The position numbers and the translations under genes were made by a program. Of a stretch of DNA of 50,738 nucleotides, positions 1 through 50,738 are shown piece by piece (the stretch's first letter is position 1; the number at the start of each line of letters is the position of its first letter). Source of the DNA: Chiloscyllium plagiosum (lineage: Eukaryota); assembly GCF_004010195.1 (NCBI RefSeq), contig NC_057718.1, positions 8,362,191 to 8,412,928 of the forward strand, in the 5' to 3' direction. The notes under the pieces were generated by a model. The model was not told where the DNA came from. It was given only the letters and a program-made list of their open reading frames with translations, and did no database searches.

Positions 1-400
1 AAACTCAAGGGTATACAAGCTCAGTCGCTCCAGTCTTTCAGTGTAAGGTAGTCCCGCCATTCCAGGAATTGACCTCGTGAACCTACGCTGCACTCCCTCA
101 ATAGCCAGAATGTCTTTCCTCAAATTTGGAGACCAGAACTGCACGCAGTACTCCAGGTGTGGTCTCACCAGGGTCCTGTACAGCTGCAGAAGCACCTCTT
201 TGCTTCTATACTCAATTCCTCTTGTTATGAAGGCCAGCATGCTATTAGCCTTCTTCACTATCTGCTGTACCTGCATGCTTGCCTTCATTGACTGGTGTAG
301 AAGAACACCCAGATCTCTCTGTACTACCCCTTTACCTAAATTGATTCCATTGAGGTAGTAATCTGCCTTCCTGTTCTTGCCACCAAAGTGGATAACCATA
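1..400 (-). mobile_element. CR1-type LINE fragment (RT C-terminal region)
   Basis: Reverse strand reads the typical CR1 ORF2 C-terminal text (LYRTLVRPHLEYCVQFWSP-like); degraded. Confidence 0.8.
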
Positions 401-450
401 CATCAGTAACCCCTGTTCTTATGTTTCTATACCATGAAGATGATAGTTGA

Positions 451-541
451 AAAATGTGGTGCTGGAAAACACAGCAGGCCAGGCAGCATCTGAGGAGCAG
501 GAGAATCGACGTTTCGGGCATAAGCCCTTCTTCAGGAATGA
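451..541 (-). mobile_element. Penelope-derived short insertion with minimal hammerhead core
   Basis: Reverse complement contains CTGAAGA-AGGGC-TTAT-GCCC-GAAACGTC (508-535); same sequence as the 3' tail of the coding Penelope at 24110-24186. Confidence 0.7.
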
Positions 542-583
542 AGAAGATACCCAAGACCAAATGAGCCATAAATAGCAGTGGTT

Positions 584-656
584 CCATTGGTGGAGTTTAA
601 TGGCAGAATTCTTGCCTGCCTCACTGGAGACCTGTGTTTGATTCCTGGCCAATGCA
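584..656 (+). pseudogene. Decayed tRNA-Gly(GCC) gene
   Basis: CCATTGGTGGAGTTTAATGGCAGAATTCTTGCCTGCC..GTTTGATTCCTGGCCAATGCA aligns end to end with vertebrate tRNA-Gly-GCC. Most changes are CpG transitions, the T-loop GTTCG has become GTTTG, there is no CCA, and TTTT follows at ~665. Confidence 0.75.
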
Positions 657-1565
657 TGGCATTCTTTTAGTTCTATTCTTGGGACGCTGTTGTGGTACAG
701 CAGTAGTTTATCTACCCCTGGACAGTCCTACCTGCTCCAGAGCGGTGTAATAACACCTTTGAATAGGTTGATTAGAAAAATAGCTAAATTAAAGCACACA
801 GACCAGTTACTGATCTGATCTTGAGAAGCATGCACCAGAATGAAAATGGCAGAACATTCATATTCTCCAGAAATGCAATGCATATTTATAAATTTAAGTG
901 GGCCAAATCAAACAGAGTTCAGCAAAGATTTCAAACCAACAACTTGTTACTGAGGTTGTTTCATGGAATAAACTGCAGGGAAACAAGTTTGCTAAGAGAT
1001 TACCAAAGACCTTCATGCAAACCTGATCCCTTTCAAACAATTCTTCATCAGGAAGTGGCAAAAACATAAGTTCTGATGAGACTCTCAGCTTGCTGGAAAT
1101 CAAGCTCCAGTATTCAGGAAGCATGACAAATGTTGAACAATTTAAATACATCAAAAGTCCCCAACTTACCTAACTGAAAAACTCAGGTTAAGTGAAAACA
1201 CTCTCAGGATTCAGTACTTAAAAAGAAAACAACTATTTATATAACGCAAACAAACTGTTTTTAACCGATGGCCAGACAGAAACATGGATTACTCACTCAC
1301 AAATCTCTACAATTTAAACTCCATCCATTGTTTAAAAACAATCCCATTAACACACAAAGACAAGACTCAATTATTATGGATGGGGAACAAACAAAAAAGT
1401 CAATGAAGCATAGCCCTGGCATCAGTCCCGATCGGAGACAACGAGACATTCTCCTTCAACTACCCTCTGATTTCCTTCAATACTTCGATGAAGACACTAG
1501 GTTTGGAAGAGACCGAGTCTCAATCTTTCATTTGCCAGTTAAGGATTTGCCCTTTCAGTATCTCA

Positions 1566-1885
1566 GAGGCAATGGCCTCGTGGTATTATCGCTGGACTCT
1601 TAATCCAGAGGACCAGGTAATGCTCTGAGCACCTGGGTTCAAATCCCGCCACGACAGATGGTGGAATTTAAATTCAATAAATATCTGGAATTGAGTCAAT
1701 GATGACCAGGAATCTGTTGTCGAGGGTTGGAGAAACGCATCTGGATCACTAATGTCCTTTAGGGAGGGAAACTGCCATCTGGCCTACATATGACTCCAGA
1801 CCCACTAAATGTCCTCTGGGCAATGAGGGATGGACAATAAATGCTAGCCTAGCCAGCCATGCCCTCATGAATAAATTTTTTAAAA
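1566..1885 (+). mobile_element. tRNA-derived SINE, family 2 (other copies ~14885-15230, ~17215-17520, ~35430-35760, ~44870-45130)
   Basis: A/B-box-like head (TGGCCTCGTGG..GGTTCAAATCCC), shared body across five copies, 3' tail GGGCAA..GGGATGG.CAATAAATGCT.GCCTAGCCAG. Confidence 0.75.
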
Positions 1886-3454
1886 AAGTGATTTCTCTCC
1901 TTTTCCTTTCAAGAGTGAATTTACAGTGAGAAGGAAGTAGCTAGCTGCTCATGATTTTCTTTTACTCCTGCACTCACAGAAGAGAGACATTTTCTCCGTC
2001 ACAGGTTGGATCTAGTGTATTGTCAAAACACAAAGCTGTAGCTATTTGCCAGGCAACCAATGTAGGAGTTGTTACTAGCTAAGTATAGGTCGTGGTTGAA
2101 AAATCAATAAAAAAATCTGCTACTGGGCAAAACTGCATGGAAACACCTTGGCCTTCTGCCCAACTGCTTAAATAAGGCAACCTTCTAAATATGACACACA
2201 ATCAGTTCCAGGAGTGAGCTTTTTGTTTAAACTGTAACATCTTTTTCCACTAACGCTCAGGTTAAAACAGTATTTCTTCCATTTTCAAGTCCATAGTCCA
2301 AAAATATAAAAGCGATCTTACAGTATCATTAAATCACATTGTCAGGGATGGTCATGGAGGAATGATTGAAAGTACAAAATCTGATCCAGAATAGAAACCT
2401 TACAATAGTATAATGGCCAAAATAATTCAATGAATGTAATGAACTCCACATTTTTCTCCAAAGACAATGAATTTTATAGGTTTTAAAACTCTTTGATTAC
2501 AGTTAAATCAAGTGTGCAATGATATTTTATGTATTAAATCATGTCATTTTCATCTATGATTTACTGGAGGCTTTTTTAAATTTAAAAATGGCGACTACTC
2601 ACACTTTGTTTTAATTCAGTATATAAATTAACTTTCTTTTTTTTGAAGTTTCAAAAGTCAGTTTACACATTGACATTTCATGCTTTCACAGTATCAACTA
2701 GAATCAAAGTGAATATAGATATTCTGGTTTCAGCAAGGGATTAGGGACAGGACCGGACCTAAATCAAAGAGTCTGTTTATAGCAGCAGCACAGTAGCATT
2801 GATGTTTCAATCTGCTTTTAATCCAGACACAAAAATTATCTGAAGACTTCAGCTGATACTCTATTACAGCAGCTAAGGAACATGAAATCGTTTTACATGA
2901 AATTTAGAATACTATACACTGCTAGTGTCATTAATGGTAATCATAAAATAAGCAGATTGTCACATAAACCAATCCGATTCAATAATGTCATTTTTGGAAG
3001 GATATCTGCTTTTGGCTTAGCAAGCCACGCAGTTGCACACAATAGTTCACCACCACCATCTCAAGAATAAACTACAGGGAGCAATAAAAGCCAGCCTTGT
3101 CTGCGACACCAACATCATAACGATTAGAAAATATTTGGACAAATACGTGTGAATAGGAAAGGTTTGGAGTGATAATGGGCAAAATGCAGGCAGGTGACAT
3201 TAGTATGGTTCGGGAACATGGTTGGCATGTACTAATTGGACCAAAGGATCTGCTTCTGTGCTATCTGACTCTGATATTGTGTGAATGAAATATTTTTAGA
3301 AAGTAGAGTCTGTTTTACAGTAAAAGGCCTATTTAATCAAAGCCAGTACCAGTGACTTTAATTATGCACAAAACCACAACCAAAACTCCTGATTTAAAAA
3401 AGCAGAGCAATTTCTCCCATAAAATGCAGTGAGAACACGATTTAATAAATCCAT

Positions 3455-3790
3455 TTGCCTCAGTGTCATAAGGTTGTGTGTTTAAGTTCCATGCCACAGC
3501 CTTGAACATATTAGCTCAACTGACAGTCCAATGTAGTGTTGAGCAAGTGCTACAGCAGCAATGGCATCATCTGCCCTTTCAGCTGGACATTAAAAAGCCC
3601 ACAGTACTGTTAAAGAGAGGGGAGCTCACCAAAGGATTTCATTAAGATATTGTTGTGGCTTGCGGGAGTTTGGTGCGAATAAATTGACAGCTGTGTTTTC
3701 TACATTATAACAGTGACTACTCTTTCAAAACATGCTTATTAGTCGCAAAGCACTTTGCAAATGGTGAAATGCCCTGCCTAAGCGCAAGTT
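3455..3790 (+). mobile_element. Old DeuSINE-like SINE remnant
   Basis: Degenerate match, from memory of the family, to a Deu-domain/SacSINE-type body and 3' tail (..AAAGCACTTTG..GTGAAATGCCCTGCCTAAGCGCAAGT). Confidence 0.5.
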
Positions 3791-3802
3791 TTATTTTCTC
3801 CT

Positions 3803-4015
3803 AAAAACCAAAGAACTGCGGATGCTGGAAATCAAAAACAAAATCAGAAATTGCTGGAAAAGCTCAGCATATCTGGCAGCATCTGTGGACAGAAAGTAGA
3901 GTTAACATTTTGGGTACAGCAACGTTCTGAAGAAGTGTCACCATACCTGAAACGTAAACTCTGATTTCTCTCCATAGATGCTGCCAAACCTGCTGAGTTT
4001 TTCCAGCTACTTCTA
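3803..4015. repeat. Palindromic Penelope-tail-derived insertion
   Basis: Arm GCTGGAAAAGCTCAGC..TGGCAGCATCTGTGGA..AGAGTT is inverted to AACTCTG..TCCATAGATGCTGCCA..GCTGAGTTTTTCCAGC; decayed CTGAAGA..GAAACGT core; TSD-like TTTATTTTCT(C/T)CTAA flanks. Confidence 0.6.
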
Positions 4016-5900
4016 GTTATATTTATTTTCTTCTAAGTCCATTTTGTTTGTGGATTCTGAATATGTCTCTTAACAAATATTTCTATTTGAAGAAAAAAAT
4101 GCACAGGGTCAGAAAATCAAATTGCTCAGCTCTCCCAGTTGTCTCCAAGACGTCCTGAATCATTATTTTCAAACTCGAGCAAGTTCCATTGAAAAACACA
4201 TACTTTCATTGCCATCTGGTGATAGATTTGTGTAATTACATATAACAAAAATACAGTACACCATCATGCCTGATAAAACATACAATGAAAAGGATACTAA
4301 TGTTAATTCCAATTCAACAATCTTTTCTTTTTGATCAATGTTTGCCAGGCCATGGTGAATCATGACCAATGGCTATAATGTCTCAGACAGAATTTGCAAC
4401 AAGATTTTTCAAGCTAATTAACATATTCAAAACTGCTTTGTGAACGCAGTTAGTGTTCCAAGGCTCTTGACAGAGAAATCAATGCAAAGCATCAAAGAGA
4501 AATCAGGAGCACTGAGAAAAAGCATAGTTCAGAAAGCATCAAAAAACAGAATTATGCACAGCAATGTGGAGAGATCCAGGGAGAGATTTGCAGATTGGAT
4601 ATGCAAACAATAAAACTACAAAAATATATAGCAAACTGTCCAATAGTCTGTAGGATTGCTAGTCTATTAATATACTATTTCCTTCCATGCTGAGATATTT
4701 TCCCCACCTTCTAATCCCTCTGAAAGTGAGAGGGCTAATGACATCTTGCCTCTTTATACATCATGGTCACACTCCTTAAAAACTGCTGCTGGAATAAAAT
4801 CAAGACTTTGGATGTCTCTCTTTTCCAAGGCCAGCTCTGTGCTGCAACCCAGAACTGGAATTTCCATAAACCTTAACCCAAAATGAGTCTCTGTTTCTGT
4901 CTCCCCGATTTCACATGTTCCCCATGAACCACCCCACAATCCTCAGCAACACTCTCCCTGACGATCAGAAGGAGGCACATATGGAAGTGAAACGGTCTTT
5001 CCCGAGGTGTGAAAAAGCAATCATTATGTCACTTTCTATTCTGTGTGGACCATAAGTTGTAACAGATGCTGTTTAATTCATTGACCCATTAGTCATTCTG
5101 CAACACAGTATATTGGTAAACCATTCGACACTGAGTTTGACACCAGTGATTCACAGTATGAGTCATTCTCCCCACCATTCATCACAGGCTATCTGCTACA
5201 GCACACTGCATTTCCACTCATTAACATGGCCTGCAATCCTTTGTAAACATGCACTGGGGATACATTGCACGTAATTAGAACTTCTAATCAGCTAGTGAAA
5301 GCTAGTGCAATTATTTGAATTCAAATTGTAATCTGAAAGTCTGAAGGGTAACTTTTTCATGTTTGTCTTGCTATTGGTAAACCCCCTTTTATCAGCAACA
5401 ATTGAGACTGGGGCTCGCCTGGTTCAGTGTAATGACCCCAGGCAAGGCAGGCTTAGGCTCCAATCTCCATCTAATTCAGTGAATACTGGAAATTTGAAAT
5501 AAAAGCAAAAAGCACTGGAAAATCTCAGCAGGTCTGGCATCGGTAGAGAGAGAGATAAGAGTTAACAAAAACAGAAATTGCTGGAAAACACTGGTCAGCG
5601 AGCATGTATGAAGAGAAGGCAGAGTTAACATTTCTGGTCCATTGACCTTTCTTCAGGCACTGATTTTGAGAGTATGACGTGATTCTCTGTTCCAAGGAAT
5701 GGGAGAAAGAGAGACCAGTGAATAGTGGCATTCACGTGCCTGCACAGTGTTATATATTCTGCTTGAATCTGTGTGGATCACTTTTTCACTACGACAACTA
5801 CAGCTCAACATTTGGATCAACAGTCGACATTGAAGAGCTTGGAAGAACCTTGCAGATACCAAGATTTGGAGGTGCCGGGGTTGGACTTGAGTGTATAATG

Positions 5901-6632
5901 TTGAAAATCACACAATGCCAGATTATAGTCCAACAGGTTTATTTGGAAGCACTAGCTTTCGGAGCTCTGCTCCTTCATCAGGTGGTTGTCGAGTATAAGA
6001 TTGTAAGTCACAGAATTTATGGCAAAAGTTTACAGTGTGATGTAACTGAAATTATATATCAAAAAAGACCTGGATTGTTTGTTAAGTCTCGCATCTTTTA
6101 GAATGAACAGGTTGGCTTCAGTTCTTTCATATGTAAATTGCAAAACCTTTTTGAAGTTACATTTTCAAGTGAACTTTAACAACTGATGTCATGTCAGCCC
6201 AGATAATGTATTTAAGGTATGACGTGCATCTGTAAATCCACTTTTTAGATTAGAATCAGTCTGACCATTGTGGCATAGACAGTCTCATACAGGGCACCTC
6301 ACACCTTAAATACATTATCTGGGCTGACATGACACCTATTGTTAAAGTTCACTTGAGAATGGAACTTTAAAAAAGTTCTGGGACTTACATATGAAAGAAT
6401 TGAAACCAGCATGGTCATTCTAAAAGATGAGAGACTTAAACAATCCATGTCTTTTTCAATATATAATTTCAGTTAAGAATCACACAACACTAGGTTATAG
6501 TCCAACAGGTTTAATTGGAGGCACTAGCTTTCAGAGCACTGCAGGTGGTTGATGATGAAGGAGCGGCACTCCGAAAGCTAGTGCTTCCAATTAAACCTGT
6601 TGGACTATAACCTGGTGTTGTGTGATTTTTAA
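5901..6632. repeat. Stacked inverted repeats of a Penelope-derived family with hammerhead cores
   Basis: ~190-bp arms 6042-6234 and 6288-6474 are reverse complements; second hairpin 6473-6632; hammerhead core on the minus strand at 5950-5984. Confidence 0.7.
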
Positions 6633-7067
6633 TCTCGCAGATACGACAAGCACCAGTTAAACAGGGATTCTTAAAATCCTACTCAGAATGATGCTCTTCA
6701 CGAAATGAATAATCAATTTTTTTTAAAACAATTTATATTTTCCTGTTTATATTCTTAATGCAATAGTAGTATTATTTAATTGTGTGCAATTAATTATGCT
6801 CAAATTGGGTTGCTGAGCTGAAATTATCACATAGGTTACATGTGTTACCCAACAAAGTAATGGGGATGAACAATGTGCATCAAAGCAAATCTATGGCTTC
6901 AGCCCAACTTCACACAGAATGTGAAGCAACCTATATATAAAATATGCCTCTATGACAGGTGCCAAGAACATAATTCTTACAGCTTATTTGCGCTGTCTAA
7001 TCCCTAGCAGTAAATATACCCCTGTTCAATTTGATATTATCAGAAGGACCACCTTTCAAATGAGATG

Positions 7068-7716
7068 TGTAAAAATATAGCTTACTTGTAAATTAGAAGG
7101 CTGGCTGCGAGTGTAAATGTTTTCGGCATTCGGAAGTCTGTGGTGATGCTGTTTAATGCGCGCAGAAGGGGGTCACGTGACGTTCCGTTTCGCACCCTGG
7201 AAGAGTGCGAGGCGGACACGTGACGTTCCGTTTCGCGCCCTGGAAGAGTGCGAGGCGGACACGTGACGTTCCGTTTCGCGCCCTGGAAGAGTGCGAGGAG
7301 GTCACATGATGCTCCGTTTCGTGGGTGAGGGGATCACGTGATGCTCCGTTTCGCGGGCAAAAGAAGGTCACGTGGGGTTGGACATCCGGGAATGCGAGGA
7401 GGCGGAGAATGGAGTCAAATCAACAGCCAAGCAGAAGATAATTCCACCTCAGTGATTGTATGACATTTTTTTATGGTATAAAAGACTGGCTCAGGGACAG
7501 GAATATGTCTTACTTTTTGAACTGGCACACTTTGTAGTTTGTCAGGGACAAAAAGGTTTAGACCCAGAGCTTGGAATGCTTTATCCGCTTACTGTTTAAA
7601 ATAAATTAAGAGTGTGAGACCGAATATCATCTCCTATTGCTTCATTTAAAAGAACACGCAGGACTTGGCTCACACATAGAAGAAAGTAAGTTGGTAGATT
7701 GAGCCAAAGTCCGTCA
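7068..7716 (+). repeat. 5' LTR (649 bp)
   Basis: Starts TGTAAAAATAT, ends GTCCGTCA; direct repeat of 13755-14384; TATAAAA 7477-7483; AATAAA 7600-7605. Confidence 0.95.
7171..7376 (+). promoter_or_regulatory. U3 enhancer tandem repeats (three 43-bp units plus 32-34 bp units) with E-box and E2F-like sites
   Basis: CACGTG/CACATG at 7174, 7217, 7260, 7303, 7335, 7369; TTTCGCGC or close variants in the units. Confidence 0.75.
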
Positions 7717-7719
7717 AAT

Positions 7720-7737
7720 TGGTGACCCCGACGTGAT
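7720..7737 (+). promoter_or_regulatory. Primer-binding site, tRNA-Trp
   Basis: TGGTGACCCCGACGTGAT, 3 nt after the 5' LTR; complementary to the 3' 18 nt of vertebrate tRNA-Trp (the same PBS as avian sarcoma/leukosis viruses). Confidence 0.92.
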
Positions 7738-8364
7738 GAAGACGGAGAAGTGACGGAAAAGAGAGAAAAATAGAAACAACGGACAACTGACGTCTGATTA
7801 CAACAACAAGCGGCGCCGCATAAAAAAGATGAGCAGACGCCTGTTTATATCGAAGTTCTGCAATTGGAAATACTAAATTGATTGTTGTCATTATACTGCA
7901 AGTGTCCTAGTAATAGTAAGTGGATAAAGTATTGATATAGTACGTACAGGTTTAAAGTCCCTTGGGGTTAGAGTCCCCATAAAAGCAACAAGGTACGTAA
8001 ATGTGAGGAGGTTTAAAGTCCATTGAGCAGGATCTCATAAAAGCAACGCTCACAAATTGTGGTGTGTGATTGTGTGGTATGTTTTAAAACTTATATTGGG
8101 GAATGTACGGAGGGTGGCAGAAAAGCCAGTAGTGTCTTGAAGACAGAGACGGTGGTGTTTCAGTGAGAGAGAGTTGGCAGTGGAAACCTAATGGTGACAA
8201 CGAAACTGCTGATAAATCTCGCTGAAAGGGTCAGTTGCTCGGGTGTACTCCATCCAAACTGACTACCCACCGGATTTGTCTCTGATTGGGCTGGTTGCTC
8301 GGTTATATTTATATCCAAAGCAACTGACTACTGGACGGGAGGATTAAAAACAAAAATACATAAA

Positions 8365-10211
8365 ATGGAAGGGGAGTTTGATAAAGAGTTTGAAGAATAC
8401 GGAGGATGGTCTTCCGATTTAATGTTGCCCGTAAAACAGCAGTGGGGTAAAGCCAGAAGTCAGTTAGTCAGTGGGCTTGCAAAGAACAAACAAAAAACAA
8501 CGATGGAGAAATATGATAAGATTTGGGAAGAATTACAAAAACAGGGCAAAGTCCCTAAAGATGAGGAGAGGAAGAAATTGTCACCGTTTTTAGGAAAAGC
8601 AGAAGAGCAAGCTAAATTAGAAGTTGAAGAGCACACGAAAGGGTCAATATTAGTTAGAAGAAAGTGGACAAAAGGCGGGGAGAAAGAGGAGAGGAGGATT
8701 TATCTGCACAACATGACGTTAGCCTGTATGGCGGCAGAAACATTACAAAAGAGAGTAGGTGGTATGTCTATAATAGAACTGACAAAGGAGACAAAAAATG
8801 CAGGACCATCTGTGCCATTATATCCTAAATTGCCTGTGGTACAATCACCGCCCCCATATCCGTAATACAAATGCCACTTATGCATGTTCAAGAAGGGGTG
8901 TTAGATGTGCAAGAAGTAGGAACAAGAGAGTACAACGTAGTAAAACAGAGACTGGCAGAAGCAGTAGAAGAAAGTATCAGAAAAGTAGAAAAACTAACAC
9001 TAGAAGCTGAACAGAGAGTTAAGGAAGCAGAGGAAGCAAGCAGGGTGATAGTGACACACAGCAGAAACAAAGAACAGCCAAAACAGGGGGGATATTCATC
9101 AGTGGAAGAGCCAGATGCTCATTCGACACCGTATAGTGCTGGGAATGAAAAGAGGGGAAGATTACATGATTCAGGTCAGTTATTGGATGATGGGTTCTTA
9201 GAGAGAAGGAGAGATTTGAGGGAAGAACGGGATAGAGAGAAATTGGATGGGGAGGAGTCTAAAAGTAGTATAGATATTGAGGACGAAAAATCCCTGACAG
9301 ACGATGATCCAAACACCTACCCAGTCACTTTGAAAGGCTCACTCACAATGCATACCGAACATGGCCCTCCACTGAAGCCCCTACCTGAACCAAGTTACAA
9401 CCTGTGTCAAAGAGACACATTACAACAACCTATAAAGTATCAGCACGACCAAATGCCATGAACTGCATCCTGGATAAAATGCCCCCACCCATGGAGGGAG
9501 GTGGGTCCTGGATGACTAAATTTTCCCAATATACACTAGGCCACAAATTAGCTATGGGCGACTGGAGAGCATTGTTGGGTAAGCAATTGAGTATGTGGGA
9601 AATACAGCAGATTGAAGCGTCTGCTGGGACCACCTTATTACCTGATTCGGACCCATTTGCGCAGGATGCCACCTGGGTGGGAAGGGCAATGAGGGATAGA
9701 TTTCCGATTCCACCGGGAGCGATGCACTCACTCACCTTCACAATGAAGGAGGGTGAGGATGTGCCTGCCTTTTGGCTAGGTGTAAGGGCACGTGGACAGA
9801 TACTGCGGGGAGCCATCCAGAGTCGGGTCAGCTACAGACCACGTTATTTAGGAATGCCGTTATGGCAGGGATGCCCAAGGAGGTAAAAGAGGCAATGGAG
9901 AGTAATCCTGATATCCCAGGTTGTTCTACAGAACAGTGGGAGAAACACTTGACGCACCACATGAAGCGTTACAGGACGAAACAGGATGAAGATAAACAGA
10001 GCAACGAGTCAGCTCAAGTGCAGTTGCTGAAGTTACAGCTCGATGAGGCTAGAAGGGAGGCCAAGGATTGATCAGAGGACAGTATGTCCGCTCAAGTCAG
10101 CCTCCTTTTCAACAGGTTCCTCAACTTTACCAAGCCCCAAATGTAGCTGCAGCCCCGGTGCAAGGACAGTACACCCAGACTATCCCGAAAGGGCAGGGGT
10201 ACGAATATTGA
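8365..10211 (+). pseudogene. gag: gag (frameshifted and deleted)
   Basis: ORF pieces 8365-8865, 8871-9461, ~9458-9780, 9772-10071 and a Q/P-rich tail ending at TGA 10209-10211; PLYPKL and PPPY motifs; capsid-like PPPMEGGGSW..F and LFRNAVMAGMP; no intact CCHC knuckle. Confidence 0.85.
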
Positions 10212-10600
10212 CGGGGCCTGAGAATCCAGGGGCATGTGGAGTTGGCAGACCCCTATATGCAAATGAGGGTAATGGACAAGAATCTGTCTTTTTTGGTTGA
10301 CACGGGTGCAAGATTTTCTACCATCACTTGTGATATACCTCGGTCAAATATATCATCCTCCAGCGTCCAGTTAGTAGGGTTCTTGGGTAAACCAAAAAAT
10401 CTGCCTTTGACATCGCCACTGATCACATCAGTGGCTGGACAGACCTTTTGTCACCAGTATATTTCATCACCTGCATGCCCTGTGAATCTGATGGGTCGTG
10501 ACTTGCTAGTGAGATGTGGGGTCTCGGTTTTGTGCGGACCCGACGGACTGGTAGTGACCTTTCCAAATGGCCAATCCGTTAACTGTTCTATGACAATGAT
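10212..10600 (+). pseudogene. pro: Retroviral aspartic protease
   Basis: LSFLVDTGARFSTI (DTG at 10299-10307) and CPVNLMGRDLL; in frame with the gag TGA. Confidence 0.9.
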
Positions 10601-10654
10601 TCACTCTGGATCCCAAATGATGCTATCACCAGACACATCACCCATGGCAGAAGG

Positions 10655-11144
10655 GCAGTGGGCAGATATATACTGGGGACTCCTCGAACCCGAAAACAGG
10701 CAGAACAACGGTATGCAGTTTTTACACAACCAATGGCGACCCTGGGTTCAGATGCTGCATCCCTATGCTCCTCCTGCAGATCCCCTTCATATTACCTTAT
10801 ATTATGATAGAGATGATAATGAAATTTATCAAATGCATTCTATCAGCATCTAGAAGGGACTCAATGGAAATTTCCTCCAGTTGGATTCTGCTCAGAAAAG
10901 AAGGTGTGGCGTGTGTTGTTGAATTAACTGCAGAACAGTTGGAATGGTATGAGATGTCTGAAGAAGCTATACCTCATGTCACATTGGCCATGCATGCTGA
11001 ATATCAGGCCAAGGATCTGGGACCTATGTCCAAACGCTTGATGGTGCTAGTGGACTGGGTGTGGACTCAGCTACCCGGTTTACAATATTCACCATCGGAG
11101 GAAGCCTATAGAATTATGTGCAGGACAACTGACAAGGTACTGCT
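10655..11144 (+). pseudogene. Putative 2H phosphoesterase (PDE/CNPase-like) domain within pol
   Basis: Two H-x-T-hydrophobic motifs, PLHITLYY (His 10788) and IPHVTLAM (His 10975), ~63 codons apart after correcting frameshifts; located between PR and RT. Confidence 0.65.
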
Positions 11145-11523
11145 NNNNNNNNNNNNNNNNNNNNNNNNNNNNNNNNNNNNNNNNNNNNNNNNNNNNNNNN
11201 NNNNNNNNNNNNNNNNNNNNNNNNNNNNNNNNNNNNNNNNNNNNNNNNNNNNNNNNNNNNNNNNNNNNNNNNNNNNNNNNNNNNNNNNNNNNNNNNNNNN
11301 NNNNNNNNNNNNNNNNNNNNNNNNNNNNNNNNNNNNNNNNNNNNNNNNNNNNNNNNNNNNNNNNNNNNNNNNNNNNNNNNNNNNNNNNNNNNNNNNNNNN
11401 NNNNNNNNNNNNNNNNNNNNNNNNNNNNNNNNNNNNNNNNNNNNNNNNNNNNNNNNNNNNNNNNNNNNNNNNNNNNNNNNNNNNNNNNNNNNNNNNNNNN
11501 NNNNNNNNNNNNNNNNNNNNNNN

Positions 11524-12240
11524 ATCACATTCGATTTAATAGACCACACTCTGATTTGGCAGAGACAATACTCACATAAACCAGAGGCTGAAGCCGGCAT
11601 TGCCGACACAATTGAAGGATTGTTAGCAGCAGGGGTGCTAGAACCCTACCAGTCAGCCTGGAACACTCCTATCTTACCTGTAGAGAAGCAGAATACAGGT
11701 AAATATAGGATGGCCCATGATCTTAGACGGATCAATAGTGTCGTTTCTACTCCAACAGTTCCAGTTCCAAACCCTTACACTGCGATGTCTGTGCTGACCC
11801 CTGACCATAAGTGGTTCTCGTGCATTGATCTGGCCAACGTGTTCTTCTGTTTGCCCCTAGCTGATCATCTGAGGGACATTTTTTCGTTCACCTACAAAGG
11901 CCAACAACTACATTATACAAGGGTCCCTCAAGGGTTTATTTTGTCGCCTGGGGTGTCTAATCAGGTACTGAAACAGCAGCTGAAGGATCTGACGCTCCCA
12001 AAGGGAGTGGTATTGATCCAGTATGTGGATGACATTCTTTTGGCGCACCTGATCATGTTTCTTGTTTGGCAGCCACAAAGTCGTTGCTGTTTCACCTGTA
12101 TAGTGTCGGTAAATTGCAATGCTGCAGACAAACGGTGTCTTTTCTGGGTAGAGTTATTTCTGCTAAGGGAACAGGTGTGTCTCCGTCTCATAGACCCTCC
12201 ATTCCATTCTGCATCATACCAAACCAGTCACTGTAAAAGA
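11524..12240 (+). pseudogene. pol: Reverse transcriptase (N-terminus in assembly gap, frameshift near 12046)
   Basis: WNTPILPV, YRMAHDLRRIN, WFSCIDLANVFF, PQGFILSPG, YVDD at 12022-12033. Confidence 0.95.
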
Positions 12241-12241
12241 C

Positions 12242-13249
12242 ATGCTCTCATTTCTTGGGTTGGCAGGATACAGTAGACAATTCATTGCATCATATGGGGA
12301 GCTCACTTTTCCTCTCAGGGCCATGGTAAATGAGCAAGGCATGAGAAATTTGTCGGCCCATTTGCAGTGGACTACGGAGGCAGACGAAAGTTTCATATCT
12401 CTTAAACAGGCTTTAACACGGGCTGCTGATTTAGCGGTCCCGGATTACAAAGAGCCATTTTTCCTCCTTATTTCTGAAAAATTACACACAATAAATGGTG
12501 TTCTTTTTCAGAAAAAAGGGTGAGGCAGGCAGGTGCTGATGGATGTAAGTGTGACCCTTGACCCAGTAGAGGACAGACACCCGCCATGTACAAGACATGC
12601 AGCAGGGGTAGCAAAAATTCTTCAAAAGGTAGCACATATAGTCAAGGGCCATTCACTAACAGTACTGACGACACACAGTATAGTGGCCTATGTGAACTCA
12701 ACAGCCTTTATGAACTCAACAGCCTTTACAATGACGTCACTGCGGCAAACCAGGTTAGAGAAAATCTTGAATGCAGCACATATAATTTTTACATATGAAG
12801 GAATTAACATGGCTGATAACATGGGAGAAGGAGAGCCACACGTGTGTGAGGAAAGGGTACAGAGAGATACCAAAGTTAGGGCAGATTTACAGGCAATTCC
12901 ACTAGTAGACCCAGAAGAAGTGCTGTTCACAGATGGTTGCTGTTATAGACATCCAACTGAAGGACTTAAAGCAGCCTATGTAGTGGTGCGACAGGCAAGT
13001 AAGGGATTTGAGGAAGTGTTGACAGGAAAAGTGACAGGCAAAGAATCAGCCCAGTTGGCTGAACTACAGGCAATGATAGCTGCGTTAGAATGGTCAGAGG
13101 GAAAAAGAGTAAATATCTACACCGACTCTGCATATGTGGCAGGGGCTATACAGGTAGAACTCAGTCAATGGATCAGGGCAGGATTCTTAACAGCAGCAAA
13201 AACCTCAATTAAACATGAAAAAGATATGAAAAGATTAGCGGAGGCCCTA
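12242..13249 (+). pseudogene. pol: RT thumb/tether and RNase H (C-terminally truncated)
   Basis: FLGLAGYSRQFI, LAVPDYKEPFFL, VLFTDG (12926-), SAQLAELQA, VNIYTDSAY; in-frame stop at 12521-12523. Confidence 0.9.
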
Positions 13250-13592
13250 CCCTTTGCTTTACTGTCCATTAGAAGTTCAGTAAACTCTATCACAGGGTTC
13301 ATTCCGTATGAGCAAACAACAGGGCAGCAGTTCCCGGGACCAGGAGCTGGAATACAGATCTTAGAGGGAGGAGGAGCCTCTCTAAGGTACAAACCTTACT
13401 ATGACCAACTAACAGCTCTGGTGTCAGCTTTCTCCAAACAGGTTGGATCGGAAAAGGGGTAAACTACAGACCCAGACGCCATCTACCACAGATTGGGTCC
13501 TGTTGAAAGTGATCAAACGGAAATGGTCGGAGCCAAGGTGGACAGGACCTTATAAGGTGGTGGAGACATCCCATGTGGTTAGACTGCAGGGG
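13250..13592 (+). pseudogene. pol: Integrase C-terminal remnant
   Basis: PFALLSIRSSVNSITGFIPYE (post-core helix) and DWVLLKVIKRKWSEPRWTGPYKV (GPY motif); HHCC and DDE core absent. Confidence 0.85.
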
Positions 13593-13706
13593 GTAATTAT
13601 CACAGCAATTGAAGCGAAGGCTCCCCAGCCCTCACAGATGGAGATGGAAACCATGGCTTTGGCAAGAAGGGAAGACAATGCGTCGGAGAGTGAATGTGAT
13701 GTATAG
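13593..13706 (+). pseudogene. env: Probable env cytoplasmic-tail remnant fused to integrase C-terminus
   Basis: VIITAIEAKAPQPSQM..ESECDV* directly before the PPT, at the position where env ends; resembles, from memory, the tail of fish ERV Env. Confidence 0.5.
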
Positions 13707-13736
13707 AACTGGTTGATTGGTTGGTCTCATTTTTAT

Positions 13737-13754
13737 GAGACCAAAAGGGGGACT
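13737..13754 (+). promoter_or_regulatory. Polypurine tract
   Basis: GAGACCAAAAGGGGGACT immediately before the TG of the 3' LTR. Confidence 0.85.
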
Positions 13755-14384
13755 TGTAAAAATATGGCTTACTTGTAAAATAGAAGGCTGGCTGCGAGTG
13801 TAAATGTGTTCGGCGTTCGGAAGTCTGTGGTGATGCTGTTTAATGCACGCAGAAGGGGTCACATTTCGAGCCCCGGAAGAGTGCGAGGCAGTCACGTAAC
13901 GTTCCGTTTCGCGCCCTGGAAGAGTGAGAGGAGGTCACGTGATGCTCCGTTTCGCGCCCTGGAAGAGTGCGAGGAGGTCACGTGATGCTCCGTTTCGCGG
14001 GTGAGGAGATCACATGATGCTCCGTTTCGCGGGCAAAAGAATGTCACGTGGGGTTGGACATCCGGGAATGCGAGGAGGCGGAGAATGGAGTCAGATCAAC
14101 AGCCAAGCAGAAGATAATTCCACCTCAGTGATTGTATGACATTTTTTATGGTATAAAAGACTGGCTCAGGGACAGGAATACGTCTTACTTTTTGAACTGG
14201 CACACTTTGTAGTTTGTCAGGGACAAAAAGGTTTAGAACCAGAGCTCTGAATGCTTTAACAATTTACTGTTTAAAATAAATTGAGAGTGCGAGACCGAAT
14301 ATCATCTCCTATTGCTTCATTTAAAAGAACACGCAGGACTTGGCTCACACATAGAAGAAACTAAGATTGAGCCAAAGTCCGACA
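13755..14384 (+). repeat. 3' LTR (630 bp)
   Basis: TGTAAAAATAT..GTCCGACA followed by GATG; TATAAAA 14152-14158; AATAAA 14275-14280. Confidence 0.95.
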
Positions 14385-16279
14385 GATGTTAAAGTGAGGT
14401 TCCCCTCTGGTAGTTCTAGTGGGAATAAAAATAATTCTACAGCATTATTCATGGAAGTTCTGTCCAACATATGTCCATATGATTAGACAGAAAAGAGACT
14501 GGACAATCCATTCAGTCCATTCTTGCTACACTGCAAACAAGGAATATGGCCTCCGACTACTCTAGAGCCACCAGCAGCTATCCCATTACCCGTGAGGTAA
14601 AAAGCACTTAAGGAGAGCGAGCCTCATTCAGGAAGAGAGAATACTGGAAAAGTATGCTGTGGGTCAACTTCTCACCTACCTTTTGTACAGTGTGATGTCA
14701 GCAGGTTCCTGGTACAAGCTGCTCTCTTTTGACTGCTTTGAAACAAATCCATAGCATCAGCCAGCAGCCTATTACTAAAATCAGCGAACTGAGAATTCAT
14801 AAAAACCTCCCAATGTCTAACCTATGTACGCCAACTTGTTCACCGCAACTGATTCGCTTCAAATACTTCATGTGTACATGTGTGGGGAGATGGTGACTAA
14901 AGGCAATGTCACTGGCCTAGTAATCCAGAAGCTCTGCATATGTGGGTTTATATCCAACAATGGCAGTTGGAGGAATTTTAATTCATTGGGTAAAATCTTG
15001 AATTGAAAGCTAGTCTCAGCCACGGTGATCATGAAACAATAACAGATTGTTGTGAAAACGTAACTGAATTCACTTACTGTTCTTCAGGAAGAGAAACCTG
15101 CCATCTTTACTCATCTTGGCCTACATGTCATTCCAGATTCACAGCAATAATGTTTTACTGGTCTCTGAAATGGCTGAGGAAAGCCACTCAGTCTAAGGGC
15201 AATGAGGGATTGGCACCTACATCTCATTAAAGAGCACTTTAAAAAAAAGTTACTTTAAATATTCAAAACAAATTGCTATGAAATCTATATAACTTGTATT
15301 ACTCTATGACTCTAACTTCCTGAATCTATTGTAATTGCTGAGGATGTTTAGGTCAAGCAATGATTTGGAGACTCTCTAAAGTTCTGAAGGTTTCCATATC
15401 ACTCAATCTGAGTAACCCAGAACAGGGGACACTGTCCGAGATGGGGCCCAATCAAAATCTTGTACAGGGACAGGAGTGTTCCTTGTTCCGTCTTGCCCTA
15501 AGTCATCTAATAACCAACACGTTGGCCTCTCAGAATTGGCTTTGGATCTTTCGAGACTTGAACACTGTGACACCAGGGCATCTTTCCCTCTCAACTGAAT
15601 TCAACTTAGAGTTCGACATATTGTTCTATACTTGCTATTAGTGTGATCACAATGTTGCATACTATGCTTATCATTTAACAGTAATTGCTGTTACTCATTT
15701 ACTCAATGCAATTTGATCAGATTTCAACATAACTATAAACTTGCTGACCAAACAAAATCCTTCAATCCAAATCACTGATGCCTTTGGTGAGGAGTAACAG
15801 TCCTAATACTGATCTCTGCATGAATATACAGTTCCACCATTAAATGGCAGTGCTCTGTCCCTGAAAGAACACCAGCTGTGTGCAAAGGTTGTCTACATAT
15901 CAACTGTGGCTACATTTCAAAAGTAGTTTGTAGGCTGTGGGTAACACTGTGCTACTTCCTGAACAATGAAAGGTACAAGTATTTTTTTTCTGCTTGTGTC
16001 TCTATCACCTATAGTCAGTGTGCAGGCTATCAGGTGCTCCAGATGTGTTTACCTGCCCATCAAGGCACTTTCAGGCCACTGTGGACCAACGGTTAAGAGT
16101 TGACAAGTTGATCTATGTACAGTAGCTCACACATGACAACTGGAATCATGTCCATACCATGTGCACATTATGATTGAGCATAAAGTTTGGCAAAAAACAG
16201 CAATGTGAAATGATGGGGGAAGCTAGTGCTGACTTGGTGAGATGGCTGGCATCGGTTTCTTGTAGAGGACAACACACTA

Positions 16280-16477
16280 CAGGTCATTCTGTTATAACAC
16301 GATTGACAAATTGTGGACATTGTGTGGATAATACAAACTTTCTACTGAACGGGTGTAGCGATTTTCTTATTAGCGATCTTCTACAGTGCAATTTTCTATA
16401 GCAGTTTTCATAGCGCAATTTTCTATAGCACAAGATCACAGACGAATACAACTGTCACGTTATAGCAGAACAACCTG
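16280..16477. mobile_element. Tc1/mariner-type MITE
   Basis: TIRs CAGGTCATTCTGTTATAAC.. and ..GTTATAGCAGAACAACCTG, flanked by TA on both sides; related copy at 23112-24391. Confidence 0.8.
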
Positions 16478-17707
16478 TAGTTGCAACAACACAGTTTCTG
16501 TTCTGAAGCAGGAATGAATTGCAACCTTGAAAAGATACCACAGCTAGCATTAGCCCATAAACAATAAATACAGGTGGAAACCGTGTGGGTGAGTTTCTAT
16601 TTTCAGCCACTGCTGAACATCAAAACAGACAGCTATAGATAGCAAGCTCCTGGGAATGAATCACACCATTTAAACTGTTTGGAGTGCTCGAATGAGCCAC
16701 AATAATATTGGTTATATTTAACTTTGTACTATAGAGTAATTGCACAATTGGGACATCCAATAGCATTGTAATATCCTTTTAAGTGTTGAGATCAGATTTC
16801 TGTTCTTAATCCAGATAGTTGATTCACCTGCCAACAAGTTAGAGGCTAGGTTATGGGATGGGGAGGTGATGACCTCCAAATGGTGTAAGCACATTTACAG
16901 GTCAAACACACTCTCTGCATACAAACACAACAGGTAGATTCACAGGCACTCAAAACGAGAACACACTCACTCACAGGAAGACAGGTGTGTTAACAGTTCC
17001 CTTGCTTTATAGTAGCAGAAAAGAACTGGAGGCAGATATTGATAGCTAAGTAAAGTGCAGATGAGATGGAGGTAGTAATGTTCTGAATGAGAAAGGTATG
17101 GAAACATGAGCAGATAATTCTTGTTGGGGTGCACAAACAGATGGAAGGAAAAGCGCATTGTTTTAAAATTGGTATTAATCACGCTTAGGAGGGTAAGTAG
17201 TGCAATGGGAATGTCATTATACTAATAATCAAGAGATCAATGTTAATATCCTGAGCCCAAATGCCACAACAGCAGTTAATGGAAATTAAATTTAATAAAA
17301 TAAATAAGCAATGGTGTTTATTGATTGTTGTAAAAACACATCTGGTTCACGAAAGGCTCTTAGGGAAGGAAATCGGTCATCCGTACCTAGTCTGGCCTTC
17401 AAAGTCTACAGACCAAAGCAATGTACTTAATGCTAAACTGCCCTTTGAAATGTGGTTCAGTTCAAGGGCGATGAAGAACAGGCAATAAATACTAACCTTA
17501 CCAGTGACACCAATATCCCAGAGGAAAATTATTATTCACCCTGGATTCCAATACGAGAACTGAAAGTTTTTTTTTGCTAAGCTTGGGCTTTCAATGATGG
17601 AAAAGTCTTCTTAGCAGCAGTTGACATGAACTGGGGGAAAAACACAAGTAAAGTTGGAGCAATCCCAAGGAGCAGCCTTCATTTGGAACCTGATCCATTG
17701 TATTGCA

Positions 17708-19012
17708 GTTGCTGATCGGTTCATCGAGCTGGTTGATTTTCTTGCCTCCCTCCTGGGTGACATCTTCAGTGCTGGGTAGCCTCTGGATGAAGTGTTACTG
17801 TTGCCATCTGCCCCGAATTTACACAGTTCTGTCTGTTGTGGCGGGTGGATCTATTTCCGGTTTTGTACTGCCGTGTCTATTTCAGCGTGTTTGTTTATGG
17901 AGCCAGCAGATGAATACCAGGCCTCCAGGAATTCCCAAACTTGGCTTTGCTTAGCCAGGAGAAAGTGAGGTCTGCAGATGCTGGAGATCAGAGCTGAAAA
18001 TGTGTTGCTGGTAAAGCGCAGCAGGTCAGGCAGCATCCAAGGAGCAGGAGAATCGACGTTTCGGGCATAAGCCTGAGCCCAGATTCCTGATGAAGGGCTT
18101 ATGCCCGAAACGTCGATTCTCCTGTTCCTTGGATGCTGCCTGACCTGCTGTGATTTACCAGCAACACATTTTCAGCTTTGCTTAGCCAGTCCCAGTATTG
18201 TAACGCTGTCCTGGCTGAATTGGTGTCCTTTATTGTCAGTGTGTATTGATATGAGGGAGGACTGGTTGTGTCGTTCTGTTGCAAGAAACACTATACAAAG
18301 TCTTTGCCAATAGTGGGTACCCTATCAGCATCATCCGCCAATGCCTGGTATACAAACAACACCAGCTGTGCTCCCCCAGCACAGTGACCACCCTACCCTA
18401 CATTAGAAACATTTCAGAACTATTGCTGAAACTTCTATGTTCTATGTCCTCTGGGAATAATGACAGCCACACTTTGCCAGCTACTATCCAAAACAAAAGA
18501 CCCATATCCACAACATCCAGGGCGAATGTGATATATAAAACACCACGCAGCAACGGTGAGAAGCATTACATCTGAAAAACGGGAAGGAAACTCGCCACCA
18601 GAATACACAAGCAACAAAATGAGACGACCAGTCCTCCCTCATATCAATACACACTGACAATGAAGGACACCAATTCAACTGGGACAATGTTACCATATTG
18701 GGACAGCCTAAATAAAGACAAGCTCAGGTATTCCTGGAGGCCTGGTATTCATCCACTGGTTCCATAAACAAACACGCTGAAATAGACACCAGTGACAGAC
18801 CACTACAGTACAAAACCGGAAATGGATCCACCCGCCACAATAGACAGAACTGTGTAAATTTGGGACAGATTACAATGACAGCGCTTCATCCAGAGGCTAC
18901 CCAACACTGAAGATGTCACCCAGAAGGGAGATGAAACGCTCATAGAAAAATCAACCAGCTCGACGAACTGACCAACAACTTCAACCACAACCTGAGCTAC
19001 AGAATCTTCACT
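17708..19012 (+). mobile_element. Penelope-like element (GIY-YIG remnant) with an inverted copy of its 3' end at the left
   Basis: TTLPYIRNISE, NVIYK..HYI.KTGRKLATRI at 18385-18610; 17708-17958 plus 18190-18282 is the reverse complement of 18612-18980. Confidence 0.8.
17959..18176. mobile_element. Hairpin Penelope-tail insertion with hammerhead core, 15-bp TSD
   Basis: TSD GCTTTGCTTAGCCAG at 17944-17958 and 18175-18189; inverted arms; CTGATGAAGGGCTTATGCCCGAAACGTC at 18087-18114. Confidence 0.8.
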
Positions 19013-19016
19013 AAAT

Positions 19017-19350
19017 ACATGGTGGCACTGCTGCTTCACAGCATCAGGGAGTTGGGTTCAGTTCCAGTGTCAGGTGACTGTCTGTGTGGAGTTTTCACAT
19101 CCTTCCTGTGTCTGCATGGGTTTCCTCCAGTGGCTCTGATTTCCTCCCACAATCCAACCATGTACAAGTTAGGTGGACTGGCCATGCTGAATTGCCCATA
19201 GTGACCAGGGATGTGTATCTTAAGTGGATTAGTCATGGGAAATACAGAGTAGCAGGGATGGAGTAGGAGGGGAATGGGAAAGGGGATGGGTGGGCCACGC
19301 TGTGGAGGGGTAATGTGCACTCAATGAGCTGACTGGCCTGTAGGGATCCT
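19017..19350 (+). mobile_element. HE1-type V-SINE (diverged)
   Basis: tRNA-like head and central TGTGTGGAGTTT.CACAT..CTGCATGGGTTTCCTCC domain. Confidence 0.8.
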
Positions 19351-20699
19351 ATGCTATTCCAGTTTATTTTTCTCAGTCTCGACAGTCCATTGATACACAT
19401 TAATCATGGCAACGTCACGCTGTAGGGCCTTGGAGGTTCTTCAATCGTCAGACATCTATTATTAGAATCAGTTTTCTGGAATATCAGAGTCAGAGAAGGC
19501 AAATATGATGAAATCAGGTACCACATATAGAATGGTTGCTCCTTGGGGGAGGTTGTTTGTAAGGACCACATGCTTTCATTGCCTTTCCTTCTGGTATGTA
19601 TAAAAGGAAGGTACTATTTTAAACTGAGGAGATGTGCAAAGAAATGGCTGCAATGTTTAGTGGAGCATATGGAGTGTTTTATACAATTAGCATTTTCCTG
19701 GAGTAGCAAGAGCAAAAGCAGACACAATGGAGCCATTGGGTTCTGAATTAAGATTTTGACTGGCCCTAGACCATGGCTTGTGCAGGGCTAGTGCAGCATG
19801 GCTTTCAAAGCAAAAGCATCAAAACATTTGTCTCGCTCTTTCCTGAACAGAGGTACGAGAAAGTCTCCAGTAATAGCTAGCTCACTTCTACTTGCTTTTC
19901 TCTGCAAATCCTCTATTAAAACAATGTGTTTAATTCAATGAAAAGACAAATTCTCAACCAATTAGTGAAAGACTGAACATGGATGTGCAGACAAGTATGT
20001 GTCAATATCATAGAATTGAAAGAAAGAGAAAGAAAACAACTCATTGCGTCTGTGGTCCAGCCTGTGCTGTCAAACTGTTCCCCTGACATTTTTTGTCCAT
20101 CTTTAATATGCATATCTTGCCTATCTTTGTTTGTCCATTTGTATGGCAGAGAGAGATAAGAAGAGGCAGAGTTTAACATAAGTCAGCATTTCATATTTCC
20201 TAATTTCCATTGGTTAAAGACAATTGCTCATAATAAAGGTATTTTTATGAAGTAGAATGTTTCCTATTAACCTGAGCTGATCAAGTGATTTCGGATTTTG
20301 AATAGTTGAACTAAAGGGGCTTGATTTCCAGCCTATTACAATGACAAATGGTAGAGTTCCAATTCACAAAGACAACAACAAAAATAAAGCACTAACAAAT
20401 GTTTACACATCACCTTTATTGCCCTGAGGAAATCCTAAAATGCTTTACAGGTGGCGAAATGTTCTTGAAATGAAACCACATTGTGAAAGCAAATGTTGCC
20501 ACAGTTGGAGAAGAGATTAACCTGAGGGTCATCACATCTCAGGCGATGGCAGAGGTTAAAAAGGCAGTGCCTTCACACAGCCCTCAGGGAGTATAGGAAT
20601 TGAACTCTCACTGTTAGCATCATTCTGCATTCGCAAACCAATCATCCAGCCAACTGAGTGAACCAATCACCACGTAGCCAATATGTGCACAATCTTCCA

Positions 20700-21018
20700 C
20701 TAGATTAGATTAGATTCCCTAAGGTGTGGAAGCATGCCCTTCGACCAAACAAGTCCACAATGACCCTCCGAAGAGTAACCCACCCAGACCTATTCCCCCT
20801 ACTCATGCACCTATCACTATGGGCAATTTAACTTGGGCCAATCCACCTAACCTGCACATCTTTGGATTGTGGGAGGAAACCAGAGCACCCAGAGGAAACG
20901 CATGCAGACACCAGGAGAATGTGCAAACTCTACACAGACAGTTGCCCGAGGCGGGAATTGAACCCGGGTCCCTGGCGCGGCAAGGCAGCAGTGCTAACCA
21001 CTGAGCCACCGTGCTGCC
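20700..21018 (-). mobile_element. HE1-type V-SINE
   Basis: Full head (GGCAGCACGGTGGCTCAGTGGTTAGCACTGC), V domain and (AATCT)n tail. Confidence 0.9.
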
Positions 21019-23111
21019 CTTAAGGTGCAGAATTTGTTTTATATGATGCTGGCGGTTGTTGAATACATAATGGCCATAAAACAAGATAGTCCCCTCTACT
21101 GTTATTAAAATCCATGAGCTCTTTTACGTTCATCCAAAAGGACTAAAACTAAACATTTCATACTACCTTGGCACCAATGGCATCATAGAATTCCCTCCTC
21201 CAGCACCAAGGATACTCAGCAAGTAGTCCTAGATTGGGGCTTAAACCAATGACCATATACCAAGTCTGAGCCCTAAATGGAGATTGATGGATAAGCTGGC
21301 ACTAATCCCTGCCAAAGCTTCTCATAAATCACAAAACCAATATCACACCACTGCTCAGAAATCACACCAATTTATTATCTTCACCTCAAAAGCTATGCAG
21401 TCATAAGCTTCTTTCATAGCTGGGAATTGATGTTATCAGTATCTAACCCTGGTGACTTTCCTGAAGGAGGAACATCTTTGCAGGAAGATTATGATGGCAC
21501 AACTACCCCAAGAATTAGCAGTAGTGATGCCGATAAGGCAACTAACACTTTAGAGCAAACTGCAGTGATTATAGAAGTTTATAGTCTGCTCTCTTTTTGA
21601 GTAGTGCATGTAATTTAAAGAAATAGTAATGCTCACATTTTCATTACGCCTCATGTGAAAAGGTTTTTACTTTCCCAGATCAGTTACAGTAAGTTAGTTT
21701 GATCTTGTAAAACCCATAATTTAATGTCACAAAGTGCCTTTAAGAGTCCAAGAGAATCAATGTGCAGCTGTACGAAGTCACATTGACTGACTCAAATCAC
21801 AGCAAGAATAAAATTTAACGTGATTCATTATTACCACATGTATCTAAACAGTGAAACATTTTGTTTTGCGTGTAGTACAGGCAGATCATACCATACGAAG
21901 TCCATTCGGGTAATAGAACAGAGCGAGGAATACAATGTTATGACTGCAGAGAAAGTGCACAAACAGCAAGGTCAACATTTCAATTTGAAACTTGAAAGGC
22001 TCATTAAGAAGTCTAATCACAGCAGAGAAGAAGCTGCTCTTGAATGTGTTAGTATGTGTTTAAGCTTTTGTATCTTCTGCTTGATGGAAGAGGTTGGGTG
22101 ATATTATAACCGGGATGGCAAGGGTCTTTGATGATGTTGGCTGCCTTCCCGAGGCAGCGAGAAGTGTAGATGCAGCCAATGGATGGAAGATTGGTGTGCA
22201 TGATTGACTGGGTTGTGTTAACAACTCGGCAGTTTCTTATGGTACTGGGTAGTGCAGTTCCCGTACCAAGCTCTGATGCATTTGAATAGAATGCTTTCTA
22301 TGGTGCATCTTTAAAAATTATTAAGAGTCTCTTCAGACATGCCCAAATTTCCTTAGCCTCCTAAGGAAGCAGAGGCAATGTTTAAATAGTTTAAACAGCT
22401 AAATTGAAAATTATTCTGTCAACATTAAACACAGCATGATCTTCGATGAGTCTAATTTGAGGCTAATGAAGTAGTAGGATGCATTGGCATCAATTTTCCA
22501 CAGGTCCCTAAATTCAGGAATATTTCCATCAGACTAGAAAGTAGCAAATCTAACCCCTCTATTCAAGGAGGGAGAGAGGCAGTGAACAGGAAACCACAAG
22601 CCTGGTAGCTTGAAGCCTGATATGGTAAGGAGTTAAGAGATCAAACATTAAAGAGATTACAGCTGTGCACTTGGAAAACAAAATAATTTGGAAGAATCAA
22701 CATGCTTTGTTGAAAGGGGAAACATTTTTAACAAATTTATTAGACTATGAAGGAATAGCATGTGCTTTGACAAAAGGGAAGCCTGTAAACATACTGCACT
22801 TGCATTTCCAGAAGGTATTTGAAAAGGTGCCACATCAAAACTTATTGCAAAAAACAAAAGTTCCTGGTGTAAGGGTAAAATATTCGCATGGCTAGAAGAT
22901 TGGCTTGCTAGCAGCAAATGGAAAGTACACGTAAATGAGCCTTTGGCAGGCAAAATATGACAAATGGAACCCCACAGGATTGTCCTGGGCCCTCAAACTG
23001 TTTACAATTTACCTTGACTTGCATGACAGAAGTAAAAGCATGGTAGCTAAATTGAAGGATGATACATAGTTGTTATATAAAGTTATTATAGTTATTATAT
23101 AAAGTTGCAGA

Positions 23112-24391
23112 CAGGTCGTTCTGCTATAATGTACATTTCCCATCCTGCCCCCTGTATCTACTACAAACCAACCGACTCCCACAGCTACCTGGACTACACC
23201 TCCTCCCATCCTGCCCCCTGTAAAAACGCCATCCCATTCTCCCAATTCCTTCGTCTCCGCCGCATCTGCTCCAGGAGGACCAGTTCAAAATACGTACAAC
23301 ACAGATGGCCTCCTTCTTCAAGGACCGCAATTTCCCCCCCCGACGTGGTCGNNNNNNNNNNNNNNNNNNNNNNNNNNNNNNNNNNNNNNNNNNNNNNNNN
23401 NNNNNNNNNNNNNNNNNNNNNNNNNNNNNNNNNNNNNNNNNNNNNNNNNNNNNNNNNNNNNNNNNNNNNNNNNNNNNNNNNNNNNNNNNNNNNNNNCTTT
23501 GGTTGGAGGGTTCCCAGTCGGAAGATAAGACGCTCCTCCTCCGACCGTCGGGTTGTTGTGGTTTGGCGGTGGATGAGTCCAATGACCTGCATATCCTCGG
23601 TGGAGTGGGAGGGGGAGTTGAAATGCTGTGCTACAGGTTGGTTGGGTTGGTTCGTCCGGGTGGCCCAGAGGTGCTCTCTGAATCGCTCCGCAAGTAGGCG
23701 GCCTGTCTCCCCAATATAGAGGAGGCCACACCGGCTGCAGCGGCTGCAGTAGATGATGTGGGTGGAGGTGCAGGTGAATCTGTGGCGGATATGGAAGTTT
23801 GCTCTGGGGTTTGGAGAGAAGTGATGGGGGAGGTGTGGGCGCAAGTGTTGCACCTCCTGCGGTTGCAAGGGAAGGTGCCGGGAGTGGAGGTTGGGTCGGT
23901 GGGGGGTGTGGATCTGACAAGGCAGTTGTCTCAGCCGGATCCCTCCAGCCCGGCACCGCTTCCTGACCTGCAGTCTTCTTCTTGACCTCTCTGCCTCCAT
24001 CCTACTCCGACCTATCACCCTCACCTTGACCTCTTTCCACCTATCACATTTCCAACGCCCCTCCTCCAAGTCCCTCCTCCCTACCTTTTATCTTCTCCTG
24101 CTGAACACTCTCTGCTCATTCCTGAAGAAGGGCCTGTGCCCGAAACGTCGAATCTCCTGTTCCCTGGATGCAGACCTCACTTTCTCCTATAATGTACATT
24201 TCCTCAACGCAAATTTGCTGTAATGCCATTGAAGAATTGGGGGCGCTATCGGTAAAGTGTGAACTTGTAAATCATGTGTTGACTGTAATACAAATGCAAC
24301 ATCAACATTTAAGAGGTGTTTCTAAAACACGATTTTTCTATGAAGCGGGTTGCACAAGAGTGCAACCATTGTGTTATAGAAGAACTGACTA
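23112..24391. mobile_element. MITE (same TIR family as 16280) split by a Penelope insertion
   Basis: Left TIR CAGGTCGTTCTGCTATAA at 23112; right TIR GTGTTATAGAAGAACTGAC at ~24371-24389. Confidence 0.7.
23141..24186. mobile_element. 5'-truncated Penelope-like element with internally inverted GIY-YIG segment
   Basis: RT thumb YKPTDSHSYLDYTSSHP..AIPFSQFLRLRRICS on +; GIY-YIG IIYCSRCSRCGLLYIGETGRLLAERFREH on - (23496-23925); 3' tail with hammerhead on +; 17-bp TSD CTATAATGTACATTTCC at 23124-23140 and 24187-24203. Confidence 0.88.
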
Positions 24392-27300
24392 GTTGATATG
24401 AAGTTATTCTTAACTTCAGAATATGGAGACGCAGAGGGTTTGAGGCGTTCCAGTGCATAAGTCATAAGAGGTTAATGTCCAGGTATGGAACATAATCAAG
24501 AAGGATAATAAGATGCTACTCTTTTATCATGACAGGAATTGAACATAAGAGTACGTGACGCTTTAGCTCTACAGGCATTGGCGAGACCACATCTTGAATA
24601 CTGTGCACAATTTTGGTCTCCTTCTTTAGGGAAGGAGTCTGCTTTGGAGACATTTTAGAGGAGGGTTACTAGATTGATATGTAAACTGAGTAGGTTGCCT
24701 TAAGAACGTAAGAGGCACAGGCTGAGCCTATTTTCACTGGAGTTTTGAAGAATGAAGGGTGACTTTGTTGAAGTGTACAAGATCCTGAATGGCCTTGACA
24801 AGATGGACATGGAAAAGATGTTTCTACTTCTGGGTTAGTCCAAAACTAGATGCACAGTTTTAAAATTATGGGTCAGTCTTTTAGAACGGAGGTGAGGAGA
24901 AATTGACTGCTCCCAGAGGATTGTACAAATTTGGAACACACTGTCTCAGAAGGCAGTTGAAGCGAGGTCACTGAATAATTTTAAGGCAGTGATAGGTTCC
25001 TTACCTAACAAGAATCTAAGGTTATCCAGAACAGACAATAAGGTGGAATTCAAAATCTAACAGATCAATCGTAATCTTCTTGAATGGCAGAGCAGCTTCC
25101 AGGAGGTGGGAGGGCTACTTTTGCTCAAAATGTATATATTTGTATGTCATTTTAGCACAATTATTGGCTGATGGTTTGTAAAGTACAGTATGAAAACCAT
25201 CCAGTAAACTTAGGTAGAGTGGGTGTGATTTAAATCACAAAGATTTCAGACAAATTAATTCTACAAAAGTACTATAAATCAACTTCCACTTCACATTCAT
25301 GTTAAAACTGTAGAGGGTGAATGTAGCATTCGACTTTAGCTGAACCTAGATTTATACTCTAATCAAACTTAGTTGCAAAGATATGTCTCACAAGTAAATC
25401 GATGCTATCTCTAAACCAGTCTTTTCCCATCCCCTTTCATATAATTCCATCATATTCTTCTACTGACCCGACCTTTCATGTTTTATTCAACATCTCAAAT
25501 ACACCTGTGCTAGTTACTTTAACCACTCCCTCTGACTGTGAGTATTCTTATTACTCGTGAAACCCCTATCACACACATCAGTAATTCACATATTTATGAC
25601 CTCTAGTTTCAACATTCCAAGTAGAAACATCTGCACTATGCCTATCTTCTTCAAGTCTTTCAGAATTCTAAAATGCTAAAATCTCCATCAGGATTCCCAC
25701 TTGCCAAAGGGAAGGAGTTCCAGCCTGTGCACTTTTTCCTGGCAAACATAACCTGTCCGGTCCCATCTTCATAAGTCATTTCTCAAATACCATCCAGTAG
25801 CTATGTAGCTTTCTCATAATAACCAGAAGTGTTCACAGTATAAACCCAGCTAGAATCAGACTACAATGTTTATTTAGGATAAAAATAGGAAATGCTAGGT
25901 ATACTCATCAGGTATGGCAGCATCTGTGAAGAAAGAAACAGTTAATGTTTCAGGTCAGTGACTGTTTAACTGCAGAGGAGATGCTCAACCTTATAAATAT
26001 TTCCAATATTTTCTGTTTTTACTTCAAATTTCCCACATTCACCATCACTCGCTTTTAGAGTCATACAGCATAGCAAGGGTTTGAGTTACATTCTACTTGG
26101 AGTGTTTGCAAACTAACATAATAGTGTTCCATTATCTAGTTGCAATGATCCTGCAGCCTCAACATTTCACGTACGGTGAGCAAAAGTAAATCATAGAACT
26201 AATTACAATGAACAAATCTAAAACTGATGCTCTGGTGATTAATTGAATACACCTTTCCCAAACCAGCAGAAATTATCAATTGCAACTTATGCGCATGTGT
26301 ACTGACAGAATCTCTAATACCTCTTGTATGCCTGGTATCACAATTGACACTCCATTTGTAATTTTCCTTGTTCCTGTTGCATTTGTCTATCTCATTTATA
26401 GCAGGAAAATCTTCATGAACCAAAAGACAAAACCAAACAAAGAAACCATCCTCTATCATGTTAGTAATCTTGATGACAACTCAAAAACCAAAACTATCAA
26501 ATTTAAACACTGAAATAAACCTGAAAGGTAATTCATAAATATATGGATTCAAGTGAGTTAACACTGCAGAATTTGTCCCCTATACCTCTTTGCTTTAATT
26601 TAATTCTGAGCCAGTTTTCCGTCACCAGTCCAAATACTGCTCATGTATATTGCCAAATTTCATCCAATTATGCTCCTGTAAAATACCTTGGCATGGTCTA
26701 TCATATTAAGTGTTCTGCATGAAATTCAGGTTTCAAATCTACAGCAACACACTCTCAGAGTGAAAACACTATCGTATGTTAAGTATAGCTGGAAGAACCT
26801 GTTATATTGCTAGTTGTGATGCACACCCAAATTGGTTGAGATGGCTTTCTGAAGGGAGAGGAAAATTACAGCGTGCAGCTTTGGTCCACTCAGAACTGGA
26901 CAAGTAAAGCATTATAAACCACCTGCAACAAAGCTACACGTACTCAAAACTACAAAAATCATGTGCTCACATCTCTGAAGTGAGGCTTGAAGTTTCAGTT
27001 GTGTGACTTGGGGTGACAGTGTTACCAACTATTTAAACAGAGAACAATGGATAAACTGGTAATCATCTCATCCATACCTCCTTACAAATCACAAGACAGC
27101 CACACCCAACATCACATCACTGCCTAAAAAGCATTATCGTATCAATCTCAAATTCACAGCTGAGGGCCAATATTATTAGTGAAACTTGGTGTAGTGGATG
27201 TCTGGTGACATTCCCAAAGGAGGAGGAACAACTGTGGAGACTACTAAGTGATAACTATCTCGGTATTAACACACGATCTGCTGTAATTGGGTAACCAACA

Positions 27301-29016
27301 CCATAGAATACAGTTCAGTGACAAACATAACCTAAACTAGAAAGAAAAGCTGTTTATTTGAAGAAACAGCAAAAATTTCACCTTTATTACCTCTGAAATA
27401 AAAATGATTTTCCTATTAGTTTAAAAAAAAAAGGAACTGTATTCTTGCAAAACCTCATTTCCTGTCATAAGGTGTTTATATTATAACCACATCTGACAAC
27501 TATAAAACACTGTAGAAGGTCACCCTCACTGGTGGTCAGAACAGACAAGACTGCAAACTGTTGAATCTACATAATAGAGATGGGCAATAACTACCACGGA
27601 TCAAAGGACATACCATACTGTCATTACAACTCAATACACTGCAAATCTCAATTAAACACATGATCATGTAATGAAATAACAGACTAGAGAAATATTGGGG
27701 AGACCGAGTGTATACCCATTAAAACAAACGCCAGGGTTCATGGAAAAAAAATTTAAACTAATAATTGAGAGTTTCTGATTAAGTGAATAAAAAAGTAGAC
27801 ATCCAGAAAACGGAGAAAATCCAACTGCTTTACAATGCACCAAAAAGCAATGGTATTTACGTAAGACTTTTCCTGTCCACTGGATGCTGCAATGTAAGAA
27901 ATAAAAGCACACAATTATTTGCCACTCTCAGAAATATGACAATTATTAGATATTCTTTTCAATATTACTTTTGGTGGCGATGTAATATTGGTCAGAACAC
28001 AAGGAATAACTACCCTGTTCCTCTCTGATATTAAAGTCACATAGTTTAATATCTCAGCCAGCAGACAGCACTTGTGAAAAAATGCAGAACTCCCTCAGGG
28101 TAACGCAAGACTGTGAAGCAAAATTCCTGAGCTTGAGTCTCGAGAACTGAACCTAAAATCATCTAACTCAAAAGTGAGGATGCAAACGGCCAAGCCCTGG
28201 CTGAACATTAATGAACATCATAACTGTCATATAAACATATACATTGATACATAAAGAAACAGTGATAGCCACAGGGGGAGGGATAGAGAATAAGATGACA
28301 TAGAAGAGCGAGAAAAGAGAAAACTGTAACTCCAAAGCTATCACCGGAACATGTCACAATAATAAAACAAAGGATGATGAATACAAAATCATAAATTGCT
28401 GGAAACACTGGCAGCAATTTTACAGAAATTTCTGATTTCCAACATCCACACTTCTTTGAGTTGTTTTGTTTAAAGGCCTATAGATTTCGAGTCAAGTGAT
28501 CCTTGTTATGAAGGAGGGTCACTGAAACTGAAACATTAACTCTGCTTTTTCCCCACAGATGCTGCCAGGCCTGCGGGTTTCTCTAGTAATGCCTGTTTTT
28601 ATTTGAAAAGTATCAGACGTCCAGAGGCCAGGTGCGGGACCAGAACTCAAGAGGCTGGAGGATTAGGGATCTGGTCACACGTTCCAAAGCGAGGATAGAA
28701 ACACCCAGGGCCAGATGCAGGTCCCAGGGGGCGAGCGCTGAACAAGGGCCACAGCCTGGGGACAAGAGCAATTATGGGCAATTGTGGTGGAGTGGTAGTG
28801 TCCCTACCTCTGAGCCAGAATATCTGAGGGTTCAAGTGTTGTAGGTGCGTGTCCATGCCTGGATATGATGAATAGAATAGCTTGAGAGGCCAAGGCCAGT
28901 GATGACCCAGGGCAAAGGCCCATAGTCTGTGGCCAAATGACCAGGTCCTCAGGGCTAGAGCCAGGTGACAGGGCCCAGGGTCCGAGGGCAGGGCCCAGGG
29001 CAGCTCCCAGCCCCAG

Positions 29017-29152
29017 CCCCACAGTACCCCATCCCCAATCCCCATAGTACCCCATCCCCCATCCCCACAGTACCCCATCCCCCATCCCCACAGTACCCCA
29101 TCCCCCATCCCCATAGTACCCCATCCCCCATCCCCATAGTACCCCATCCCCC
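29017..29152. repeat. 23-bp minisatellite x6 in VTA1 intron 1
   Basis: CCCCA(C/T)AGTACCCCATCCCCCAT tandem units; G-run rich on the transcribed (minus) strand. Confidence 0.9.
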
Positions 29153-29177
29153 GCTGTGTGATTATTCACAAACTTAC

Positions 29178-29295
29178 AGAAATAAGCCACCACCGGATCG
29201 CGCTTGTCATGTTCCTGGGCGGTGCGCAGGTAGTGCTGGATCGGTCTGAATTGCTGAGGCGCCGGGGGAAGCACAGGGAGCAGATCAGACGCCAT
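29178..29295 (-). CDS. VTA1: VTA1 (Vps4 cofactor / LIP5) first coding exon
   Basis: MASDLLPVLPPAPQQFRPIQHYLRTAQEHDKRDPVVAYF(C) matches the conserved VTA1 N-terminus (IQHHLRTAQEHDKRDPVVAYYC); 118 nt, phase-1 GTAAGT donor at 29177-29172; CpG-rich context. Confidence 0.95.
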
Positions 29296-29660
29296 CGACT
29301 CCGTTACCAGGGCTCTGAACCCTCCCAGCAACCGCTTCCGGGAGCAGGTGGCATACCTCCCGACGCAGCGCCGCCGACTGGCCGGAGGACCTGTCTACAT
29401 CCTCCGGGCACAGCGCCACTAGCAGACTGGAGGACTCAACCACACCCTGTTGATGACACGGTGCCGCCGCCCGTCCGGCGGCCCCAGGCAACACACTGCG
29501 GCCACAGCGCCTCTTGCTGATCGGAGGACCCAACTACATTCTAGCGTTACAACGCCGCCGCCCGGCCGGAGAACCGAACCACACCGCCCTGACACAGTGC
29601 CGCCGCCCGGCCGGAGGACCCGGCAACATAAAGCACTGCGCCTCCTCCAGGCAACAACCT
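29296..29660 (-). promoter_or_regulatory. VTA1 CpG-rich 5'UTR/promoter with ~46-bp degenerate tandem repeat
   Basis: ETS-type CCGGAAG on minus at ~29335-29341; six to seven units CAGYGCCGCCGCCCGGCCGGAGGACC..ACA at 29364-29660. Confidence 0.7.
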
Positions 29661-30308
29661 GCAACTGAAATGAAAGTTCAGGAACAAACAAGTGATAAAA
29701 TGGATTGGATAGAATTAGAATTCAGAGATTGGTTTGACAAGCTTGAATTTCAATACTTGCTTTATTGGTCAAAATATTATCAGTTAAACATAACCAGAAA
29801 TAATAAAATTTCACATTTATATCTCACTATTAAACTAGTAACATAACCAAAGGTATTTCATGGGTGACTTACAGAGGGACTTATTGAGTTGAAGGTCAAT
29901 GCTGTGGGAGACACAGCTTCCAATGAAAAAGTGTTTAAACTTGGACATTCTCAAGAAATCAGATTTGGAGGAGTCTGCAGTGCAATGAAAAATCATGACA
30001 ATACAATTGACTGAATCACATTGTCTTCCATGGGAGAGAAGACACCAGTCGATGTGAAGCAAGACACTAACGAGAGAAACTGTAAGACTGAGAATAAGTC
30101 ATGAAATAATGAAGGCAGAACATTAATCACGGGGGTTCTTTAATCTTCACAGACATTGGAAAAGTCAAATTGGCAAAGGTAGCCACAAGGAAGAATTCCT
30201 GGAGTGGTTTCCTACAGACAGGTTCATTTTTAATCCATTCATGGGAAGTGGTCATTGTTGACTGGACCAACAATGATTGCACACCTTTAATTGCCCAGTT
30301 AAGACTCA

Positions 30309-30870
30309 GAGCAAAAATTGTAATGCTGGAAAAGCACAGCCAGTCAGGCAGCATCCAAAGACCAAGAGGATCAATGTTTCGAGCATAAGCTCTTCATCAG
30401 AATATAGGGTGGAGGGCAAGGGGACTGAGAAGTAAATGAGGGGGGTTGGGATTGGGGGTAAGGTATGGGAATGCAACAGGTAGATGGAGGTGGTTGGTGT
30501 TGGAGTGGGCAGAGTGGAGAGTGGAGTGAATATCCCATATCCAAACCTCCAACTCAGCACCAACCTCTTGACCTGTCCTCCCTGTCCATCTTCCTTCCCA
30601 CCTATCCGCTTCACCCTCCCCTCTGACCTATCACCATCACCTCCACCTCCATCTATCTATTGCAATCCCAGCTACCTTTCCCCCAGTCCCAATTCCCACA
30701 ACCCCACACATCACTCAGCTCCCTTGGGGCCCCCCTCAAATTCCTGATGATGAGTTAAACTAAAAACATCAACTCTCCTGCTTCTCAGATGCTGCCTAAC
30801 TGGCTGTGCTTTTCCAGCACCATACTTTTTGACTGTGATCTCCAGCATGTGCAGTCCTCACTTTCTCCTA
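30309..30870. mobile_element. Older inverted Penelope-tail insertion
   Basis: Left arm (minus tail) and right arm (plus tail ending CTCACTTTCTC); TSD-like CAGTTAAGA(C/G)TCA at ~30296 and ~30874. Confidence 0.7.
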
Positions 30871-31214
30871 GGCAGTTAAGAGTCAACCACATTGCTGTGG
30901 CTCTGAGGTCACATGGATGCCAGACAGAGCAATTAAGAATGATAGCTTCCCTCCCTCAGGGGCATTAGCCAATCAGATAGGCTTTTTGTGACAATCATTC
31001 CAGATTTTTATTGAATTCAAGATCTACCATAGCAGGATTTAAACCTGCGTTTCTGGATTAGCAGTATAGTAACAATTGCACAAATCTTTTGCCTTTCCCA
31101 TGTTCCCAAACACACTATGTTATGAAGCCAGCAATTTGGATCGAATGACATGTAATGAGGCAGGTTACATAAATGATTACGTAGAGGAAAAGATCCCATA
31201 AGGAACACCAACCA

Positions 31215-32450
31215 TCAGATGGCAAAATTCAGCATTCAGTTTGTGAAAGGGGAACTAGAGTTTGAAATATCTCTGCTGAACATAAGAAAGGAATTATTAC
31301 AAAGGAATGAAAATGGTTGGTTGGAGGAGACTGGGGCAGGAGTTTAGGAGAAAGGATAGTTGATGAACAATGGCAGATGTGTGATAAAAAGCTAATGAAT
31401 CGCAGCAAAGATGTCTATCTCAGCAAGAAAGAAGGATTTCAGGAAGGCGATAAACCAACCGTAGTTAATCAAGGAGGTCAAGGATGCAGTCAAACTGAAA
31501 GAAAAAAACTATAATGTGGCAAAAGTGAATGGTAAGCTAAAGCATTGGGCAAGTTTTAAAAACCAACAAAAGATAACTGAAAAAAACCTGAATATTAACA
31601 ATAAAGGGAAACTTACAAGTAATATCAAAATGGACAGTAAGAGCTTCTTTAAATATATAAAAAAGAAGAGAAAGGTCAAAACATAAGTTGACTTTCATAG
31701 AGAATGAGGATAGAGAAATAATAATGGGGAACTAAGAAATGGAAGAGAAGTTAAATAAATACTTTGCGTTGGTCTTCACGTTATAAGACTTTAATAACAT
31801 TCAGAATTACTAAATGAAGAGATAAATACAATAACTATCGCTAAAGAAAATATACAAGGAGAATGAATGGAGCTAAAATTGCTATATCCCACTACCTGAT
31901 GATGTGCATCAAAGGGTATTAAAGGAAGTAAATACCGAGATAATGGATGCACTCTTTTAGGAATTCCTAGATTCTGAAAAAGTCCCAGAGGATTGGAAAT
32001 TGGCAATGTAACACCCTTATTCAAAATGGAGGAAGAAAAAAAGTTATTAAAAGACAGTCAGCATAACAACTATAATTGGGCAAAATGTTGGAATCTTTTA
32101 GAAAGGATTACATAACAGAACATTTAGAAATACCTAAATAATTGAGCAGAATCAGCATGGCTTCATAATGGGGAAACGGTGCTTGACAAGTTGAATGGAA
32201 TTATTTAAGGAAATGGTAATCTGGATAGATAACGGAGAATCAGTGGACATAATATATTTAGATTTCTAAAAGGAATTCAATAAGGTATCACACATTAGGT
32301 AACTTAGTAAGACAAGAGTCCATGGTGTTGGGATTATTATGTAAGAGTATGTAAGGAAGAGTGACTAGCTAATAGAGAACAGGGAGTTGGGATAAAGGGA
32401 GCATTTTCAGGATGGCAACCTGTAACTAGCGGATCAGTGCTGGCATATGG
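31215..32450 (+). mobile_element. CR1 LINE fragment (pre-RT linker and RT N-terminus)
   Basis: LNKYFALVFT, VPEDWKLANVTPLFK, QHGF..GKRCLT, IYLDF.K.FNKV; many stops. Confidence 0.8.
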
Positions 32451-32494
32451 ATTCTGAAGAAGCCTTATTGAACTCAAAATGTTAATATTGTTTC

Positions 32495-33003
32495 ATAGAA
32501 TCCCTACAGTGTGGAAACAGGCCCTTCGGCCCAACAAGGTAAAAACAATGACTGCAGGTGCTGGAAACCAGATTTTGGATTAGTGGTCCTGGAAGACCAC
32601 AGCAGTTCAGGCAGCATCCAAGGAGCAGCAAAATCGACGTTTCGGGCAAAAGCCCTTCATCAGGAATAAAGGCAGAGAGCGTGAGACCCAACAAGTCTGC
32701 ACCGACCCTCTGAACAGTAACCCACCCAGACCCGTTCCCTTACCCTATTATCCTACACATCCCTGAACACTATGGGCACCTAACCTACACATCCCTGAAT
32801 ACAATGGGCAATTTAGTGTGGCCAATTCACCTAACCTGCACATTTTTGGATTGCAGGAAGAAATTGGAGCACCCGTAGGAAACCCACACAGACATGGGGA
32901 GAATGTGCAAACTCCACACAGACGGTTGCCCGAGGCTGGAATTGGGCCTGGTTCCTTGACGCTTTGAGGCAGCAGTGTTAACCACTGAGCAACAGTGCCA
33001 CCA
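32495..33003 (-). mobile_element. HE1-type SINE interrupted by a Penelope-tail insertion (32539-32687)
   Basis: SINE body on minus; CCCAACAAG duplicated around the insert; hammerhead core at 32636-32663 (-). Confidence 0.8.
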
Positions 33004-33261
33004 TTTCGCTCTAAAAAAGTTACTGTCTGACCTGCTGAGTTTCTCTTACACTTCCTTTTTTTACCTCAATGAGTACGTGGCAGTATTGGCTTCAAGCACA
33101 AGATGATACAAAGTGCAGCAATGCCAGAGATCAAAATTATGGGCTTCCTTTTACTAAATGAAAACCATGGAATTCTTGTGCCTTGGAAGTCAAAAAATAA
33201 GGAGTGTGGGTCAAATAGAAACTCTACCATCTCAGGTAGACAGGATATAGGAATTTGGCTA

Positions 33262-35110
33262 CTTGAATTGAATTGAATTGAATTGAATTGAATTGAACTG
33301 ATCTGGATGTAGGTTTACTCACTGAGCTAGAAGTTGGAAGCTGAATTGAATCAAATTGAATTTATTGTCACGTGTACCGAGGCACAGTGAAAAGCTTTGT
33401 CTTATGAGCAACACAGGCAGATCACAGAGTTAAGTAGCATAGACAGTAAATAATAGGTAAACAGCAGCAAGTTAAGTAGCATAGACAGTAAATAATAGGT
33501 AAACAGCAGCAAAAACAAAAAACACAGGTACAGAGGAATGTTAAGAGTTTGTGAGTCCATTCAGTATTTTGACAACAGCAGGGTAGAAACTATTTTGAAA
33601 CCGGCTGGTGCATGTGTTCAGGCTTCTGTACCTTCCCCCCAATGGTAGAGGTTGTAGAAAAACATTGAGAATGCTGGTGGCCTTTTCTTTTTAGCGGCCC
33701 TGGTGGATGGATTCTATAGATGGGAGGTTGGCCTTTGTGATTGTCCGGGCCGAGTTCACCACTCTCTGTAACCATCTCTGATCTTGATTGGTACAGTTGC
33801 CGTACCAGGTAGTGATACATCCAGACAGAATGGTCTCAATGGCGCACCTATAAAAGTTGGCAAGGGTATTCGCCGTCATGCCAAATTTCCTCAGCTGCCT
33901 GAGGAAGAAGAGCCGTTATTGGGCCTTTGTAACCAGTGCATCCACATGAAGAGTCCAAGAAAGCTTGTTGTGGATGACCACTCCCAGGAGCATTACACTC
34001 TCCACTCGTTCCACCCATGTGCTGTTAATGTGTAGGGGGGCATGAGTAACATCCCGCCGAAAGTCAATAATGAGTTCCTTGGTTTTGCTGGCATTGAGAG
34101 CTTGGTTCTCAGTGAACCATTTTTCCAGGTCTTCCACCTCCCGTCTGCAGTCTGTTTCATTGCCATCTGAGATTTGACTGACTATGGTGTTGTCATCAGC
34201 AAACCTGTAAATGGCATTAGATGTGGAAATGTGTTGCTGGAAAAGCGCAGCAGGTCAGGCAGCATCTAGGGAACAGTAGAATCGACGTTTCGGGCATTAG
34301 CCCTTCTTCAGGAATGAGGAAAGTTGGTCCAGCAGGCTAAGATAAAAGATAGGGAGGAGGGACTTGGGGGAGGGGCGTCGGAAATGTGATAGGTGGAAAG
34401 AGGTCAAGGTGAGGGTGATAGGTCAGACGGGGGTGGGGGCGGAGAGGTCGGGAACTTATTTCAAGAAGTCCAACCTCGTGAACTGCCCCTTTTTTATCGA
34501 AAGGCTGATAGTGTGACCTGGCACGTGAAAGCAAACAACCTAGGCTGAATGGCTGCTTGAAGCAAGGCCCTCTCCGCCCCCACCCCAGTCTGACCTATCA
34601 CCCTCACCTTGACCTCTTTCCACCTATCACATTTCCGACGCCCCTCCCCCAAGTCCCTCCTCCCTATCTTTTATCTTAGCCTGCTGGACCAACTTTCCTC
34701 ATTCCTGAAGAAGGGCTAATGCCCGAAACATCGATTCTACTGTTCCCTAGATGCTGCCTGACCTGCTGCGCTTTTCCAGCAACACATTTCCATCTCTGAT
34801 CTCCAGCATCTGCAGACCTCACTTTCTCCTGTAAATGACATTAGTCTGGTATTTGGTGTCGCAGTCATGGGTATACAGTGAGTACAGTAGGGGGCTGAGT
34901 ACACACCCCGGGGGAGGGCTCCAGTGTTGAGTGTTAGTGAGGATGAAATATTGTCCCCAGTCTTCACTGATTGTGATGTGTGGGTCAGGAAACTGAGGAT
35001 CCAGTTGCAGAGAGTGGGGCTCAGTCCGAGATCACTAAGTTTAGTAATCAGTCTCGAGGGGTTAATAGTGTTGAAGGCTGAACTATAGTCAATAAGTAGG
35101 ATTCTTATGT
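33262..35110 (-). mobile_element. Rex1/Babar-type LINE 3' half with (TTCAA)n tail
   Basis: [65 protein letters not shown] plus (TTCAA)n tail at 33262-33366; 42-bp tandem duplication at 33428-33511. Confidence 0.8.
34221..34828. mobile_element. Young hairpin Penelope-tail insertion, ~225-bp near-perfect arms, 17-bp TSD
   Basis: Arms ~34225-34447 and ~34570-34792 are almost exact reverse complements; TSD CCTGTAAATG(G/A)CATTAG at 34204-34220 and 34828-34844; hammerhead cores at 34284-34311 (-) and 34705-34732 (+). Confidence 0.88.
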
Positions 35111-36374
35111 GTAGTCTACTCCACCATTTATTAAAATCATGGCTGCTATGTTTGTGGACTCAACTCTAATTACCTATCTCATCATGTTACCTTTGAATCT
35201 CTTGTTACCTCAGTCACAAAGTATTCAGTGACCCAGCCTCCACTGCTGTCTAGGGTAGAGAGTTCCAAACACTCAAAACCCTTCTGAGATTAACAAAAAA
35301 TTCTGATACAAAATCCAAATTGGCCCCATGCCCACCATCATCCACTCCCTCTAACACTGACAGTCAGTAGCAACAATGTGGACTTCCTACAAGGTGCACT
35401 GCAGAAATTCGCCAAAGATCACCAAAATGGTGAGGTGATGGCGTAGTGATACTATCACTGAACTGTTAGTCCAGAAACTCAGCTCATGTTTTGGGTACTC
35501 AGGTTTAAATTCTGCTACAGCAGTTGATGGAATTTGAATTCAATAAACATCTAGAATTAAGAGTCTAACGATGACCATCGCTGATTGTTGGGAAAAACCC
35601 ACCTGGTTTACAAATGCCCTTTAGGGAAGGAAACATCCTTACTGAGTTTAGCCTACATATGATTTCAGACTCACAGCAATGTGGTTGACTCTTAACTGCC
35701 CTCTGGGCAATTAGGGATGGGCAATAAATGCTGGCCTAGCCAACCACACCCTCATTCTAAAATAAAGGAAAAATTCATAGACAGAACCTTCCAAATCCAT
35801 GATTGCTTCTGTATATGAGACGGGCAGCAGATACGTGGGAACACCACCAATACCCTCTAAGCCACTCACCATCCTGACTTGGAAATATGTCACCATTCCT
35901 TCAGTGTCAGTGGGTCAAAATCCTGAAGCTCCCTCCCTAACAGCATTATGGGTGTCCCTACAACAAACTGACTCCAGCAGATCAATTAAGGCAGTTCACC
36001 ATCACCTTCTCAAGGGCAACTAGGGATGGGCAGTAAATGCTGGCCCAGCCAGCCAAGTCCACATCATATAACTTAATGGTTTAAAAGTTAAGGAGTGGTC
36101 AAGGCAAATAACGTGGACGCGATGCAGTAATGTTAAGTAAACTGGAGGAACAGAAAGATATGCTGATAGAGTGGGATGAAGAGGAATGAATGGTCATATT
36201 GAGCATTTACTCTAGATAAACCAGTTGAGTCAAATGCCCTGCGTTTCTCATGGTTTTCAATGCAATTTGATGTAAAACATAATGAAAGTGGTTGCCTAAC
36301 ACTGATCATGGATAACAACAGGATTGTTAATGGTGAAAATGTATGTCATATCCATTACAACTGCCAGTGAAGGA

Positions 36375-36860
36375 TATTATTAAACTGGAGAGGATGCAGA
36401 AAAGATTTACCAGGACTAGAAGTTGTGAGTTATAAAGACAGGCTGGTTAGGCTGGGACTTTTTCACTGGAGTATAGGAGGTTGTGGGGTGACCTTATAAA
36501 AGTTTATAAAATCATGAGGGGCACAGAGAGGGTGAATGGCAGGTGTCTTTTCCCCAGGGTTATGGAGTTCAAAACCAGGGGCATATTTTAAGTTGAGAGG
36601 AGAATGATTTAAAAGGGACCTGAGGGACAACTTTTTCACACAGAGGGTGGTTCGTACGTGGAATGATGTCCAGAGGAAGTTGTGGAAGCAGATACAGTTA
36701 CAACGTCAAAAAGACATCTGGACAGGAACATGAATAGGAAAGGTTTAGAGGGATATGGGCCAAACACAGGCAACTGGGACTAGTTTAGGTTAGGGAAACT
36801 TGGTTGGCATGGACAGGTTGGACCAAAGGGTCTATTTCTGAGCTGTATGACTCTATACCT
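36375..36860 (+). mobile_element. CR1/HER1 LINE 3' end
   Basis: LERMQKRFT..LGLFSLE.RRL.GDLIKVYKIMRG; 3' UTR ending TGTATGACTCTAT. Confidence 0.85.
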
Positions 36861-38349
36861 CTACCAAGACTATTTTATAAAATGTATCAATCCATTTAAA
36901 AATGCCAGTCTTTGCTACCATGCAATGCAATGTCTGAAGCACTAACACTAACTGTATACAATCCCTTGCAATACAGTGACTCCGAAATTAATTCTAGGCT
37001 CGATAATTATCTGGTCGATATCGGCAAACTGAACCTCTCCTGGGTGAATAACTAAATATTGCAATCGAAATTAATAGCAGCAAAAAGACATGTGTCACAA
37101 GGAGCAACCACTTGTTTAATTATCTATGTTTTCACTATTGCTTGGAAAGTACTATGGGGCTTTTTCATGATGTAAATATTCCTGCAACCTGTTCCAGACA
37201 ATGAGGCTACTTTGTACATTATGCCTTGTACATCCCATCCCATCATCTGATCTCCAAGGAAGAGATGCCAAACCAAGAGTTCAGCAAGAGGCACCATTGG
37301 ATCTTGAGAGAGGTTGGACCATAAAATCATGAGAAATCGTAATAGGAACAGGCCATTCGGCCCTCATGCCTCCTCTACTATTTCAATAGGATCATGGCTG
37401 ATCCAACATTCCTCACGTACACTTTCCTGCCCTTTTCCCATGATCCTTGATTCCCTGACCAATCAAGAATCTCTCTATCTCAGCCTTAAATATACGCGGG
37501 GACACTGGCCCCACAGCTCTCTCTGTGACAAAGGGTTCCAAAGACTCACAGCCCCCACAGAGAAGAAAGTCCTCCTCATCTCAGCCTTAAACTGGCACCC
37601 CTTTATTCTGAGACTATGTGAAATAGTTAGGAAGCAATTTGACTATCATTAATGATTTCCACTGGGAAAAGTACTTCTCAATAATCCAGGAGATGAGTAA
37701 GAGAGTGGGGAGGTAGGAGACTGGCACAATTTAAAATGGTTAAGTGCAGGATAATACAAATATCATTCTCCTTTGTGGAGTGTCTCAGACCAGAGGGCAA
37801 ATCTCAGAGTAAAAGGGGCACACATTTAAGACTGAGATAAGGAATAATTTCATTTCTCAGAGTGTAGGGAATCTGTGGAATTCTTTACCGCAGAGGGCTG
37901 TCGAGGCTGGGTCATTGAGTATATCCGAGGCTGAGATAGGTTCTTAATCAATAAGGCTATCGGGGGTGATGGAGGAAAGGCAGCAAACTGGAGTTGAGAA
38001 TTATCAGATCAGACATGATCACTTAGAATAGCAGAACAGTCTCAATGGGCTGAGTAACTTACATCTGAGATCACAATGAGATTGTCTCTTATTCTCCAAA
38101 ACTCCACAGAGTACAGATTCAAATTTGTCAGCCTCCCATCATACGAACACCCTCTGACCCCAGGGATGAATTCACTGATGTTCTACTGGAGCTCCTCAAT
38201 ACCTGTACAAATATATCAATAAGTTTGAAAACCAGAATTGGACACAGTATTCCAGATGTAGTCTCACTATATCCCTATGCAACTCTAAATCTGCCCTCAT
38301 ACTGTAGACGCCATTACCAAAATGATTACTTTATAATTATCGATTCCCT

Positions 38350-38650
38350 GTGATGTGGAAACAGGTCATTTTGCCCAACAACTCCACACAAACCCTCTGA
38401 AGAGTAACCCACCCAGACCCATTCGCCTGCCCTATTGCCCATACATTTACCCCTGACTAAACCTACATATCCCTGAAATGGCAATTTAGCATGGCTAATT
38501 CATCTTTGGAGTATGAGAATGAGCCAAAGGAAACCTGCACAGACACAGGGAGAATGTGCAAACTCCACACAGAAAGTTGCCTGAGGCTGGGATTGAACCT
38601 GGGTCTTTGGGATTATGAGGTCACAGTGCTAACCACTGAGCCACCATGCC
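38350..38650 (-). mobile_element. HE1-type SINE (diverged)
   Basis: Same head, V domain and tail as the other copies. Confidence 0.8.
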
Positions 38651-39469
38651 ATCCAATAACTTTACAGTCATTCCTTCTGGTTAGGCCCTTAAAGTGGTCT
38701 TAGTTACTGAATTCAGGATGGAACTTGAACACTCAATGTCTTTATTGTAAGCATAGGATCCAGATATCTTTGAATCAACCTGTCCAGAGACATTATTACA
38801 CACCTCTGGAGCATGTGGGAATTGAACCTGGAGCCTGCATGACTTAGAGAGAGGGACACTGCAACTTTCCTCAAAGAGTCCATCACTCTAAGATCTGCCC
38901 TTACTAAAATTATCAGTGTTGGTGTGAAGAGTGAGTTAAACAGCATGTGGAAGTCTTAAAAACATTGGGTTTCAAGCTGAAAAAAGCATACAGTATCATC
39001 ACGAGTGTTGCATTCTGCAGATGTCTGGGAAAAGAGAATGAAATGAGGGTCAGAACTTTTGTAACATGTTAAGACAGAGGATGGTCAGAATGAGTTGGAT
39101 GAACAAAATGGCAAAGGAATGGAATGGAGCTAGAGTTGATGTTCAGGAATCAAAAGGATGGCTAAGTACAGTTGGACAGAGAAAGATGGTAAAGTTCAGA
39201 AACTGGAAAGAAAGATTGAATAGCCGCCTCCCGGCAATAACTAAAGGAGAAATTGAGGGTAAAAGCAGAAGAGATACAGGAAAAGTCATTTAGATGTGAA
39301 CTGAGATATTTGGACAAATCAAGAATCAAAGCAAGTCAAAGCCATCGCCCCCTCTTAGGCTATGCTGAACACATGGTCATGTTGCCGTGGTTAAAGATTC
39401 AATCTGCTTGTAGCTGCTCCAGTTGGGAGATCTGCTGTCTTCACATCCAGAGTAACTCGGCTGCAATCC

Positions 39470-41190
39470 CACTGTGACATCTGTCATCCAAATACACCAA
39501 GGTTCACGCCTCTCCCTGCTGCCCTTCGTTTTACCCTCCAGCAGAGATTTCTGGGTTTTTTTTCAGCTCTGATCAAATAGCCCAGATACTGATATATGCC
39601 TTCCCTGTTGACACTTTTCAGAGCTCTTTTTGATCTTGCATTTTCCAGCACCTCTTCATTTGTCTGACAGACTGTACGTGAAACTTTTAGCCTATGTCTT
39701 AGCATCCACTTTTCAAAAGGTTTTCCTCTCCTATTGATGATTGTTTATTGCCCAGACTTCTGAGGCAGCGAAGAAATGAAGGAATTTTTGAGTATTTTCT
39801 TTGTTACAGGATTCAGGTTTTTTTTGTCATCAACACATCCTTCATCTTCATAAAATAACTCCTGACTATCTCTGTCCTCCTGAAAGCTTCAGCATCATAT
39901 CTTCCAATTTCTGTTATCATTTGTCCCTATCTCCTTGTTCCAGTGGGATGCCATCCACTTCAATCTTCACTCTAGTTGTTTGTGTTCTATTTTTTTCCAA
40001 CAATTATTATGAAATGACTGCACAGAGGCTGGTATCCCATCATTAAGTCACCCGTTACTTACATGGCGAGTGTGTGGTGCTGGGAAAGCACAGCAGATAA
40101 GGCAGCATGTATGTGAGTAAATGGGCTGTGGCCAGCCAGCTCATAGTCAATCCCTGAAATGAGAAGGTTCGGAGTCTCTTGATTATATCTCACCCAGGGC
40201 TCCCTGATTAGCCCAAGTTAACAATCCAATCAAGGACCTCATAGTCAATAAGATCCACCTAGTTCCAATCACTATGTATTAGTTTTGATGCTTTGCTGTT
40301 CATGCTCAATTCCTATTTTAAACTATTAGAATTTACTTAAACTATTAGAACTTTTTTTAGCAGAGCCCCTTCTGACAGCAAGTTTTGTGGTGTTGTTGGT
40401 GTACTGTAAGTTTGTTACATTCCTGCCTCTAACATTTTAGCCCAGCGGTTTATGTAATTCTCTGAACATTTGTTCCGTGTACAGATTTGGAATAGTTTTG
40501 GTGACAGTGCTCCTCTCTTCGCTGGAAACATTGTTCCTCTTCTTGCTGCGGATGAATCCCATATCTTTACTCTCAACGTCACACTTTGATGAAAGAACAA
40601 AGTGTCTCTGGGTCTCTGGCGCTGTGAGGCAGTAGTGCTAACCACTGTGCCACTGTGCTGCCCACTTCCAGGTGTTCTTAGGTTAATCATTCCCTCACTT
40701 GTTCCTACCTCAGGTTGAAATTCAGACTGCATTTCATCAATCTCTGCATGAAAAATGTTATTGTTTCTTTCTATTCTGATTTTCAAAACCATTTTAAATA
40801 GGTGACTCATTAATCTTCTCTTCCTAAAATGATTGCACTGCAATGCTTCAGTTTCCTAACATAACTTAATGAATAAAGAGGTCTGAATTCACTTGGAGTA
40901 TATCCTTTGGTATATACTTGATCATAAATTTCTGTAATCACTTCAAATTCTGTTCCTCCACAGGCATTTATCATTACTTCATCTATGCCTGGAGTTTTTC
41001 CTGTTCTCATCAATTTCAAAGCATTCTTTAAACTCTGATATTGTGCAGTTTCATCTGTTGTTTATTTCAATATCTTGAAGCCCTCTGGATTTGGATCATC
41101 AGACAGTTCATTCATATATTCTGTCCACTCTTCTGTTACTGCATCTCTGTCAAATAATATTTTATGATTTTTTTTTGTCGGTTCAGCATT
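39470..41190 (-). mobile_element. RTE-clade LINE, degraded and interrupted
   Basis: MRTGKTPGIDEV, MSHLFKMVLKI, EIDEMQSEFQP..GT.EGMINLR, FEKWMLRHRLKVS..TNEEVL; SINE head inserted at ~40608-40663. Confidence 0.75.
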
Positions 41191-41211
41191 TAGTACCTGT
41201 TGCTTTCTCCA

Positions 41212-41540
41212 TCACATGGTGGCTTAGTGGTTAGCACTGCTGCCTTACAGTGCCAGGGACCAGAGTTCGATTCCCACCTCGGGCGACAGTCTGTGTGGAG
41301 TTTGCACATTCTCCCCAAATCTGCATGTGTTCCCTCCGGGTGCTCTGGTTTCCTCCCACAATCTAAAGATGTGCAGGCCAGGTGAATTGACCATGCTAAA
41401 TTGCCCAAAGTGTTAGGTGCATTAGTCAGGGATAAGTATAAGGTAGGGGAATGGGCTGGATGGGTTATTCTTCGGAGAGTCGGTGTGGACTTGTTGGGCC
41501 CAATAGCCTGTTTCCTCACTGTAGGTAATCTAATCTAATC
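41212..41540 (+). mobile_element. HE1-type V-SINE
   Basis: Head, V domain, (AATCT)n tail. Confidence 0.9.
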
Positions 41541-44159
41541 AAAAAAAAGGAAGATACGATAAGCCCCTTTGAAGCTGCTGATAGGCTTGAGTGTATTTAA
41601 CAAATTAGCAAGCTGCAGTAAAATTGGTTAGAAAAGGAAAAAAATGGAGGGTGGGAGTGAAGGACCCTTGCATTGCCCCTTCTCCATGGTCTTTGCTCCA
41701 TCAAACCACTTCAGTGGGCACAATAAGAAGGAACAATCAAATCATAAAAATGAGTGAGCAGGTCCATTGGAATTTGTGGTTCATTCCAGTTCTTGCACTT
41801 TTTGCTGTTCTGGATTTTAATCAGTCTTGCCTTTTTCCATTCTTTGGGTTGCAGTATTGCCTTCCCTTTGTGCAGACACTCACTGCATCAGTCCTCATCA
41901 CTTACACCCCTTAGTCTGTGGATCTTTTCACCCACTCTACAACTTTGAGCGTCTACTGCTCACTGACTGAGATTTAGTTCCACCGTGGGACAATGGCCAG
42001 CAAGACTCCACCATTTGCCTGAGTCCATCCCAATCTCTTTTGCTCCATGCCAGTAGTGTCCCACCTTTGAAGGTCTTCCTTAATTGTACTTTGCCAAATT
42101 TCCTTTGGCTGGCCCATCTTTCCCACCTGATGGTGAATATTCTATCACCACTCTGGTACAGTGGATGTCTGAGGGGTAAATAGGTGCCATGCCAGTCTCA
42201 GTCTCTCTCTCTCTCTCCCATATGCTCTATGAGTGTTTCTGACCAGTTCCACATTGTACTTCTTCAATGGTGCTTTTGTCTCATTGCGCAGTGACGCCCA
42301 GGGTCTTTGTCGGCAACACTGGTGGAAGTCATCCAACTAATGCGACACCTTTGATGTTCTTTTCCATGCCCTGTAGTTGGTATGACAATCAACATGTTGA
42401 ACCTCAGCTTCATGTCTCAATCATTGATGTTGCATCCCCATATCGTGCAGAGTTGCAGGAAGACAGATGGTGCTCTACTGATTCTTGATCCTGGAGATGC
42501 TAGTGAGGGGCAGAAGTGATTGAGATCCTCAATGGTCAGTGGCCTGATGAAGATAAGGAGCACAACATTGCTGAACAGTGATTATCTTCCCACAGCCATA
42601 CTCTTCAAAATGAATGATGAAGGCATCAGGAACCGGAGGGTGCCTTTCAGTCTCTTTTCCAACACTGTTTTCGATCATAGTGTAGCACTATTTTCCCACC
42701 TTTACTCTGAGTTGCCTTGGTATGTGTCCTAAAAAATCTAATTTCCTCTGTCATAACTAACCATGTAACTGAAGAAACCTAAGATGGTTCTGTAAGTGGT
42801 GACTTATAAACTTTTCACTGTACTCATTTGAGTACATGTGACAATAAAGTTAATTCAATTCAATTCAATTCAATTCACTGATTTTCAGGAGGAGAATTCC
42901 AAATTTTCACGACCTTGTGTGTGAGGAAGTTCTTCCTGAGTTTGCTTCCAGGCCTGACTGTAAAATTGTGCTCCCACACACCCCACCCATTACTTCTGAT
43001 GTTCCCCACTGGAGGCAATATCTTTTCCTTAAAACTACCCTGTCAAATCTTGTCAACATTTTAATAAATCGCCCCACAGCTAGCTCTTCAATCAAGGGAT
43101 TTCAGGATTATAAATGGTGAACATGGATGAGTTATTGTTGTTATGATTCCCTCATAAAATTGTTGTGTCCCAACTCTAAACATTCCTCAGCACATAAATC
43201 ACATGTGTCACCTCGCACCACTTGTGCTCTGTCATTGGGTATTGGATGGATATATCCCATTTATCAGCACTGAGAGCTGCATGGAGATTTTAGTCTCTAT
43301 CTGTACCAGCAGATTTGAGCACCTGCTCAGTTGGCAACCAGGTTCCTCCTTATGAATAATCATAGGTGTACCAGCAGATGTGTCCAACGCCCCAAAGTGC
43401 CAGCATATTGCACTGTCAGAAAGTGAAACGTCATACTTGCTAAGCACAGCACGGCAGTACGGAGTTAGTCTCCCCCCCACACTGATGCTTCACTCAGTTT
43501 GTGTACTGCAACTCAGCCATCTTTGTGGAAGGCAAGGCTGTCAGTCCTGCCTCGTGATTGACTGAGCATTTTGTCACCTTGCAGACGCCCATTTTGCGTT
43601 TGTTCAGGAACCATCTGTTTGTCAAGCAGGGCTGGCTTCGAGTTTTTGTTTTGCAAATTGCTTTGCTGTTCTCCCAAGAGAAATCGCTGAGTATTTCTGA
43701 GGTACAGTCAGACAGCTGTCTTCCTTCTGTCACTTGCACTGATAGCTTTCACATCAGCCAAGCTCCTTCTGGCTGATATTCCTGATGTTACGCACCATTT
43801 AGAACACAGGACCAGACCACTCTAGCTAATCGCTCCCATGGTATTTCTTCTCCACCAGCACCTCCACTCATTCCTCTTTATCACACTCAATCTTTCCACT
43901 CCTCTTCCCTTCCTGCGCTTATTCCACTTCTCCGCCATGTTCACCTCAATCACTCCCTGCGGCAGAGAGTTCCACATTCTACCCATTCCCTGCATTAACC
44001 AAGTTCCTCCTTAGTCCCCTATTGGATTTGTTAGTGATTGTCTTATTTTATAATGTGAGGTCTTGTGGCACAATGGGTAATGTCCATCTGGCTCCAGGTT
44101 CAAGACCCAATCCAGCACTTGATGGCCCAGGAAAGTGCCTCCATAATAAGCCATAAGGA

Positions 44160-44800
44160 AGACATGGTGGCTCAGTGGTTATCACTGCTGCCTCATAGCG
44201 CCAGAGACCCAGGTTCAATTCCACCCTCGGGTGACTGTGTGGAATTTGCACATTCTCCCTGTGTTTGCATGGGTGTCCTCTGGTTTCCTCCTACAATCCA
44301 AAGATGTGCAGGTGAGGTGTATTTGCTATGTTAAATTGCCCACAGTGATGTGCAGGTGAGATGGATTAGCCATAGGAAATTCAGGGTCACAGAGATAGGG
44401 GTTTGGGTGGGATGCCCTGTGAAGGGTTGGTGTTTCTTGTAGGAATGAATGGCCTGCTTCTACACTGTAGGAATTCTATGATAATAGGTGGCACGGTGGC
44501 GCAGTGGTTACCACTGTTGCCTCACAGCGCCAGAGACCTGGGTTCAATTCCTGCCTCAGGCGACTGACTGTGTGGAGTTTGCACATTCTCCCCGTGTCTG
44601 CATGGGTTTCCTCCGGGTGCTCCGGTTTCCTCCCACAGTCCAACAATGTGCAGGTGTGGTGGATTGGCCATACTAAATTGCCCGTAGTGTTAGGTGAAGG
44701 GGTAAATGTAGGGGAATGGGTCTGGGTGGGTTGCGCTTCGGCGGGTGGGTGTGGACTTATTGAGCCGAAGGGCCTGTTTCCACACTGTAAGTAATCTAAT
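44160..44800 (+). mobile_element. Two tandem HE1-type V-SINEs (44160-44480, 44487-44800)
   Basis: Two consecutive heads and V domains; the second copy is near consensus. Confidence 0.88.
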
Positions 44801-46462
44801 GTACCCAAACATGTTGACCAACCACCTATTGATCCTTCTGATGGCAGGTGGTAAAAGCAAGCAAGTCTTGAGGGGATCTGGTGGTATAGTGGTAATGTTA
44901 TTGGACTATTAATTGAGAACAATGTTCCTGCCTGGGAGCATGGTTTCAAGTCCTACCATGATATGAAGGTGATGTTAGAATTCAATAAAAATCCGGAAAT
45001 AAAGTTAGACTAAGGGCTACCACTTTTAAAAAAATCTGGCTCACTAATGTAGACACATGATTTTAGACCCATAGCAGTATGATCAACTGTAGTGGGAAAT
45101 TAAGGATGGGACACCAGTGACATCTACATTGAGGGATGAGATGTAACAAGAACAGAAATTGCTGGAGGAACACAACAGGTCTGGCAGCATCTGTGGAGAG
45201 AAAGCAGAGTCAATGTTTCAGGTTACGGGGCCCTTTTTCAGAATGGATGATGAGAAATAAAGTAGGGGTTAGGTAAAAGGAAAAAAATATGGAGTATTGC
45301 TCCACTCACACCTCAAGCCATAGTTTACGGCTCGTGACCTGTTTCAGGTAAATTCTAACTCTGGAAACAGCAATTACTGTGCGGTCTGCCTGCCTAATAT
45401 ACGACTAGGACAAAGCAGTTGTTTGGAAATTTCTCGCTCAGGCAGAAAGTCTCCTCAGCATCCATTTTTTAAAATTAATGCATCATTTCAAAGATTTTGT
45501 TCGATTATGCAACAGCCCTCCTTATTCAAGTGCTCAAGCTCTTTAATCTTTCAAAAATGAAACCTCTCAGTTCTAGTGTCCATTTGACCTTAAGATTATA
45601 TGATTTTGGAACAGATGTAGGCCATTCAGCCCATTTAGTCTGCTCTGCTAGTCAATGAGATCATGGCTGATCTGATAATCCTCAACTCCACTTTTGAGCT
45701 TTTTTCCCATTACTCTTCATCCCCTCATGGATTAAAAATCTACCTCAGTCTCGGATATACTCAATGAGCCAGACTCAACAGAATTCCACACTCTGACAGA
45801 AGAAATTCCATCTCATCTCTGTCTTAAATGGCTGACTCATTATTCTGTAGTTATACCCTCTTGGCCCTTAACCCTCTCGGAAGGGGCAGCAATCGTTATG
45901 CATCTACCTTCTCACATCCTCTAAAAAACAAATATATATCAATATATTTTAATAAATCCTTTATGCAACTTCACCAGTACTTTAAATGGAGAACACAACT
46001 GTTTCCAATACTCCAAGATAACACAATTTCACAATATTCTACTAGTCCAACATAACCCTCTCTGTTTGTTTTATTTCAGTTCTAATCCTCTCAATTTAAA
46101 ATCCATTTTAGTTTGCAATGTTTATGCCCTTGCTAAGCTGTTTGTAAATCTGATGTCTTGTCAATCTATAAAAGTTGGAGCTTTGGTCAATCACTTTGTC
46201 CTGAATTTGCCTGTAAGAGAGGTGGATAACAACATAGTCAAGATTGCTGGAAATACTCACGAAGGTCAGCCCACATTGACAGAGGGAGAAATAAATTAAA
46301 ATATTTCTGGCTCTGATGGTGAATGTTGGTGTTGTGCCTCATTTGATGCTGCCTGACCTAACACCTTTGTCCAGCTTTTTATTGTTTATTTCAGATTTTC
46401 AGCATCTGCAGTGGTTCACTTTTAAAACTGGGAAGTTCTGATAACTCTTTTCTAATAGTTAG

Positions 46463-46688
46463 ATGTCATGTGTGTGTGTGTGCGCGCGCGTACCTCTGTA
46501 TATAAACGCACGTATGTGTGTGTGTGCATGTCTGTATGTGCCTGTGTGTGTTTCTGTGTGTATGTGTATGCACATGTGCATGTCTGTATGTGCCTGTGTG
46601 TGTCGCTGTGTGTTTCTGTGTGTATATGTGCACGTGTGTATATATGTGCATGTATTTGTGTATGTGTGTGTTAATCAGTGTGTGTGAA
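46463..46688. repeat. Degenerate (TG)n microsatellite
   Basis: Alternating purine-pyrimidine tract of about 220 bp. Confidence 0.9.
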
Positions 46689-47529
46689 TGCTTGTTTTCA
46701 TAGAGGGTAGCTTCATAGATTTTCCCTATTTATTCCCTTTGTCAATAAGCTTTACACCTTTGTTTAAGTATTTTTGTAAAACAAACTCTCATTTGTTAAT
46801 GACAGAAACCTGGCTGATTTGTTAATGAAATTAAACTAAATACCATCTGGTCATTATATAATTGGCAATATCACTGCCCTTTTTTAATTGATATTTTGTT
46901 GTGGGCAAGAATGGAGGCTGAAATCAGCCCTCCAACCTTGGCTATAATGAAATTAAAGACTCTCCTGACAGTGAGGAGTGGGCTTTTGCCCGAAACGTCG
47001 ATTTTGCTGCTCGTCGGATGCTGCCTGAATTGCTGTGCTCTTCCAGCACCACTGATCCAGAATCTGGTTTCCAGCATCTGCAGTCATTGTTTTTTACCTC
47101 GGAGTTAACTATCTGTCTACAGAGATTATTCCAGGTCTCCAGCTAGGAGATAAACAATTTAATTCATGGCACCTTTCAACCACTTTCTCAGTTGGCTCTC
47201 AAAAGTAATGGCTTGCTGTAAATTCCAGGAGTAAAATAGGTGTGTAACATACAGAAAGGCTGCCCCATGCTAGGAGGCCTGAAGCATTTGAGGGCCCATT
47301 ATGGGACAACACAATTTGTCTGGCAAAGAGGATGTGGATGGTGACCGTTCAGACAAGAAAGCAGGGACAATCGCAGTCCCTTCAATTGTTATACAACCAG
47401 AGGAGCATTCTCATAATCCATACAAAACCTTATCTACCCAGGGTTTTGAGACCACATCAATCTTTAGCCCTGACCAGTCTGGTGAACAGTGGATGGCGAG
47501 AGATTATAAATTAGATGAACAACTTTAAA

Positions 47530-47836
47530 TTACATTACATTACAGTGTGGAAACAGGCCCTTCGGCCCAACAAGTCCACACCGACCCACTGAAGCGCAAC
47601 CCACCCATACCCCTACATTTACCCCTTACCTAACACTACGGGCAATTTAGCATGGCCAATTCACCTGACCTGCACATTCTTGGACCGTGGGAGGAAACCG
47701 GAGCAGCTGGAGGAAACCCACGCAGACACGGGGAGAACGTGCAAACTCCACACAGTCAGTCGCCTGAGGCGGGAATTGAACCTGGGTCTCAGGCACTGTG
47801 AGGCAGCAGTGCTAACCACTGTGCCACCGTGCCGCC
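47530..47836 (-). mobile_element. HE1-type V-SINE
   Basis: Near-consensus copy with (TAATG)n-type tail. Confidence 0.9.
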
Positions 47837-48069
47837 CAACTTCAAAACATCTGTTGCCCTTTTCTGGTCAGGCCTAAATGTGATTCCTTTCATCCACAAT
47901 TTTCCACATACTTTATTCACTGTTTGGATGTGGGTACCATTGTCAAGGCTAGTTTATCTTGCCCATGTGAGTTGCCGCTTGAGGATTTTCCTCTTGAACC
48001 ACTGCACTCCATGTATTTGACCTACACTCACCATGCTGTTGAGTGAGAAGTTTTTTAAATTCAGTTTTT

Positions 48070-48752
48070 GTGGGATGTGGGCATCGTTAGCTGGGCCAGT
48101 GATTATTTCCTGTCCCTAGTTGCCCCTTGGGAAGGTGGTGGTGGTGGTGAGCTGCCTTCTTGAACCCCTGCAGTCCACCTGCTGTGGGTTGTGCCACAAT
48201 GCCATTCGGGAGGAAAGTCCAGGATTTTGACTCAGCACCAGTGAAGGAATGACGATATATTTCTAAGTTTGCATCGTGAGTTGCTTGGAGGGGAACTTGA
48301 AGGTGGTGGTGTTCCCATACATCTGCTGCCCTGATCCTTTTAGATGGAAGTGGTCATGGGTTGGAACGTGCTGTCTAAGGATCTTTGGTGAATTTCTGCA
48401 GTGTGTCTTATAGATAGTAGGTAAAAACAATGACTGCAGATGCAGAAACCAGATTCTGGATTAGAGTGGTGTTGGAAAAGCACAGCAGTTCAGACAGCAT
48501 CCAAGGAGCAGGAAAATCAATGTTTCGGGCAAAAGCCCTTCATCAGGAATACAGCCTGTATTCCTGATGAAGGGCTTTTGCCCAAAACATCTTATAGATA
48601 GTACACACTGCTGCTACCGAGCATCGGTGGTGGAGGGAGAGGATGTTTATGGATGTGGTGCCAATCAAGTGGGCTGCTTTGTCTTGGATAGTGTCAAGCT
48701 TCTTGAATATAATTGGGGCTTCACTCAACCAGGCAAGTGGAGAGTATTCCAT
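48070..48752 (-). mobile_element. Non-LTR retrotransposon 3' end (CR1/L2 group), interrupted by a Penelope-tail insertion at 48420-48590
   Basis: MEYSPLAWL..KKLDTIQDKAAHLIG..SLHHRCSVAAVCTIYKM; TSD TCTTATAGATAGTA at 48406-48419 and 48590-48603; plus-strand relative at ~35775-36065. Confidence 0.75.
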
Positions 48753-48939
48753 GACACAAGGAGTGCAGATTTTGACCCAAGAATAATGAAGAAATGGATG
48801 ATCCAGGATTTGGAGAGATGCTTAGAAGTAGCAATGTCTGAACTTTGGTCTTCCAGGTGCTGAAAATGGTAGTTTCGAAGGTGCAATTGAAGGAGCCTTG
48901 GAGGGTGGGTTGCTACATTAACATTATAGATGGTACACG

Positions 48940-49320
48940 TTGCATTGAGGTTTATAAAATCATGAGGGGCATGGATAGGCTAAGTAGACAAAGTCTCTTC
49001 CCTGGGGTGGAGGAGTCCAGAACTAGAGGGCATAAGTTTAGGATGAGAGGGGAAAAATATAAAAGAGACCTAAGGGACAACGTTTTCACGCTGAGAGTGG
49101 TACTTGTATGGAATGATCTGCCAGAGGAAGTGGTGGAGGCTGGTGCAATTGCAACATTTAAAAGGCATCTGGATGGGTATATGAATAGGAAGGGTTTGGA
49201 GGGATATGGGCCAGGTGTTGGCAGGTGGGACTAGATTGGTTGGGATATCTGGTTGGCATGGACGAGTTGGACCGAAGGGTCTGTTCCCATGCTGTACATC
49301 TCTATGACTCAATGACTCTA
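48940..49320 (+). mobile_element. CR1/HER1 LINE 3' end
   Basis: IEVYKIMRGMDR..SRTRGH..WNDLPEEVVEA..FKRHLD; tail CTCTATGACTC. Confidence 0.9.
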
Positions 49321-49599
49321 CTGTGTGCCTTTGTTGAATGGAGAGAATGTTCAGCTAATGGCTGAAATGCCAATGCAGTTGAATGACTTTACCTGCATTA
49401 GCAATCGTTTACTGAAGCTGGATCAAGTGAAGATTGTTTCTGGGTATGCCACAACACAGACCAAGACCTATGCCCTAGCCCCAAGCTTAAAAATGTTTTA
49501 AAAATCAAAATAATGTTGAAATAAAGCACCTCAAGACTGCCCCACCATTGCACAGACCATGATCAATTTTTATCCTTAATTCCACTTTTCTGCCACATT

Positions 49600-50738
49600 C
49601 CCTTTGATTCTGAGAATCTATTGAGTTTTTTGAAGAAGTAATGAAGAGGATTGATGAGGGCAGAGCAGCGGGCATGATCCATAGGGACTTCAATAAGGCA
49701 TTCAACAAGGTTCCTCATGGTAGACTGGTTATCAAGGTTAGATTGCATGGAATAAAGGGAGAACAAACCATTTGCATACAGAACTGGCTCAAAGGTGGAA
49801 GGCAGAGGCTGGTGGTAGAGAGTTGTTTTTCAGACTGGAGGCTTGTGACCAGTGGTGTGCCACAAGGATCAGTGCTGGGTCCACTGCTTTTTGTCATTTA
49901 TATAAATGATTTGGGTGTGTACATAGGATGTATTGTTAGTAAGTTTGCTGATGACACCAGAATTGGAGGTGTCGTGGACAGCAGCATCTTGATCAGATGG
50001 GCCAATGGGCTGAGGAGTGGCAGATGGAGTTTAAATTAGATAAATATGAGGTGCTGCATTTTGGAAAGGCAAATCAGAGCAGGACTTATACACTTAATGG
50101 TAAGGCCCTGGGGAGTGATACTGAACAAAGAGATCTTGGAGTACAGGTTTATAGTTCCTTAAAAGTGGAGTCACAGGGAGATAGGATAGTGAAGAAAGTG
50201 TTTGGTATGCTTTTCCTTTACAAACGAGAGGGACCATATTGTTGAAGAGGAGAGTGTGAAACGGACTGGTAAGCTAGAAGAGATACTTGTTAGGAAGGAA
50301 GATGTGTTGGACATTTTGAACAACTTGAGGATAGACAAGTCCCCCGAGCCTGACGGGATATATCCTAGGATTATGTGGGCAGCACAGAGGAAATTTGCAG
50401 AACCGTTGGCAATGATCTTTTCGTCTTCACTGTCAACAGGGGTGGTACCAGGGGACTGGAGAGTAGCGAATGTTGTGACCCTGTTCAAAAAAGGGAATAG
50501 GGATAACCCCAGGAATTACAAGCCAGTTAGTCTTACTTCGGTGGTAGGCAAAGTAACAGAAAGGGTACTGAGGGATAGGATTTATGAGTATCTAGACAGA
50601 CACTGCTTGATTAGGGACAGCCAGCACGGATTTGTGAAGGGTAGGTCTTGCCTTACAACTCTTATTGAATTCTTTGAGGAGGTGACCAAGCATGTGGATG
50701 AAGGTAGAGCAGTGGATGTAGAATACATGGATTTTAGT
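49600..50738 (+). mobile_element. Two abutting CR1 RT fragments (49600-50215 and 50220-end)
   Basis: DFNKAFNKVPHGRL, GVPQGSVLGPLLF, SKFADDT; then an upstream RT part KSP.PDGIYPRI, DWRVANVVTLFKKG, NYKPVSLTS, QHGFVKGRSCLT. Confidence 0.88.

Follow-up and report, generated by a model that had tools for sequence, protein, structure and literature searches.

Positions 7068-14384 of the window (the whole stretch of 50,738 nucleotides analysed here) are occupied by a decayed class I (gamma/epsilon-like) endogenous retrovirus (ERV) of the shark Chiloscyllium plagiosum. The hallmarks of this class are present, namely long terminal repeats (LTRs), a target-site duplication, a primer-binding site, a polypurine tract and the order gag-pro-pol-env, with the place of env being read from a fuller copy elsewhere in the genome (L051) and the window copy retaining the env tail only. 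The features of the locus are as follows.

7064..7067, + strand: left target-site duplication, GATG; found again directly after the 3' LTR
7068..7716, + strand: 5' LTR, starting with TG and ending with CA (repeat families; ends read directly)
7720..7737, + strand: primer-binding site, complementary to the 3' end of the host tRNA-Trp
8263..10071, + strand: gag-like region, spread over several broken frames (ORF pieces)
10248..10526, + strand: retroviral aspartyl protease (Pfam RVP, E 6.2e-10)
10659..11144, + strand: predicted CNPase-like 2H phosphoesterase domain (fold and homology taken from open paralogues)
11145..11523, no strand: run of 379 Ns that hides the C-terminal end of the domain, its linker and the first part of the reverse transcriptase
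11524..12273, + strand: reverse transcriptase, RT (Pfam RVT_1, E 1e-16; tblastn pieces in three frames)
12203..13249, + strand: RT connection and RNase H (Pfam RT_RNaseH_2, RT_RNaseH and RNase_H, E 2.6e-19; tblastn to residues 575-917 of ERV protein P0002)
13241..13592, + strand: C-terminal part of the integrase (weak Pfam match to MLVIN_C)
13593..13706, + strand: remnant of the C-terminal tail of env (matches the end of the env-like ORF of the fuller copy, 3719-4138)
13743..13752, + strand: polypurine tract, just 5' of the 3' LTR (direct reading)
13755..14384, + strand: 3' LTR (repeat families; LTR-LTR alignment)
14385..14388, + strand: right target-site duplication, GATG (direct reading)

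When compared by blastn, the 5' LTR and positions 13755-14369 are 92.8% identical over 627 columns (32 mismatches, 8 gap openings), a divergence which, with an assumed substitution rate, suggests an age on the order of ten million years. The complement of the primer-binding site is the terminus of a tRNA-Trp(CCA) gene of the same genome. Within the gag-like region, positions 8365-9041 resemble the pre-protease N-terminal part of a teleost protein (P0004; tblastn), and the region as a whole (8263-10071) gave zero Pfam matches. Farther along the element, Pfam places RVP, RVT_1, RT_RNaseH_2, RNase_H and the weak MLVIN_C in this order. The RVP match comprises residues 13-105 of the ORF starting at 10212, with the D of the DTG motif at 10299, and the RT, which has MLV and XMRV as its best relatives of solved structure, changes frame near 12040 and 12203. 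A deletion junction near 13245 marks the loss of ~294 residues (the end of RNase H as well as the zinc finger and the catalytic core of the integrase), and residues 918-1211 of P0002 have no counterpart in the window copy (tblastn). A further deletion of ~2 kb fuses the env tail to the integrase. With two large deletions, breaks in gag and RT and the two frame breaks in the domain described below, the window provirus is dead.

An ERV family devoid of env was considered, as pol in the window almost reaches the 3' LTR, and rejected: the fuller copy (on contig C13) possesses a gamma-type env-like ORF, and the window copy is merely deleted. The env-like region of that copy extends over ~2 kb (2390-4138) between pol and the 3' LTR, exhibits a CX6CC motif as well as a weak match to TLV_coat (E 0.0019), and is split by stops into three ORFs. 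As side observations on the window, each LTR (7167-7357; 13864-14033) yields offset self-matches of ~70-150 bases at 78-89% identity, that is, short tandem repeats (blastn); a direct repeat of 71 bases with 86% identity (5900-5970 and 6472-6542) upstream of the provirus is possibly a short interspersed element; and a second N run of 145 bases is located at 23352-23496.

It is the stretch between protease and RT to which the sequence-only reading had drawn attention, claiming at least ~160 extra codons, two H-x-T-hydrophobic motifs with histidines at 10788 and 10975 that are ~63 residues apart, and two 1-nt deletions near 10832 and 10870. These claims were all borne out. Both DPLHITLYYD and AIPHVTLAMH are found in ORF translations: the ORF starting at 10212, which encodes the protease, ends in ...DPLHITLYYDRDDNEIYQ, and another frame holds ...AIPHVTLAMH.... 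The His codons occupy positions 10788-10790 (HITL, motif 1) and 10975-10977 (HVTL, motif 2). When aligned at the DNA level with four other genomic copies, the window copy is one base short at ~10833 and again at ~10870, so that the domain passes through three frames; contigs from other sequencing runs likewise contain the additional base at both places. The extra stretch comprises ~165-225 residues, varying with the RT start that is chosen (in one open copy, RVP ends at residue 105 and RVT_1 begins at residue 412, and the RT chains of MLV/XMRV begin aligning at profile position 311-334). Position 11144 is the last base before the N run, and the last strand of the domain and its linker to the RT are hidden in the window copy.

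The N run itself (11145-11523) spans 379 bases, yet tblastn fits only 46 residues (~140 bases) of P0002 into it, and open copies have ~50 residues at its place. The copy may have an insertion here, or the Ns may stand for a gap or for masking, with an arbitrary length; many of the other copies that were fetched contain such runs too, with 75-1173 Ns each. In contigs of run X3, which comes from another organism, a joined form skips ~620 bases corresponding to window positions 10294-10919, at a high depth (233). The skip begins around the active site of the protease and ends midway through the 2H domain, and the joined form is probably a deleted, amplified derivative of the ERV family. The runs that yielded contigs are three in number and presumed to be RNA; a single-cell polyA RNA run, sampled at ~6 in 100 raw reads, had 0 reads on the stretch.

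The window locus itself is ordinary: the 3.56-Gb genome holds at least 150 copies, of which it is one decayed example. This lower bound was obtained with the 91-residue C-terminal half of the insert as the query, which gave 150 scored matches out of 279 candidates. Both motifs lie in a single uninterrupted frame in 20 of the 30 best loci fetched, and in 19 of these 20 open copies the histidines are spaced by 63 residues, the remaining copy having a short deletion. One copy (L017, on contig C1) is open over 811 residues from the protease through the insert into the RT, and its insert served for all folds and searches, no frame repair being needed; the protease active site of this copy reads DKG, that of other copies DTG. 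Since some copies are open from protease through insert into RT, the domain would, to judge from their reading frames, be made within Gag-Pro-Pol, as had been proposed from the window alone. Two more ERV lineages of the same genome carry the insert after the protease, and before the RT where the frame reaches the RT. One of them is ~38% identical and has motifs HVTL and HVTL (loci L031-L036), the other ~32% identical with HCTV and HVTL (L037-L046).

The sequence-only reading had further proposed that pol encodes a 2H phosphoesterase fold, and on this the predicted structure, two structural comparisons (Foldseek and VIA-align) and profile-profile alignment with hhalign agree. An AlphaFold2 model of the naturally open copy, built from a natural alignment of 18 rows, has a mean pLDDT of 84.3 and a pTM of 0.75, with ten-residue blocks between residues 60 and 190 reaching pLDDT values of 93-98. 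Foldseek returned 51 matches in the PDB with E <= 1e-3 (best E 3.6e-7, probability 1.00), and the 41 of these 51 that were listed are all catalytic domains of CNPase (mouse, human, rat) or goldfish RICH. VIA-align ranks mouse and human CNPase first (Z 17.5-16.1; r.m.s.d. 2.6-3.3 over 164-169 residues, and 2.7 over 165 residues for the Z of 17.5), followed by goldfish RICH (Z 13.7) and a fungal tRNA-ligase entry (6u05; Z 12.1). Among the matches listed, other 2H families score no higher than 8.6, namely a bacterial cyclic phosphodiesterase (5h7e; 8.6), Usb1 (8.1), and then archaeal and Thermus LigT-like proteins, LigT and MHV ns2 (4z5v) with Z 7.9-7.7. The best 50 VIA-align matches listed are all 2H enzymes, with AKAP7 and VP3 absent among these 50. 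Models of phage Acb1 in BFVD match weakly (E 5e-3 to 5e-2; TM ~0.3), and a feature search of the ESM Atlas gave tRNA_lig_CPD and 2H-SAK as the nearest named clusters (score 0.96-0.94).

The profile comparison is consistent with this ranking. Aligned by hhalign against 118 CNPase catalytic domains, a 25-row alignment of the retroviral domain gave a probability of 93.3% and an E of 2.7e-7 (the CNPase profile comprises 118 of the 120 CNPases listed, trimmed to the catalytic domain, the two that failed a two-motif filter having been dropped). Motif 1 falls on HCTT and motif 2 on HITL of CNPase, and an invariant tyrosine located five places after the first His aligns with CNPase F235. The reversed alignment, used as a control, gave a probability of 0.14% and an E of 0.43. 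The host's own CNPase gene (C33:12173127-12183471, loci L047-L049) has the motifs HCTT and HITL, and its last matched exon is 100% identical to the bamboo-shark CNPase record; against a single exon of this gene, hhalign yields a probability of 27%, which is weak by itself. Hence, on the strength of the predicted model and the profiles, we put the probability that the insert adopts the two-lobed alpha+beta fold of 2H phosphoesterases and is akin to CNPase at roughly 90%, and identify the catalytic domain of vertebrate CNPase as its nearest known relative.

Conventional sequence searches, for their part, came back empty. Pfam has no family on the insert at E <= 10 in the open copy and none on the pieces of the window, and a genome-wide scan with its CNPase model (PF05881) recovers the host gene (contig C33) and no ERV insert. 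A phmmer search of PDB sequences with the domain gave a dynein chain alone (E 0.016), which was taken as chance. The best hmmsearch match of the domain-only alignment in the PDB is unrelated (E 0.3), a penguinpox cGAMP phosphodiesterase appears there at E 1.5 on the motif alone, and with the full-length alignment RT matches drown the insert. Together with the broken state of the window copy, these results are what one would expect if the motifs were coincidental, or if the insert were a piece of host sequence that does nothing for the virus. The confident predicted fold with its specific match points the other way, as do two further observations presented in the following, that is, a conservation equal to that of the protease from sharks to teleosts and a fixed site between protease and RT. 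The conservation data bring the notion of chance or a useless passenger close to refutation, and we regard it as extremely improbable.

As to conservation, all 25 aligned rows, which represent three shark ERV lineages as well as teleosts, have the first His, and 24 of them have the second. In a larger set, and among the matches listed, 126 of the 132 proteins that cover both motifs have both histidines, and 117 have H-x-T/S twice; the motifs are thus kept among relatives, where their absence would have spoken against the assignment. (This set arose from 166 proteins, comprising 150 listed representatives and 18 earlier matches with two shared, of which 34 are fragments missing one motif.) Pairwise identities among seven teleost pols average 0.456 for the protease, 0.486 for the domain and 0.633 for the RT. 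The identity of the insert is therefore on a par with that of the protease, which indicates a constraint like that on an essential viral enzyme.

The domain is also widespread. A profile search of 1.84 billion representative proteins yielded 478 clusters with E <= 1e-3, 270 of them with E <= 1e-10 and 92 with E <= 1e-30. When 26 long matches were scanned with Pfam, 25 had retroviral pol domains and none had a Pfam family over the insert, and in all ten long relatives with both RVP and RVT_1 the domain is located between the two. In one protein (P0181), the insert follows an RT; this protein looks composite. Named relatives come from a second bamboo shark (91% identity), an electric ray (62%), a stingray (31-33%) and many teleosts, all of them annotated as 'uncharacterized' or 'hypothetical' proteins. 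A search of IMG/VR viral contigs gave 20 pattern matches, with zero confirmed. In the window, the RT segment 11524-12045 shares 82-83% identity across 174 residues with two ERV proteins (P0002, P0004), one of which comes from a remora, the sharksucker Echeneis naucrates. This is far above the identity that the age of the shark-teleost split allows, and points to cross-class transmission of the retrovirus lineage. The ERV family is abundant and cross-class among fishes, and the window element is a decayed member of it.

It is then tempting to speculate how the domain arose and what it does. We suggest that an ancestral fish retrovirus may have captured the catalytic domain of a host CNPase-like gene, leaving behind the kinase-like N-terminus and the membrane anchor. 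Being translated within Gag-Pro-Pol, the domain would enter every particle beside the other pol enzymes, and the viral protease would probably set it free. Its two histidines would open a 2',3'-cyclic phosphate to yield a 2'-phosphate and a free 3'-OH in the manner of CNPase and of the cyclic phosphodiesterase (CPD) domain of tRNA ligases, the latter of which opens 2',3'-cyclic phosphate ends of RNA to the same two products. As the target we would favour RNA 3' ends (of the genome, the primer tRNA or fragments) left cyclic by metal-independent RNases of the host, with free 2',3'-cyclic nucleotides being the alternative. More speculatively, the virus could benefit from such a healed 3'-OH, on its genome, primer or fragments, when priming and copying RNA. 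The domain is likely to be catalytically active in a living virus. As its substrate we lean, with some reserve, towards a 2',3'-cyclic phosphate and not towards an immune messenger. A shared fold does not fix the substrate, however, and there are 2H enzymes with these very motifs that cleave 2',5'-oligoadenylate or cyclic dinucleotides.

The domain could conceivably act on just such messengers. Coronavirus NS2, rotavirus VP3-CTD, AKAP7, poxvirus cGAMP phosphodiesterases and phage Acb1 all degrade molecules of this kind, and a retroviral enzyme that destroys 2',5'-oligoadenylate, 2'3'-cGAMP or another cyclic oligonucleotide would blunt the sensing of an incoming or budding retrovirus. The superfamily fold and the two catalytic motifs are the same; MHV ns2 (Z 7.7) and the Acb1 models (E 5e-3 to 5e-2) are among the weaker structural matches; and delivery as part of pol would presumably place the enzyme in the cell at the time when reverse-transcribed DNA can be sensed. 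However, the CNPase branch scores Z 17.5 when compared with ~8 for ns2 and LigT, and the profile similarity likewise points to CNPase. Teleosts are moreover reported to lack OAS genes, so that most hosts would contain no 2-5A to destroy. We thus consider it unlikely that the domain serves as a phosphodiesterase of immune messengers. The likeness to NS2, VP3-CTD and Acb1 that had been noted from the sequence holds at the level of the superfamily, whereas the closest relative is CNPase (Z 17.5, against 7.7 for MHV ns2 and E >= 5e-3 for Acb1).

Alternatively, the active site may have been kept for binding, with a non-enzymatic CNPase-like body binding RNA or Gag, or serving as a decoy against a CNP-like restriction factor of the host. 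According to a passage in PMC10761555, mammalian CNP is an interferon-stimulated gene, and its CNP1 isoform antagonises the assembly of HIV-1 particles; a viral copy of the domain could conceivably interfere with an antiviral factor of this type. However, this antagonism is described for mammalian CNP, and both His and both Thr/Ser are kept in 117 of 132 proteins (among the matches listed); the aromatic residue that aligns with F235 is retained as well. Such near-universal retention argues that catalysis is demanded, and not mere binding. Hence, a purely non-enzymatic role appears improbable, and catalysis on a 2',3'-cyclic phosphate is the reading that we carry forward.

What has been found, then, is a probable host-derived enzyme that has long been retained inside the replication polyprotein of widespread fish retroviruses and is conserved like the viral protease. 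Current annotation misses it, with the relatives being 'uncharacterized' and Pfam having no family that covers the domain. As sharks, rays and teleosts now provide hundreds of natural variants, it has become possible to test what its substrate is.

The systems to which the domain can be compared are CNPase and its structural relatives, the 2H proteins that counter innate immunity, and fish retroviruses already known to encode similar sequences. With CNPase and RICH it shares both H-x-T motifs in register and a similar domain size, and these are its best structural matches by a wide margin. In contrast to CNPase, to which it is ~15% identical and whose Pfam model (PF05881) misses it, the retroviral domain lacks the kinase-like N-terminal domain and the C-terminal membrane anchor, and has the protease before it and the RT after it; in host CNPases, Pfam finds both PF13671 and PF05881. 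Its histidines are 63 residues apart, compared with 79-84 in CNPase, the loop before motif 2 being shorter, and the retroviral domain has no equivalent of CNPase R307, the arginine two residues ahead of the second His. The CPD of fungal and plant tRNA ligases (PF08302) resembles the domain as the second-best structural family (6u05) and through the nearest named clusters of the ESM Atlas, but is part of a ligase-kinase-CPD enzyme, whereas the retroviral domain has neither a ligase nor a kinase partner. With coronavirus NS2, rotavirus VP3-CTD and AKAP7 it has the superfamily and the catalytic motifs in common. These belong to a different branch of the superfamily (Z 7.7 for MHV ns2), the viral ones counter innate immunity, and nothing in the shark data indicates 2-5A.

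CNPase-like sequences have been described in fish ERVs before. In a passage of Naville and Volff 2016 (PMC4977317), Basta et al. 2009 are credited with teleost epsilon-like ERVs that encode a CNPase. Like the shark element, these are class I ERVs of fishes that contain a CNPase-like coding sequence. Their CNPase very probably belongs to the same domain family as the shark insert, given that the search for relatives of this insert led to teleost ERV pols. The same passage speaks of 'additional open reading frames' in teleost ERVs, as opposed to the in-frame pol domain of the shark element, and leaves sharks and rays unmentioned. In the text of Han 2015 on elephant shark ERVs the word 'phosphodiesterase' is absent, and in a zebrafish ERV survey (PMC8672886) neither 'phosphodiesterase' nor 'CNP' occurs. 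The literature searched, which omits most subscription papers, yielded no mention of the domain in sharks and no functional study of it.

Exogenous fish retroviruses provide the other precedent. According to a passage in Iyer et al. 2022 (PMC9503650), it was Mazumder et al. 2002 who described a 2H domain in two viruses of the walleye, namely the dermal sarcoma virus and the epidermal hyperplasia virus. In BFVD, the best viral match to our model is a 1072-residue piece (Q2VF30_1; E 3.8e-15, TM 0.74 on the query, 28% identity) that probably stems from a retroviral pol carrying this insert, and the walleye viruses are matched as well (walleye epidermal hyperplasia virus 1, E 2.2e-10; walleye dermal sarcoma virus, E 1e-9; probability 1.00 for both). 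These walleye entries differ from the shark domain in being 16-17% identical to it and in being named Envelope polyprotein (Q9WHI8, A4GTG3), by which name the 2H body there seemingly resides in Env and not in pol. That the domain is located in pol here but in Env in the walleye viruses suggests that its activity was selected for more than once. One may go further and imagine that fish retroviruses acquired a CNPase-type enzyme at least twice (once in the pol of shark, ray and teleost viruses and once in the Env of walleye viruses), meeting a host defence that acts through 2',3'-cyclic phosphate chemistry or through the interferon-induced CNP of the host itself. We offer this as a conjecture about which we are rather doubtful ourselves. 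If it were true, the virus-borne CNPase would constitute a dedicated counter-defence delivered in the particle, and the natural substrate of the viral enzyme would reveal the purpose of CNPase itself, which to our knowledge is still unsettled. By the passages cited above, a CNPase of teleost ERVs was thus already known, and so was a 2H domain of walleye retroviruses. When compared with these, the novelty of the present finding is modest, and consists in the new hosts, the clear structural assignment and the contrast between pol and Env.
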